Numbered from the stretch's first letter, positions 1 through 64,000 are shown. The stretch is DNA of 64,000 nucleotides from Candidatus Kapaibacterium sp. (GCA_963665665.1 OY762428.1:4736001-4800000), one strand, 5' to 3'. Notes: generated by a model not told the origin, from the sequence alone. Program-made: numbers and translations.

Positions 1-350
1 CGCTAAGATGACATATCCCAACGCTAAGACGACACGAACCAACGCTATGATGACATATCCCAACGCTAAGATGACATATATCAGCGATAATCAGGCTCTG
101 GAGAACGCTCGGAAAGCACGGGGGAATGCTCGGAAAGCTCGGGGGAAGGGTCGGGAAGCTCGGGGGAACGCTCGGGAAGCACGGGGGAACGCTCGGGAAA
201 CACGAGGGAACGCTCGGAAAGCACGGGGGAATGCTCGGAAAGCTTGGGGGAATGCTCGGAAAGCTTGGGGGAACGCTCCGAAAGCACGGGGGAACGCTCG
301 GCAGGCTCGAGGGAACGCTCGGAAAGCACGGGGGAACGCTCGGAAAGCAT
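1..350 (+). repeat. Bipartite 21-bp tandem array, copy 1 (truncated by window start)
   Basis: 4 type-A units (CGCTAAGATGACATATCCCAA-like), one 21-bp linker (85-105), then ~12 type-B units (CGCTCGGAAAGCACGGGGGAA-like), all in one 21-bp register. Confidence 0.95.
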
Positions 351-814
351 AAAACAGCGGGTTTCCGGCACGAAAAATTGTTTCCAAAGAACACACCAAA
401 GGCATTAAAGCCAATTATATCATGCATTTACATTAATATAAGCCTATTCAGCAGGATTTCTATAGGAGGATGGCCCGCGCCGCCGAAATAAAATTTCATC
501 CGAGTGTTCATTTCACCAAATTAAAGTGTTTTAAAAGCTCGGGGAGATATATAATGTTCCTGGCTGAGGGAGTATATTAACTGAAGAATACACTTGTTTC
601 TATGATAAACTCATGAAGAATAGATTCTTTACTTCATTCAGTGTGAAATTTTACGGCTTTATCTGCTACTAACAGTAGATGTGTTTCCGGCAGTGATCTT
701 TTCTTATTAAGAATAATGAAACTTTTTGCTTAGTCCCAAGTTTTGGATGTGAGTCGTTTTATTTTGTGTTTAAAGAAAAATATTCCATACGACAGAAAAA
801 TTAAAAAAAAACGG

Positions 815-1000
815 CTATTTAGAAAAGTCATAGTCGTCAGATGAAAGCATGGTTTTCAGGACTTTCATAAATTCTTCCTGGTCTTTATCAACAACATTTG
901 ATATTTTTTCCATCATTTCCTGTTTCATCATTTCACGCATTAAAACGTCGTCTGATTTTTTTAAATCTTTTTTTGGGTCCTTTTTTTCCTGCTTAGCCAT
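815..1000 (-). CDS. Small hypothetical protein (61 aa)
   Basis: ATG preceded by GGAGA SD-like sequence; charged helical composition. Confidence 0.65.
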   Translation of the reverse strand: MAKQEKKDPKKDLKKSDDVLMREMMKQEMMEKISNVVDKDQEEFMKVLKTMLSSDDYDFSK

Positions 1001-1066
1001 ATTTTTTCTCCGATAAAATTATCTGTCATAATAATAAACGAACAGTGGGTGCGCAGATTGTTAAGA

Positions 1067-1088
1067 ACGGGCGGCCGAAACCGCCCGT
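1067..1088. terminator. GC-rich hairpin downstream of pyrC
   Basis: ACGGGCGG-CCGAAA-CCGCCCGT inverted repeat ~10 bp past the pyrC stop. Confidence 0.55.
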
Positions 1089-1097
1089 ACTATACAA

Positions 1098-2381
1098 TTA
1101 TAGTTCAGTAACATACATTTTGTTGTTATTGAATGAATATTTTGGTTTCCCTTTCAGCCTCATACCTTCGTAAGGACAATTCCTGGCTTTGGTTTTGAAT
1201 TTCAATGTGTCAACCTGCCATTCTTCGTCGGGGTCGAATATTGTAAGGTTTGCTTTCGAGCCTTTATCAAGGATGATTTGCGGAAGCTGAAGGATGCGCC
1301 TTGGATTTACGGACATTTTTTCAATCACCTGATTGAGTGTCAGGTGGCCGGCATGGTAAAGGTATGTAAGAGAAGCTGCCAGAGATGTTTCAAGGCCTAC
1401 AATACCGAGAGGAGCCTGCTCGTATTCAACGTCTTTCTCGTGTACGGCATGAGGTGCGTGGTCGGTTGCAATACAATCGATTGTTCCGTCTTTCAGTCCT
1501 TCGATTATTGCATCAATATCCCTTTGCCTGCGAAGCGGGGGATTCATTTTGTAGTGAGTGTTATATGTAGCCACATTTCTGTCGTCAAGCGAGAAATGGT
1601 GGGGCGTAACTTCGCATGTTACCCTAAGGCCGCGGTTTTTGGCATCTTTAACCATTCTTACTGCACCGTTTGTGCTGATATGAGAAACATGGTAACGCCT
1701 TCTGCCGCAATATTCCGAAAGCATTATGTCGCGGGCAACGATCATCTCTTCAGCAACGTTGGGATATCCCTTAAGGCCGAGTTTATCGGAAAGAGCGCCT
1801 TCATTCATAGCAAAGTGTTCTGTCAGGGCATGATCTTCGGCATGTTGGGCAATCAGAAGGTCTTTCGTGGCTGCATAATCAAATATAAGCCTCATTACAT
1901 CACTGCTCTGCACCGAATCTCCATCGTCAGTGAACATAACAACGCCTTCATCATGAAGTTCTATCATGGGGGAGAGCTGCTTGCCTTCTCTTTTCTTAGT
2001 CATTGCTGCCGAAACATACACGTCCAGCATGAAATCTTTTGTTTTTTCATTAATATAATTAACGGTAACGGCATTGTCAATTGCAGGGTCGGTATTCGGC
2101 ATAACTACTACTCCGGTAAAACCTCCGTTTGTGGCCGCATCGGATCCGGTTTTAAGATTCTCTTTGTATTCGAATCCTGGTTCGCGGAAATGTACGTGCA
2201 TATCAAACAATCCTGGCGAGCAAACCAGTTTGTCTGCTTCAACAACTTCTGTTTTTTTGTCAACATCAGCAATATCAGGAGAGAAATGGATAATTTCACC
2301 ATCTTTTATCCACAGGTTCAATTTTGTATCAAAATTCTGAGCCGGGCTTATTGCTCTGATATTTTTGAAATATATATTCAC
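1098..2381 (-). CDS. pyrC: Dihydroorotase
   Basis: DMHVHFREPG, MPNT, HVSHIS, EVTPHH, KMNPPLR, ATDHAPH amidohydrolase motifs. Confidence 0.93.
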   Translation of the reverse strand: MNIYFKNIRAISPAQNFDTKLNLWIKDGEIIHFSPDIADVDKKTEVVEADKLVCSPGLFDMHVHFREPGFEYKENLKTGSDAATNGGFTGVVVMPNTDPAIDNAVTVNYINEKTKDFMLDVYVSAAMTKKREGKQLSPMIELHDEGVVMFTDDGDSVQSSDVMRLIFDYAATKDLLIAQHAEDHALTEHFAMNEGALSDKLGLKGYPNVAEEMIVARDIMLSEYCGRRRYHVSHISTNGAVRMVKDAKNRGLRVTCEVTPHHFSLDDRNVATYNTHYKMNPPLRRQRDIDAIIEGLKDGTIDCIATDHAPHAVHEKDVEYEQAPLGIVGLETSLAASLTYLYHAGHLTLNQVIEKMSVNPRRILQLPQIILDKGSKANLTIFDPDEEWQVDTLKFKTKARNCPYEGMRLKGKPKYSFNNNKMYVTEL

Positions 2382-2574
2382 TTTGCCTCCGGTTATAATT
2401 TATTTAATTAATAGAAATTTCAATCAATTAAAACACTAATAAAAATAGCGCTTTTGCTTTAAAATAAGGGTGTTTTCTTCATAAATATCTTTAAACAAAA
2501 CATACCTTTTACAGAAATATAATTTATCACTATTTCCGCATATTTAAAAATGTTTTGTTGCAGAACAGTTTTCA

Positions 2575-4389
2575 CTACTTTCTTATCAAATTCAATTGAT
2601 TGAAACTATCTGTCAGCCATGCAGAGATCAGGGGATAAAATTCCAGGTATTCATCCGGAGTTATCTCGGTCTGGTCGAAATAAATAGTTTTTGTAATAAA
2701 CAGCTTATCGCCTTTTTTGATATATTTGATTTCACACTTACCAATTGCATTTGTTATCGATTTGTTCTCAGGTATATATACTTCAATATTTCCCGGCAGT
2801 TCGATAACATATTCAATTGTTTCATCAATTCTGTGCATTATTTTCAGAGGGTTGCTTCTTTCAGCATTTATCAGCTCTCCGAAATATTTTTCGATACTAC
2901 CCTTCGAAAATGGAAGTTCAATGCTGCATCCGTTTCTGAAAAATTCAGGTTCTTGTGAAGTTTCAATATTCAGGTTACAATTATAAACCGGGTTTTCAGG
3001 ATAAATAATTCCGGAATCCTCAAAATTTGTTTTATATCCATTTCCAATTACAGATTTGAATAGTTTAACCGCTGTACTTTTCTTATAATCATGCAGGTAT
3101 TCGCCCTTAATGAAAGCATTTACTGTTCCGGAAAGCTTCCCGTTTTCATCCATCTTCAGTTTCAAACCGAATGATAATTTTCCGGGTGCTGGTGTGTCAA
3201 AAGCCATTCTTTCGAAATCATCGTCTTCAAATAATGGAATAAAGCCGTCATTTTTTATGAAAAATTCCTGGTCGTGGCTGTTAACGGCAATAATTGCCAT
3301 AATATCAGGAACAAGCTCAACAGCTACTGCCGCTTTAGAATATGAGTTGATGCTTCTGGCCAATTCTTTGTCCCATATTTCGGTTGCAAGCAGGGGGGAG
3401 GCTTTTATTCCTGCTTCACGGCACATTGCTGCAAGGAGAATGGATTTATCCAATACGCTGCCGTTGTTCCTGTCAAAAACCTCTTGTGCCGTCATTGGTT
3501 TATATCCTGAATATTTAAACGGGCAGTGAGATAAACTGATATTATTTTCCACGTAGGATTGCAATGCAAGAGCCTTATCAAGAATTTCGGTTTTAGCTTC
3601 CGTAAGTTCAGCTGCTTTTTTAATAATTTCATCATTAATTTCAAAGAGATCAGTTTGCCCATAAACATGTTTTCTGATTTCATTTTTGTTTATTGTTGAG
3701 AACCAGAATGTGGGGAGTAAATCAATATCTTTAGGGCTGCCGGCTTCGTGCTTGTTCAGAGGAATATGGCTAAATTTATATGTATATGTATCAATTCCTC
3801 CGGATTTTTTCAGGGCAGGTTTTATTTTGTAATTCAACACACCGTGATTTAGTTTTATTCCTTCCGGTATGATAATACTTATTTTATATTCTTTTACCGG
3901 GCTGTTTTCAGGAATTACAAACAAATCTCCAAATCCGGGCAGGAATCCGGATTTTGTTTTGATAGTATAATCAAGATAAATTACAGCATCTTTCTCTAAC
4001 CCGGTGTGGGTAACAACCATTTCGCGCAGGTTCATATTTGGGGCTGAATGCGCAGCGCAGCGTGGTAATACTTCGTTGAAAGCGTTAGCCGGGGAAGCTA
4101 CTTCTTTGCCGTCTGCCATAACAGTGTAAGCGTGATTGACTTTCAATTCCTGGTAATCAGGGTTATAAATAATAAAAGTTTCGCCATAAGCCCTGTTCAC
4201 GGAATAACCCGTCAACAACTTCACTTCGCTTGAATAATGAAATTCAGTTGAACCGTCAGTGTTAAGTTTGTATTCTTTTTCGATTTTATTGAAAACCGCA
4301 TCGGCTTCTTTTTCGCTATAATTGGCAAGTACAATATTTGAAGCAAACAGAAATAAAACAGCCATCAATTTAATTAAATTTTTCATCAT
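2575..4389 (-). CDS. DUF3857/transglutaminase-like exported protein, probably catalytically degenerate
   Basis: Signal peptide; paralogous to the neighbouring gene; GSVLDKSILLAAMCREAGI where the paralog has GVCKDKAGMLITMLRAAGF. Confidence 0.75.
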   Translation of the reverse strand: MMKNLIKLMAVLFLFASNIVLANYSEKEADAVFNKIEKEYKLNTDGSTEFHYSSEVKLLTGYSVNRAYGETFIIYNPDYQELKVNHAYTVMADGKEVASPANAFNEVLPRCAAHSAPNMNLREMVVTHTGLEKDAVIYLDYTIKTKSGFLPGFGDLFVIPENSPVKEYKISIIIPEGIKLNHGVLNYKIKPALKKSGGIDTYTYKFSHIPLNKHEAGSPKDIDLLPTFWFSTINKNEIRKHVYGQTDLFEINDEIIKKAAELTEAKTEILDKALALQSYVENNISLSHCPFKYSGYKPMTAQEVFDRNNGSVLDKSILLAAMCREAGIKASPLLATEIWDKELARSINSYSKAAVAVELVPDIMAIIAVNSHDQEFFIKNDGFIPLFEDDDFERMAFDTPAPGKLSFGLKLKMDENGKLSGTVNAFIKGEYLHDYKKSTAVKLFKSVIGNGYKTNFEDSGIIYPENPVYNCNLNIETSQEPEFFRNGCSIELPFSKGSIEKYFGELINAERSNPLKIMHRIDETIEYVIELPGNIEVYIPENKSITNAIGKCEIKYIKKGDKLFITKTIYFDQTEITPDEYLEFYPLISAWLTDSFNQLNLIRK

Positions 4390-4401
4390 TTTTTCCTCCC
4401 C

Positions 4402-6471
4402 TTATTTCTTAATTATTATTGGTGTATCTGATAATTTCTGCCTTTCTGCAATAACCGACCTGAAGCCCGGCCAGTCAGCGGATTCATAAAGGCGCTTTTC
4501 AAATCTGAGAGTTGATTTCAGATTTATTTTCTTCCCTTTCACAGTATATTTTGCCTTGAATGAAGCAGGCTTCGTTTCAATATCAGTGAAATCTGGAATA
4601 AATTCAACTTTACCATCAGCAATTTTTATATTTTCATCAATTTCTACCAGTTTGGAACAACCGATCCTGAAACCGTATTTCCTTTCAGTCAGGCTTGTAT
4701 CCATTAGGAATTCGGTATTAATTGATTCCTTAAGCGGATCTAAGGCAGTAATCGGAATAAATCTTTCTTCACCTGCAAAATTCTTTGAATAGTCCGGTAT
4801 TGTAAAACTAATTTCGATTTTAACCGGATCAGAATAATCAGAAGGATCGCCGAATTCAAAGTCATCAACAGTGGCAACAGGCGATACGCTTTTCATGATT
4901 CTTGCTGCTCCTTCATTCCAATTGGATTTCCAGCTTCTTGAAAATGCCCGACGAACCCGGGAATCAGTTTGTCCTTCGGCTGTAAATATAAGTTTTCCTT
5001 TCAAAGTTCCGTTTTTGAGAAGTTCTGTTTCAGCATTAATCTTCAGGTAATGATTTTCAGCAGGGGATACCGGGGTAGTCATAATGTCTGCCCCGCCAGG
5101 AATACCCATAAGAAATTGCTGCTGCTGTTCAGCGCTGGACCATAACTCTCTGACACCGGGAACCCATGTCGGGTCGAGAAGTATCCAGTCACCATTTTTG
5201 AGTTTTGCAACAGTAACACTGTGGTTAAACTGATCGGCAGGTATTTTGTCAATCCTCGAACCGGCCATTGTCATTGCTGCATAGGATTCGAATCCTGCTG
5301 CCCTTAGCATAGTTATCAGCATTCCGGCCTTGTCCTTACAAACTCCGCAGCGGTCTGCAAAAGTCATTTCTCCTTTGTGAAGAGTATATCCTTCGCCTTC
5401 GCCCATTGATATACCCGAGTATCTGATTTCATCGGCACACCAGTGGGTAAGTATCTGAATTTTTTCCATTTCGTCAGATACTCCGCTAAGCAGTTCATCA
5501 GTTTTAGCCTGAACTTCCGGAGTTACTTCAAAGCTACCGTAATCTTCATTAACGCCGTGGAACCACACTGCTTTCTGATACCAGTCCCTGCTTGTAGAAA
5601 CAAGTAGCTTTGTTGCAACATCACTTGCCGCAAGCATGTTCGGTTCACCACGGAAAGGCATAATATCATTTTTGTACCAGCAATATTCCGTTTTCCCGCT
5701 TCGATTGATTTCATCCTCTCTTCCGGCAATTTTTGCAGGTTCTTTCTCAATTTTATGGGGATTAATTCTGACAGTAATATCTTTGTCATTAACGGCATTG
5801 AAATGAATATACGATGAGACTTCACCATTGTAGATTTCATATTGAAGAGGTTTGTTTTCCGGGACATATATTTTATAAACTTTAGATAAAATTGGCGTAC
5901 CGGTCCAGAAATTTACAATATCATAAAAATGCCCCTTCATGGGAGGAATAAATTTATCTTCTTCATTATCCATAAGAAGGGCATAAGTAAATCCTTTTCG
6001 GAAGGTTATTATTTCAACGGCATCTCCGGGTTCGAGCCTGCCGATTTCTACTGCTTTGCTCCTTGCCCCCCAGTAGATCATTCTTGCAGGTGCAGGGTAG
6101 TCGTAAACTTTTTCTGCCGGAACAACATCCTCTGTACCGTCAGCCCTGTATATTTTTGCCAGTTTTATTGAAATATCAGCCGAAAGAGGTTCATATCCGA
6201 AAATCAATAAATTATTAGCTACTGCGCCCTTTGTATTCAATATCTTTACTAATCTGTGGTTATGTACATAGCTGAGTCCCGATTCCTGAACATCAACAAT
6301 TGTTGAATCAAAAATGATAACCGAAGCAGCATTGTTGAATTTCTCACCGCAGCCGGCATTTTCAATTATTTGCCTTACATCGTTGTTTTCCTGGGCTATT
6401 GATTCTGAATTTGTAGTATAAAAAATTAATAAAATCAGAAATAGTGGTATGATAGATTTTCTTGAGCTCAT
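4402..6471 (-). CDS. DUF3857 + transglutaminase-like (Cys-His-Asp) exported protein
   Basis: Signal peptide; IRYSG, GVCKDKA, FNHS, LLDPT motifs. Confidence 0.85.
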   Translation of the reverse strand: MSSRKSIIPLFLILLIFYTTNSESIAQENNDVRQIIENAGCGEKFNNAASVIIFDSTIVDVQESGLSYVHNHRLVKILNTKGAVANNLLIFGYEPLSADISIKLAKIYRADGTEDVVPAEKVYDYPAPARMIYWGARSKAVEIGRLEPGDAVEIITFRKGFTYALLMDNEEDKFIPPMKGHFYDIVNFWTGTPILSKVYKIYVPENKPLQYEIYNGEVSSYIHFNAVNDKDITVRINPHKIEKEPAKIAGREDEINRSGKTEYCWYKNDIMPFRGEPNMLAASDVATKLLVSTSRDWYQKAVWFHGVNEDYGSFEVTPEVQAKTDELLSGVSDEMEKIQILTHWCADEIRYSGISMGEGEGYTLHKGEMTFADRCGVCKDKAGMLITMLRAAGFESYAAMTMAGSRIDKIPADQFNHSVTVAKLKNGDWILLDPTWVPGVRELWSSAEQQQQFLMGIPGGADIMTTPVSPAENHYLKINAETELLKNGTLKGKLIFTAEGQTDSRVRRAFSRSWKSNWNEGAARIMKSVSPVATVDDFEFGDPSDYSDPVKIEISFTIPDYSKNFAGEERFIPITALDPLKESINTEFLMDTSLTERKYGFRIGCSKLVEIDENIKIADGKVEFIPDFTDIETKPASFKAKYTVKGKKINLKSTLRFEKRLYESADWPGFRSVIAERQKLSDTPIIIKK

Positions 6472-6546
6472 CGGTAGTCCGTTTAATAAAAAACATATAT
6501 GATTTATTCCTGATACAAATTTATCAAAATTCAGCTTCTATACAAT

Positions 6547-6579
6547 AAAAAAAGCGGCCGAAGCCGCTTCAAAAAAAAG
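6547..6579. terminator. Intrinsic terminator downstream of T9SS gene
   Basis: AAAAAAAGCGGC-CGAA-GCCGCTT hairpin with U-tract on the minus strand. Confidence 0.7.
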
Positions 6580-6596
6580 ATTTTATGTCTTATTAA

Positions 6597-9575
6597 TTAC
6601 TTATTGATAACAAGCCTTGTCATTTGCTTGTTATTTCCTGAACTAAGTAAGACATGATAAACGCCACTGGACAGAGTTGACAGATTGATATCAATTGAGT
6701 TCATTCCGGGAGTATAATACTGTCCGTTAGTTGTGTAAACTTTGTTTCCCAGATTGTCGAAGATTGATATTTCAACATTTGATGGAACAAACTGTTTCCA
6801 ACTAATTGCAGCATTTTCTGATACAGGGTTGGGAGTTACTTTTATATCACTTCCGTCAATAACGAAATCTTCCACTCCTGTAACTTCATCATTCATAACT
6901 ATATCGTCAATATACCACCCGTCTTCATTCCTGAATTTGTTTGCAGCAACATTGAATTTTACCATCAGTGTATCACCGATATAATCTTCAAGTATAACTT
7001 TATCCAAAACCCATTTACTGGTTTCAATTTTGCCGGTAAATGAATCAGGATGGGTAGTTTCATCCGTTCTGAAAACTTCAGTCCAGGTCAGGCCGAAATC
7101 ATTACTTACATTTATTGTTGCATAATCTGTACCGGATCCGTCGATATTGGCAATATTATAAAAATTCAGCACAAACTTATCATCCGAAATAACAAACGGG
7201 GCGAACATTGAATAAAAATCACCTTCTTCGTAATCTCCGTCAGGGGAGTCATGCAAACTTGAAGGATTTGAATGTGCAGCAGTATTAACCACATCCCAAC
7301 TACCATCTGTATATGAAGGCATTATATTCGAGCTATTATCAAAATTCTCTTCGAAAGTTGCATAAGGTTCGCCTGCATAAACGATATATTCCTCTGTCAT
7401 CTGGCTTTCGTATTCAACTCCAGCGCGAGAAGTGACAGCCTTCATTGTTATTTTGTAGAACCTTTCAGTATCAAGGTTTAATTCTTTCGCAAGATCGGCT
7501 CCGGGAGATACTTCGTATTCAATATCAGTGTGCAATTCGTCATCAACGAATATCTGAATTTTTACAAGGTCGCCCGCAAAGCTGCTGTCCACGTGCATTG
7601 ACGGATTAATCCAGCTTAAATTCAGCCCGTTAGCAGAAGGAATATAACTGATATTGCCCGGCATCATCGGGACAGGGTTGCCACCCGCATAGGCTGAGGC
7701 AGAAATTGGTATGCTTTCGCCATATTGATTTTTGATTATTATCTGGTAATTGTATTCTTTTCCGCTTTCAAGCCCGCTGTCTGTATAGCTTGTTTTTCCT
7801 GATTCCAATTCAGCAATCTGACTTCCGTCACGGCTTAATAAAATTGTGTAATTGCCAATATCAGAACCCATAATAGTATGAGTCGGGTTAATCCAGGAAA
7901 GGTTTATCTGTTCAGGGTTTTCATATTCCCCTTTTGCCGTGAAATTTTCCGGCCTTAGCGGGCCAAGTGATAGCTTAACAGTGAATAGCTCAAGGTCATC
8001 AAAATTGCCATAAGTTGGTTCGGGCATCCAGAAAAGAGGGTAAAATTTTCCATTATAAGCTGTCATTGAAGTATAATCACCCCAATAGAAATTATTTGAT
8101 TCACCCTGAGGGCTAACATCATTCTGACTGGTGATGTACCATGTTTCAGGTGTTAATCGAATATTATTAAAATTCTCTCCGTCGGTTGAAACAGCCATGT
8201 AAGCATCAATTCCCTGGTTGTTTTCATCATTCCGGGAGCTGTAATAAAATACAGCCACGATACCTGTAACAGGATCGACTGCTATTGCCGGGAAGAACAT
8301 ATCATTTCTTACTTCCGCATCATCAATTCTCATCTTTTTCTCCCATGTTGTACCGCCGTCTTTGGATATTGTAAGAAACACTCCATAAGAACCGCCACCG
8401 TATATACGACCGGCCTGTACAACATAAATCCAGCCTTTCCTTGGCCCGTTAGAACAATCAACAGCTATTTCCGGAAGGGCGGACACACGCATATTCTGTT
8501 TGTCTTCAAAAATATAACGCCCTTCGTAAATTGTTCCTGCAGGGTAAACGCTTTGGGCTGTTATCGGTTTAGAAAGCCAGGTAAGGCCGCCGTCAGTTGA
8601 TTTCTGGAAAACAGCTTCTGTTTTTGTACTGGCTCCGGCACGGTATATAACATATATATCTCCGTTTGGTGCTACCACAGGCACCGGAGAGTGAGATCCG
8701 GATTCACCTCCTGATTCGGGAAGAATTATCTCATCAGACCATGTCTGGCCGGCATCAGTGCTGCGCGAGAACGCAATCCCGTCATTGATGATAAATTTTC
8801 TCCAGGTAACATATATATTGTTTTTGTTCGGAGAACTTTCGATATTATCGGCTACAATGGTATATCTGTCATGAAATGGCTTCCAACCGGATCCTTTTTC
8901 AAGGACAACCGGTTTGGGGTCTTCCCATGATTCTCCACCGTCTTTTGAACGGCAAACGAAAATACCGTTCTGGTCTCTTCCTGTCTGAACGGTTTGTGTA
9001 AAACCATAACAATAATAAGCCCATCCGTTTGCATCGAATGTGATTCCCGGGTCAAAAATTGTCATATCCCATTCATTGTCAGGAGTGTCAATATATAAAT
9101 CGAAATTTGATGGTGTTGTAGATTCTGTCCATGTATCACCACCGTCTTTTGTATAAAATGCAGGCATTTTATATCCGCCTGAAGGAATAAGGTAACGGCT
9201 GTCGTTGCTTGTAGCAATAATATTATCGGGATCTGTCGGGTTTAGGGCAATCCATGTTTCATGCTGGCCGGCAGCTGCATTAGAAACATTTACAAGTTCA
9301 AAACCGTTTTCGTTCAAAATCCTGTCTCTTGGAGGCTGCTTTTCAAATTTTTTGTAAACCTCGGCAGGTATAGGCCTTCCCTTGAAATAATTCTGGTAGT
9401 TCCATTTAATCATACCAAGCTGCTCCTGGCTGAGAGACTTTTCCGGCCTCATTAATATGGAAATGTTCCTGTATTCGTATTGAGCTGATGAATTAATAAA
9501 GGAGAAAGCGATTATTGGCAAAATTGCCATGAGGAGTCTTCTCGTCATTTTCCAAACCCTGTCATTTTTAAACAA
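6597..9575 (-). CDS. T9SS-secreted protein: BNR/Asp-box (sialidase-like) propeller + FN3 domains + type A CTD
   Basis: Repeated SxDGGxTW Asp-boxes; FN3-like segments; C-terminal PNP...IFDNLGNKV...LSSGVY...RLVINK. Confidence 0.85.
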   Translation of the reverse strand: MFKNDRVWKMTRRLLMAILPIIAFSFINSSAQYEYRNISILMRPEKSLSQEQLGMIKWNYQNYFKGRPIPAEVYKKFEKQPPRDRILNENGFELVNVSNAAAGQHETWIALNPTDPDNIIATSNDSRYLIPSGGYKMPAFYTKDGGDTWTESTTPSNFDLYIDTPDNEWDMTIFDPGITFDANGWAYYCYGFTQTVQTGRDQNGIFVCRSKDGGESWEDPKPVVLEKGSGWKPFHDRYTIVADNIESSPNKNNIYVTWRKFIINDGIAFSRSTDAGQTWSDEIILPESGGESGSHSPVPVVAPNGDIYVIYRAGASTKTEAVFQKSTDGGLTWLSKPITAQSVYPAGTIYEGRYIFEDKQNMRVSALPEIAVDCSNGPRKGWIYVVQAGRIYGGGSYGVFLTISKDGGTTWEKKMRIDDAEVRNDMFFPAIAVDPVTGIVAVFYYSSRNDENNQGIDAYMAVSTDGENFNNIRLTPETWYITSQNDVSPQGESNNFYWGDYTSMTAYNGKFYPLFWMPEPTYGNFDDLELFTVKLSLGPLRPENFTAKGEYENPEQINLSWINPTHTIMGSDIGNYTILLSRDGSQIAELESGKTSYTDSGLESGKEYNYQIIIKNQYGESIPISASAYAGGNPVPMMPGNISYIPSANGLNLSWINPSMHVDSSFAGDLVKIQIFVDDELHTDIEYEVSPGADLAKELNLDTERFYKITMKAVTSRAGVEYESQMTEEYIVYAGEPYATFEENFDNSSNIMPSYTDGSWDVVNTAAHSNPSSLHDSPDGDYEEGDFYSMFAPFVISDDKFVLNFYNIANIDGSGTDYATINVSNDFGLTWTEVFRTDETTHPDSFTGKIETSKWVLDKVILEDYIGDTLMVKFNVAANKFRNEDGWYIDDIVMNDEVTGVEDFVIDGSDIKVTPNPVSENAAISWKQFVPSNVEISIFDNLGNKVYTTNGQYYTPGMNSIDINLSTLSSGVYHVLLSSGNNKQMTRLVINK

Positions 9576-9785
9576 ATTATTCTTCCAAATCCCGTTCTGT
9601 CATTAAATCATAGTAAAAGACGTGATTTATTAACTTAAATTATAAAAAATCGTTCTTTCACCAAAGCATAGAAACATGAATTTAAAAAAAAGTTACAAGC
9701 TTATTTTTATCAAACACAAAAATACAAATAATTGAGCAAAATATTCTTAAGCGATTATAAAATATATGTTTTTATCATATTTGAA

Positions 9786-9820
9786 TTGTTGATGCACTGC
9801 CGCTAAAGTGCATCAACAAT
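9786..9820. terminator. Long inverted repeat downstream of hydF
   Basis: ATTGTTGATGCACT...AGTGCATCAACAAT, 14-bp perfect stem. Confidence 0.6.
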
Positions 9821-9836
9821 ATCAAATCAGTAATTT

Positions 9837-11081
9837 CTAATTCCCGACTATCTCCCGGTAGGCCTCCAAAGCCTCTGGGAATGGCTGCAGCGTGCGTTCA
9901 ACCACACCATGCATTAATGAAATCAGAATACCATAATTGGTAATAGGAACTCCGCGGTCCCTGGCTTTTTCAATTCGGACTAATTTTTCGTTTCGGGTAA
10001 GCATACAGCCTCCGCAATGTATTATGGCCTTGTATTCTTCAAGGTTTGCCGGGTAATCCCTTCCTGCTACAATATCAAGACTAACTTCCTCTCCTTTAAA
10101 CTGTTTCAGCCATCGTGGTATTTTTACTCTGCCAATATCATCTTCATTAGGGTGGTGGCTGCAGGCTTCGGCAATCAGGATTTTTTCTCCTTTTTTTACA
10201 TTTTCAATAGCAGCAACACCTTTTGATTCTTCAATCAGGTCGCCCTTAAATCTTGAGAATAATATTGAAAATGTGGTGCACAGTATATCGTCAGGTGTGT
10301 TTTTTACCATGTGGTCTACAACCTGGGAATCACAGACAACGAGGTCAGGTTTCCGGCTCAAAGTTTCCAGAACATAAGGATATTCATCGTGCTGAACAAC
10401 TACTGATATTGAATGCCCGTCAAGTAAATCGCGGATAGTCTGTACCTGTGGCAGAATGATTCTTCCCTTAGGTGCTTCGCTGTCTATTGGTACTAAAAGA
10501 ACAACAATGCCGTTTTTAGGAACCAAATCTCTGATCAGCGGTTGTTGTTTCATAAATTCGGGGGGGAGTATAGTGATAATTTCGTGCTTAACGGATTTAA
10601 TGTATTGATCCCTGTTGATTAAATCAATGCTTGAACATGTAACTACCTGCTTCGAAATCTTTTTCATCCTGTCAATGAAATCTGTATCTGGATTTTGGAT
10701 GTCAATTTTGTTTACGGCAATTATCAGTGGAATATTTGATTTCTTTGTTCTGTCGGCGATATCCTGCTCGAATTCTGTCCATTGGTTTGGTTCAATAACC
10801 AGTATTATAATATCTGCCCTGTCAAAAATCTTTTCTGTTCTTTCAATTCGCTTAGTGCCAAGTGTAGAAACATCATCAATACCACCGGTATCAAGAATTG
10901 TAACCGGCCCGATTGGAAGCAATTCCATGGATTTTTCAACAACATCGGTTGTTGTTCCTGGCTCTTCGGATGTTACTGCCACGTCCTGGTTGGCTATCAT
11001 ATTTAATAAACTTGACTTACCAACATTAGTCCTGCCAAAAATTCCTATCTGCAGCCTTAGTGATTTTGGTGTGTTTAGCAT
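9837..11081 (-). CDS. hydF: [FeFe]-hydrogenase H-cluster maturation GTPase
   Basis: GRTNVGKSS, DTGG and NKID GTPase motifs; APKGRIILPQVQ; EACSHH...HCGGCM Fe-S motif. Confidence 0.93.
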   Translation of the reverse strand: MLNTPKSLRLQIGIFGRTNVGKSSLLNMIANQDVAVTSEEPGTTTDVVEKSMELLPIGPVTILDTGGIDDVSTLGTKRIERTEKIFDRADIIILVIEPNQWTEFEQDIADRTKKSNIPLIIAVNKIDIQNPDTDFIDRMKKISKQVVTCSSIDLINRDQYIKSVKHEIITILPPEFMKQQPLIRDLVPKNGIVVLLVPIDSEAPKGRIILPQVQTIRDLLDGHSISVVVQHDEYPYVLETLSRKPDLVVCDSQVVDHMVKNTPDDILCTTFSILFSRFKGDLIEESKGVAAIENVKKGEKILIAEACSHHPNEDDIGRVKIPRWLKQFKGEEVSLDIVAGRDYPANLEEYKAIIHCGGCMLTRNEKLVRIEKARDRGVPITNYGILISLMHGVVERTLQPFPEALEAYREIVGN

Positions 11082-11225
11082 TTTTTCCGTCCCTTAGGTG
11101 AATGTCCCAAAAAATTACTCGTCGTATATCTTTATAGTATATTGTCAAATAAAACTCTTCAGAATACTAAAAATTTTGAAATTTTCAAACATGATATTTT
11201 TTACATCTTAATTGTTATTTGCCTG

Positions 11226-12080
11226 TTAGCTCCCACAACTAAAATCATCCCCGGCGGGGCAAAGAGCCGATTTATAACGGAAGGAATCAGCCGCCGCCTG
11301 GCACAGGCAGAACTCCCTGAACAACCCGTACATTGTCGATCCGCTGCCGGACATCAGGGCAAATTCAGCTCCCTGGTTATAAAGTTCTTCTTTGATTTTC
11401 TTCAATTCGGGATGAAGCCTGAAAGCATTTGGCTCAAAATCATTTATAATATGTTTCTTCAGATACTCCGGATCATCAATATTATCTGTCAGTATTTTCC
11501 TGAAATCTGTAACCGGGTAATTTTTATTTTCCCTGTCTAAGGCTTTGTATGACTGCGGGGTGGGAATATGAATGCCTGGAAACACCAGCAGAAGATGATA
11601 GGGGAGTTTGAAATCAAAATAATTAAGAATTTCACCCCTGCCTGTTCCTACAGCAGCCCCTTCCTTCAGGAAAAAAGGGACATCAGAGCCAAGTTCAAGC
11701 GCAATATTGAAAAGCTCCTGACAGCTTAGGCCGGCATTCCAGAATTCGTTCAATCCTTTCAGCACAGCCGCAGCATCTGAACTTCCCCCGCCAAGTCCGC
11801 CGCCGTCGGGTAATTTTTTTAACAGAGTTATTTTTGCACCTTTGTGTTCTGATTTAATATTTTTTCTTAAATTTACCGCGGCCTTGTAAACCAAATTTTC
11901 TTCATTTGGCAGATCAAGGTCGGGGATGCAGGTTAGTTCAAGCTTTTCGGATGGTTCTATAAATATCTCATCTGAAATGCAAACCGGGATAAATATGGTA
12001 TTTATATCATGAAACCCGTCGTCACGTTTTCTGAGTACCTGAAGCCCGATATTAATTTTAGCGTTAGCTTTTATTTTCAT
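11226..12080 (-). CDS. ispE: 4-diphosphocytidyl-2-C-methyl-D-erythritol kinase
   Basis: AKINIGL, GGGLGGGSSDAA, GSDVPFF, MSGSGS GHMP-kinase motifs. Confidence 0.95.
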   Translation of the reverse strand: MKIKANAKINIGLQVLRKRDDGFHDINTIFIPVCISDEIFIEPSEKLELTCIPDLDLPNEENLVYKAAVNLRKNIKSEHKGAKITLLKKLPDGGGLGGGSSDAAAVLKGLNEFWNAGLSCQELFNIALELGSDVPFFLKEGAAVGTGRGEILNYFDFKLPYHLLLVFPGIHIPTPQSYKALDRENKNYPVTDFRKILTDNIDDPEYLKKHIINDFEPNAFRLHPELKKIKEELYNQGAEFALMSGSGSTMYGLFREFCLCQAAADSFRYKSALCPAGDDFSCGS

Positions 12081-12104
12081 TATTATTCGAATTGTTAATT
12101 TTAC

Positions 12105-12755
12105 ATGGCCAAAAATAAGGAAATATCATACAAACAGGAAATTCTCAGGAAGAGTATTCACCTGTTTTCATTATCATTCCCGATTATTTATTATTTCATT
12201 ACCCGCGACCTGGCGTTGAAAGTACTAATACCAATGACCATTATTGCCGTTGTATTGGATTTGCTTAGCAAGCGCAAGGGAATTGCCAATAAAATTATTT
12301 ATGGTATCTTCGGGAAGATGCTGCGCGCTCACGAGACCGAGAAAAAGTTTACGCTCAACGGGGCTTCATGGGTATTAATTTCTGCAACAACCTGCGTTCT
12401 GATATTCCCTAAAATGTTGATGATAACCGGATTCAGCATACTTATCATTTCTGATATTTCAGCGGCACTGTATGGCCGAAGATATGGCAAACACAAATTT
12501 TTTGACAAATCGTATGAGGGGAGCGCAGCCTTCGTTGTTTCGGCAATCATCGTTGTTGCAGTAATAGGCTGGCTTACAAACGCTCCATTGCCTTATTATG
12601 TTATTGGATGGATTGCATGCTTTTTTGGCGCATGGGCCGAGGCTGCATCAGGCTGGCTGCGGGTTGATGACAATATGTCGATACCCTTGAGCGTCGGAGG
12701 AATTATGTGGATAGGAAATATTATCGGAGAGAGTTTTGGATTTACTTTTTTATAA
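12105..12755 (+). CDS. Dolichol/phytol (polyprenol) kinase family membrane protein
   Basis: RKSIH, SDISAALYGRRYG, KSYEGS and DDN motifs; multiple TM helices. Confidence 0.8.
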   Translation: MAKNKEISYKQEILRKSIHLFSLSFPIIYYFITRDLALKVLIPMTIIAVVLDLLSKRKGIANKIIYGIFGKMLRAHETEKKFTLNGASWVLISATTCVLIFPKMLMITGFSILIISDISAALYGRRYGKHKFFDKSYEGSAAFVVSAIIVVAVIGWLTNAPLPYYVIGWIACFFGAWAEAASGWLRVDDNMSIPLSVGGIMWIGNIIGESFGFTFL

Positions 12756-13254
12756 TTTCAGAATAAAAATATTATTATTTGTCAGCACAGTTTTCGTTTT
12801 GTTATCATGCTCGGGAGAAGAAAATTCATTCGATATAAAAGATTATTATATTGATGATTCCAACCAGGGCAGGATAGTTTTTTTCTTTATTGAAACTTCT
12901 GTTAAGGACAGTGCCGCACTTGGTAAACAGGCCGAAAAAATATTTCAAACTCACGAGGCTTATGCAAATGTCGATTCAGGTAAATTGAAAGTTATTATGG
13001 CTCATTTCTATTCAACTGCGGAAATTGGCGAAGTTCCGGAGGCCGACAGGCAGAGAATTATTGCCGATTACGGTGGAGAAGAGAATTTCCTGAGCAAGGT
13101 AAAATTCGTAAAGAACGGCTTTATGTATGCCGGTTTTTCCAGGAAGATAGGGCGGCTGGATATACCTGTGAATAAAGTTTTCCCTTCGCCTTTCATTGTT
13201 CCTGCTGACGGTTTCAAAGCTGCTGAAATAATCGCTGCAAGGAAGAGGAAGTAG
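12736..13254 (+). CDS. Hypothetical lipoprotein
   Basis: Hydrophobic stretch ending in LLSC lipobox; overlaps the upstream stop. Confidence 0.65.
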   Translation: MDLLFYNFRIKILLFVSTVFVLLSCSGEENSFDIKDYYIDDSNQGRIVFFFIETSVKDSAALGKQAEKIFQTHEAYANVDSGKLKVIMAHFYSTAEIGEVPEADRQRIIADYGGEENFLSKVKFVKNGFMYAGFSRKIGRLDIPVNKVFPSPFIVPADGFKAAEIIAARKRK

Positions 13255-13321
13255 ATAGGTGCTTATTCGGGGGATAAGTATGATGAAAATATCCTTTTAA
13301 AATAACTATTTCCGATACCAA

Positions 13322-13518
13322 AAGTATTTTTAGCTGATTTCTGTTTTGTCCCAATCTCCAAATTAAATTAGCAAATTTAAAATAACCAATGATTTAGCAG
13401 CGAATGTCAACTCTAACATTTAACCTTAACAACCCTCCATTCCTTATCTCTTTGTTCTTATGATTAAGGATACATCAGTTATTGATTTTTATTTATTCTC
13501 GCCCCGAAGGGCGGGGGG
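13322..13518. repeat. Intergenic direct repeat, copy 1 (~200 bp)
   Basis: Aligns along its length with 17481-17676; contains TCTTATGATTAAGGATACATCAGTT (13456-13480) and a CGCCC-CGAA-GGGCG hairpin. Confidence 0.92.
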
Positions 13519-13546
13519 TATTAAATAGAAGTATTAATATTTTAAA

Positions 13547-14716
13547 TCAATTATCAAAATAATAATGATATTCCTTTTGGAAAGTTGGATTATCCCTGAA
13601 TTTTAAATATTCATATTTATTTTTAAAATGAAATATTCGATTATTATCTAAACTATTGAATTTATTTTTTTCAGCATCAGTTCTAAAACAATCAGTAGAA
13701 ATTGAGAATATTTCAATTTTTCCTGAATTTAATTTTTCAAGTATGCATTTTGGTATTGTTATGATAGGGTTTGCTCTTACGTTGAGAGATTTTAATTTTT
13801 TTACATTGCATAAATTTTCATTAATTGAAGTTATCAAATTCCCTGATAAACTTAGAGTTTCCAGATTTCTACTATTTGCTATAGAATTAGGGATACTTTC
13901 GATATTATTGTTTGATAAATTTAGATACTTTAAACTTCTTGAATCGAATATATAATCTGGAATTATTTTCAAATTATTTCTTTCAATACTAAGATATTCT
14001 AATGAATTCATTTGAACAATTTGCTTTGGAATTGTTTCCAAATAGTTATTCTTTAAACTTAAATCAGTTATATTCAAATCAGAAATTACATGAAACAAGC
14101 TGTCTGAGTTATTTAACTGATTATTATTTAAATCTAAAAGATCCAAAGACTTGCATTTCGAAATTTCAGATGGTAAATTTCTTAACAAGTTATTATTCAG
14201 ATGCAAAGACTCTAAGTTCCTCAAATTGCCTATACCTATGGGAATATCTATAATGTAATTATCAGATAAATTAAGAAGATAAATCGATTTAATATCAAAT
14301 ATATTACCTGGGATTTCTTGCAATTGACAATTATTAATAACTAATCTGGTAAGTTGCAAGGGTTTCAGTTTATACAAAAACCTTTGGATATCACAGAATT
14401 CAAAGTTTAAACCATACAATTCAGGGCTATTATTTAATGATTCAAAAAAATTACCCCAATTATCAGAACTACAAGATATCAATCTTATATCTCCCAGTTT
14501 TTTACTAAGAAAAGAGAATTCAGATACTTCTTTGTCAAAAAAACAAAACTGAAAAGTCATAAACTGAATACCATCAAACGATTTAAGAGAGTCAACAAGT
14601 TTCTGGTCGATTATTTCATCTTTGATTAATAAAGAATATGTATTCCTTTCGATTTTTGAATATCCGACAGCTAAAGAAACCACAAATGTTATTATTAATA
14701 CAATTATCTTTTTCAT
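13547..14716 (-). CDS. Leucine-rich-repeat protein with signal peptide; candidate immunity protein
   Basis: Multiple LxxLxLxxNxLxxIP repeats; directly downstream of an Rhs-type toxin CT; very AT-rich. Confidence 0.88.
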   Translation of the reverse strand: MKKIIVLIITFVVSLAVGYSKIERNTYSLLIKDEIIDQKLVDSLKSFDGIQFMTFQFCFFDKEVSEFSFLSKKLGDIRLISCSSDNWGNFFESLNNSPELYGLNFEFCDIQRFLYKLKPLQLTRLVINNCQLQEIPGNIFDIKSIYLLNLSDNYIIDIPIGIGNLRNLESLHLNNNLLRNLPSEISKCKSLDLLDLNNNQLNNSDSLFHVISDLNITDLSLKNNYLETIPKQIVQMNSLEYLSIERNNLKIIPDYIFDSRSLKYLNLSNNNIESIPNSIANSRNLETLSLSGNLITSINENLCNVKKLKSLNVRANPIITIPKCILEKLNSGKIEIFSISTDCFRTDAEKNKFNSLDNNRIFHFKNKYEYLKFRDNPTFQKEYHYYFDN

Positions 14717-14734
14717 CTATAACTCCAATTATTT

Positions 14735-15685
14735 TTAATATCCATAAATCTTTAAAATCGCACCCCATTTTAATCTTATCTCTATATACTCCTTCCCAGA
14801 ATATCTGTAAAAAAAAAACCCGCCACCAAACACGTTATCATGATTAATAATACATCCCCATTGGTGAGGACGTAGTCTATTTTTATTATACTGCATACAT
14901 TTATCAGAATTTAAGGTTAAAAACGAATCACCGGACGAATTTGGAGGACACTCAGCATCAGCATCATGAGTATGTCCTAAGATAAAATAATCAGCTACTT
15001 CAACCAAATCTAAATACTTTTCAAACAGTTTTTCAGAATCAAAATATTCAGTTGTTCCATTTTCTTGATCAATTTCAAATTTTAGAAGCTCTCCTTCTTT
15101 ATTATAAATCATAATATAACCAAGCTCTGGAGTGTATCCTCTACTATTCGAACCTTTTTTATGATAATCATCTCCCCAACGAACTATATCTCGAACTCCC
15201 CTCAATAAATCTAACAAATGTTGAAATGGCGGTAATTTTAATGTTTTATCATCATTAATAATTTCTTTGAGTGTTTTTCCATCGATTTCATCTTTTGTTA
15301 AATCAGTAACATATTTTCCAGGGGTATCTGAATCTGGATTATGTTTTAATATATTACCCTCTTCATCATAAACTGTAGCTGATCCTCGAGCTGCTATTCT
15401 TACACTTGTACTAAAGAAATACCGACATGCATCAGGAAATAACAAAGAGGCAAATGATTCAAAACTTTTACAAAAAATTCTTAACCTATCTTTTTCTGCC
15501 TCCATAAACTCATCCAAATTATCATGAACCATATTAATGTAATCGTGACTTTCACTGTTCATATCAACATCGGCGAACTGAATTTTATCTCTCATCTTCT
15601 CCTTCTCCGGAGCAAGTCCTGAAGGATCGCGCCAGGTCATGGGTGAATTATAAGCATAGGAATATGGGTAGCTGCAATTTGTCAT
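14735..15685 (-). CDS. Orphan Rhs C-terminal toxin module with JAB/MPN-like domain
   Basis: N-terminal PYSYAYNSPMTWRDPSGL is the Rhs core end motif (PxxxxDPxG); later ELGY...GHTH-x9-SSGD resembles the JAMM motif. Confidence 0.78.
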   Translation of the reverse strand: MTNCSYPYSYAYNSPMTWRDPSGLAPEKEKMRDKIQFADVDMNSESHDYINMVHDNLDEFMEAEKDRLRIFCKSFESFASLLFPDACRYFFSTSVRIAARGSATVYDEEGNILKHNPDSDTPGKYVTDLTKDEIDGKTLKEIINDDKTLKLPPFQHLLDLLRGVRDIVRWGDDYHKKGSNSRGYTPELGYIMIYNKEGELLKFEIDQENGTTEYFDSEKLFEKYLDLVEVADYFILGHTHDADAECPPNSSGDSFLTLNSDKCMQYNKNRLRPHQWGCIINHDNVFGGGFFFYRYSGKEYIEIRLKWGAILKIYGY

Positions 15686-16521
15686 TGCAATTCTTTTCTG
15701 TCGTTATCGCTCATATTGTTTACCAGCCTGTCTTCAACTAATATTTTCATCTGCTGGATAGCTGTATTGTTTAGCATTTTAAGCCTCTCCGGCTGACTCA
15801 GTTTCTGCTTTATGAAATAGGCATTCAGATTTTCAAGGTTTGCCAGGCACACAAGCTGGGAAACATTGGCATAATCCCGGATATTGCCCTTCATTTCCGG
15901 GTTTTCATCTCTCCATTGTTTTGCGGTTTTACCAAACAGCGCCATGTTTAGCAGGTCAGCTTCGGAAGCATAAACAAAGTTGATTTGCGAGTTAGACAAC
16001 TCGGGCGGTATTAAATGTTCTTTTATCGCGTCGGTATGGATGCGGTAGTTTATTTTTGTAAGGTTGCGGCGAATATCCCAGCCAAGCTGCGTTTGTTCCA
16101 GGTCTTTCAGTCGTTGGAATTCTTTAATCAGATATATTTTGAACTCAGCGCTTATCCACATACCAAATTCAAATGCAATATCCTTGTGTGCATAAGTGCC
16201 GCCATAGCGTCCCGCTTTAGAAATAATACCGATAGCATTAGTGCTGCTAATCCAATTTTTGCTCGACAGTATAAAACCATTCGAACCGGATTCATTTCTA
16301 ATGTTACGGAATTCAGTAACATTAAAATCCGGATTATGCATTTTCTCCCATAAGCCTATGAATTCAACGGTATATCTTGTACTCATCCAGTGAGAGATAA
16401 CTAAACCCGTGGTTTCAGGATTTTTATATCTTGCAATATCAGTTAAAGAAATATAATCTGATTTCTGTAGAGTTGAAACTGTAATTTCCAGGCCTTTTAC
16501 TTCAATCTTTTTGTTTTTCAT
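15682..16521 (-). CDS. KilA-N domain DNA-binding protein
   Basis: DYISLTDIARYK...GRYGGTYAHKDIAFEFGMWISAEFKIYLIKEFQRLK signature. Confidence 0.92.
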   Translation of the reverse strand: MKNKKIEVKGLEITVSTLQKSDYISLTDIARYKNPETTGLVISHWMSTRYTVEFIGLWEKMHNPDFNVTEFRNIRNESGSNGFILSSKNWISSTNAIGIISKAGRYGGTYAHKDIAFEFGMWISAEFKIYLIKEFQRLKDLEQTQLGWDIRRNLTKINYRIHTDAIKEHLIPPELSNSQINFVYASEADLLNMALFGKTAKQWRDENPEMKGNIRDYANVSQLVCLANLENLNAYFIKQKLSQPERLKMLNNTAIQQMKILVEDRLVNNMSDNDRKELQ

Positions 16522-16690
16522 TGCATTATTCCATGTTTTAATAAGCCTTATCGCAATCTAACAATTTTCTGATAATAATTGAAACATAAGCTGCAATTCA
16601 TGATATTTCTATTCAATTCTTCAATCCCTTCAATGGAAGGTGAATAATTCCGGCTGGCTATGGGGGCTGTATTTATGCTATTTCTGTTCA

Positions 16691-16775
16691 CTCCTTTCCT
16701 TAACTCTCTAATCTTATGATTAAGGATACATCAGTTTTTGATTTTTATTCCATCCCCGCCCCGAAGGGCGGGGGA
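16691..16775. repeat. Intergenic direct repeat, copy 2 (partial, ~85 bp)
   Basis: Identical 25-bp core at 16712-16736 and CCCCGCCC-CGAA-GGGCGGGG hairpin at 16754-16773. Confidence 0.9.
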
Positions 16776-16810
16776 TAATTCATATTTAGATCAAAGATTG
16801 AAAATAATTT

Positions 16811-17404
16811 CTAATTTCCATTTTTTAATTTTCGTTCTTTTGTATTTGAACTTGGAAATATTTTACCATTATCATAAATTAGTTCCCCATTTTCATCCCA
16901 CATTTTACCCTCTCCTTCAGGATTTCCATCAATAATATTTATTTCCTTACTCTTTAAACCATTTGGATGCCACTCAATAAATTTTCCATGAAGTTTACAA
17001 TCTTTATATGATATAGATTTTTCAGGATTTCCATTGTCATAATACGTTGTGAAAGTACCATTTCCATTTGTTACCACTTGATTACCTTCTTTATCCCATG
17101 CATTTATGTTGAGAATATCGCCATCATCCGAAGATTCAACTATCATCATAATTTTTCCATTACTGTAATAATAATTAGCCGTACCAATCATTTTTCCCAT
17201 TTTTTGTTCACTTTCAAAATATAATTGTCCGTTTTCATAATAAAATATTTCTTTGCCATCAGGTAAACCATCTACTGTCCAAACCTTATGTTTTAAATTT
17301 CCATTTGCATATTTTTCAACGTGTAATTCTCTTTTTGCATTGTCACAAGAGAAAAATAAATTCAGCAGCATTAATGTCATAACAAAATTGAATACTCTTC
17401 TCAT
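16811..17404 (-). CDS. MORN-variant repeat lipoprotein (YwqK-like antitoxin/immunity)
   Basis: FFSC lipobox; repeated YYxNGx motifs. Confidence 0.85.
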   Translation of the reverse strand: MRRVFNFVMTLMLLNLFFSCDNAKRELHVEKYANGNLKHKVWTVDGLPDGKEIFYYENGQLYFESEQKMGKMIGTANYYYSNGKIMMIVESSDDGDILNINAWDKEGNQVVTNGNGTFTTYYDNGNPEKSISYKDCKLHGKFIEWHPNGLKSKEINIIDGNPEGEGKMWDENGELIYDNGKIFPSSNTKERKLKNGN

Positions 17405-17480
17405 AATTGTTTCCCTTCGATTTATTTAATATGGATTGTTTAGTAACTCATTCTGTATAAACTAATTATATAGTATAAAG

Positions 17481-17676
17481 AAGTATATTTTAACTGATTT
17501 CTGATTTTTTCCGATATTCAAATAAATTAGTAAATTAAAATAACCAATGATTTAGCAGTGGATGTTAACTCTAACATTTAACCTTAACTATCCTCCATTT
17601 TTTATCTCTCATTTCTTATGATTAAGGATACATCAGTTATTTATTTTAATTTATTCCCGCCCCGAAGGGCGGGGGA
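17481..17676. repeat. Intergenic direct repeat, copy 3 (~200 bp)
   Basis: Core at 17614-17638, hairpin at 17656-17673; colinear with copy 1. Confidence 0.92.
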
Positions 17677-17698
17677 TTGTTTTTTTTGTAGTAATATC

Positions 17699-18244
17699 TC
17701 AATATTCACTTCCATCCCTTTTCCAACGTTTAGGCTCTCCAATCAATCTTCCATTTTTATAATATACTTCCTTCCTAATATTTCCATTTCTGTACCAAGT
17801 AAATGATGTGTCAACCAATTTACTATTTCGATATGTAATCTGGGTTTCTTTTGTTCCATCAGGATAGTAATTAATATAGGTTCCATTCCCATCAATAACC
17901 ATGTGCTTACCGTCTTCACCCCAGTAGTTGCAATTTCTTAAACCACCGGAATTATTGAATTCCAATATTGCCCGAATTTTTCCGGATTCATAATACTGTT
18001 TATGAATGCCTGAATTTCTACCGGAAGTCATCTCTCCTTCATATTCTACTTGTCCATTCATGTAGTATAAGGTCATCTTACCATCCGGAACATTGTTAAC
18101 AACTTCATGAACTGACCTGATTTTACCGTTTCCATATTTTTCAATAACTTTTTCTCTTTTGCCGCAAGAACATATTACTAATATTGATATTAAGATTAAT
18201 AGTTTATAATACATTATTACATTCCTTTTCATTAATTTGATCAT
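17699..18244 (-). CDS. MORN-variant repeat lipoprotein (YwqK-like), paralog of 16811-17404
   Basis: ICSC lipobox; YYxNG repeats; shared EKYxNG, PDGK and GNGT motifs; true start may be a downstream Met. Confidence 0.85.
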   Translation of the reverse strand: MIKLMKRNVIMYYKLLILISILVICSCGKREKVIEKYGNGKIRSVHEVVNNVPDGKMTLYYMNGQVEYEGEMTSGRNSGIHKQYYESGKIRAILEFNNSGGLRNCNYWGEDGKHMVIDGNGTYINYYPDGTKETQITYRNSKLVDTSFTWYRNGNIRKEVYYKNGRLIGEPKRWKRDGSEY

Positions 18245-18272
18245 ATTTTAAAACTAACAATTCCAGATGAAA

Positions 18273-18602
18273 TTACTTCGATTTCAAAAATCCAATTGAC
18301 CGACGTTTTTGTTCCCTGCTGCCTGTTCCGGAAGCACGGTATCTCCAATCCCATTTGTCACAGTCTAAGGTCATAATATCGCATTCAAGGTCTTCATAGT
18401 CTCTGCTATAGTCGTAATCTACAAAATTTTTCAGAAAACTGCCAGAAGTATAATAAAATTCTTTTTGCTCATCATCTCCCCCGGCAGGATAATTATATAT
18501 TTTCCCAAGGCTTACAATAAATAAATTTGGAGAAATAAGCGCCCGTTTGTAATTGAATATCAGTATTAGGGATCGTTTTCCTGTATAAATTATGTAATTC
18601 AT
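18273..18602 (-). CDS. Hypothetical protein, possibly a toxin C-terminal remnant
   Basis: 109-aa ORF just upstream of an immunity-like gene; no recognised motif. Confidence 0.3.
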   Translation of the reverse strand: MNYIIYTGKRSLILIFNYKRALISPNLFIVSLGKIYNYPAGGDDEQKEFYYTSGSFLKNFVDYDYSRDYEDLECDIMTLDCDKWDWRYRASGTGSREQKRRSIGFLKSK

Positions 18603-18675
18603 TGATATTACAGAAAATAATATTTCTGATGCATCCTTCGGAATTGATTATTTGTGCAATAAATCCTTTGATTTG

Positions 18676-19245
18676 AGCTTCCCGAGCGTTCCCTCGTGCC
18701 TGCCGAGCATTCCCTCGTGCTTCCCGAGCGTTCCCTCATGCCTGCCGAGCGTTCCCTCATGCCTGCCGAGCGTTCCCTCGTGCTTCCCGAGCGTTCCCTC
18801 ATGCCTGCCGAGCGTTCCCTCATGCCTGCCGAGCGTTCCCTCGTGCTTCCCGAGCATTCCCCCGTGCCTGCCGAGCATTCCCTCATGCCTGCCGAGCGTT
18901 ACCCCGAGCTTCCCGAGCGTTCCCTCGAGCTTTCCGAGCATTACCCCGAGCCTGATTATCGCAGATATATGTCATGTTAGCGTTGGGATGTGCCGTCTTA
19001 GCGTTGGTTTGTGCCATCATAGCCTTGGTGCGTGTCATCATAGCCTTGGTGCGTGCCGTCTTAGCCTTGGTGCGTGTCATCATAGCCTTGGTGCGTGTCA
19101 TCATAGCCTTGGTGCGTGTCATCATAGCCTTGGTGCGTGTCATCATAGCCTTGGTGCGTGCCGTCTTAGCCTTGGTGCATGTCATCTTAGCGTTGGGATG
19201 TGCCGTATTAGCGTTGGTTCATGCCGTCTTAGCCTTGGTTTGTGC
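18676..19245 (-). repeat. Bipartite 21-bp tandem array, copy 2 (inverted relative to copy 1)
   Basis: On the minus strand: ~13 type-A units, the same ATGACATATATC(A/T)GCGATAATCAGGCTC junction as copy 1, then ~13 type-B units. Confidence 0.95.
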
Positions 19246-19730
19246 TTTCAAAAACACTTTTTCAGGTAAAATTTTACTCAGAAAACACAGAGTTTCACTT
19301 TTTTGATATAGAATTTCGTTCTATTGGTCCGTTCGGTCCCTATATTCAATCAATGCTTCGATCCGATAATGCCTCTGTTTGCTTTTACCGTGTGATTATT
19401 TCATTTATAAATATTGGAGTTTGCTATGCCCGGCAATGTTGAGAATCCATCAGCACATAATTTCCGTTGGATAGGGGAGGAAATGCATCAGGCGCTTTGC
19501 CGTGACAGTATTATCATTTCGTTGATACTCAGCAAATATGATATTATTATACATATCTGAAAAAATTATCCTTAATGTATCAAAAAATGAAATCAATTAA
19601 GCATGATGCTTCAAAAACAATATATTGAAATGTATAATTTTCTTAAATTTGATAAACCTTTTTCAATTTTTTTAAATTGAAGAGTCGTGATTTTTGAAAA
19701 ATATAAGTAAAATAAATTAGCAGAATTAAA

Positions 19731-20759
19731 ATGATTGATCTTAGAAGCGATACCTTTACCGTACCTACAGAGGAAATGAGACAGGCAATGGCAAATGCTG
19801 CCGTCGGCGATGATGTTTTTGGCGAAGACCCGACAGTGAATGAATTGCAGGACTATACAGCGAGGCTCCTTGGCAAAGAAGCCGGACTTTATGTTGCTTC
19901 CGGAGTGATGGGAAACCAGATAGCCCTGGCGGTTCATACCGAAGCCGGAGACGAAGTGATTATCGAGGAAGAAGCGCATATATTCTATTACGAGGCCGCG
20001 TCGCCCTCAATAATATCTCGTGTGCAGTTAAGAACGCTGCCTTCGGATAATGGAGTTATTCCCCTGGAAAAGATTGAAGCTGCTATTCGTCCTGATGACC
20101 TGCATTTCCCGAAAACCCAGCTTATATGCCTTGAAAATACACACAACAGGCACGGAGGAACAATTCTGCCTCTTGATTATTTAAAGGAAGTACGCATGCT
20201 GGCAGACAAACACGGCCTGGGGCTGCACTGCGACGGGGCCAGAATGTGGAATGCCTGCGCAGCGGCAAATATCAGCCCTGAGGAATTTGCCAGCCCCTTC
20301 GATACTCTTTCGGTGTGCCTTTCCAAGGGGCTGGGGGCGCCTGTCGGTTCAGTTATCGTAGGCAGCAGGGAGCAAATTGACAAAGCCCGCAAATGGCGCA
20401 AGAGGCTTGGCGGTGGAATGAGGCAGGCCGGAATTATTGCTGCCGGTGGCCTGTATGCCCTGAAAAATAACTTCACGCTGCTTCAGGGAACCCACGAAAC
20501 AGCGAAGGATTTTGCCGAAATAGTAAATGAATCGAAGAATATTGATATTTCCCGCGATGATGTGCATACCAATATCGTTATTTTCCGTATAGATAACAAA
20601 ATTGATGCCGCCGAACTTGAATCTAAACTACGGGACAGGGGAGTGCTCGTTATTCCTTTCGGGCCGGATAAAATCAGGGCTGTATTCCACTTCCAGACAA
20701 GCCGCGAGGATGCCCTTCGGGCAGCAAAAATAATCAGGGATACCGCCTGTGAATGGTAG
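19731..20759 (+). CDS. ltaE: Low-specificity L-threonine aldolase
   Basis: [44 protein letters not shown]-lysine motif. Confidence 0.92.
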
Positions 20760-20962
20760 ATAGTTTGATAACCGGAATAAAATGATTATCATTCCCAATT
20801 TCCACCTGGTAATGAGTATTAGAACAAAGTTTCAGTTTGAAATCCAAAGCATTGCTTTATTTGATAATATAATTGGAAAGGCTATTTTGGTATAAGTTGA
20901 AAACTATTTTTTTATATTTGTGGAATGATAATCGTTAATAACTGAATAATTGGAGAAGGGGA

Positions 20963-21517
20963 ATGCCATATTTTGCAAGATTAAAAGAAGAATTGAAAGA
21001 CAATAGGTTCAGAAGAGAATGTAGTCCCGAAGAATTAAAAAAACTTGAAGAAACCTTAAATCTTAAACTTCCGGAATCCTATAGGGAATATATGCTGTTC
21101 TGTGGAAATTCGAGACCTTGGTTTTTTAGCCAGTATATAACAAATCTTTGTGGATATTATGATAATTTTTTAGAGATGAGAACCTTGTGCCAGGAAGCCA
21201 TGGATGAAAGTTATCCGGGGAAGTTTATATTGCCTGCCAATGCCCTTGTTTTTCAGGAATGGCAAGGTTATAAATATTATTTTTTTCTGGATAATGAAGG
21301 TGATGATCCCCCTGTTTATTTGTTTTATGCAAAATGTTGGAATGATAAGAATGATTTTAAAAAAGGTAGTGAGGAATACATATTAGCAAGAGACCAGGAA
21401 AACGGAATAATATCCAAATGCAACGATAGCTTTTCGGAATACATTAACTTTAAACTTGATAAAGCAATAAAAGATGATAGCTTTAAAAGTCATGATTATG
21501 AATATAGAGATAGATAG
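20963..21517 (+). CDS. SMI1/KNR4 (SUKH) family immunity protein
   Basis: SPEELKKLEETLNLKLPESYREYM...DDPPVY...SFSEY pattern; GGAG SD; TATATTTG box at 20913-20920. Confidence 0.85.
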   Translation: MPYFARLKEELKDNRFRRECSPEELKKLEETLNLKLPESYREYMLFCGNSRPWFFSQYITNLCGYYDNFLEMRTLCQEAMDESYPGKFILPANALVFQEWQGYKYYFFLDNEGDDPPVYLFYAKCWNDKNDFKKGSEEYILARDQENGIISKCNDSFSEYINFKLDKAIKDDSFKSHDYEYRDR

Positions 21518-21595
21518 AATTGGGACATTTAAAAGATATACTTTGGTGTTATTTCAATTATTTTCATTTCTAACCAAACAAAATCCGGAGTGTTT

Positions 21596-21716
21596 TCCCT
21601 CATTCCCAAATTCCACCTGGGAATGGGATTATTTCCTGAAAAGTTCTACTTTGGAATTATGGAGCTTAGCTTCAAAAGAAAACTGCATTACGAAGTACAA
21701 CTTCGTAATGAGGGGG
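21596..21716. repeat. REP-like double-hairpin element
   Basis: CATTCCCA-AATTCCACC-TGGGAATG plus CATTACGAAGT-ACA-ACTTCGTAATG; degenerate first-arm copy at ~20789-20816. Confidence 0.7.
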
Positions 21717-21886
21717 AATGTATGAAGAATGGATACTTCGCTTCGCTCAGTATGACAATACACCCAGAGCATCGCAAAATTCAATAGCAAGGTGCTCTAT
21801 CTCGTGGATAATAGCACCTTGTTTTACTTCAAAGCCCTTCCTTCGGGGAATTATTTGGAATAATCAATAACAGCTAATTTATGAAT

Positions 21887-23665
21887 CTACTCTTCTTCTT
21901 TTTTTATCAAAGCTATGGATAGTTCTTCAAGTTGCTTTGTATCAACATAAGAAGGGCATCCGTCCATAAGCGACAGCCCGCTGGTTGTTTTCGGGAAAGC
22001 AATAACGTCGCGGATATTGTCGATACCTGAAAGTATCATAACCAGCCTGTCCAGTCCGAGAGCTAATCCTCCGTGTGGCGGAGCGCCGTATTGCAGAGCG
22101 TTCAGCAGGAATCCGAATTTATCTTCTGCCTCTTCCTTACTCATACCGAGAAGCGAGAACATTTTTTCCTGAATTTCATTGTCATGTATCCTGATAGAAC
22201 CGCCACCTACTTCGGCGCCGTTTATTACCAGGTCGTATGCATTTGCCCTGACCTTTTCCGGTTCATTTTCCATCAGTTCAATATCATCTGTTTTTGGCAT
22301 TGTAAAGGGGTGATGCATAGCAATATATCGTTCTGATTCCTCATCGTATTCAAGCAGGGGGAAGTCAACTACCCAGCTGAATGAGAAATCTGATTTAATC
22401 TTGTCCATGATTCCTGTCTGCCTGGCGATTTCAAGCCTTAAAGCGCCAAGAATGGTATAGGTTCTTGTCCAGGAGTCGGAGGAAATAAGAATAAGGTCGC
22501 CGTCAACAGCTTCGGCAGCTGTGATAATTGAATTCAGTTCATCATCACTAAGGAATTTTGCTATGGGGGAGTTTACTTTTCCATCAACGAGTTTTATCCA
22601 TGCCAGGCCTTTCGCGCCGTATTTTTTTGCAAATTCGGTAAGTCCGTCAATCTGTTTTCTGGAGTATCCTGCGCAACCTTTAGCATTTATCAGGGCAACT
22701 TCTCCATTAGATTCAATCGCTCCGGAAAATACTTTAAATCCGCAGGATTTCAGGTTCTCGCTTACTGTTTTAATTTCCATTCCGAAACGCAGGTCAGGTT
22801 TGTCGCTGCCAAACCTTGTCATTGCTTCATTATATGTCATTCTTTTGAAAGGTGCATCGATATCAATATCAAGAATTTCTTTCCAAAGCTCCTTAATAAA
22901 TCCTTCTAATAATGAAATAATATCTTCCCTGTCTGCGAAAGACATTTCAAGGTCAACCTGGGTAAATTCAGGCTGACGGTCTGACCTGAGGTCCTCATCA
23001 CGGAAGCATTTCACAATCTGCATATACCTGTCGAATCCGGAAACCATGAGCAGCTGTTTATATACCTGCGGAGATTGCGGCAGGGCATAGAACCTGTTTT
23101 TGTTTATTCTTGACGGAACCAAAAAATCCCTGGCGCCTTCCGGTGTGGATTTCATCAGAACGGGAGTTTCTATTTCTATGAAATTATTTTCGGCAAAATA
23201 TCTATGAACAACCTGGTACATTTTGTTCCGGATGATGAAATTTTTCTGAATAACCGGGCGGCGAAGATCAATAAACCTGTATTTAAGCCTGGTTTCTTCA
23301 TTTGTTTCAATGTCATCTTCAACTTCAAAGGGGGGAAGCTTTGCTTTATTTATCACACCAAAATCAGAAATTTCAACTTCAATAAGTCCGGTTGGCATGT
23401 TCGGATTGGGGCTTTCTCTTTTCATTACGATACCTTTAGCCCAGATAACGAATTCCTGCCTTATATCCTTTGCTTTATCTGCAAGGTCAGCTCTTTTTTC
23501 CGGGTGAATAACAAGCTGTGTAAGGCCATACCTGTCTCTCAGATCAAAAAATATTAATCCGCCAAGGTCACGCCTTGAATCTATCCATCCATTCAGAATT
23601 ACTTCTTTACCTTCGTCTTCAATTCTTAATTCGCCACAAGTAATGTTTCTCTTTTCAAAACTCAT
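21887..23665 (-). CDS. aspS: Aspartate--tRNA ligase
   Basis: RRDLGGLIFFDLRD OB-fold, STPEGARDF, FRDEDLRSDRQPEFTQ, GAPPHGG motifs. Confidence 0.97.
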   Translation of the reverse strand: MSFEKRNITCGELRIEDEGKEVILNGWIDSRRDLGGLIFFDLRDRYGLTQLVIHPEKRADLADKAKDIRQEFVIWAKGIVMKRESPNPNMPTGLIEVEISDFGVINKAKLPPFEVEDDIETNEETRLKYRFIDLRRPVIQKNFIIRNKMYQVVHRYFAENNFIEIETPVLMKSTPEGARDFLVPSRINKNRFYALPQSPQVYKQLLMVSGFDRYMQIVKCFRDEDLRSDRQPEFTQVDLEMSFADREDIISLLEGFIKELWKEILDIDIDAPFKRMTYNEAMTRFGSDKPDLRFGMEIKTVSENLKSCGFKVFSGAIESNGEVALINAKGCAGYSRKQIDGLTEFAKKYGAKGLAWIKLVDGKVNSPIAKFLSDDELNSIITAAEAVDGDLILISSDSWTRTYTILGALRLEIARQTGIMDKIKSDFSFSWVVDFPLLEYDEESERYIAMHHPFTMPKTDDIELMENEPEKVRANAYDLVINGAEVGGGSIRIHDNEIQEKMFSLLGMSKEEAEDKFGFLLNALQYGAPPHGGLALGLDRLVMILSGIDNIRDVIAFPKTTSGLSLMDGCPSYVDTKQLEELSIALIKKEEE

Positions 23666-23745
23666 TAAAAAACTCCGTTGATAAATTGTTTATTACTTTT
23701 ATACAAAAGTAACACTTTATTATTTTAAAAAGGATATTTTGAAAT

Positions 23746-23772
23746 AAAAAAAACCATCCCGGAGGATGGTTT
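23746..23772 (-). terminator. Intrinsic terminator
   Basis: AAACCATCC-CGGA-GGATGGTTT stem followed by U-tract on the minus strand. Confidence 0.75.
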
Positions 23773-23796
23773 GATATAAATATTCTGATCAAACAA

Positions 23797-24186
23797 TTAA
23801 TCGGGATCTTTACCTGATACAATCCAGTCTTCACCGTCCTTTTGCCAATTAGCGTTTGATGAAGCGTCTATGTATCTTTCCCAATTATAAATTCCTGTTT
23901 CTTTGGCAATTCTCTTGAACTGCATAGTAGTAATTTTATCATTAAGTATAACAACAGATCTTTGCATTCCCTTTTCTTTATATAACTTCTGACCTTCCTG
24001 CATATAGTGCTGTGAATCCGGCGGTAATGGCTTTAAATTCCGCATATCAACGAAAACTCCAAAATTGCCTGATTGGCCGGTTAGTGTTGCTTTCGATTCT
24101 TCAACCCACTTCTGCATTTCTGCCGGTTCAATAAAACCGCCCAATTCCAGGTGGTAGCCAAATGGTTTCTTTGTGATTTTATACAT
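23797..24186 (-). CDS. Small hypothetical protein, STAS/SEC14-like
   Basis: 129 aa with GVFVDMRNLKPL beta-strand/loop pattern; AGGTG SD; own terminator. Confidence 0.7.
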   Translation of the reverse strand: MYKITKKPFGYHLELGGFIEPAEMQKWVEESKATLTGQSGNFGVFVDMRNLKPLPPDSQHYMQEGQKLYKEKGMQRSVVILNDKITTMQFKRIAKETGIYNWERYIDASSNANWQKDGEDWIVSGKDPD

Positions 24187-24622
24187 ATTAACACCTGTAA
24201 GTTATAAGAAGTATCTTCAGTAATTTCTTCTAATAAATAAATAACACGTTCATAATTATAATATATTGTATTTATTAGATTTGTATAAATATCTACGCTA
24301 TTAAAATAATTATTTGGAATGTGTTTTAATACAATATTCAGCTTTTACTGTCCTTGCAACACTGATCCAATGGAAGGGCTATGAAATGCTCCCTATTGCT
24401 TAGACAAATAAAAGTATAGTTTATGGTGTTTATTAATCTATACTTCTTCTCTAATAAAATAAGAAAAAAATATGTAATAATATTAATTTTTCTTTTTTTT
24501 GCTACTTTTTTTTCTTTTTGTTAACAACCTGGAAATTGTGGATAACTTTCATTCTCCTTTCTATTTCTTTTTTTTATCAATTGCTTACCGGATTGCATTT
24601 TTTCACTTTTCCAACAAAGTTT

Positions 24623-25468
24623 TCAATTAACGAACCGCTGTTCGTTCATATATTTTTCAGCCGGAATCTGGTATTCAATTCCTGCGTGCGGCCTCGTGTT
24701 GTTATACCAATCGACATAAGCCTTTATACCGCCATAGAGATCTTTTCCGTCTTCGTAAGACTTCAGATACAGGTCTTCGTATTTAAAGCTCCGCCAGAAG
24801 CGTTCTATGTAAACATTGTCCAAGGCGCGGCCCTTGCCGTCCATGCTTACCTTTACATCAGCATCCAGAATCGTTTTCACAAAATCATTGCTCGTGAACT
24901 GACTGCCCTGATCCGTGTTTGTTATTTCCGGTTTCCTGGTTTTCAAAGACCTTTTTATTGTATCTATGCAGAACCCCTTCTCAAGGTTGTTCGATAATTC
25001 CCAGTCAACGATGTATCTGCTATAAACATCTATAATTGCTATAAGATACATAAATCCTTTACGCATCGGAATATATGTTATATCCAGGCTCCAAACCTGA
25101 TCCGGACGACTTATTTTCATATCCCTCAACAGGTATGGATAAATTTTGTGCTCCTTGTTCGGCTTGCTCGTGTCCGGTTGGGGATATATTGCCCGAAGTC
25201 CCAATAATTTCATTAATCGCCTGATTCGTTTATAGTTAACATGGTATCCCAAAGAACGTAAGTGTGCTGTCATTTTTCTGGCTCCATAAAATGGAGTAAT
25301 CGCGAATTGTTCTTTGATCAGCTTCATATATAGAATATTTGCTTCACTTTCACCCTTGGGTTTGTAATAATAACAGCTCCTGCTAATACCCAAAAGCTCG
25401 CACTGCCGGCTTATGCTAATTTCTTTATTATCAGCATCTACCATCTTCCTGCGTTCTTCTTTACTCAC
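24623..25468 (-). CDS. IS3 transposase OrfB (DDE/rve)
   Basis: WSLDITYI, NTDQGSQF and DNVYIERFWRSFKYE catalytic DDE motifs. Confidence 0.93.
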   Translation of the reverse strand: MSKEERRKMVDADNKEISISRQCELLGISRSCYYYKPKGESEANILYMKLIKEQFAITPFYGARKMTAHLRSLGYHVNYKRIRRLMKLLGLRAIYPQPDTSKPNKEHKIYPYLLRDMKISRPDQVWSLDITYIPMRKGFMYLIAIIDVYSRYIVDWELSNNLEKGFCIDTIKRSLKTRKPEITNTDQGSQFTSNDFVKTILDADVKVSMDGKGRALDNVYIERFWRSFKYEDLYLKSYEDGKDLYGGIKAYVDWYNNTRPHAGIEYQIPAEKYMNEQRFVN

Positions 25469-25748
25469 GGCCCAATTTTTTTTTTAACCAGTCTAATTCA
25501 ATTTTTAGCCGGCCTATTTCTTCATATAATACTGATTCGTCTTTTTCTTTTTTATTCTTCCCTGGCCCACGCTTGTTTTCAAATACTTCCTTTTCACTTT
25601 CTTTTAAATGCTTTTTCCACATGCTTATCTGGTTTGGATGAACCCCGTACTCCGATGCCAGCTCGGTTATTGTTTTTCTCTCTTGGACTGCCTCCAGGGC
25701 TACCTGCATTTTGAATTTTGAACTGTAATTTCTTCGTTTGTTTGCCAT
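25461..25748 (-). CDS. IS3 transposase OrfA (HTH); -1 frameshift into OrfB
   Basis: FKMQVALEA...ELASEYGVHPNQISMWKK HTH; A10 slippery run at 25476-25485. Confidence 0.92.
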   Translation of the reverse strand: MANKRRNYSSKFKMQVALEAVQERKTITELASEYGVHPNQISMWKKHLKESEKEVFENKRGPGKNKKEKDESVLYEEIGRLKIELDWLKKKLGRE

Positions 25749-26053
25749 TTGATGCTCCTTTTGATTTTTTGCAAGTTAAGAATATCTTATCTTAATTCGC
25801 TGTTATTTTTGAAGGAAGCCGCTCACTAAGTTGTAACGGTTTATTATCCGGACAGAATTATACTACTTATAAATTCCGGATATGCATTCAACTTGAATTT
25901 TTCGTAATAATTGAGTGAAATTGATAATAAATATTGATCTTTTGTAATATTACTAATTGTTTTAAATCTGCTAACATCTTACAGAATATGTGTTTAAAAT
26001 TGGCATGTTAATTGATAATAAATATTGAAAAAATAATTATCACGAGGTGATTT

Positions 26054-26524
26054 ATGGAAACTAAAATAAGAAAACATCATTATACTTTCGCACACATGGT
26101 GCTGAATAAGTATGCTTTCAAAGATCCTGAAAGTTTGTATGGCATTATCGATTCTGATGACGGTAATGATTTTCTGAAAAAACTTTGGGCTGAAACAGGA
26201 GAATTGATAAGCAAAGAAGATAATGTTCTGCCTGATTCAGGTTTGAATCTGGAAATTAATAAAATCAATGATGACCTGGATGCCGCAATAATCAGAATGC
26301 CTGAAGCTGTGAACGCTACCGAAGCAGGTTTTATTGCTTTGGTGCCGTACAAAGATCAGGGTATCAGGAAATTCAAATATTATGTCCTGGAATATATAAA
26401 TAAAAATATAGCCAGTATCTGTGAATGGACACAGGATGATAAGTATCTGAAAATAATAGAGACAACTGAAAATAATCTGGAAACATTCGTCTCAAAATTA
26501 AACGATATAATCATTATCGAGTAA
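26054..26524 (+). CDS. Hypothetical protein
   Basis: 156-aa ORF with GAGGTG SD; RKHHYTFAH N-terminal motif. Confidence 0.75.
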   Translation: METKIRKHHYTFAHMVLNKYAFKDPESLYGIIDSDDGNDFLKKLWAETGELISKEDNVLPDSGLNLEINKINDDLDAAIIRMPEAVNATEAGFIALVPYKDQGIRKFKYYVLEYINKNIASICEWTQDDKYLKIIETTENNLETFVSKLNDIIIIE

Positions 26525-26607
26525 AAGATATTGGTTTTGAATTGAATATTTTCTATAATTGTACCAAAGTTATAAGATTGGTACAATTATAAAGTGTATT
26601 GTTTGTC

Positions 26608-29301
26608 ATGGATCACACTCATTTTGAAGTTTTACAAATATTAAATGAATTTGCTGAAAATGATATTCTTTTGCTTACATTTAATGATGAAATCATTTTC
26701 TCGAAAAGATCAGCCCTTAGTGATGAAAAGATCGAAAAAATTATTTCCACCGCCAAAATAAAATTATCACAACAAAATCTAAACGAACAAGATACAAAGC
26801 TTTCTCTTTTTTCACTTCAGCTGACTGCAAGCAGAATCGAGGCTGGAGGGGAGAAGTATCTTCTTATTTCAGGAAACAAAATAAATACTGGCGATACTTT
26901 TAAAAACAGGTTCGACGATTTTAATAAGCCGGTGTTTATATTCACAGAAGATAAGCCCGTCTATATAAATAAATCCGGAAAAAAATTTATTGAAAAATTT
27001 AATATTGATTTTGGAAATACTGATACTTTAAATTTCTTATATGATAATTTTCAAAAAGATGATGCTACAGGGTTTGATGCGTTTTTATCACTATCAGGTA
27101 ACTCCATTGTTGTTTCGGTTCCGGGTGATCAACACAATTTTTTTGAAATATTGTTAATCAAAGAAATTGGAAATGATATACTGATTTTTAATAATATAAC
27201 TACTGAAAAAAATAGATTAGTCGATTTGATTGAAACAGAAAAGAAATTTGAATATATATGTTCAAATTCCATACTTTCAATGTTCATCATGCAGGACGGA
27301 AAAATAAAATTCCTTAATGACAATAGCAATATTCTTGAAGACAGGGCTAAAGAAGAGCTTGAAAGCCGAAATAATTTTGACTTTTTAAAATATATTCATC
27401 CCGAAGACAGGCCATTTGTTAAAGATCAGATAAATAAAAAACTATCAGGCAACCCTGATGCCCGGGTAAGTTATATTTTCAGGATTGTTCTTGATAATGG
27501 TGAAATAAAACATATTAATATTAAATCGCGCTTTGGGATAATTGATGGAAAGGAAACCCTGGTTGGAACGCTGAACGATATAACCGATTTACGGGAAACA
27601 AACCTGGCCTTGCTTGAAAAAGAAAGGATTCTGCAATCAATTTCCTCGGCTCTGCCCGTAGGGATTGGCTGGGTAAAAAATAGAAAATTTGTCTGGTTCA
27701 ATAAAAAATTGAATGCTATGACTGGCTATTCCGACAGCGAGCTTGAGGGAAAATCCACGAGGAAGCTATATATTTCCGAAAATGATTTTTATGCTGCCGG
27801 AGATAGGATCACAAATGTGATTCATTCTGATGATATTGATGACCTTATTGTGAAGTGGAAAAGAAAAGACGGCCGATTAATTGATGTAAGATTGACTTTT
27901 GCTCTTATCGACCAGATGGATCCCAGCGCTGGAATGATTTTCTCCTCAACAGATATTACATCAGAACTTAAGGCAGAAAAAGAACTTCTGGAAAGTGAAA
28001 AGAAATACCGTCAGTTAATTGAAGATTCTTCGGATATTATTTACAGAACCGACAAAAATGGAAGACTTTCTTTTATTAATGCTGTCGGAGAAAAAAAATA
28101 TGGTTTTTCTTACGAGAATTTTATTGGGAAAAATCCTTTGGATTTTGTTAGAGAAGACTATCAAAAAAGAGCGGGAGTCTTTTATTTACGACAATATCTG
28201 CAAAAGGTAAGGCATACATATATTGAATTACCTATAATTGACGGAAACGGGCATGAAAGGTGGATAGGACAAAATGTTCAATTGTTGTTTGATGGGGATG
28301 TGTTCAAAGGTTTCCAGGCAATATCCAGGGAAATTACAAAGAGGAAAAAAGCAGAGAACGAATTGAAACTGCTGAACAGGGATCTTGAAAAACGGGTTGA
28401 GAACCGCACTGCTATGCTTGATGAAGCTCTTAAAGATGTTAGATATGAGAATGATAAGAGGAAGATTGCCCAGAATGAGTTGATGAAAACTCATATTGAG
28501 TTGAAAATCCAAAGAGAAAGAATTGCAGATGAAGCCATGAAACTTGTTACGTTAAATGATGAGTTGTCAAAATCAGAATTAAAGCTGAAAGAGGCAAATG
28601 TATCGAAAGATAAATTCTTATCAATAATTGCCCACGACTTGAAAAATCCGCTACAGGGACTATTACTGTCGGTTGAATTACTCGTTCTGCATAAAGATAA
28701 GTATGAAGTTGAACAAATGCATCAGAAGCATGAACAAATCCTGGAACAGATAAAGATTGTACTTGATTTTCTGAAAAACCTTCTGGAATGGGCCAGAGCT
28801 CAGAGCGGAAGAATTGAATACGATCCGGATATTTATGGAATGAAGGAAATATCAGAGGATTGCATGAATCTGATACAGAATTCGGCTGATAGGAAGAATA
28901 TTGAAATAATTAATAAAATTGATGAAGATGCAATAGCTTATATTGATAAGGATATGATAAACACATGCCTGAGAAATATTTTATCAAATGCAATTAAATT
29001 TACACCTGAAGGAGGCAGTATCGAACTGTTATCGGATGATGAGAATGAATTTGCAATAATTAGAATAAAGGACAACGGCGTGGGAATTAGCAGGGATAAT
29101 ATTGAAAAGCTTTTCAAGATAGACGAGCAGTATTCTACTCCAGGTACGAACAGCGAATCAGGTACCGGGCTTGGACTTTTGATCGTAAATGAATTTATCA
29201 ACAGAAATTCAGGCAGGATTGAAGTTGAAAGTAAGGTTGGATCTGGATCTGAATTCATACTATACCTGCCCAGAATAATTTTAAAGAAAGAAGGAAAGTA
29301 G
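26608..29301 (+). CDS. Multi-PAS sensor histidine kinase (soluble, orphan)
   Basis: PAS/PAC repeats (IHPEDR, KRKDG); HisKA SIIAHDLKNPL; HATPase NAIKFT, DNGVG, GTGLGL. Confidence 0.93.
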   Translation: MDHTHFEVLQILNEFAENDILLLTFNDEIIFSKRSALSDEKIEKIISTAKIKLSQQNLNEQDTKLSLFSLQLTASRIEAGGEKYLLISGNKINTGDTFKNRFDDFNKPVFIFTEDKPVYINKSGKKFIEKFNIDFGNTDTLNFLYDNFQKDDATGFDAFLSLSGNSIVVSVPGDQHNFFEILLIKEIGNDILIFNNITTEKNRLVDLIETEKKFEYICSNSILSMFIMQDGKIKFLNDNSNILEDRAKEELESRNNFDFLKYIHPEDRPFVKDQINKKLSGNPDARVSYIFRIVLDNGEIKHINIKSRFGIIDGKETLVGTLNDITDLRETNLALLEKERILQSISSALPVGIGWVKNRKFVWFNKKLNAMTGYSDSELEGKSTRKLYISENDFYAAGDRITNVIHSDDIDDLIVKWKRKDGRLIDVRLTFALIDQMDPSAGMIFSSTDITSELKAEKELLESEKKYRQLIEDSSDIIYRTDKNGRLSFINAVGEKKYGFSYENFIGKNPLDFVREDYQKRAGVFYLRQYLQKVRHTYIELPIIDGNGHERWIGQNVQLLFDGDVFKGFQAISREITKRKKAENELKLLNRDLEKRVENRTAMLDEALKDVRYENDKRKIAQNELMKTHIELKIQRERIADEAMKLVTLNDELSKSELKLKEANVSKDKFLSIIAHDLKNPLQGLLLSVELLVLHKDKYEVEQMHQKHEQILEQIKIVLDFLKNLLEWARAQSGRIEYDPDIYGMKEISEDCMNLIQNSADRKNIEIINKIDEDAIAYIDKDMINTCLRNILSNAIKFTPEGGSIELLSDDENEFAIIRIKDNGVGISRDNIEKLFKIDEQYSTPGTNSESGTGLGLLIVNEFINRNSGRIEVESKVGSGSEFILYLPRIILKKEGK

Positions 29302-29601
29302 TTAATATTCATGCCCTGATATTAGGGTACAAAAGATAATAACCAGGGAACTTTCAACAATTATTTCCAGTTTCAGTTTGTAGAAATATTGTTTTCTTTT
29401 CCATAATATAGTACAAACCGTGTCTGATCAGAATAATCCTTATCAGTTTTGCCAGGTATTATGTTTTTTTGTAAAAGTATTTATGGGCCAATACCTTAAG
29501 AAATATTGAATAGTTGTGGACAACTTCTGTTTTAAGAATTAATAACAATCTATTAATTTTGTAATTGGCGTTTAACGGATTTTTATAAATAAGTATGTTG
29601 T

Positions 29602-30318
29602 ATGTACAAAATTAGCCTGCCGAATTTCGAGGGACCTTTTGATCTTCTACTTTTCTTTATCAGAAAAGAGGAGTTGAATATATATGATATACCCATTTAT
29701 AAAATTACCCGGGAATTTCTTAATTATGTAAGGCTTATGCAGCTATTTGATCTTGAGCTTGCCGGAGAATTTCTTGTAATGGCGGCTACACTAATGCAAA
29801 TAAAAACTAAATTATTGCTGCCTAAGGATGAAAAGGATGGCGAGGAGATTGAAGATCCGCGTACACCGCTTATCGAGAGACTGCTGGAATACAAGCAATT
29901 CAAATTAGCGGGGGGAGAGCTTGCAGAAAAATTTGACGACCAGAAATATACTTATTATCGACAGATATTTGAACAGGACGAAAAAATTGCCGCAAACAGC
30001 GGAAATTTTATGAATGCCACTTTGTTCCACCTGATGCGGGCTTTCAAGGCTGTTATGGAACGCAGTAAGGAAGAACCACTTTCACACGTAGTGGAAATGA
30101 TACCTGTTACTGTCGAGGAAAAAACATTGCAGATTAAAAAACTTCTAAAGAGCAGGCCCAGGGTGAATTTCTTTCAGTTAACAACCGGAGAGCCCCGTAT
30201 AAATGTAATTGTTACATTTCTTGCTTTGCTTGAAATGATAAAAAACCGCCTCGTGTTTATCACACAGGATGAAAATTTTGAAGATATTGTTATTGCCCGG
30301 AGGCCGGACACAAATTAG
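29602..30318 (+). CDS. scpA: Segregation and condensation protein A
   Basis: FEGPFDLLL...IYDIPI; VTFLALLEM C-terminal winged helix. Confidence 0.95.
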   Translation: MYKISLPNFEGPFDLLLFFIRKEELNIYDIPIYKITREFLNYVRLMQLFDLELAGEFLVMAATLMQIKTKLLLPKDEKDGEEIEDPRTPLIERLLEYKQFKLAGGELAEKFDDQKYTYYRQIFEQDEKIAANSGNFMNATLFHLMRAFKAVMERSKEEPLSHVVEMIPVTVEEKTLQIKKLLKSRPRVNFFQLTTGEPRINVIVTFLALLEMIKNRLVFITQDENFEDIVIARRPDTN

Positions 30319-30326
30319 GATAAGAA

Positions 30327-31127
30327 ATGGATAATATTCATAAACCATATTTTTTTAAACTAAGCCGCGAGGAGCAAAAATCTGCCCTCGAAGCTTTAAT
30401 CTTTGCTTCTGATGATCCGGTTACAACCGGTATTATGAGGAAAATTCTTCTCGAGACTAAAATGGATTACACCAAATTTGCTGATGAACCTGATCCTGAA
30501 GATAAAAGAACTGGTATCGAGGATGAATTGCCTGAAAACTATTTCGAAGAACTAATTGATGAAATTAACGCTGACCTGACTGAATCCGGAAGGCCGTTTG
30601 AAATTGTGTATAATGCTTCCGGGTATCAATTTGCAACAAGGCAGGAATTTGGCGAAATAATTCATAACCTGATAAGGACAAGGGCAAAAAAAAGACTAAC
30701 TCAAGCTTCCTTAGAAGTACTGTCTATTGTATCGTACAGGCAGCCGGTAACCAAGCCTGAAATTGATCAGATAAGAGGAGTAAAATCATCAGAAGTACTG
30801 AATACCCTTGTTGATAAAAATCTCGTTAAAATTGTTGGCCGTAGCGATGCCCTCGGACGTCCGTTACTTTACGGTACTACAACTGAATTTTTAAGAACAT
30901 TTGGCCTTAACTCCCTCCAGGACCTGCCCAGGCTTCGCGAACTTGAAGAATTGATGGAAGATGATGAATTTAACAAACGCCGGGATCAGATAACTTTGCA
31001 TGTGGACGACGGCGACATGGAAAAACTTAGGGAAACTGTTAAGACTCAGAATATACTTGATACAGAGAAAATTGACGAAGAAATCCAAAAACTTGAAGAA
31101 AACGGCAGCGACATCGAAGAAAATTAA
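30327..31127 (+). CDS. scpB: SMC-Scp complex subunit ScpB
   Basis: LEALIFAS, YRQPVTKPEIDQIRGV, GRPLLYGTTTEFLRTFGL. Confidence 0.95.
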   Translation: MDNIHKPYFFKLSREEQKSALEALIFASDDPVTTGIMRKILLETKMDYTKFADEPDPEDKRTGIEDELPENYFEELIDEINADLTESGRPFEIVYNASGYQFATRQEFGEIIHNLIRTRAKKRLTQASLEVLSIVSYRQPVTKPEIDQIRGVKSSEVLNTLVDKNLVKIVGRSDALGRPLLYGTTTEFLRTFGLNSLQDLPRLRELEELMEDDEFNKRRDQITLHVDDGDMEKLRETVKTQNILDTEKIDEEIQKLEENGSDIEEN

Positions 31128-31202
31128 TTATTTGAATTTGAAATTAGTATCATTCTTAATTATTAATATTCAGTCTGAAAACTGAATACTTGATACCGTT
31201 AC

Positions 31203-32831
31203 TTACTCATCCTGGTATCCTGCCGGGAGTCCCGGCGAGACCATTACCACTTCCTCACGTGCAATAACTACCGATCCGGTGTTTGCTCCCTTGGGCTTTC
31301 GAACGTATTTCTTAAATGTATAAGCAACGGGAGTATACTTGGCTTTCCTTGCCTGTGAGTAATACGCTGCTACAGCTGCTGCTTTTTTAATGATTTGTTT
31401 GTTGGGTTTCTGCCCTTTGTCAATCCTGATTACAGCATGAGAACCACCGCTGCCTCTGGCATGAAGCCATATATCATTCGGTTTTGCAAAGCGCATAGTC
31501 AACTCGTCGTTGTTGGCTGCATTTTTTCCAACGTAAAGCATAAAACCGTCGCCAAGGTCAAATTGTCTGAATTTATCTTCCATTGTCATATTCTTTTTTA
31601 AGTTTTTAATACCAAGTAAATCCTTATTTCTAAGCTCAAATTTCTCAAGAGCTTTAACCGTTTCCAGTTTTTCAAGTTCTGTCTTTGCTTTTACAAATGC
31701 ATCAAATCTTGCCTTGATTTCCGGAATTCTTTTCTTCCTGACATTTAGTTCCTCCTTAGTCGATCTTGCCTTATCATAATATCTGCTGCTGTTCTCTATC
31801 AGGTTCTTTTTTTCATCAAGTGGAACTGAAATATCTGTACCGTCATAGTTAGTAAGAGTTATTTCCTTTCCGGGACGCTGGCGTGGATTAGGAACGGCTG
31901 CCAGTAATTCCGCATAAAGCCTGTATTTAATCTCTCTTTCCCTTGCCGGAGCTTCATCTTGCATTAGTTCCAGGTTTTTCCTGTTTTTGTTTACCCCACG
32001 ATCAATTTTTTTCTGAATTTCTTTCTTCAGAGTTATAAAAGTTTTATCCCTGAAATATGAAGAAATTTTTCTGCTTATGGCATCGCTTACCGAATCAAAA
32101 TCAAGAATTGTTTCAGGGTATGCAGTGAGCGGTATCAGGGAAAGTATAAAATTATCTTTCTTATCCTTCAATATAAAACATTCATCGCTGTTCACTATCT
32201 TATCGGCAAATTCCTTTGCTTCTGATTCCATGCGTAATAATCCTCTTTCGCTGAAAGAATCGATTGTCGAATCCGGATCAATTTCATTAATTGTACAAAA
32301 CTCTCTGGCGTAATATTTTCCAAGTTTTAAATCAGATTTAGCCAGTTGGTTTATAATTTTGTCCTCAGACTGAAACTGCCAAAATGATTTCATCCCGGCA
32401 ACTGGTTTTTCGTAATTGCTGCCAATCAGCTGGTCCTTATTTTTAAGAGAATCAATTATCCTGCCTCCGGGAGTTAATACAAAAATATTGGAGTTTGGCC
32501 CCCCGAATATATGAGCAATAAGAATTGTGTTTATAAACCGGAACTCAAATATACGGTTGTTTTCAATTAGTATCACCTCCTGCAGCACTTCGCCCTTCAA
32601 ATCATCGAAAATATCAACTGTATTTTTTCCGGCCCTCCTGAAACCACGCCGTAAATATATTGACGAGCTTCCCGGCCTGGCATCAAATTGAAGGGGAATA
32701 AAATCATCTCCTTTGTCGAAATATAATACACAACTGTCCTTTTCCTGGGTAAATATTTCTGCCAGGGATAAACCAATCAGGGAGTTGAATTCTTTTAGCA
32801 ATGCTGCAAGTGTGAAATTGTGTTTTATCAT
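31203..32831 (-). CDS. rqcH: NFACT/RqcH (FbpA-like) ribosome quality-control protein
   Basis: Coiled coil with YYDKAR; C-terminal NFACT-R VGKNAANNDELT, DIWLHARGSGGSH, VRKPKG. Confidence 0.82.
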   Translation of the reverse strand: MIKHNFTLAALLKEFNSLIGLSLAEIFTQEKDSCVLYFDKGDDFIPLQFDARPGSSSIYLRRGFRRAGKNTVDIFDDLKGEVLQEVILIENNRIFEFRFINTILIAHIFGGPNSNIFVLTPGGRIIDSLKNKDQLIGSNYEKPVAGMKSFWQFQSEDKIINQLAKSDLKLGKYYAREFCTINEIDPDSTIDSFSERGLLRMESEAKEFADKIVNSDECFILKDKKDNFILSLIPLTAYPETILDFDSVSDAISRKISSYFRDKTFITLKKEIQKKIDRGVNKNRKNLELMQDEAPAREREIKYRLYAELLAAVPNPRQRPGKEITLTNYDGTDISVPLDEKKNLIENSSRYYDKARSTKEELNVRKKRIPEIKARFDAFVKAKTELEKLETVKALEKFELRNKDLLGIKNLKKNMTMEDKFRQFDLGDGFMLYVGKNAANNDELTMRFAKPNDIWLHARGSGGSHAVIRIDKGQKPNKQIIKKAAAVAAYYSQARKAKYTPVAYTFKKYVRKPKGANTGSVVIAREEVVMVSPGLPAGYQDE

Positions 32832-32918
32832 TGAAGTTTTATTTAACTAAAAAAAATCATTATTTTGAATTTTACAATATTCAAAAATAATCTTTTGATT
32901 GATAAACCCGAAAATATT

Positions 32919-33842
32919 ATGCAAAAAAAAATTGAAAAAACGATAAAACCGAGTGTTTCCAAAACAGGATATATATCCGGCAGACTTGAAATTGATATTA
33001 AGGAATTCGTTCTTTACTCATTTCATAAATCCCTGAACTATTATTATGAGCGCAGAGATGAATGTCTTGCAGAATTTTCGGAAATAAGTGTACATGATTT
33101 CAGGGTAACAGTTAGGAGACTGATGTCTTTTCTTGAATTGATGAATGAATTGTATTCCTCGGAATACAAGGATAAATTGATCAGCCTATTGTCTGTGCAA
33201 ATGAAATATTTCTCAGCTCTAAGGGATACCCAGGTTCAGATACTCTTGATTCAGCAATTAAAGGAAAAACTATCGCATTTGAATATTTTCTTCTTCCATC
33301 TTTTGAAAAAAGAGCAGGAACATATATATAAAATTCAGCAGAAAATTCCTTTGCTTATTTCTCCTGAATTTGATGAAACAATAAAACAATATGAAAAAGA
33401 ACTCCGGGATGTGGTTATCCCTGAAATAAATGATATTGAACAATTTTTTCTGACAATTGATAAAGCTTATTGCAGGTGCAGCGAATTAATTTCAAAACTC
33501 AACCCTGCCAATGCGCATACTATCCACGAACTGCGTCTTGCATTTAAAAAATTCAGATATATGGTAGAACATACCAGGGAATTAAACCTTATCAACGACC
33601 AGAAAATGAAAAAATTCAAAAAATTTCAGGACCTGATGGGTGCGGTGCAGGACAGTGAAGTCTTGCAAAAGAGGCTGAAAAAATTCTTCAATAAATATGA
33701 TATGATCCCAGAGTCCTGCGTAAAAGAAATATTGGACTACTTTAATTCAGATGAGCAATCAAAAATCTCAAAATTTATTGATAAGGCCGACGGGATAAAT
33801 CAGTTGTGGAATGTTCCAAAGAAAAGAATAAATCCGGCCTGA
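32919..33842 (+). CDS. CHAD-domain (polyphosphate-binding) protein
   Basis: VHDFRVTVRRL, RDTQV, IHELRLAFKKFRY, QDLMGAVQD motifs. Confidence 0.88.
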   Translation: MQKKIEKTIKPSVSKTGYISGRLEIDIKEFVLYSFHKSLNYYYERRDECLAEFSEISVHDFRVTVRRLMSFLELMNELYSSEYKDKLISLLSVQMKYFSALRDTQVQILLIQQLKEKLSHLNIFFFHLLKKEQEHIYKIQQKIPLLISPEFDETIKQYEKELRDVVIPEINDIEQFFLTIDKAYCRCSELISKLNPANAHTIHELRLAFKKFRYMVEHTRELNLINDQKMKKFKKFQDLMGAVQDSEVLQKRLKKFFNKYDMIPESCVKEILDYFNSDEQSKISKFIDKADGINQLWNVPKKRINPA

Positions 33843-34262
33843 TAATGCTTAGGGGCGATTGCGTTTCACTCGGAATACTTGCGAAACCTGCACACATTTG
33901 GCGTAAACCTTCGTGAAAAGGAAAAAAAAGAAACAAGACGAAAACGCAAATCCGGAACAATAAATCTTATCAATTAATTTATCGCCTCGAATAAGACTAT
34001 TTAAGCAAAATTGCGGACAGCTATATCCTGATTATCAGGGTAAGCTGTAATTTTATTGTGTTTTTTCATCGTCATATTGGTTGTACTCGATTATTTTTGA
34101 TTTCCCGGAATATTTTGTCCTGACTAAATTCAATTTCAATGAAAATTACTCCGGAATCTGATCATATTCCAGCTTTTCGTTCCGGCACTAATTAATATTC
34201 TTTTACATTAAATCATTCCACAAAAAAATAATTGCTTCTTAATTATTTCAATTTTATTTCTG

Positions 34263-34862
34263 CTATTCGGAAGCCCCAACCATTAAATTATTCTTTTTAA
34301 ATATTTTCCTTATCCTTAGCAAATCAGCAGGACATCTCCGGTAAAGTATAAAAGAAATAACTATCAACAATACCATTGGAATAAAATTTGATATTGATAA
34401 CATCTGAACAATATCTCCATTGTTTTCGGTCATTACACTGAATTCACTGCTTCCCATGGTAAAACTCAAAACCCCGAGCATGAATACTGATAAGTAGGCA
34501 TTCTCTGTTTCTTTATATACTAAAACCAAAGACAATATATTAAAAGCAGGAATAAGTAAGATCATAAAAACAGCCCATAATAAAATGACTTCATATTCCA
34601 GGATTAGTGATATTCCCGACAAAACCTTCATAGCTAAGAAAAACCAGAGTAGAACCTTCAATATCATTTTCAGTTGGGGATAATCCTTCATTTCATACAT
34701 CATTTTTATCCTGCCCGTCAGCCCGCGGATATCTCTTTCAGTATATTTGTTGTTCAGGGCATGAACAACTTCATCTTCGATTTTTCCTTCGGATAAAAGG
34801 CCATGTATTTCCATAATCCCGGTTTCATATCTTTCCTTCGTTCCTGCAATAGGTAATCTCAT
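34263..34862 (-). CDS. Hypothetical membrane protein
   Basis: 199 aa with four hydrophobic segments. Confidence 0.7.
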   Translation of the reverse strand: MRLPIAGTKERYETGIMEIHGLLSEGKIEDEVVHALNNKYTERDIRGLTGRIKMMYEMKDYPQLKMILKVLLWFFLAMKVLSGISLILEYEVILLWAVFMILLIPAFNILSLVLVYKETENAYLSVFMLGVLSFTMGSSEFSVMTENNGDIVQMLSISNFIPMVLLIVISFILYRRCPADLLRIRKIFKKNNLMVGASE

Positions 34863-35065
34863 TATAAAATCCTGAATAAATCTCTTAACATATTTTAATA
34901 TTTTAAAAATTAAAAAAAATCATTTATAGCAAGGTTCTGCTTATAGAAAATTGTTCTCTGCCATGTTTTAAAATAAGGAATTTAAAATTCAATCAATATA
35001 ACCAAAGGGTAACCCATCAGACTTTGTTAAATTCATTTATGATCCAAAATAACGCCTGAAAAGTG

Positions 35066-35152
35066 GCATTCTGATCGAGTTTGCGAGTGAAGAATCAGGA
35101 AGAAACAGCCGAAAATTCTGATGAATGGATTCTTCGCGGCGCTCAGAATGAC
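35066..35152. repeat. REP-like palindrome (GTCATTCTGAGC...GCTCAGAATGAC family)
   Basis: GCATTCTGA...GAAGAATC ... GATTCTTC...CTCAGAATGAC nested inverted repeat downstream of pgi. Confidence 0.7.
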
Positions 35153-35202
35153 CGCTTTGTATAGTTTTTCCATATTTCCAAAATCCAACTGAATAGTTAT
35201 CG

Positions 35203-36843
35203 TTATTTTGATTCCTTGTAGAAGTTTATCAATCCGTTTGTAGAGGAATCGTGGCTGGTAACTTCATTTTCATTTTCAAGTTCTGGCAAAATATTTCTTG
35301 CCAGTATTTTTCCAAGTTCAACACCCCACTGGTCAAAAGAGTTTATATTCCATATATGCCCCTGAACAAATACTTTATGTTCATACATGGATATCAGCAT
35401 ACCAAGTGTTTCAGGGCATAGTTTTTTATACATAATAGAATTACTTGGTTTGTTTCCTTCGAAAATTTTATGAGCTAATAATTCTTCAAGTTCCTTTCCG
35501 TCCAAACCTTTACTTTTCAGTTCATTCATCGCTTCGGCCTGGGTTTTGCCTTTCATCAGGGCTTCTGTCTGGGCAAAGAAATTTGAAAGAAAAACATTAT
35601 GGTGATTGCCTATATGGTTATGTGGAATTGCTGGGGCAAGGAAGTCTGCCGGGATCAACCTGCTGCCCTGGTGTATCAGCTGAAAAAACGAATGCTGGGC
35701 ATTTGTGCCGGCGGCACCCCAAATTACAGGCCCGGTAGAATAATTCACTCTGTTACCTTCTCTGTCGATTGTTTTTCCGTTACTTTCCATATCCAGTTGC
35801 TGAATATAATCCGGCAGCTTGGCTAAGTAGTGGTCATAAGGTATAACCGCATGGCTGTCAGCGCCGAAAAAATTAGTGTACCATATTCCCAGAAGGCCAA
35901 GAATAACAGGTATATTTCTGTCGAATGGAGCCTCGCGGAAATGTATATCCATTTTATTTGCTCCCGAAAGCAGGGCAAGGAAATTATCCATACCCACATA
36001 AAGGGCGATAGACATACCAATTGCAGACCACAAAGAGTAGCGTCCGCCTACCCAGTCCCAGAATTCAAACATGTTTGCCGGGTCTATCCCGAATTCAACT
36101 ACAGCGTCTGTATTAGTTGAAAGGGCAATAAAATGTTTGCTTATGTCATCCAGGTTAGTTTCTTCTTTCCTTAAAAACCACTCTCTTGCTGTCATGGCAT
36201 TAGTTATTGTTTCCTGGGTAGTAAATGATTTGGAAGCAATAATAAAGAGAGTTGTTTCCGGGTTCAGCTGCTTCAATGTTTCGTGAATGGCATTGCCGTC
36301 CACATTTGAAACAAAATGCATATTCAACCCCGGTTTTGAATATGGCCTAAGAGCATTGCAAACCATTTCAGGGCCAAGATGAGAACCACCGATACCAATA
36401 TTCACAATATCAGTTATCGTCATACCACTGAAGCCAAGCCATTGGCCTTCATGAAGTTTTTCTACAAAATCAGACATTTTGTCCAGTTCTTTCCTGATAA
36501 CCGGAATTATATCATTATTATCCAACGAAATGCGTGTGTCGGCAGGGGCGCGTAATGCCGTATGAAGAACAGCCCTTTTTTCAGTCCAATTGATTTTCTC
36601 ACCACGAAACATTGATTCGATAGCGCTATCCAGGTCTGTTTCTTCCGCCAGTTCAACCAGGAGTGCTAATATTTCCTTGGTGATAATATTTTTCGAAAAA
36701 TCGAAAAGAATATTCTCAAATCTGATACTGAATGTATCAAACCTTGATTGATCTTTTTCGAACAATTCCCGCATTTGTAAGTTTGCTGCATAATTGAAAC
36801 TATTTTCGAGCTTTTTCCATGCTTTGGTATTTACAGGACTCAT
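35203..36843 (-). CDS. pgi: Glucose-6-phosphate isomerase
   Basis: [41 protein letters not shown]; ATG at 36843 preferred as start. Confidence 0.97.
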
Positions 36844-36989
36844 AGTATCTCCGGGTGATTCAATTCTGAATTCAGTTTGTAAAGAAGTTATCAATATAAA
36901 TTTACAGGAAAAAATTTATAAACACAATTAATAATGGATAATTTAGGGAGTAAGAAGAAAGTAAAATCCCGGAAGAATTAATTTAGTGT

Positions 36990-38597
36990 TTATTCATAAT
37001 CAAATTCAAGCCCGAATAAAGAAGGAGGCCTGAATTCATGATTGCGAAAAGCAGAGAATAATTGATTGGTTGTAAATATTATCCCTGCGAATTTCTTCTC
37101 ATCGAAATTAAATGCAAAATCGAACCTGTATATGCTTGATTCTCCGAATGATGTCATGTTATGAAAACGGATTCCTATTCCTGCGGAATTATGCCATCGG
37201 GTATCTTTCAAATGTGTATCCTGCCGCCAAACCGATCCAAGATCGTAAAAAGCAACGGCAGACAATTTTAATTTTGCCAGTTCCCAGCCCGGAAAAGCTC
37301 TCAACTCCAGATTGGCGATCATTCTGTTATCGCCGGCGAGGTCGTTTGCGCTGTATCCGCGCAGCCCGGCATCATTATCAAGTATTAACTGACGTAATGC
37401 ACCCCAGTTCCATACTGCCTGCTCACGAACCCTTGCTGCAAGTAGAAATACCGAAGACAACCTGTAGAAGCCAAGGCCGAGAAATTCCTGATATGTGTAG
37501 ACTCCGTTTGCACGCTTAAATCCGCTGGCACCGGTTATCTGCCCGAATAAATAAATATTATCGCTGAAATAGGAACGTTCGCCCTGGCCAGCTATGTAGT
37601 AAAGCCCCTCGCCCCTGTGGCCAATGGGGAATGTTTTACCAAGAATGGCAGTACCCCAGCCACCAACAGGCATATCTTCGTCATGATATGTATTGATTTT
37701 TTTTGTTTTGATAAATTCCCTTGCAACCGAAGAAAATGCAAGGAAGAATTTGCCGGAATTATCAAAGGCCCTTCTGTATTCCGGACTGTACCTGTCAACA
37801 TCTTCCCATTCCAGGCCTATTGTGGCGAAAACTCTGTCCTGTTTCCACCAGGCTTTAGATACCCAGGCAGAAATACGCCTTTCGTGGAAAGACATAAGAT
37901 TGAAGGAATCCTTTGTATTGTAAAGGAAATCTTTGCCAAAAGAATTTAATCCGTTCAACCCGAATGAATATTCTGTTTCCTCAGTCCTGTACGGCTTATT
38001 TATTGTAAAAAGCTGGTCTGTTCTGTATTTATTTGCTATCAGAATCATGGATAGCCCCAATTCTGAACGGAACAGCCTTCTTTGTGCCAATTCAAAAGCC
38101 CCCTGCCATTTTATGTTGTTTTCCGTTCTGTAAAGCCCTTCAACTGATAGTCTGGTTCCGGTGCCAAGCAGATTAAGTTCTTCAAGCCGTCCCCCGTAAT
38201 TGCTTTCGCCACCGCCAGTTCCCAGTAGCAGGCTTGGCTGGGTTGACCAGCGTTCCCGGGTAACGATATAAACATCATATTCATCATCACTAACCGAATC
38301 AAGTTCAATTTTTACTTCGGAAAAAAGCCCGGTTTTTCTAAGATTTCTTTCTGTTTCAGCAAGTGTGAACGGATCAATTTCATCTTCAATATCAAATAGA
38401 AGCTCGTCTTCAATAATATAGTTTTTTGTCATTACGTGTAGTGCATTCATCCACTTATAAGCAAAAAATCTGTGAGCTTCTGTAGAATCAAATACATTTA
38501 CCCTGTCAAAATAAATATTTCCTACGTAGACCTGTGATAAAACAGGAGCGCAGGAAAAAAGCAGCAATAATAAAAAAAATAATCTTTTCACGATCAT
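36990..38597 (-). CDS. Omp85/BamA-TamA family outer-membrane protein
   Basis: Signal peptide; POTRA-like ETERNLRKTGLFSEV; LRGY motif; AFYDLGSVW beta-barrel end. Confidence 0.78.
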   Translation of the reverse strand: MIVKRLFFLLLLLFSCAPVLSQVYVGNIYFDRVNVFDSTEAHRFFAYKWMNALHVMTKNYIIEDELLFDIEDEIDPFTLAETERNLRKTGLFSEVKIELDSVSDDEYDVYIVTRERWSTQPSLLLGTGGGESNYGGRLEELNLLGTGTRLSVEGLYRTENNIKWQGAFELAQRRLFRSELGLSMILIANKYRTDQLFTINKPYRTEETEYSFGLNGLNSFGKDFLYNTKDSFNLMSFHERRISAWVSKAWWKQDRVFATIGLEWEDVDRYSPEYRRAFDNSGKFFLAFSSVAREFIKTKKINTYHDEDMPVGGWGTAILGKTFPIGHRGEGLYYIAGQGERSYFSDNIYLFGQITGASGFKRANGVYTYQEFLGLGFYRLSSVFLLAARVREQAVWNWGALRQLILDNDAGLRGYSANDLAGDNRMIANLELRAFPGWELAKLKLSAVAFYDLGSVWRQDTHLKDTRWHNSAGIGIRFHNMTSFGESSIYRFDFAFNFDEKKFAGIIFTTNQLFSAFRNHEFRPPSLFGLEFDYE

Positions 38598-38651
38598 ATC
38601 CGATCTTTAACAATTTGTATTTGTAAACGGTTTTTGTGTTATTTATTTTAC

Positions 38652-40559
38652 TTATTTGAAAATTTTATCAATCTCCGCCCCTTGAAGTTCCATCATAATT
38701 CTTCTTCCATTTGGTGCCCTGTAAGGATTAGAGCATTGCAGCAGTTCCTTTATCAGGGATTCGGCCTCCTTCTCACCAAGAATTTTATCATCTCTTATTG
38801 CGCTGCGAACGGCAAATGACTCTGCGATTTTTTCTTTTCTGCTGCTGTTGGCGTTTCCCTGCATTTTTTCGAAACTGTCGATTATATCGCCGAGTGCTTT
38901 TTCGGCTGCACCACTATTCAAATCAGAAGGAATTGCACTGATCTCCACTGAATTATCATTTTTCAGATCAATGAAAAAACCTATTGAGTTCAATTCGGTT
39001 AATATTTCATTCAAAATAGTAAATTTTACAGGTGAAAGTGTTATTCTTTCAGGAAATAATAATTCCTGTGATGATGTGGGATTACCCTCGATATTTTTCA
39101 ATGATCTTTCGTATAATATCCTTATGTGGGCAGCTCTTTTATCAACAAGAGTTATCGAATCAGGTTTCAACAAAAGTAAATAACGTGAACGAAGTTGCCA
39201 TATATCAGCTTTTAACTGCTTTATTTCAATATCGATTTCATGTCTGTTACCGGTTGTGGGGGTATGCGGGATTTCATCAAAAGAATCTTTTTTCCCACCA
39301 AAAATTGCGTCATAAGCTGACTGTTCTTTTCTTCCAAAATTATCTCTGTCGGGGATAGGGGAGCGATAACTATCATTTTCGTATGGCCTTGGCGATGTAA
39401 ATGAACTGCTGCTTACAGCCCTGGGCATTTCGTTTTCATTATCAATTATTTCTCCCGTTTCACGGTTAATCGCAATTCTTCCTTTAGCGCTTTCCTCGGT
39501 AAAGAATGGTGCTTTAGCCGAAAATTCAGCAAGACTGAAGTCCGGAGTCAGGTTCTCCGCCTGCAATGCTTTGTTCAAAGTTTCTGTCAGACAGTTGTAA
39601 ATGTATTGTTCATCATCGAACTTTACTTCATTCTTCTGCGGGTGAACGTTTACATCTACTCTTTTAGGGTCTATATCAATATTAATAATATAAACCGGAT
39701 GCCTGTCTTTATCAATTAGTTTTTCCAGGGTTTTATAGATAGCATGGCTGAGCGATCGGCTGATTATCGATCTGCCGTTCATAAAAAGAAACTGTCCGCT
39801 TCGGTTATTCTTGGCAATAACCGGATTTCCAAGATAGCCGTAGATTTTCATAGATTTGTTCTCGAACCCGAGTTTAATCAGGGAATCTGTTGTTTCAGGC
39901 CCTATTGCATCCCTGATTCTTTGTTCCGGAGTCGATGGGAACAGGTCAAAAATTAATGTATCGCCATCATAAAATGTAAATCTTTTATCCGGATTACTGA
40001 GTGCAAATTTGGTCATAGTATCTGAAATATGCCGGAACTCAGTAAGGTTTGATTTTAAGAATTTTCGTCTGGCAGGAACGTTGTAGAAGAGATTTTTTAC
40101 AAATACCTGTGTTCCTGTCTCATTTGCAGCAGGTTCAATATTTTGTTCCCTGTTTGGTTCGGCTGTAAGCTTCCAACCTAATTCATCGTCGTTTCTTTTA
40201 GTTCTGATCTCCAGAGATGCAACAGAAGATATTGATGCAAGTGCTTCTCCCCGGAATCCGTATGTAAGTATCTCTTCAAGGTCATTTTGTGTTTTGATTT
40301 TGCTTGTTGCATGCCTTTTAGTAGACAAAAGCAAATCCTTATCATTCATGCCACTGCCATTATCTACCACGTGGATAAGTTGTTTTCCTGCCTGGCGTAT
40401 TATCACGGCAATTGTATCTGCTCCTGCGTCAATTGCATTTTCAACCAATTCCTTTACCACCGACTGAGGCCTTTGAACCACTTCTCCGGCGGCAATCTGG
40501 TTAGCAATAAAATCCGGCAGAATATTTATCGTTGTTTCACTATGTTTATCATTTTTCAT
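38652..40559 (-). CDS. mutL: DNA mismatch repair protein MutL
   Basis: NQIAAGEVVQRP, ELVENAIDAG, GFRGEALASI, DVNVHPQK; ATG at 40559 preferred as start. Confidence 0.95.
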   Translation of the reverse strand: MKNDKHSETTINILPDFIANQIAAGEVVQRPQSVVKELVENAIDAGADTIAVIIRQAGKQLIHVVDNGSGMNDKDLLLSTKRHATSKIKTQNDLEEILTYGFRGEALASISSVASLEIRTKRNDDELGWKLTAEPNREQNIEPAANETGTQVFVKNLFYNVPARRKFLKSNLTEFRHISDTMTKFALSNPDKRFTFYDGDTLIFDLFPSTPEQRIRDAIGPETTDSLIKLGFENKSMKIYGYLGNPVIAKNNRSGQFLFMNGRSIISRSLSHAIYKTLEKLIDKDRHPVYIINIDIDPKRVDVNVHPQKNEVKFDDEQYIYNCLTETLNKALQAENLTPDFSLAEFSAKAPFFTEESAKGRIAINRETGEIIDNENEMPRAVSSSSFTSPRPYENDSYRSPIPDRDNFGRKEQSAYDAIFGGKKDSFDEIPHTPTTGNRHEIDIEIKQLKADIWQLRSRYLLLLKPDSITLVDKRAAHIRILYERSLKNIEGNPTSSQELLFPERITLSPVKFTILNEILTELNSIGFFIDLKNDNSVEISAIPSDLNSGAAEKALGDIIDSFEKMQGNANSSRKEKIAESFAVRSAIRDDKILGEKEAESLIKELLQCSNPYRAPNGRRIMMELQGAEIDKIFK

Positions 40560-40564
40560 AGCTG

Positions 40565-40572
40565 CAAATATA
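40565..40572 (-). promoter_or_regulatory. Bacteroidota-type -7 promoter box (TATATTTG) directly upstream of mutL
   Basis: Matches TAnnTTTG; similar boxes at 6516-6523(-), 20913-20920(+), 23704-23711(-), 29554-29561(+), 44314-44321(+). Confidence 0.55.
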
Positions 40573-41176
40573 AGAATAAATTTTAGGAAGAGGCAACCGG
40601 GCATATTCCGATTATCGGAATAATCCTGATCTTTTTTCTGATCCGGTTCATTTCTATCAAGATGTTATCCCTGCTATAACTTAAGGAAGGGAATTTGAAT
40701 GATGCAAAGTTTGCGTACTATGCAGGATATAAGTATTTTTTTTTGTTCAAAACGTTCCGGGAAGCTTAAAGAGCAATATCAAAATTTTTTCGATTGGTTT
40801 CAAATGCATAATATCGTCGCTTTTTCATTTTTATTTTTGAGTAACATAAATTTCATAAGCTTAACGATACGTAAATTGCCAGACGAATATTCCTTTGAAA
40901 ATAAAAGCGGTTTGCTGTGGATAATGTTCGAAAAATTTCTTTGCGGGCATACACCTGATTCGCTTTACTTACTTATACTTCGGGAATTGTATGTTTCAGC
41001 AGCAGGATATTTAATAATAAAATTGAAACTTTGATTTCATTCAGTCGTTGAAGCTTTATCTTTGGGAATTGATTTGGATTTCAATTAATTTTTTTTCAAT
41101 ATTTTTGTATGAATACCGGATGAAATTATCCTGATATTGATTTTTTTGGTAAATCAACAAATTGCAGGGAAAGAAT

Positions 41177-41821
41177 ATGAAAAATTTAATACAAATTATT
41201 TTATTCGCAATGCTTATATCAGCTTTGGCTGCAAAAGCAGAAGAAGAAACACTTCTTGGAGCTGGTATCGAAAATGTAGGAGCTTACTTCAGTATTGACT
41301 CCCATGTATCACACTTCGATTCAGATATAAATTTTCTAACAGGTGGGAGGTTTGTTCTGATCTTCAATAATGTTATAGGAATTGGCTCTGCAAGCTCTGA
41401 AATTGCCGATGGGAAGACTTTTGAATTAAACGGTGTGAAGGCCGATTTGACTGCTGATTATGGCGGACTTTATTTTGAATACATTAACAACTACAGTAGT
41501 AGCGTACACTACAATTTGAACTGCCTTCTTGGATTTGGCACTGCTTCGTTCAATGATGTGTTGATACCTGATGGAAATGGTAATTCCTGGTTTAAGGAAA
41601 CATCTTCATTTTTTGTTGTTGAACCAAAAGCAAATATTGAAGTAAATGTTATAAGTTATGTTCGCCTTGAGCTTGGTGCCGGATACAGGTTCGCAATGGG
41701 AGTGGAGTTGCCATATTTTGACGATGCTGATATTAATGGATTTACCGCAACTTTGGGAATAAAGATAGGGCTTTTCCAGGGATATAACCTGAAGAAGATA
41801 TTTGGTGGCGATGATGATTAG
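41177..41821 (+). CDS. Outer-membrane beta-barrel protein (small, exported)
   Basis: Signal peptide ending AKA; YGGLYFEY, FFVVEPKANIEVN, LGAGYRF amphipathic strands. Confidence 0.8.
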   Translation: MKNLIQIILFAMLISALAAKAEEETLLGAGIENVGAYFSIDSHVSHFDSDINFLTGGRFVLIFNNVIGIGSASSEIADGKTFELNGVKADLTADYGGLYFEYINNYSSSVHYNLNCLLGFGTASFNDVLIPDGNGNSWFKETSSFFVVEPKANIEVNVISYVRLELGAGYRFAMGVELPYFDDADINGFTATLGIKIGLFQGYNLKKIFGGDDD

Positions 41822-41899
41822 GGATTACAATTTTTTGCCGGAAAAATGGTTATATAGCATAGTGTTTTCCAGGTCATAGTTAGTTATTGAAAAGGATAA

Positions 41900-42424
41900 T
41901 CAGCAGTCGATTCCGGGACGTGAAATCACGCCTTTCTGGTAGTAATGCCTGACTTCCTTCATTTCCGTTATCAGGTCGGCGTTGGCAAGTATTTCATTCG
42001 GGCAGTATCTGCCTGTAACTATAAGTTCCGTCTTTTGTGGTTTCAGGTGAAAAAGGTCTATCAAATCCTGATTTTTCAGCATTTTGTAATACAGGCAAAC
42101 GCAAATTTCATCGAGAACCACAATGTCGAATTTTCCACTTAGCATTGCTTCTTTTGCTCTTTCAAATCCGTGGCGGATTGTTTGGATTTCTTCTGCATTT
42201 GGTTTTCTTTTCTGGATTATGAAATCTTCGCCACCGTACTGTTCTAATCGAACAAGGTTGGTAAACTTTCTGAATGCATTTAATTCAGAGTATGGGAATT
42301 CCTTCATAAACTGCATGATAAAAGTGTTCATTCCTATGCCGGCGGCGCGAAGAGCTACGCCAAGAGCTGCTGTTGTTTTGCCCTTGCCGTTGCCCGTATA
42401 AATTTGTATATAGCCCTTTTCCAT
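41900..42424 (-). CDS. cobO: Cob(I)yrinic acid a,c-diamide adenosyltransferase (CobO/BtuR type)
   Basis: IYTGNGKGKTTAALG, QFMK, VVLDEI, TGR, ADLITEM motifs. Confidence 0.92.
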   Translation of the reverse strand: MEKGYIQIYTGNGKGKTTAALGVALRAAGIGMNTFIMQFMKEFPYSELNAFRKFTNLVRLEQYGGEDFIIQKRKPNAEEIQTIRHGFERAKEAMLSGKFDIVVLDEICVCLYYKMLKNQDLIDLFHLKPQKTELIVTGRYCPNEILANADLITEMKEVRHYYQKGVISRPGIDC

Positions 42425-42489
42425 AATTTTCCGATATTTGCATCTGTTTTTTATGCAATTTAATAATTATGACTGAAATTTTTTGAAAA

Positions 42490-42909
42490 ATGATAAAGAT
42501 TGGCAATATTGAGATTAGCGATTCCGAGATAGAACTCTCCTTTGTTAGAGCTTCAGGGCCGGGAGGACAGAATGTGAACAAAGTTGCTACAGCGGTACAG
42601 CTCAGGTTCGACATAATGGCAAGTTCCCTTACGGAAGAGCTGAAGGAAGCCCTGAAAAAAATTGCAGGCGATAAAGTTAGTTCAGACGGCATCCTGATAA
42701 TTGATGCCCGTAGGTTTCGTACGCAAACAGCAAACAGGAAAGATGCTTTCAAAAGGCTTGCCGATATGATCCGCAAGGCTGGTATCAGGCCCAAAAAAAG
42801 GAAAAAGTCCAAACCATCGGCAGCGGCACGTGAAGAAAGGCTGAAAAAGAAGAAAAGACGCTCTGAAATAAAGAGCGGGCGTGGCAGTGGCAGGAAATGG
42901 ATGATGTAA
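42490..42909 (+). CDS. arfB: Alternative ribosome rescue peptidyl-tRNA hydrolase
   Basis: RASGPGGQNVNKVATAV GGQ motif and basic C-terminal tail. Confidence 0.93.
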   Translation: MIKIGNIEISDSEIELSFVRASGPGGQNVNKVATAVQLRFDIMASSLTEELKEALKKIAGDKVSSDGILIIDARRFRTQTANRKDAFKRLADMIRKAGIRPKKRKKSKPSAAAREERLKKKKRRSEIKSGRGSGRKWMM

Positions 42910-43103
42910 TTTAAGTTGTTTTACTTTTTTGATTTTAAACATTAAAAATGGGTTTAAAATTTTCCTTTTCATTTCTCGATATTCGGGAATCAAAGGCTGT
43001 CAATATTTCTCAGGTATTATACTATACAACGTGATATTTATTGATTCCGACACGGAACAATTTTAGAAGCAGTAATTATGTAGAATTTCCACAAAGCGTT
43101 AAA

Positions 43104-43982
43104 ATGTTGAAGTATTCCGAGCCATTATTCAGGCCTCCATCCGAGGCATACTCATTAATAATTCAGCCAACGATAGGTTGTTCCTGGAATAAATGTACTT
43201 TTTGCGAAATGTATTCAATGAAGAAGTTCCGAGTCAGGCCGGAAAATGAAGTTCTTGATGATATCAGGTCAATGAAGGATATGGCCCCGTTTATCAGCAA
43301 AGTATTTATTGCTGACGGCAATGCAATGGCACTTTCAGGTTCACGGCTGTTAAAAATACTGGAAGCACTGAAAGACACATTCCCAAAGCTGAGACGTGTT
43401 TCTTCGTATGCTTTGCCGAAAGATATTCTGGCTAAAAGCAGTACCGAACTAAAAGAACTAAGAGACGCCGGGCTGAAATTACTATATGTTGGTATCGAAT
43501 CAGGAGATGCAGAAGTATTGAAATTAATTAACAAAGGAGAAACTCCTGAATCGACTATTAAAGGCTGCAATTCAGCCATATCTAATGGTATCGGCCTGTC
43601 TGTAATGATATTGAACGGACTTGGCGGTACTGATTTAAGCAGGCAGCATGCCACAAACTCTGCTAAAGTTATTAATGAAATAAACCCTGAATACCTGTCA
43701 ACACTGGTTTTGAGTTTTCCTTATGGCATTGAGCATTTCCGAGGGCGTATCGGAAAAGACTTCATTCCACTTAACACAGGCGAACTGATCCTTGAAATGA
43801 AATGGTTTATTGAAGGCCTTGAGATTGAAAAATCAGTATTTCGGAGCGACCACGCTTCCAACTATCTTGTGCTGAAGGGAATTTTATCAAGGGACAAAGA
43901 TAAGCTTCTTAACCGGATAGATTCAGCGCTTCGGAATCCAGACCTTGCAGGCATCAGGCCGGAGTGGATGCGGGGGCTGTAA
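43104..43982 (+). CDS. Radical SAM protein of unknown function
   Basis: FRPPSEA...GCSWNKCTFC (Cx4Cx2C), ADGNA, YVGIESG, FRSDHASNY. Confidence 0.88.
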   Translation: MLKYSEPLFRPPSEAYSLIIQPTIGCSWNKCTFCEMYSMKKFRVRPENEVLDDIRSMKDMAPFISKVFIADGNAMALSGSRLLKILEALKDTFPKLRRVSSYALPKDILAKSSTELKELRDAGLKLLYVGIESGDAEVLKLINKGETPESTIKGCNSAISNGIGLSVMILNGLGGTDLSRQHATNSAKVINEINPEYLSTLVLSFPYGIEHFRGRIGKDFIPLNTGELILEMKWFIEGLEIEKSVFRSDHASNYLVLKGILSRDKDKLLNRIDSALRNPDLAGIRPEWMRGL

Positions 43983-44167
43983 ATTTTTTTCAGAATCTAA
44001 TTCAATATATTATTTTACCCCGGCTATTTTTGTTTAAGGGCTGAGTTCTGAATTAATGAAATTATTAATAATCAAAAACTGTATTAGTTTGAATAAGAAT
44101 TTTATAAAACATTACTACTCAGCATAAAGGAAGAATATGTCAGATATGGTTAATAATACCAGAAAAT

Positions 44168-44278
44168 GTCGCTCTGAACGAAGTGAAGAGTCTATTCTTC
44201 ATAATTTTAACCAAAAAACAAGTGGATTCTTCAGTTGCAAGCTCCGGAAGCTTGCCCCGACATGTCGGGGAATGACAT
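44168..44278. repeat. REP-like palindrome (same family as 35066)
   Basis: TGTCGCTCTGAACGAAGTGAAGAGTC ... GATTCTTCA...GAATGACA with an internal CCCCGACATGTCGGGG palindrome. Confidence 0.6.
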
Positions 44279-44449
44279 TTTTGCAATTATTCTTTTCAAA
44301 ACCAGAATATTATTATATTTGCTGAGTAATAACTAAAAAAACTTAAGCAATTAATTTTTCCTGAAAAAAAGCTAATATAAGATTAATTGGCTTTTGCCCC
44401 GTCATTCCTTATATTATCCGAGTATAGAATTTCGAAAGGAAAGGAATCC

Positions 44450-46765
44450 GTGAAAAACAAATATATCCTGATAATCTTTCTGATGGCCTCCTGCCTGGAT
44501 GCTGTATTTGCCGCGAAACCGGAAATAACATCTTTTAGCCCTGATAGCTCTGTAAGCGCCGCTGAATTCCCGCGCCCGGGAATGTACATGAATACTATTG
44601 TTCCGGACTCGGTAGCAGCCCTGAAATTTGGTATTGAAAAGGCTTTTGTTATATGGCATATTATGCCGGGAATGGGGGCATGGAATTCGGATCTTGCCGA
44701 AGGTGACACAATAATCAAGGCCGACGGAAAACCAATGACTACTGACAGCTCTGCCGGGAATTCTTTCCTTGATCATTACCTGAAGGATAATCCGGGACTG
44801 AAAAATGTAACAATAACGAAAATAAAAAACGGGCAGGCTGACGATATAATTATGCCCGTAATAAAAAATGAAAAAATTGAGGTTGAATACAGGAAATTTC
44901 TTCCTGATTTTACCGGGAAATCCCTGATTGACAGTTTAGCCGAAAATTTAAACAGGAAGCATGATATTTCCGGAATTGTAAAGCAGATATCAAACTGTGC
45001 TGCTGAGGATCACAATAAAGTAATGTTCTCGAAAAGGCCTGCGCCTTTCAGGCTTGAAGCTGTTAATTTCCTATTCGATAATCCATTTCGTACAGGAGAG
45101 CTTTCCAGGCTGATAAGTGATAGAATCAAAAAGGCTGGCGAATCCGGTTTGCCTGATATTTTAAGAACTGTATCCTCTTATCTTGATATTCCTAATACCG
45201 ATATATTCAGCCCTACACTTCCAAAATCCATTCATAACCTTGACTTGTATTTTGCAAAAATTCAGTCTGAACTTGATATTGCATATAGATCTCCGGGCAA
45301 AAAAGAACTGAAGAAGACTTTAAAGTTGCTTCATGGTTTACTCGATCCGGAGAATGACAGCAAAATAAATATCGAAAAGAATATTCAATGGAAGACAAAA
45401 AAGAAAGAAATTATAAGAATTGAAAAGGAAATGGCAACAGCACTTGCTAAGGCCGGGGAAGTAGATATGTTCGCTTTGTTCAATGCAGCACGCCTTGCTT
45501 CAAGGCTTCTTGATGAAAAATGGCTGAATAGATTTATCTCTTTAACCCGGGTTGCTGATATGACCGGGGCTTATTCAAATAATAAATACGGGGTAAGCGG
45601 GGAAGTTCTTGCCCTTTGGGAAAACAGGCAGGGAACATGTGTGATAGGGGGAAAAGGGCCCAATAGTTACTCCGGTGATTTTGCTTTTATTCTTGATATT
45701 GGTGGTGATGACAAATATGAGCTTGGCAATGCAAAGACAGGCAGTTTCAGAATAATTATCGATAAATCAGGCAATGACTGCTATTTTTCAGAGGAAACCG
45801 GTATTGCTGCCGGGATTGGGGCGCTTGATTTTCTTTTGGATGTTCAGGGTAACGACTCGTATAAATCTGACGGATACTCGCAAGGAGCCGGGCTTCTTGG
45901 TATTGGCCTGCTAATCGACAACAGCGGTAATGACAGCTACAGGGCAGACTGGTGCTCGCAGGGTGCTGGTTTTGCAGGTGCCGGAATTATTATTGACAGA
46001 AAAGGAAATGATAATTATTATTCTCACCTGTATTCTCAGGGATTCGGATATTCCGGTGGTATGGGGATACTGATTGACGAGGATGGCAACGATATCTACA
46101 ATGCCGGATGGAAATATCCGGACAGCCGTATACCGGGAAAAGCATTTCTTTCTATGTCGCAGGGATTCGGGTTTGGATACCGGCCATGGGATATTGGAAT
46201 AAGTCTTTCCGGAGGTATCGGTATTTTAAATGATTATGCCGGAAACGATTCGTATAATGCTGATTTTTTCTCCCAGGGAGCTTCATACTGGTATGCCCTT
46301 GGTATTTTGCATGATTATGACGGAGCCGACAGGTACAGCGCCGGGCAATACTCCCAAGGCAGCGGAATACACCTTTCTTTTGGCGCTTTGCTTGATGACA
46401 GGGGAGATGATAATTACTATGCTTACGCCGGACTTGAGCAGGGAAATGCCCATGACTGGTCGGCAGGTTGCCTTGAAGACCTTTCGGGAAATGATGTATA
46501 TTACGGCAGCAGCAGTAGTCAGGGATCGGCTCTGACAGTTGCAGTAGCTTATCTTTTGGATGCAGGTGGTTCGGATAAATATATTTGTGATAACGATAAG
46601 CAGGAATACTGTCAGGGCAGCGGAAGGGCTGAAAGAAAAAGAGCCGCGTATTCATTTGGCTTCCTGATAGACCTGGGCGGAGAAAAAGATTTCTTTTCGA
46701 AACACCCCGGTCTTATTAAAAGTGTTAAAGCTAATGAAAACGGGCTGATTTATAAAGGAGAGTAG
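44450..46765 (+). CDS. Exported protein with PDZ-like N-terminal region and Gly/Asp-rich repeats
   Basis: GTG start after AAGGA; signal peptide; LAEGDTIIKADG PDZ-like segment; ~12 (L/I)xDxxGxDxY repeats. Confidence 0.8.
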   Translation: MKNKYILIIFLMASCLDAVFAAKPEITSFSPDSSVSAAEFPRPGMYMNTIVPDSVAALKFGIEKAFVIWHIMPGMGAWNSDLAEGDTIIKADGKPMTTDSSAGNSFLDHYLKDNPGLKNVTITKIKNGQADDIIMPVIKNEKIEVEYRKFLPDFTGKSLIDSLAENLNRKHDISGIVKQISNCAAEDHNKVMFSKRPAPFRLEAVNFLFDNPFRTGELSRLISDRIKKAGESGLPDILRTVSSYLDIPNTDIFSPTLPKSIHNLDLYFAKIQSELDIAYRSPGKKELKKTLKLLHGLLDPENDSKINIEKNIQWKTKKKEIIRIEKEMATALAKAGEVDMFALFNAARLASRLLDEKWLNRFISLTRVADMTGAYSNNKYGVSGEVLALWENRQGTCVIGGKGPNSYSGDFAFILDIGGDDKYELGNAKTGSFRIIIDKSGNDCYFSEETGIAAGIGALDFLLDVQGNDSYKSDGYSQGAGLLGIGLLIDNSGNDSYRADWCSQGAGFAGAGIIIDRKGNDNYYSHLYSQGFGYSGGMGILIDEDGNDIYNAGWKYPDSRIPGKAFLSMSQGFGFGYRPWDIGISLSGGIGILNDYAGNDSYNADFFSQGASYWYALGILHDYDGADRYSAGQYSQGSGIHLSFGALLDDRGDDNYYAYAGLEQGNAHDWSAGCLEDLSGNDVYYGSSSSQGSALTVAVAYLLDAGGSDKYICDNDKQEYCQGSGRAERKRAAYSFGFLIDLGGEKDFFSKHPGLIKSVKANENGLIYKGE

Positions 46766-47081
46766 CGAGTATTTTTTAGATTATTGATCTTATATTTTGG
46801 AAAATTTATTCACTGCCTTGAATATCATTCATCATATTGAAAAAGCAGAGCTTAAAATTTAATGCTCTTATGATATTGGATGAAAATAAATATTCTCCGT
46901 CGGCTGGGATGTCATCATCAAATTCTATATCCACGAGCTTTAGCGCGTGGCTATTGAATTGGATGATGGTTGAGTTGAGGGACAGCCGCCGCTTTCAGTC
47001 CTGAACTTATCAGCGCTGAAAGCGTGGGCGGGGTTAGTTCAATAAATACTATTGTGAATTATCTTTTTCATTTTTTACCCC

Positions 47082-48350
47082 TTAGTTAACCACGATAAAT
47101 TTTGAGGAATAATTATTTTCTCCCGTCCTGATTCGGGCAATATAAACCCCCGAGGGCAATGATACGGGCAACGATATTTGCGAACCCTGAACAGCAGCAA
47201 TATTTTGAGAAAAAACCACTTCCCCCTGAATATTATTAATTGTAAGGTTGATTTCTACGCTTTGGCTTTCAAGTCCGTTTATAGTCAGTATCCCGCCCGA
47301 GTATTCAGTCCTGAACGCGTTTGTATCCACCTCTTCTTTAACGCCTACGGTACTCAGGATTTTTTCGAAATCAAGGGCGACAATAGTACGATTTCCATTA
47401 TCGTGTACAATTATATTTTTAGCTGCATAGTTGTATAACGGATTTGAAGAACCATATTCTGATGAAAAATATATTTCTTTTTCATTATCAATATCCCATA
47501 TAATTGAATAAAAATCAAGCCCATTATCTGATGTTGCAAAAACATAATTATCATCAATCAGACCTAAACCCCAAAAACCTTTAGGCGGGGTTGTTTCTGT
47601 TATTAACATCCACTTGGAATACGGTGCTTCCGTTAAGAAAAATGAACCTTTTATTGAACCTAACCTGTTTTGCCCATAACATACATACTTAGCATTTTCA
47701 GAAAATTGAATATACTCAATTCTTCTGCCATTGTCAGGATAGTCTTCAAGCTCCTTAATAAACTGCATTGTTTGCGCATCGAAAAGGTAGAAGTGGGTAG
47801 ATTCATCTTCTGTGTCGTAGTTTTCTAATGTTGCAAGTGCTAAAAACCTGCCGTCAAGTGATACTTCAAAGGCTGTTGTATAATTCGACAAATTTTCAAC
47901 TATAATTGAATTACCCTGATCAATATTCATGATGAACCAGCGATTATTTTCCAGAGTATTTATTTTGTAGATCAACAAATTATTATCCGGATGGAAAAAT
48001 TTAACGTATGCAGTTTCCTCCGGCAGTTCTCCGATAATTTCCCCTGTCTCGTAATCAACGATTTTCCGGCAAGCTACGAAACGTGTGCCATCCTTAGAAA
48101 TATCAATCCAATCGCTAACATAGCCGGTAAAAGGCACATTGATATTCCTTATAATTTCGCCGGTTAAGCCGTCAATTTCCAGGATATCGTAATGGCTTCG
48201 TATCAACACATTTCCGTTGGGATGAATTGCAGGCATGGAGTGGAATTGAACCTCATTATTAGTCCACATCACGAGGGAATCGGCCTGCGCCCTTGCCCCG
48301 GCAGAAAATAAGAATGATAAAATTGCTGCCAGTAAAATTAGTTTCTTCAT
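47082..48350 (-). CDS. T9SS-secreted beta-propeller protein
   Basis: Signal peptide; ISKDG, VSLDG and FSENA WD40-like blades; CTD NIQGEVV...LPSGVY...SSKFIVVN. Confidence 0.82.
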   Translation of the reverse strand: MKKLILLAAILSFLFSAGARAQADSLVMWTNNEVQFHSMPAIHPNGNVLIRSHYDILEIDGLTGEIIRNINVPFTGYVSDWIDISKDGTRFVACRKIVDYETGEIIGELPEETAYVKFFHPDNNLLIYKINTLENNRWFIMNIDQGNSIIVENLSNYTTAFEVSLDGRFLALATLENYDTEDESTHFYLFDAQTMQFIKELEDYPDNGRRIEYIQFSENAKYVCYGQNRLGSIKGSFFLTEAPYSKWMLITETTPPKGFWGLGLIDDNYVFATSDNGLDFYSIIWDIDNEKEIYFSSEYGSSNPLYNYAAKNIIVHDNGNRTIVALDFEKILSTVGVKEEVDTNAFRTEYSGGILTINGLESQSVEINLTINNIQGEVVFSQNIAAVQGSQISLPVSLPSGVYIARIRTGENNYSSKFIVVN

Positions 48351-48814
48351 GGTAAAGCCCCATAATTGTTTTTACATTACTACCATCGGGTAGTATTATT
48401 TATATATAGTTAGTAACATATCAAATTCAATTTGGTCTCAAACTTTTTCGCATTGTTATTGATTGCCGGAACTTAATCAATCTTTATTATTCCCGCAAAT
48501 GTTTCTTGTTCCTGTATCGTTGCTGTTGCTGTGGGTTAAGTTATCGGGCAGGAGGGTTAGGAATATGGATTTTTCAGTCGCAAGCTCCGGATCAATTCCC
48601 CTCCCGTGGAGGGATATCCGAAGGGCGGGGTGGATTCTTTTTCTTAGCTTACTTTATCCACGAGATAGAGCACGTGGCTATTAGCACCCTGTTTCACTGC
48701 AAAGCCCTCCCCTTACGATAATACCACACTGTGTGTGGAGGGGAGGGGTCGAAAACGATGTCTGAATTATTGAAATTGAAATTTGAAAATTTACGTGAAA
48801 TCAGATTTCAGTAA

Positions 48815-49963
48815 CTAAGCCAGCTTCATAAGTTCCCTGGCAATAACTATATGCTGGATCTCGGATGTTCCCTCGTAAATCTCTGTAACTTTCGCATCTC
48901 TCATCATTCTTTCAACATGATATTCTCTGACGTAACCATAGCCACCGTGGATCTGTACAGCTTCACGGGTAACTTCCACTGCTGTCGTCGAAGCAAATAG
49001 CTTTGCTTCAGCCGAGGCTTTAATATAGTTCTCATGCTGGTCCTTCATATATGCGGCTTTTAAAACCAAAAGCCGGGCTGCTTCGATTTTCATAGACATT
49101 TGTGCAAGTTTCATCTGAATAGCCTGATGCTCGATGATGGGTTTTCCGAAGGCTTTTCTTTCTTTGGAATACTTAAGCGCTGCCTCGAAAGCCCCTGATG
49201 CAATGCCAAGAGCCTGGGCGGCAATACCGATCCTGCCACCGTTAAGAGCTTCCATTGCTATTCTGAATCCGCCGCCTTCGCCGCCAATCAGGTGTTCGTC
49301 GTCAACTTGGCAGTTTGTGATACTTATAGAGCAGGTATCGCTGGATTTCATACCCATTTTGTCTTCTTTCGGTCCGGGTTCCCATCCTTCAGTACCCTTT
49401 TCAACAATGAAACAGCCGATACCTTTATGCCTGAGTTCAGGGTTTATCTGGGCGAAAACAATATTCAAATCAGCATTACGGCCTGTGGATATCCAGTTTT
49501 TAATACCGTTCAGGTTCCACATTCCGTCTTTCTTTTCAGCCAGAGTGTGCTGCTGTGTTGCGTCCGAGCCTGCTTCAGGTTCGCTAAGGCAAAATGCGCC
49601 AACTTTTTGTCCCTCGGCAAGTGGCCGCAGGAATCTTTCTTTCTGTTCAGGAGTACCGTACTTTTCAAGTATCCAGCATACAAGTGAGTTGTGTACGGAA
49701 ATAACAATGCCTATGCTGGCTTCAACTTTTGATATTTCTTCCATAACAAGTGCATAACTAACAGCGTCAAGGCCTGATCCGCCATATTCAGGATCAACCA
49801 TGATTCCGAGGAATCCGAGTTCCCCGAGTTGTTTGATTATTTCAGCAGGGTATTCGGTTTTGGCATCTCTTTCCAGTACGCCGGGAAGGATTTCTTCCCG
49901 CGCAAATTTTCGAGCCATATCTCTGATTTGTTCCTGCATTTCCGAAAGTTTAAAAGATATCAT
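48815..49963 (-). CDS. Acyl-CoA dehydrogenase (short-chain/butyryl type)
   Basis: FCLSEPEAGSDA, GRIGIAAQA, QIHGGYGY, IYEGTSEIQ motifs. Confidence 0.95.
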   Translation of the reverse strand: MISFKLSEMQEQIRDMARKFAREEILPGVLERDAKTEYPAEIIKQLGELGFLGIMVDPEYGGSGLDAVSYALVMEEISKVEASIGIVISVHNSLVCWILEKYGTPEQKERFLRPLAEGQKVGAFCLSEPEAGSDATQQHTLAEKKDGMWNLNGIKNWISTGRNADLNIVFAQINPELRHKGIGCFIVEKGTEGWEPGPKEDKMGMKSSDTCSISITNCQVDDEHLIGGEGGGFRIAMEALNGGRIGIAAQALGIASGAFEAALKYSKERKAFGKPIIEHQAIQMKLAQMSMKIEAARLLVLKAAYMKDQHENYIKASAEAKLFASTTAVEVTREAVQIHGGYGYVREYHVERMMRDAKVTEIYEGTSEIQHIVIARELMKLA

Positions 49964-50159
49964 ATTTTACCTTTGAATTTGAATAAAAAAATGCAATAAT
50001 TATCCTGTCAGGTAGTTTTTATCCTTAGCATGGGTTCAATTACAGAGCTTGTGTATGTTTTCCGTTACTTTGATAATTAAATTCGAATAATCTTATTTTT
50101 TAGGTTAATCATTTTTTTGTAATTTTCAAAAAAAATAATTCCAAATTTGGAGGTTTATA

Positions 50160-50903
50160 ATGAAAAAAGTAGTTTTTATATTGATTTCTTTTGTTTTATT
50201 ATCCTCGGCTGAATTACTTGCACAGCCGAAAATGGAAATAGTTGGCGGGAACAAGAAAGATTGGGGTGAGGTAAAACCCACTGATTCTCCGCTTGAAACA
50301 AAAATTAAAATCAAGAATATTGGTAATGAAACACTGCATATTACAAGGGTTAAACCCGGATGTGGCTGTACAACTGCTCCACTTGACAAAGATAAGGTAG
50401 AGCCGGGTGATTTTGCAATTGTTGATGTTAAACTCAATGTTGCCAATTATTCAAACAATGTTCATAAATCAATTTCCATATCAACAAACGATCCTGAAAA
50501 CAGGAATATAAAATATCATTTATATTGCAAAGTGCTAAGGCCTGTGCAGACTTTTCCCCGCTTTATCAATATAACCAATGCTGAAGTTGGTGAAGAAGCT
50601 CTTGGCAAAGTTCGCCTGAAAAATAATTCAAATGAAAAGATCACTATCAAAGAAATCGTATTAAAACCAAAAGATATTAAAATTAATATTGAAGAAGGCT
50701 TTGTTCTTGAGCCTAAAACTGATTTTGGTATTGAAGTTCTTGTTACTCCCAAAGACCTTGGACGTATTCGTGGTATGGTAACAATCAAAACCGACAACTC
50801 CGAAGCTTCTTTCGTAAGGATACCTCTTTATTGTTCGGTAAGGGATAAATCGAAGGTTAAAACTAATAAAACCCGCAATAGAAAAGAAGAGTCGAATCAC
50901 TGA
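50160..50903 (+). CDS. DUF1573 domain exported protein
   Basis: Signal peptide; IKNIGNETLHITRVKPGCGCT signature. Confidence 0.85.
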   Translation: MKKVVFILISFVLLSSAELLAQPKMEIVGGNKKDWGEVKPTDSPLETKIKIKNIGNETLHITRVKPGCGCTTAPLDKDKVEPGDFAIVDVKLNVANYSNNVHKSISISTNDPENRNIKYHLYCKVLRPVQTFPRFINITNAEVGEEALGKVRLKNNSNEKITIKEIVLKPKDIKINIEEGFVLEPKTDFGIEVLVTPKDLGRIRGMVTIKTDNSEASFVRIPLYCSVRDKSKVKTNKTRNRKEESNH

Positions 50904-50927
50904 TAGTTTCTTAAAAACTTTACAAAT

Positions 50928-50966
50928 CACCCGTTAATTCTTATATTAGCGGGTGTTTTATTTTTT
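50928..50966 (+). terminator. Intrinsic terminator
   Basis: CACCCGTTAAT...ATTAGCGGGTG stem followed by a T-rich tract. Confidence 0.65.
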
Positions 50967-50976
50967 GCGGTAATCG

Positions 50977-53040
50977 TTGAATAGAGACTCGAAAATATTG
51001 ATTGCCGGATTTATATCCGGATTTGCAGCAATAATGCTACAAACTATTCTGCTAAGAGAATCTTACCAGCTTTTTATGGGTAATTCCCTGTCAACTGGTG
51101 TATTCTTTTCAATATGGCTTCTTTTTACGGGGCTCGGAGCAATTATAGGAAATAAGGTCAAATTTACTAACAGATTATTGATAATTCTGATAATCGCTAT
51201 AACTATTTTAACTTCCTTTGCCGAAATTATTTTTTTTCTTATTACAAGCCTTTTTTATTCATCCGGATTTAGTCAGGCTATTGAGTTACCATCATATCAA
51301 TTATACGTACCGGGTTTTATTTCGATTGTAGAATCTTTGATTTTTTCAGCCGGAATTATTTCATTTTTTTATGGTATGTTCTTCTCTGCAATTAGTCAGA
51401 TTGCTGATACGGGGAGAAAGAAATATATCTATATCAGCGAAACGGTCGGTGCTTTTGCCGGAGGTCTGATATTTACATTTGTTCTGTCTGATTTGTTGTT
51501 CAATACATATATACTTGCACTTATTTCTGTTTTGTTAGTTATAGTTTTTGTTCTTCTGAATCTTTCAACGAAAAAGGTTACTTTGATAATCTCTGTGTGC
51601 CTTGTTGTTTTTATATCAACAAGCGGTTTTCTTATTAATCTCAGAGAGCATAATTTTGGTATTAACAACATTAGCTTAATTCCTACTAAATATGGCCTCA
51701 TAAATATTTATCATTCTGATTACTCGAATATAATATATCTTAATCACGAAATAATTGCTCAACAGGAGAACCATGCCGGGAAAGAATATTCCATTCATAT
51801 TCCACTTGCCCAAAGAAAAAATATCAAAAAGGTTTTACTTATAGGCGGAGGACTTGACGGTGCAATTGAGGAAGTTCAGAAATATAATCCTGAAATTATT
51901 TATTATGTTTATGAAAACATGAATGTAATTGAATTATCACAAAAATATTTAGGCCTGGAGATTAAAGAAAATGTAAAACTGATTAAGAATGTTAGGGATG
52001 CAGGGAATGATCTGGATGCGGTAATCGTAAACGTAGGTGGTTTTGATAATCCCGGCAAAGCAAGGTTCTATTCTTCTGAATATCTGGAATTCTATAAGAT
52101 GAAACTTGCAGATGGCGGCATTGTTTCACTGAAATTGCCACTGATAGGGAGCTATGCATGGGGGAAAACGGAGAAACTGAGTTCAATAATTTTTTCAACT
52201 GCCCGGAAATCTTTTTCTAATGTTTTGGTTGTTCCCGAACACAGTATGTTTATTATGGCATCAGATTCGACGTTAAGTCTTGATTATCGGGATCTTTTCC
52301 AAAACCACAATATTACTACACTTTATGCAAATTCTGATTATACTGATGATTTCAGCCTGAAATTCAAATCAGATGAAATTACCGGCCTGATAACTGAGAA
52401 TTTCGGAACAAACAGTATTAATAAACCCGGTTTGTCAGGTTGGATATTCCGGTTCATATTAGAAAAACAAGGCGGCTGGCAAATATTTATTGTTATTTCC
52501 ATCGCATGGATAGGGCTATTCCTTTTTACTAAACCATGCAAATCATCATTATCCGTAGCAGTATCCGGTTTTGCATCCATTTCTCTGGAAATGATGATGT
52601 TTTATGCTTTCCAGATTATTAACGGCAGTATTTTCTTAGCTCCTGCTGTTTTGTCATCAGTTTTTATGCTTGGCCTAACTGTAAGCGTATACGGAAGCAG
52701 GCTTGTCAGCTATAAATACTTAATATTATTATTGATTATTACTATACTTTTTCCCATCTATCTGTCAGCGGATAATTTTCAAATTAATACTGTAATTGCG
52801 AATATAATAATAATATCCTCTAACTTTTCTATAGCTTTCCTGAACGGCAGTATATTCAAAAAGTCCCTGATTGGCAGAGAAAACAAAATTGGCAGGCTTT
52901 ATGGCTTTGATTTGCTTGGATCGGTTCCGGGCGGGATTGTTGCTTTTAATATTTTACTTCCTGTATTTGGTTTTATTGAAACATTGGCTTTTTCCGGCCT
53001 TTTAATGCTTTCGGGATTATATTTAATAAAAAAGAATTGA
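50977..53040 (+). CDS. Membrane-bound spermidine-synthase-like protein (fused MFS/SpeE type)
   Basis: N- and C-terminal TM bundles (YISETVGAFAGG, LYGFDLLGS) around a soluble VLLIGGGLDG Rossmann domain. Confidence 0.8.
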   Translation: MNRDSKILIAGFISGFAAIMLQTILLRESYQLFMGNSLSTGVFFSIWLLFTGLGAIIGNKVKFTNRLLIILIIAITILTSFAEIIFFLITSLFYSSGFSQAIELPSYQLYVPGFISIVESLIFSAGIISFFYGMFFSAISQIADTGRKKYIYISETVGAFAGGLIFTFVLSDLLFNTYILALISVLLVIVFVLLNLSTKKVTLIISVCLVVFISTSGFLINLREHNFGINNISLIPTKYGLINIYHSDYSNIIYLNHEIIAQQENHAGKEYSIHIPLAQRKNIKKVLLIGGGLDGAIEEVQKYNPEIIYYVYENMNVIELSQKYLGLEIKENVKLIKNVRDAGNDLDAVIVNVGGFDNPGKARFYSSEYLEFYKMKLADGGIVSLKLPLIGSYAWGKTEKLSSIIFSTARKSFSNVLVVPEHSMFIMASDSTLSLDYRDLFQNHNITTLYANSDYTDDFSLKFKSDEITGLITENFGTNSINKPGLSGWIFRFILEKQGGWQIFIVISIAWIGLFLFTKPCKSSLSVAVSGFASISLEMMMFYAFQIINGSIFLAPAVLSSVFMLGLTVSVYGSRLVSYKYLILLLIITILFPIYLSADNFQINTVIANIIIISSNFSIAFLNGSIFKKSLIGRENKIGRLYGFDLLGSVPGGIVAFNILLPVFGFIETLAFSGLLMLSGLYLIKKN

Positions 53041-53103
53041 CTTTGTTTTAAATGAATTTTTTTGCAATTTTAAAATCGTGTTTTTTTCAAAACAAGAAGA
53101 ATA

Positions 53104-55176
53104 TTGATGACAAGATATAATACAATAGTAATATTATTATTTTTAATACCTTTGCAAGTTTTTTCCAACCTGAGTTTAGATTCACTACAACAAATAATAA
53201 AAAACTCTACAGGCGAGAAGAAAATGGAAGCAATGTTGGAACTGGCTTCCTATAAAGCAAATATAAACACACGTGAAGGCCTGAATGAATACAGGAAAAT
53301 CCTTGAGGCTTCAATAAAAAATAATTACAAGTTTGGTGTTAGTAAAAGCCTGGCCAATATTGGTTATGCACTGACTTTGTTGGAAAAATTCAAGGATGCA
53401 AGGGATACTCTGAGAATTGCCCGTGATAAATTTATTGAAATGAAAGATATATCAAGGGCTGCTTACTGCGTTAATCAGATTGCAAGAAGTTTTGAACTTG
53501 AGGGCAGATATCAGTCTGGCGTAGATAAATATATGGAAGCCCTGAATATGCTTGATAGTCAGCAAATTGGTGCCAACGATTCTACTAAAGTATTTTTGAA
53601 TATGCTTGGTATAATTTACACAGATTTGGGCATGATGCACTTTAAACTGGACAATTTGAAATCAGCGAGAAATTATTTTTACAGAGCTTTGTGGATTGGG
53701 AATAAAGCAAATGATTCAAGAAGAATTGCCGGATCATATTCCAATTTAGGGATGATACACAGGCAATATGGTGAAACGCAAAATGCTCTGGATAATTATT
53801 TTAAAGCAGCCAAATATGCCAAAGAAATTAATCATGTCAGGTATCTTGGTTCAATTTATCAAAATATATCAAATATTTATACTGATCTTCGGAATTTTTC
53901 GGGAGCATTGCATTACCTGGAAAAGGCTAATCGAAACTGGATTGTCCTGGGAGAAGAGATAAATGTTGTTGACGGATATATATCTGAAGCCGATTTAAAT
54001 TTGGCAATGGGGGATTTATCAAAATGCAGGGCGCTTCTTGATTCAGTTTCTGAATATTTTTCTGATCAAAAAAAAAATTCATTATCTTATAAGGATTTCC
54101 TGGTATTGAATTCGAAATATTATGAATTATCAGGTGAATACAAAAAAGCGCTGGATTACTATATTAAAAGTATTTCTGTAAGGGATAATCTTATATCTAC
54201 CGAAAAAGCTATTCATTTAGAGAAAGTCATGGCTAAGTACGAAGCCGAAAAAAAAGAAAATGAAAATGCATTGCTCAGGTTGGAAACTGAGAGAGATAAA
54301 AAAATTATTGTTTATTTTATTTTAGGGTCGTCGCTTCTGATTGCGTTGCTCGTGTTTATGATAATACAATATAGATTAAAGAATAAAGCTCTGTCCGAAA
54401 TAAAAATGTTGAACCAGAAATTAAGTATTTCCAATATTGAACTGGAGGAATCCAGGAAAAAATTGAAAGAACTTAATGATTCCAAGGACAAATTCTTTTC
54501 AATTATCGGGCACGACCTGAAGAATCCTTTATCAATATATAAGTCAATGTCCGATTTTATTTTAAAATCGTTGGATAATCTTTCAAGGAATGATATTGCT
54601 GAGTTTATGCAGGAGTTGCAAAAATCGGCTAAAAAAACTTATTCCCTGTTGGAAAATTTGCTGACATGGGCACGAATGCAGTCCGGCAAAATTGAATTTA
54701 ATCCTGAAATGAACAATATTTACGCTATTATTGAAAGCAATCTTCAGCTACTGAAACTTTCAGCTGAGAAGAAAAATATTGAAATTGCCAGGAAAATTGA
54801 TGATAAGGTTGAAGCAGTTTTCGATGCTAATATGATTAATACAGTGGTAAGAAATCTTGTTTCAAATGCAATTAAATTTACTCCTGAAAAAGGAAGGGTA
54901 GAGGTTGCACTGCAGGAAAATAACGGCTTTTATAATATAATTGTCTCTGATACAGGATTAGGAATCAGCCCGGAAGATAAGAGAAAATTATTCAGGCTTG
55001 ATACTCAGCACACAACTCCCGGTACAGCAAACGAACAGGGGACGGGACTTGGCTTGATACTATGTAAAGATTTTATTGATATGCATGGCGGCAGGATAGA
55101 TATAGAAAGCGAAGAGGGAAACGGTTCGAAATTTATTATAAGTATTCCAAAGGAAATAAACATTGAAAAGGTGTAG
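53104..55176 (+). CDS. TPR-sensor membrane histidine kinase (orphan)
   Basis: Signal peptide, TPR repeats, one TM helix, SIIGHDLKNPL, NAIKFT, GTGLGL. Confidence 0.92.
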   Translation: MMTRYNTIVILLFLIPLQVFSNLSLDSLQQIIKNSTGEKKMEAMLELASYKANINTREGLNEYRKILEASIKNNYKFGVSKSLANIGYALTLLEKFKDARDTLRIARDKFIEMKDISRAAYCVNQIARSFELEGRYQSGVDKYMEALNMLDSQQIGANDSTKVFLNMLGIIYTDLGMMHFKLDNLKSARNYFYRALWIGNKANDSRRIAGSYSNLGMIHRQYGETQNALDNYFKAAKYAKEINHVRYLGSIYQNISNIYTDLRNFSGALHYLEKANRNWIVLGEEINVVDGYISEADLNLAMGDLSKCRALLDSVSEYFSDQKKNSLSYKDFLVLNSKYYELSGEYKKALDYYIKSISVRDNLISTEKAIHLEKVMAKYEAEKKENENALLRLETERDKKIIVYFILGSSLLIALLVFMIIQYRLKNKALSEIKMLNQKLSISNIELEESRKKLKELNDSKDKFFSIIGHDLKNPLSIYKSMSDFILKSLDNLSRNDIAEFMQELQKSAKKTYSLLENLLTWARMQSGKIEFNPEMNNIYAIIESNLQLLKLSAEKKNIEIARKIDDKVEAVFDANMINTVVRNLVSNAIKFTPEKGRVEVALQENNGFYNIIVSDTGLGISPEDKRKLFRLDTQHTTPGTANEQGTGLGLILCKDFIDMHGGRIDIESEEGNGSKFIISIPKEINIEKV

Positions 55177-55178
55177 CC

Positions 55179-56261
55179 GTGGAAAGGAGAAATTTCTGCA
55201 AATTCTGTGTCCTGGCTGGTGTTTCCATTCCTACATTACTTAAATCTGAAGAAAATTACCATTCAGCAAAATATTTTTCTAAAGAAAATAATAATATATT
55301 CTGCCATCTATGCCCGAATGAATGTATTATCAGGCCGGGAAAATCAGGAGATTGTCGTGTGCGGGTAAATAAAGGCGGCAATCTGAAAACACTGGCTTAT
55401 GGTAATCCCTGTGCTGTTAACGTTGACCCCGTTGAAAAGAAACCTTTATATCATTTTTTACCCGGAACAAGAGCCTTTTCAGTAGCAACTGCCGGATGTA
55501 ACCTGAATTGCCTTAATTGCCAGAACTGGGAAATCTCACAGTCCTCTCCAGATAAAACAAGAAATTACAACATGCCCCCTGATGAAGTTATTGCCATGGC
55601 CGAGAAGTATCAATGCCAATCGATAGCATATACATATACCGAGCCTGTTGTGTTTGTTGAATACATGATGGACACGGCTAAGTTAGCCCGGAAAAAAAAT
55701 ATCAAAAATCTGATGATATCTGCCGGATATATCAAAGAAAAGCCCCTGATCGACCTTTGCAAAGTTATTGATGCCGCCAATATAGATTTGAAGGGGTTCG
55801 ATAATGAATTGTATAAAAAACTGAACAGCGGAATCCTTGAGCCGGTCCTTAATACATTGAAGATTTTGAAAGAGAATCATGTACATCTTGAAATAACCAA
55901 TTTGCTGGTACCCGGATGGACTGACGATATGAAAATGATACGAAAAATGTGCAAGTGGCTGTTGAAAAATGGTTTCGAAAACATACCCCTGCATTTATCG
56001 CGATTTTATCCCATGTACAGGCTGAAAAACCTGCCATCAACTCCGATTAAGGTTTTGCAAAATGCTTGTGCTATTGCAAAACAGGAGGGACTTAACAACA
56101 TATTTATTGGAAATGTTGCAGAAATTGATGCATCAAATACTGTCTGCCCTAAATGTGGTGAAATGCTTGTTAAAAGAAAAGGCTATAAAGTAAAATTTAA
56201 TAATATTAACAATTCACACTGCCCGAATTGTAAAGCTGAAATTTACGGTGTCTGGAAATAG
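55179..56261 (+). CDS. amrS: AmmeMemoRadiSam system radical SAM enzyme
   Basis: CHLCPNEC...GDCRVR, DPVEKKPLYHFLPG, GCNLNCLNCQNWEISQ, AYTYTEP, C-terminal CPKC/CPNC. Confidence 0.9.
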   Translation: MERRNFCKFCVLAGVSIPTLLKSEENYHSAKYFSKENNNIFCHLCPNECIIRPGKSGDCRVRVNKGGNLKTLAYGNPCAVNVDPVEKKPLYHFLPGTRAFSVATAGCNLNCLNCQNWEISQSSPDKTRNYNMPPDEVIAMAEKYQCQSIAYTYTEPVVFVEYMMDTAKLARKKNIKNLMISAGYIKEKPLIDLCKVIDAANIDLKGFDNELYKKLNSGILEPVLNTLKILKENHVHLEITNLLVPGWTDDMKMIRKMCKWLLKNGFENIPLHLSRFYPMYRLKNLPSTPIKVLQNACAIAKQEGLNNIFIGNVAEIDASNTVCPKCGEMLVKRKGYKVKFNNINNSHCPNCKAEIYGVWK

Positions 56262-56304
56262 AAGAAATCATCTAAGAATATGATTTTTCAGTATAGTGTT
56301 ATAT

Positions 56305-57654
56305 CTATCCCAGTATTTCTGCAAGAGCAATAGAAATTCTCTCGACGGGAGAAATTTTAATATCAAATCCCGAAGGGAGCTTTTTCATGTTTTGTGATGG
56401 TATCAGAGCCTTTTGAAAACCAAGTTTTTGGGCTTCCTTCAAGCGCTGTTCAATATTAGATACTGCTCTTACTTCTCCTGTAAGTCCGATTTCCCCGATA
56501 AGAAGTGCTTTGGGATTTACAGGAACGTCCCGAAGTGAGCTGATAAGCGCGGCAGCAAGGCCAAGATCCAGGGAAGGGTCGTTCATATAAACACCCCCGG
56601 CAACGTTAACGAATACGTCTGCCTGCCTGAATTGAGCACCAAGTCGTTTTTCAAGGACGGCAAGTATCATTTGAAGCCGCCGCATATCAAATCCCGTAGT
56701 GGTTCTTTGCGGCACGCTGTAGCCGGTTGGGGAAACAAGAGCCTGAACTTCAAGCAGTATCGGCCTGGTGCCTTCGATAGCTGCTACAATTGCAATGCCC
56801 GAGTCTTCCTGTCTGCGCTGAGCCAGGAATAATTCCGATGGATTGGAAACTTCGCGAAGGCCTTTGTCGCTCATTTCAAATATTCCGATCTCGTTTGTAG
56901 AGCCATAGCGGTTTTTATGAGCGCGGAGTATCCTGTATGAATAAGTTTTCTCGCCTTCGAATTGCAGGACTGTGTCAACCATGTGTTCCAGAATTTTCGG
57001 GCCGGCAATTACTCCTTCTTTTGTCACGTGGCCCACAACGAATACGGCTTTATTGCTTTTCTTGGCTGTCTGCATCAGCAGGGAAGTGCATTCCCTTACC
57101 TGCGCAACAGAACCGGGTGTAGCATCCACTCGTTCGGAATAAACCGATTGAATTGAATCAATGATTATTATCCGGCCATCATGCTGCTGAATGGCGGCAT
57201 TGATATTTTCTATCAGTGTGTCCGCCATCACGGACATATCATTTTCAATACCCTTCAGCCTTTGTGCGCGGTATTTTATCTGCTGCAGCGATTCTTCGCC
57301 GGTTATATATAGAGGGTTGAACTTCTGCAGACGGCCGCACATCTGCAGCATAAGAGTTGATTTGCCAATGCCGGGATCGCCGCCGACAAGTATGATTGAA
57401 CCTGGTATAATACCGCCACCGAGTACCCGGTCCAACTCTGTAATTGATGTTCTGAACCTGTAGTCAGGTTCGTTGGGTACGTCTTTCAGCTTAATTATAT
57501 TTGCCTGCCCTGTAGTCCTGGCCGGCTGCCCTTTTGCCCCGGAAACGACCTGCTCTTCCAGGCTTCCCCAGGAGTTACATTCAGGGCACTTTCCAAGCCA
57601 CTTAGGTGATTGCGCCCCGCATTCTTTACATATAAATGTCTTTTTTTGTTTCAT
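56305..57654 (-). CDS. radA: DNA repair protein RadA/Sms
   Basis: C4 zinc finger, GGDPGIGKST, KNRYG, Lon-like C-terminus. Confidence 0.97.
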   Translation of the reverse strand: MKQKKTFICKECGAQSPKWLGKCPECNSWGSLEEQVVSGAKGQPARTTGQANIIKLKDVPNEPDYRFRTSITELDRVLGGGIIPGSIILVGGDPGIGKSTLMLQMCGRLQKFNPLYITGEESLQQIKYRAQRLKGIENDMSVMADTLIENINAAIQQHDGRIIIIDSIQSVYSERVDATPGSVAQVRECTSLLMQTAKKSNKAVFVVGHVTKEGVIAGPKILEHMVDTVLQFEGEKTYSYRILRAHKNRYGSTNEIGIFEMSDKGLREVSNPSELFLAQRRQEDSGIAIVAAIEGTRPILLEVQALVSPTGYSVPQRTTTGFDMRRLQMILAVLEKRLGAQFRQADVFVNVAGGVYMNDPSLDLGLAAALISSLRDVPVNPKALLIGEIGLTGEVRAVSNIEQRLKEAQKLGFQKALIPSQNMKKLPSGFDIKISPVERISIALAEILG

Positions 57655-57759
57655 TGAATCAATTTACAAAATATTTTTGATATTTTATTCCATATCTAAA
57701 GAATTTAATATTTATTATTAGTTGAAAAGTAGTTGTAAAAGTAATGAAATCTAAAAATG

Positions 57760-58227
57760 CTAATGCACACAACCAAGATAAACTTTTGATTTCAATATTT
57801 GATAATTATCAAAATTAACAGAATCAATATAATTATCAGCAGCGTCTTTCTCATAGAATATTCCGGCAACAATTATGAATAATTCGCCTCCGGTCGGAAT
57901 TCTTCCTTCTGTGTAGTAAATCAATGGTTCGATACTTAGTTCTGTTGAAGGCCATCTTCTGGGAGCAAACTCGCCGGCATAGATTTCGTCCGAATCGTTA
58001 TAAGATAGCACCAGAAATCCCCTGGCACTATCCCAAACCCTGTTCTTAGGGTATTCAATCTTTGGGCTTTTACTTAATTTTTCTGCCTTGTGATTCAAAT
58101 CCTGGTAATTATAAGATGAGTCCAATTTAACAATATACATCTCTCTGTATTGGTCTTAAATATCAGATTCCTGACTAATAAGAAATAATCCCGGAATTAT
58201 TATCAGCAATGAAATATACTTATACAT
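57760..58227 (-). pseudogene. Exported hypothetical protein interrupted by an in-frame TAA
   Basis: ATG at 58227 with GGAG SD encodes signal-like MYKYISLLIIIPGLFLISQESDI, then TAA (58156-58158), then continues in frame into ORF 57760-58140. Confidence 0.65.
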
Positions 58228-58242
58228 TTTCAATCTCCCATT

Positions 58243-60396
58243 TTACTCCTTAACGGGCGTTTCGATAATTATCTGGACAGTCCTGGAATAGCCTCGGCCT
58301 TGCGGCTTGTCGTTGTCGTAAATCAATATATCGCTGCCGTGGGGGAGAAGAGTCAGGTTTTCGTCCTTTACGTCTAAGCTTTTTCGGACTTCATCTATTC
58401 TTCTGCGGGCCAGGTCGCGATTGTAATCGGGTTCTCCTGTACGGTCAGCATAGCCGCTGATAGTAACTTTCGAATCAGGCATTATCCTGCTGTCAATATC
58501 TTTCAGAATATCGGCCTGTGCGTTTGTTATTTCCGCTTTGTCATAATCGAATAGAATCAGAGAGAACTTTTCAATTCTCTTATCATCTTTCAATTCATAT
58601 CTTTTTTTGCGGATAGTAAGCTGTTTGATTGATAATTCCTTACTCAGGTTTTCAACTTTACCGGCGTTATCAATCGCCGTTAGTGATATTTTAACTGGTT
58701 CTTCCAGCATCGGAACAGGTTCTTCGGTTATTTCCCAGTTATATTCGCCACTGTTTTCAGTGCCGCTGGTATGGCGAAGTTCCTCGTCGCCCTGTAATAT
58801 TTCGAAATTAAAATTTTTCAGCCCGGCATCAGATTCAATACCATAATCAACTTTGATTACCGGAGGGTTTGATACGCGCTGGATTTCTTTCAGGTTCACA
58901 GGCGCCAGAATTGCCGGATCGTTAGAGCTTAGTTCAGCTCTCTGGTTTTCGATGGTACCGTCCTCGATACTTGTTTTGCCGGGATTGCGCGGGAGATTCC
59001 GCTGTTTAACAGATAACCTTGCCGGATCGATATTCCATGTATTTGTGAAATAATCTTTAACTGCCTCGGCCCTGGATTTCGACAGTGTTGTATTACCGGC
59101 TTCCGCATCCTGATTATTGTTGCATCCGGTTATGGTAAGCCTGGCATTTTTGTTTTCCGTCATCCTTTTTCCGACAATATTCAGCATATCCCGGTATAGT
59201 TCAAGAGTTTTCCAGGGAAGTTTATTTTCTTCAAACCCTGTTGCATCGTCAGGCTGAATTAAATTCATGTCAGTTGATTTAAGGTCTGCATTATTACGTG
59301 CGAAATATACGTGGGGGAGAAGCGGAAAACCTTCTTCAGTTTCAAATTCTTCAATTATTATAGCCGGGTTTTCCTGAACAGATCCGTCTGTGGAATAACC
59401 TTTTGCGGTCATATTCAGGTTGATTTTTGATTCTTTCGGAACAATCATCTCATAGGATTCATAATAAATTGTTCTTTCCACGTCGAACTTACCCTGCCTG
59501 CCTTTTACAAGTTCTTCCCTTTCTGAAATAAGTTTTATCTGGGGTTCCTGAATTCCAAATTTTGCAATAACTGTTGTATCTCTTTCATAAAATTCTTCTT
59601 CGATAAGCTCTCTTGCTTTCGGCTCCCTGATAGGAAGTTTCAATGCAAGGCCCATTTGCAAAGTGCTGACTTTCCAGTCTGCGTCTGTAATATTTGTTAG
59701 AGGATAATGGTATCTGAATTCCGGAACAAGATAGGTCTGTTTTGCTATCGGGAGTGGGACTTCCACACCAAAAATTAGATGCATCTGGAAGGCCTGCTTG
59801 TCAATCAATTCAAAACCATCCAGTTCGTTTCTTGTTAAAGTGCCGTCGATAAAAGTAACATTATCAGGGCTTACAAGTTCTTCCCTGTGATCAATATTAG
59901 CCGTGAACAGGTAGGCAAATCTTAATCCTGCAAGTACTGTTATATAGTCCCAGACCGGATAATTAATTGTCGGCTCAAGTGTAAAGGCATTCAATTTGGA
60001 TTCAATAATATATTTTGCAATAGCGTCTTGTTCTTCTCGGATATATGGCGGATCAACGTCCTGAAGCAAAGTATTACCGATGGAACTCTCCATCTCAAGA
60101 TTTCCATCAAGTGTTGCCATACCAAAACGAAGTTCCAATGAAAATTTTTGCCAGATTGGAATGTCGAAAAGTCCGCCAATGGCAATACCGGATCCCGATC
60201 CGTTTTCGTTAAATCTGGGGCAGCATGTGGTAACACCTTCAAGGTAGTCAAAATCAACAATATGAATATTGTGATTGAAGGAACCGTAGCCACCAAGATA
60301 GAATAGAATTTCCTGTTCTTTTACATCTTTCTGGGCATACAAAGATCCCGTTAAAAGCATAGTCAAAATAAGTAGGTGAATATTTCTGAATTTCAT
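58243..60396 (-). CDS. OmpA-family protein: N-terminal beta-barrel plus two OmpA-like peptidoglycan-binding domains
   Basis: Signal peptide; LSKSRAEAVKDY...ENQRAE and FDYDKAEI...GYADRTG...NRDLARRR...GRGYSRTV. Confidence 0.85.
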   Translation of the reverse strand: MKFRNIHLLILTMLLTGSLYAQKDVKEQEILFYLGGYGSFNHNIHIVDFDYLEGVTTCCPRFNENGSGSGIAIGGLFDIPIWQKFSLELRFGMATLDGNLEMESSIGNTLLQDVDPPYIREEQDAIAKYIIESKLNAFTLEPTINYPVWDYITVLAGLRFAYLFTANIDHREELVSPDNVTFIDGTLTRNELDGFELIDKQAFQMHLIFGVEVPLPIAKQTYLVPEFRYHYPLTNITDADWKVSTLQMGLALKLPIREPKARELIEEEFYERDTTVIAKFGIQEPQIKLISEREELVKGRQGKFDVERTIYYESYEMIVPKESKINLNMTAKGYSTDGSVQENPAIIIEEFETEEGFPLLPHVYFARNNADLKSTDMNLIQPDDATGFEENKLPWKTLELYRDMLNIVGKRMTENKNARLTITGCNNNQDAEAGNTTLSKSRAEAVKDYFTNTWNIDPARLSVKQRNLPRNPGKTSIEDGTIENQRAELSSNDPAILAPVNLKEIQRVSNPPVIKVDYGIESDAGLKNFNFEILQGDEELRHTSGTENSGEYNWEITEEPVPMLEEPVKISLTAIDNAGKVENLSKELSIKQLTIRKKRYELKDDKRIEKFSLILFDYDKAEITNAQADILKDIDSRIMPDSKVTISGYADRTGEPDYNRDLARRRIDEVRKSLDVKDENLTLLPHGSDILIYDNDKPQGRGYSRTVQIIIETPVKE

Positions 60397-60778
60397 ATCT
60401 GTCCCGGATTATTTTACTTTTTTTGTTATCACTCAATGCAAATAAGAAAATATGATATTTAATAATTTTCAATTATTGACTTCAATAAGGAGAAATCTCA
60501 TAATACCGATCTTTTACGACTTAAGAATCCATCATTCCTATCAGATAATAATTAAGAATGGATCCTTCGCTTTGCTCAGGATGAATGCCTCTCTTGTTTT
60601 TTAGATTCCTACCTGTATAAATCTGAGCCCTCCCCTTGGGGGAGGGTTGGGAGGGGTCGGATTTAATAAATCTGTTTAACAACCTTATTTTTCTATTCAT
60701 AATGAGTATCAAAATATTTATAACAATAATAAAAATAGAAAGTTACTGAAAAACAACTTTACAGTGTTGTTAACAAAA

Positions 60779-63700
60779 CTATTTAACAATAAATAAACGT
60801 TCTACTACCCTTCTTGCATTTGAGCTAAATATCAGGTAATACATTCCCGAAGCAAATCTATCAGTATCAAGGAGAATTCTTTTCTCTTTATTCCCGTTCA
60901 GGTTTACATTCCATTCCGCAAGCTTTATTTTTTCTCCGCGAAGGCTTACAAGCTCGGCCATATGGTATCCGGTCTCGATTGAACGTAATGTTATTTCAGT
61001 TCTTTCACCTGCCGGATTTGGATTAATTATTGTCATCATAGCTTCGGTTCTGGCCAGGAGCCTGTCCCCGCCTTCTCGGCAAATAATTATCGACAGGCTG
61101 CCGTTTTCCATTTCGGGAGAGTCGATTTCTCCGGCTATATTCCATTCGAAATTATTCCACAGCAAAGGAGTAAAGCTGACAGCCCCGAGCAGGGTAGGGC
61201 CTTCCAAAGTTCCGATAACAGTTTCTTTTTCATATATATCAACATCATCGAATTCAATATCCACGTGCCTGTAATCATTCAGAACGAAATCGTCAGTGAT
61301 TGTGCCGTTAACTGCATTTTCAGGATAGTAGAGGCTGGCATCAAAAGATATTGTTGTTTTGAAGCCTGCCGTAATATACCTGATTGTATCCGGGTCACCT
61401 TTTGGCATTAGCTGGCCGTATAATTTAAGCTGGTAATTATCAATATCAGGTGAGACTTCTACTTTTGGAAGCCATATCTTAACATGCTCAAGGCTTCCGC
61501 CGTAACCTGTAATGATAACTGTTTTATATATGTCGCAGGTATCTATCACGAAATGGAAAGTTACTGAATCCGTGTATTGCTGCTCAGCCTGGGGCGTGAA
61601 ATCAATATTAAATACAAGGGAATCCCCGATAAGAAGCTGGCTTTTTACTTCAACCGGATTCATGCTGAAAATACTGCTAAGGGTAGGAGATGTTACGTTG
61701 ATGAAGTCAAAATCTGCTTTACCAATATTCAGAACTTTCAGGAGTCCGGAATTGCTTGAACCGACAGGAACAGCCCCGAGGTCAATGGGATTGGGATATG
61801 CCAGAAGTCCTGAATATATTTCTGCCTTCAGTACAACGTTTTGCCTGACCGTAGTTCCGTTCATATCAAACTCAAGTTCCACCGAGCTATAATAAAATCC
61901 GTCGGGGTTTTCCATCGCATTAAAGTCAACCTGTATGTAAACGCTTTCTCCTGCGGGGATATCTATTGGGAAGTTTGTTGTTAAAACCGAGAATTTTTCT
62001 GAATTCTGACTTGATATTGTTGCTCCTGTTAACTGCATATCAGCCTCGCCCGTATTGGCGATTTCAATACTGTCAAGTTTACTGCCGCAGGGGGCTAATG
62101 TACCGAAATCAAGGGTATCAGGAATTACCACGGTGGCCGTGATACCGTTGGCGACTATCGGCAGATAAAGAGTATCCTGGCAAGGGTCATTTATAATAAA
62201 CATGATTGTATCCCTAACCTGGCCTTCAGCATCAGGGGAGTAAAATACTTCGAAATCGGCTGTTCCGCCGTTTGGATTCAGGGGCGCTCCGGGTGGTGAA
62301 ACCGAAACGTTAAGGTCGTCTGTTTCATAATTATTTATATCCCTGAGTATTGTCCCGTTATTTGTGAATTGAACAGTTGCCGATCCGGTAGCTCCTACAG
62401 CAATATTTCCAAGGTCAAGCGGGCTGGGGTCGATTGTTATATCAATTTCTTCCTTATCGCCGTTTAGTTTCACTTCAATAAGCGGATTTTCCGGATCGTT
62501 GGTTTTTACTTCAAATATGGCATTCATATTGCCAAATCGGTCCGGCATACTAATAAAGCGAACATAATAACTAACGCCCTGATCAGGCCCTAGTTTGATA
62601 GGGATTGATTCAACTGGACGGGACGAAATTATAAACATATCCATATCAATACCGGTAATTTGAGGTTCTTCGGTTATTGTTACATCACCGGCCCCTTTAT
62701 TTGTCAGTATAATTTCTTCCTCAACCTCTCCGCACCAGGGATTAATTCCAAAATATATGGAATCCGTATTTGAACTTAGTTCCGGTTTGGCTCCATTTCC
62801 CAACAGGGTGAATGAGACTGATCCCGGACATATATTCGCATCAAAATCATCGCTGAGTATATTTACTAATTCTGTGAAATCTCCTGAAGCCGTGGGTGCA
62901 AATTCAATATTTAGTATAAGGGAATCATTGGCTCCCAAATAATAATCCGGTGGAATTGGAGGTTCGGAACTGACAATACTGAATGGCGGATTAAGCGTTG
63001 GCAGAGATGAAATAATTGCCGTACCTCGTCCTTTTTTGCGGACAACAATTCTGGTACTGCTGGTTTCTCCAACATTTATCTGGCCAAGGTCCGTTTCGCC
63101 TTCAAATTCAAAATAAGTATCCACAACATAAACATAAGCAAGAACGGAATCAATAATTTCAGGACATTCCAGAGATTTAATATAAATTGTTGTTTCATAC
63201 CTGCCGGTATCAAGATTGGCAGAGCTGAATGAAACAGTAACCGTATCGGCTTCATCAGTTCTGAATTCAATGCCATTGATAGCAGCATTAAATCCCGGAT
63301 CTCCGTTTAAAACAGGAATATCCAGATTTAATGGCAAATGCCCGGTATTAACTTCAATAAATTTTTTCGATACAACTTTATCAGGGCATACCTCACCAAG
63401 AAACAGAGATTTTTGTTGACTGGTGTTCAAAGTGTCGGTTTTATCAGCATCAAAAGCTACATGTTTGATGAAAAATTGTTTTATCTCAAATTTAATCTGG
63501 AACGGATTCAATTGTTCTCTGTCATTATGCGGTATCATCAGGTAATCAACGGCATATTGATCCTGGTAACCATGAAATTTAACTTTTACTTTTACCGAAT
63601 CCCCCGGGGCTACCCTCGTTTCTGTTAGCGGTTCAAGAAGTTCATAACCGCTGTCGTCGTAATCCCATATTGCGTTATCCATATTTAATATGAGGTCGGC

Positions 63701-64000
63701 ATCTCCTTTGTTGTAAATATAAAGGCTGTCCGTCCATTCCCACCCGGGGCATATAATTACAGAATCTACAATTTCGCTGATACTTACAAGCTCAGGAAAT
63801 CTCATGTAATGAATAATATTTGCAGCTGCCTGAGAATGGATATATTCAGGTGAATAATCGTACTTCCCAATACTTCCGCTACCTTTCCTGATAGCAAGGA
63901 AGTAATATACCGAATCCTGGGTATTGAATTCAGGAACAGCATACCAGTTATTCTGGTCAGCACGTGTAGTATTAATCATTTGCCAGTTGCTGTTTTCACC
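60779..64000 (-). CDS. Large T9SS-secreted protein with tandem Ig-like (choice-of-anchor D/ASH-type) domains; 5' end outside window
   Basis: Repeated LDFG/IxNxGxxxL Ig-like units; CTD INPNPA...SLRGEK...ASGMYY...LFIVK; frame open to the window end. Confidence 0.85.
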   Translation of the reverse strand, partial: GENSNWQMINTTRADQNNWYAVPEFNTQDSVYYFLAIRKGSGSIGKYDYSPEYIHSQAAANIIHYMRFPELVSISEIVDSVIICPGWEWTDSLYIYNKGDADLILNMDNAIWDYDDSGYELLEPLTETRVAPGDSVKVKVKFHGYQDQYAVDYLMIPHNDREQLNPFQIKFEIKQFFIKHVAFDADKTDTLNTSQQKSLFLGEVCPDKVVSKKFIEVNTGHLPLNLDIPVLNGDPGFNAAINGIEFRTDEADTVTVSFSSANLDTGRYETTIYIKSLECPEIIDSVLAYVYVVDTYFEFEGETDLGQINVGETSSTRIVVRKKGRGTAIISSLPTLNPPFSIVSSEPPIPPDYYLGANDSLILNIEFAPTASGDFTELVNILSDDFDANICPGSVSFTLLGNGAKPELSSNTDSIYFGINPWCGEVEEEIILTNKGAGDVTITEEPQITGIDMDMFIISSRPVESIPIKLGPDQGVSYYVRFISMPDRFGNMNAIFEVKTNDPENPLIEVKLNGDKEEIDITIDPSPLDLGNIAVGATGSATVQFTNNGTILRDINNYETDDLNVSVSPPGAPLNPNGGTADFEVFYSPDAEGQVRDTIMFIINDPCQDTLYLPIVANGITATVVIPDTLDFGTLAPCGSKLDSIEIANTGEADMQLTGATISSQNSEKFSVLTTNFPIDIPAGESVYIQVDFNAMENPDGFYYSSVELEFDMNGTTVRQNVVLKAEIYSGLLAYPNPIDLGAVPVGSSNSGLLKVLNIGKADFDFINVTSPTLSSIFSMNPVEVKSQLLIGDSLVFNIDFTPQAEQQYTDSVTFHFVIDTCDIYKTVIITGYGGSLEHVKIWLPKVEVSPDIDNYQLKLYGQLMPKGDPDTIRYITAGFKTTISFDASLYYPENAVNGTITDDFVLNDYRHVDIEFDDVDIYEKETVIGTLEGPTLLGAVSFTPLLWNNFEWNIAGEIDSPEMENGSLSIIICREGGDRLLARTEAMMTIINPNPAGERTEITLRSIETGYHMAELVSLRGEKIKLAEWNVNLNGNKEKRILLDTDRFASGMYYLIFSSNARRVVERLFIVK

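Follow-up and report, generated by a model that had tools for sequence, protein, structure and literature searches.

The stretch of DNA that we analysed, here called the window, comprises 64,000 nt of a Candidatus Kapaibacterium sp. genome and contains an island of minus-strand genes. Judged from its sequence, this island is a decayed RHS-type polymorphic-toxin locus. Its upstream end is capped by a copy of a dispersed element (18476-19521), which carries two arrays of 21-nt tandem repeats, occurs at 31 loci in the genome and cuts what remains of the core region from a full-length toxin gene of the RHS type (18273-18602, minus strand; real homology, ~18300-18482). Two MORN_2 lipoprotein-like genes follow, of 181 aa (17699-18244; Pfam MORN_2, 2.2e-14) and 197 aa (16811-17404; Pfam MORN_2, 4.8e-17); both are candidate orphan immunity genes, and their products are only 36% identical. 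Further along the same strand lie the decayed leader of an orphan toxin cassette (16548-16691), a KilA-N gene of 279 aa (15682-16521; Pfam KilA-N, 7.6e-20), the orphan polymorphic-toxin C-terminal cassette itself (14735-15685; 316 aa) and a gene for an LRR lipoprotein-like protein of 389 aa (13547-14716; LRR Pfam families, 2e-21). The position of the LRR gene makes it a candidate for the immunity gene of the toxin cassette, and LRR immunity proteins form a named class in PMC3482391. Pfam upheld the calls of LRR, KilA-N and two MORN_2 genes made in an earlier note on this DNA.

Over 18300-18482, the toxin remnant matches residues 1864-1924 of P0002 at 82% identity; P0002 is a 2415-aa RHS protein that scores 31.5 bits with RHS_repeat (cut-off, 22). 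The earlier note had placed an Rhs-CT within the 13547-16521 module, and the cassette at 14735-15685 does open with a core-end junction (residues 6-45), scoring 52.6 bits with a profile that we built from 12 family core ends; with TIGR03696 it reached 13.4 bits, under the cut-off of 32.5. Beside its own sequence, the cassette matched 34 of 1.84 billion proteins, all inside residues 6-89 and in one case at residue 2088 of a 2415-aa protein; beyond the core-end junction it had no detectable relative. The core end is split by the KilA-N gene, such that a piece reading ELFTFH and then a stop (16630-16650) represents its upstream half and the toxin ORF begins with the second half (PYSYAYNSP..DPSGL). 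The decayed leader has a GTG start and reads VNRNSINTAP...; its stretch at 16637-16693 shares 84% DNA identity with the start of an intact orphan ORF (L017:10889-12007), and a relative in run X4 has 16 extra nt after 16646. Among 100 other genomes of the family, 36 carry toxins of this RHS type, and a search of the organism's own genome for a full-length P0002-type toxin found remnants only. The same genome holds a classic 9-module Rhs array, and further arrays occur in the relatives G088 and G020; all of these have direct repeats at the same place, made of core-coding DNA.

Three co-oriented copies of a repeat lie in the island, starting 23-36 nt past stop codons. A repeat search found an 84-nt unit at 13435-13518, 16691-16774 and 17593-17676 (80-89% identity to the reference copy) and a 144-nt extension common to 13374-13517 and 17532-17675 (90% identity), a long pair that blastn widened to 13322-13517 and 17481-17675 (88% over 197 nt). 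The three minus-strand copies that the earlier note had located were thus confirmed. The first, w1, is of a long form (13322-13518) and lies behind the LRR gene, where the island ends, with its hairpin at 13498-13518, a core at 13456-13480 and a long tail at 13322-13431. The second, w2, is of a short form (16691-16775; hairpin, 16754-16774; core, 16712-16736), follows the 197-aa MORN gene and runs directly into the cassette leader. The third, w3, is again long (17481-17676; hairpin, 17656-17675; core, 17614-17638) and follows the 181-aa MORN gene. The hairpins start 28, 36 and 23 nt past the stop codons of the LRR, 197-aa MORN and 181-aa MORN genes, respectively, close to the ~25-40 bp estimated before.

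On the gene (minus) strand, each copy contains a GC stem-loop and an identical 25-nt core, as the first inspection of the sequence had reported; the loop of the hairpin reads UUCG. The unit proceeds from the stem-loop through an AT-rich spacer of ~20 nt to the core and then to ~20 nt with a purine-rich, ribosome-site-like stretch. Full copies, including a fourth outside the window, differ overall by 9-18% (w2 is 82-85% identical to the others), yet show no changes over the 25 consecutive core positions. Aligning the four copies left 67 of 89 columns without variation, and when the invariant columns were shuffled, 418 of 100,000 permutations gave an invariant run as long as 25. The similarity of the repeats is more than chance would give, and the flanking genes have diverged much further than the repeat itself (MORN, 36%, and KilA-N, 50% amino acid identity, versus 89-97% DNA identity over the shared repeat part).

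The hairpin, a short perfect 8-bp stem, has a folding energy of -16.8 to -23.2 kcal/mol in three copies (w2: -21.1 kcal/mol, z -2.83). In w1, one G-to-A change leaves the gene strand with a C.A mismatch (-11.2 kcal/mol) but the plus strand with a G.U pair (-17.3 kcal/mol). Intrinsic terminators combine a GC-rich stem-loop with a U-run on the transcribed strand. No U-run follows the hairpin on the gene strand, and only w3 was flagged as terminator-like, on the plus strand, where it does have such a run. The hairpin 22-mer also turned up in 24 metagenome contigs, at 25 sites with unrelated surroundings, some of them with a classic T-run, and none of these sites has the 25-nt core. The family core-end profile recognised neither the core nor the next 20 nt nor the first 13 leader codons; a coding origin of the core is therefore unsupported.

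The invariance of the core against variable flanks, and its placement ahead of a start codon, with the stem-loop on one side and the ribosome-site-like stretch on the other, would suit a selected cis-regulatory element, either a promoter or operator, possibly bound by KilA-N, or an RNA leader for the next module, whose spread would be secondary. KilA-N genes do lie just downstream of two of the five core copies and upstream of a sixth, core-less hairpin (L019). Of five loci elsewhere in the genome with KilA-N paralogues, two adjoin the same leader or hairpin. However, KilA-N paralogues also lie in unrelated contexts; no gene follows w1, and the downstream start codon is destroyed in w1 and w3. 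Rfam gave no matches at gathering score in the window and four weak ones in 13000-19500, none on a repeat, and none of the predicted pairs (41 and 19) was compensatory. We consider a regulatory element of this kind unlikely as the main explanation.

The family is tiny: the 5.46-Mb genome holds four full copies, plus a partial core and a degenerate hairpin. Searching that genome for the hairpin and core strings yielded only one further full copy and one half-core, and genome-wide nhmmer at E below 0.1 added none. The core was absent from 40 genomes of relatives, none of the same genus, and was not found in the other public collections searched; all copies stem from one genome. The fourth full copy, of the long form (C1:1754449-1754614), sits between two of 18 near-identical IS3-family copies, and its long tail ends with GGAGG and the start codon ATG for a secreted Cys-rich protein of 205 aa. 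Both w1 and w3 carry one common truncated version of the start region of this gene, the one in which the start codon is destroyed. The half-core copy (L017:9600-9640) is of the short form. The sixth, degenerate hairpin (L019:7909-7943) has two stem-breaking changes and is followed directly, with no core in between, by the same orphan-cassette leader as w2. All copies occur in toxin/immunity contexts and never beside housekeeping genes; the random placement near such genes that the earlier note had considered was not observed. A 75%-identical paralogue of the 181-aa MORN gene (C1:1838370-1838900) lacks the repeat, and the DNA homology ends at the stop codon.

Two rival accounts concern the origin of so small a family. 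Copies that are few, and all in decayed or IS-scrambled loci, might be neutral remains of a small number of recent segmental duplications, their hairpin and core having no present function; the weakened w1 hairpin and the broken sixth stem are consistent with this. Such leftovers are hard to reconcile with 9-18% divergence around an unchanged core and with neighbouring genes so much more diverged than the repeat, and we regard them as quite unlikely. Alternatively, the 85-200-nt unit could belong to the small non-autonomous mobile elements of the MITE or REP kind and insert behind genes. REP elements are GC-rich palindromes, as is the hairpin in this AT-rich genome, and homology among the copies begins sharply at the hairpin, 17-36 nt beyond the stop codons of five unrelated genes. 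Against an insertion element stand the lack of terminal inverted repeats and of target duplications at the ends, the low number of copies (4-6), their restriction to toxin/immunity contexts and a 3' side that merges into gene starts with no clean end; this account is the most improbable that we considered.

Junctions of three types fall within ~45 nt: inside the core (the half-core copy), at the 3' edge of the core (one run X4 contig with a loose end at 17617) and at the spacer/leader boundary (the sixth hairpin). Since the partner sequence changes from copy to copy within this short distance, recombination has acted here. These junctions, the invariant core and the co-oriented gene-repeat-gene-repeat-operon-repeat layout raise the question of whether the hairpin and core are a genuine target of site-specific recombination (like an integron attC, a rAID or an Xer site), where immunity and toxin cassettes are captured and shuffled by a recombinase encoded elsewhere. 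The genome encodes 10 tyrosine recombinases, and the long copies contain complementary 7-nt boxes, ending AAC and starting GTT, ~100 nt apart. However, these boxes are AT-rich, of about chance frequency by a rough estimate, missing in w2 and off the attC purine pattern. The genome has no integron integrase (best TIGR02249 score, 90.5 bits; cut-off, 265). No Phage_integrase was found among the 47 non-overlapping ORFs of 80 aa or more scanned in the window (of 49 listed), in agreement with the earlier note, and no recombinase lies within ~10 kb of the other copies. The co-occurring tyrosine recombinase that the note had sought came down to a housekeeping XerD, the nearest, 16.6 kb off (374 bits versus 329.6). 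The genome's one recombinase-linked Rhs array (L046) is without the repeat. All copies are direct repeats, and no two-arm dif-type dyad was visible in the core by inspection. The contigs examined contained no excision joint; the sole skip joint at the repeat, from 16723 to 18338, was rejected as excision and corresponds to a paralogous locus. The copies number only 4-6, in one lineage. We regard a site-specific site as very unlikely. The proposal of a new cassette site is supported as far as module boundaries and mosaic junctions are concerned, but the searches found no integron integrase, no linked recombinase, no excision joint in the contigs examined and no copy outside the lineage.

Integron cassette arrays and integrase-less attC clusters contain attC sites, which are long imperfect palindromes with paired outer boxes. 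The island resembles them in its one-way iteration of gene and repeat with a palindromic element at the 3' end of the unit, but differs in the absence of IntI from the genome, in its short perfect stem, in boxes that deviate from the attC consensus and in a w2 that lacks the right-hand arm. In pdif/Xer modules, 28-bp two-arm sites flank the modules in alternating orientation, unlike the uniformly direct repeats seen here, in whose core inspection showed no two-arm dyad. [quoted passage not shown] By that description, the island is rAID-like in its co-oriented short immunity-like genes with conserved intergenic motifs (one-strand genes of 181, 197, 279, 316 and 389 codons with three repeat copies) and in its T9SS-bearing organism (Por_Secre_tail hits), and unlike rAID in having no tyrosine recombinase at the array head, again among the ORFs scanned, in comprising only three modules, and in containing the remnant of a toxin gene together with an orphan cassette for a toxin. 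Polyimmunity loci, in the account of PMC3482391, are tandem immunity genes of unrelated families that vary between strains, sometimes beside XerC/D recombinases. The island shares with that account tandem immunity-type genes of unrelated families (LRR and repeat proteins), but is small, lacks an adjacent recombinase and is embedded in a decayed toxin locus.

A further close parallel is provided by orphan Rhs-CT/immunity arrays such as those of Salmonella and E. coli (PMC3150448, PMC3967940; the model also appears in PMC3482391). As in these arrays, the cassette starts with a core-end junction (..DPxGL), a main-toxin remnant lies upstream in the same orientation, direct repeats occur at every module boundary and immunity-like genes come after the toxin. 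The differences are that core-end DNA continues from only one of the three window copies (w2), while w1 and w3 continue into unrelated DNA; that the copies have in common a non-coding hairpin, a spacer and a core that the profile does not recognise as coding; and that two modules have immunity-like genes only and a KilA-N gene splits the core end. The earlier note had named an origin as the 3' flank of duplicated rhs loci as something that would refute its proposal, and this largely holds: the island is, by its sequence, a decayed RHS locus and w2 continues into leader/core-end homology, a known exchange substrate.

We lean, by a modest degree, towards reading the repeat as a joint that recurs where modules meet in a decayed RHS-type polymorphic-toxin/immunity array, and not as a new system for gene capture. 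The stem-loop, placed just after a small secreted, immunity-like gene, would most likely end or stabilise the transcript of that gene. As a whole, the unit would combine a terminator-like hairpin with the leader of the next module. Its short form (w2 and the half-core copy) continues straight into the 5' end of an orphan toxin cassette; its long form leads into the beginning of another gene for a secreted protein. The unit may have been copied along with modules by duplication and general recombination, homology-driven or illegitimate, and would then provide shared homology between modules, like the core-coding repeats in ordinary orphan Rhs arrays; a dedicated recombinase would not be needed. 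Several observations count against this view of the repeat as a joint. A mere remnant leaves the invariant core amid variable surroundings unexplained; the sharp boundary behind five unrelated upstream genes needs repeated joining at one point; the gene strand has no U-run after the hairpin, and the w1 substitution is tolerated on the plus strand and not on the gene strand; the coding origin of the core finds no backing in the profile; and the copies are known from a single genome. Because the core is invariant and several junctions cluster around it, a site-specific or regulatory role of the core is possible but unproven.

While we prefer a recurring joint spread by general recombination, the hairpin and core could instead constitute a dedicated recombination or capture site at which, in this lineage, immunity and orphan-toxin modules are swapped in and out at decayed RHS loci by a trans-encoded recombinase or DNA-binding factor, for which the recurrently adjacent KilA-N protein is one candidate. 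We give this only a slim chance. If true, it would represent an integron-like cassette system for interbacterial defence that operates without a linked integrase.

The three repeat copies that the earlier note had described as co-oriented elements with a common 25-nt core and a GC hairpin were confirmed at 13322..13518, 16691..16775 and 17481..17676 (w1, w2 and w3), all on the minus strand. A repeat search delimited an 84-nt unit that occurs three times in the same orientation (13435-13518, 16691-16774 and 17593-17676; 80-89% identity), and blastn showed that w1 and w3 share a longer stretch (13322-13517 versus 17481-17675, 88% over 197 nt). Read on the minus (gene) strand, each copy begins with a GC hairpin whose loop is UUCG (13498-13518 in w1, 16754-16774 in w2 and 17656-17675 in w3). 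An AT-rich spacer of ~20 nt comes next, then the 25-nt core, which is identical in all three (13456-13480, 16712-16736 and 17614-17638, respectively), and finally ~20 nt that are purine-rich at their end. The hairpin lies 28 nt after the stop codon of the LRR gene, 36 nt after that of the 197-aa MORN gene and 23 nt after that of the 181-aa MORN gene. When four full copies were aligned, 67 of the 89 columns were invariant, and the invariant 25-nt run was matched by only 418 of 100,000 shuffles. Pfam upheld the earlier LRR, KilA-N and MORN_2 gene calls, and the cargo is indeed divergent, the two MORN proteins sharing 36% identity.

A DNA search of the 5.46-Mb single-contig genome (C1) returned five real matches, namely w1-w3, a fourth full copy (C1:1754449-1754614) and a half-core copy, in which a 34-nt match covers half of the core and the following sequence (C1:4309626-4309659); ten further matches of 16-25 nt had E > 0.005. 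Exact-string counts in the genome were 4 for the hairpin core string, 4 for the 5′ half of the core and 5 for its 3′ half. A profile of four 85-nt units added a sixth copy with a degenerate hairpin (C1:4457909-4457943, E 0.12) and gave no other match with E < 1 over the genome. Of 40 relatives' genomes from the same family and order, all outside its genus, one matched (G021); we rejected this match as a true copy, as it is only 33 nt long, AT-rich and attributable to chance. A 22-nt core string had no match in public genome contigs, and a 20-nt core string had none in metagenome or viral contigs. The hairpin 22-mer alone was found at 25 sites, spread over 24 metagenome contigs whose GC content is 40-71%; their contexts are unrelated, several have a classic T-run, and in none does the core follow. 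The stem-loop is thus a generic design, and the whole unit is lineage-specific. The search of the genome and relatives that the earlier note had proposed thus yielded four to six copies in one lineage, and no sign of current exchange was seen.

UUCG loops closed by a C-G pair are specially stable, and the loop with this closing pair is on the gene strand. A U-run after the hairpin is absent on that strand; a terminator-like call was obtained for w3 alone, on the non-gene (+) strand, and the lone stem substitution in w1 retains pairing on the + strand only. The strand evidence for the hairpin is therefore mixed. Alignments of three and of four sequences contained no compensatory pairs (the copies are too similar for a fold test), no Rfam family was found on the repeat, and a structure other than the hairpin is not supported. 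With a strongly invariant core on one side and these observations on the other, we consider it unlikely that the unit is a regulatory element under selection.

The island that houses w1-w3 (13322 to ~19521) is flanked by housekeeping genes, an ispE-like kinase (11226-12080) and a beta-eliminating lyase (19731-20759) being its neighbours, and is a decayed RHS-type polymorphic-toxin locus. Comparison of the ORF at 14735-15685 with 1.84 billion representative proteins retrieved its own sequence and 34 others. All 34 matches were confined to residues 6-89, the best of them being to residues 2088-2143 of P0002, a 2415-aa RHS-type toxin protein whose RHS repeats exceed the Pfam cut-off and whose start resembles a signal peptide. 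Residues ~90-316, the presumed toxin domain, had no relative among the 1.84 billion proteins and matched no Pfam or NCBIfam family. A core-end profile made from 12 core ends taken from these protein matches scored 52.6 bits at the start of the ORF and 43-50 bits on two other cassettes; the curated TIGR03696 model gave the window ORF 13.4 bits, which is under its cut-off. Upstream, 18300-18482 is 82% identical to P0002 residues 1864-1924, 165 residues ahead of the P0002 core end. The ORF at 18273-18602 is thus a leftover of the toxin core, its 5′ side cut by a dispersed element (18476-19521). Of 100 further genomes from the family, 36 carry toxins of the P0002 type; in this genome we found only toxin remnants and three orphan cassettes (one in the window, two at C1:4310-4313 kb). 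Searching public genome contigs with P0002 returned one distant locus (44% identity), which is not its source.

From their context, the MORN genes are putative immunity genes; NCBI names such proteins after an antitoxin family. An immunity role is also plausible for the LRR gene that follows the cassette, LRR immunity proteins being a class named in PMC3482391. Just beyond the island, the opposite strand encodes a SUKH-1 (SMI1/KNR4) protein (20963-21517), a member of a common immunity-protein family.

The dispersed element, present at 18476-19521 and 1-364, occupies 31 loci in the genome. It spans 0.3-1 kb and is made up of two 21-nt tandem-repeat arrays and a conserved 250-nt flank. In at least 10 copies, one long frame with similar ends crosses both arrays, reads as heptad-like PSVPxCL and SLGxCxx units and ends in ..CFQKHFFR. 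The element had no Pfam or Rfam match, its neighbouring or downstream gene is not consistent, and it could be either coding or non-coding.

The five or six repeat copies are mosaics. Their left-hand boundary is sharp: homology sets in at the hairpin, although the genes ahead of it are five unrelated ones, namely the LRR gene, the two MORN genes and, for the fourth and sixth copies, a 124-aa gene and a 260-aa lipoprotein-like gene, respectively. Two copies, w2 and the half-core one, have a short form, in which the unit is continued by an orphan-cassette leader. In the tail of w2, 16637-16693 shares 84% identity with the opening codons of an intact 372-aa orphan ORF elsewhere in the genome (L017:10889-12007). 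Of the core end, the upstream half is encoded at 16630-16650 (ELFTFH and a stop), and PYSYAYNSP..DPSGL, its downstream half, stands at the start of the ORF at 14735-15685; the two halves are separated by a 279-aa KilA-N gene, whose stop overlaps the toxin ORF start (15682-16650 for the whole split region). KilA-N paralogues lie next to the same leader or hairpin at two other loci (L017:9640-10309 and L019:7909-9164) and are also found in unrelated contexts.

The other three full copies (w1, w3 and the fourth one) have a long form, in which the unit goes on for ~115 nt into a different sequence. The long tail of the fourth copy ends with GGAGG and an ATG that starts the gene of a 205-aa Cys-rich secreted protein; the next gene encodes a 744-aa BNR/T9SS protein, and several paralogous pairs of these two genes exist elsewhere, without the repeat. 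The fourth-copy segment is flanked by two IS3-family copies (C1:1752489-1753913 and 1758111-1759535), which fits passive relocation of that copy. The IS3-family element is also present at 24400-25830 and has 18 copies with 98-100% identity. The same version of that tail end, truncated and lacking the start, is present in both w1 and w3, which makes one a copy of the other. That the repeat copies are neutral leftovers seems quite improbable to us; the repeat is conserved far above its neighbouring genes.

The remaining copies are joined differently. In the sixth copy, the hairpin and spacer pass straight into the cassette leader and the core-bearing 45 nt are missing; in the half-core copy, what remains of the core, its 3′ half, adjoins a second toxin-core remnant (94% identical to 18338-18472). 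Sequencing run X4, from a different study, contains a relative at ~4x depth, in pieces that are 96-98% identical, with contigs that cover w1 and the flank, some of KilA-N and the tail of w2. This relative has 16 additional nucleotides after 16646, where w2 falls short of the intact paralogue. One X4 contig, a single low-depth metagenome contig, follows the long tail as far as 17617, where the core has its 3′ edge, and diverges from there. Several distinct joints thus lie within ~45 nt. X4 cover was little or nil in bins 13988-15231, 16787-17097 and 17720-18030; given the ~4x depth and the lack of a bridging contig, we do not take these gaps as evidence of different cassettes. Run X5, which bears the same species label, yielded no matching contigs. 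Overall, the best-supported reading, towards which we lean, is that the unit is an inter-module joint, left in a toxin/immunity array that has decayed.

The half-core copy has an open frame from the toxin-core fragment through the core, which resembled the region ahead of the P0002 core end. Comparison with P0002 showed that the window reading (..WDWRYRASGTGSREQKR) is ancestral and the half-core copy a derived joint, and the family core-end profile had no match on the 25-nt core; we therefore dropped a coding origin of the core. The 76-aa reading of the half-core copy, compared with longer proteins, gave three candidates, unscored and weak.

The earlier note had proposed that the repeat may be an undescribed cassette site. 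Its place at module boundaries was supported; a site-specific system was not, with no linked recombinase, integrase or excision joint found. As that note had stated for the window, no recombinase was found among the 47 non-overlapping ORFs of at least 80 aa that were scanned there, of 49 listed (18652-19269 and 12736-13254 were examined separately), nor in the scanned ORFs that surround the other copies. The genome encodes 10 tyrosine recombinases, and the search for a co-occurring one led only to XerD (curated model), the closest, 16.6 kb from w1; an integron integrase was not found in the genome. Contigs of the source sample end at the repeats, as expected where words repeat. A skip joint from 16723 to 18338 (runs X1 and X3), the sole one at the repeat, was rejected as excision, since it equals the paralogous locus at C1:4309 kb, and no excision joint was seen in the contigs. 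The long copies contain complementary 7-mers ~100 nt apart, which are AT-rich, absent from w2 and do not fit the integron attC pattern. Neither a dif-like dyad nor transposon-type ends were seen in the w1-w3 sequence. We regard a true site-specific recombination site as very doubtful, and a small mobile element as highly improbable.

A classic Rhs-CT array in the same genome (L045, C1:937001-956500) has nine or more modules, with core-coding direct repeats of 64-300 nt, and two relatives (G088 and G020) have P0002-family arrays with direct repeats. These repeats occupy the same position as our unit but are core-coding DNA; the unit works as the repeats at module boundaries in orphan Rhs arrays do, and it shares their core-coding feature only in part. 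A full-length 2757-aa RHS protein is encoded at C1:1359841. Compared with rAID and integron arrays, the layout is similar but their defining recombinase is lacking here. The rAID arrangement is resembled by another locus (L046, C1:624001-642000), where a 445-aa divergent tyrosine recombinase (L046:2269-3606) lies directly upstream of two orphan Rhs-CT modules (L046:3691-4950 and 7734-8858; TIGR03696 above cut-off), but this locus is without the repeat studied here. A 21-nt tandem array (L046:1192-2051) precedes the recombinase, and a second dispersed repeat family of ~250 nt, rich in GC hairpins, has three copies in 18 kb (L046:584-827, 12791-13041 and 17196-17446).

In an inter-module joint of this kind, the stem-loop would end or stabilise the transcript of the preceding gene, and the remainder of the unit would serve as the leader region of the next module. 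The unit may have travelled with modules during duplication or exchange, presumably by recombination, and may supply shared homology between them. How new toxin/immunity pairs attach to the conserved parts of polymorphic toxins is poorly understood. The present case chiefly illustrates a toxin locus decaying into an immunity island; a boundary unit that is non-coding rather than core-coding would be a small, concrete handle on toxin/immunity linkage, a question that could be addressed in a single cultivable environmental bacterium.
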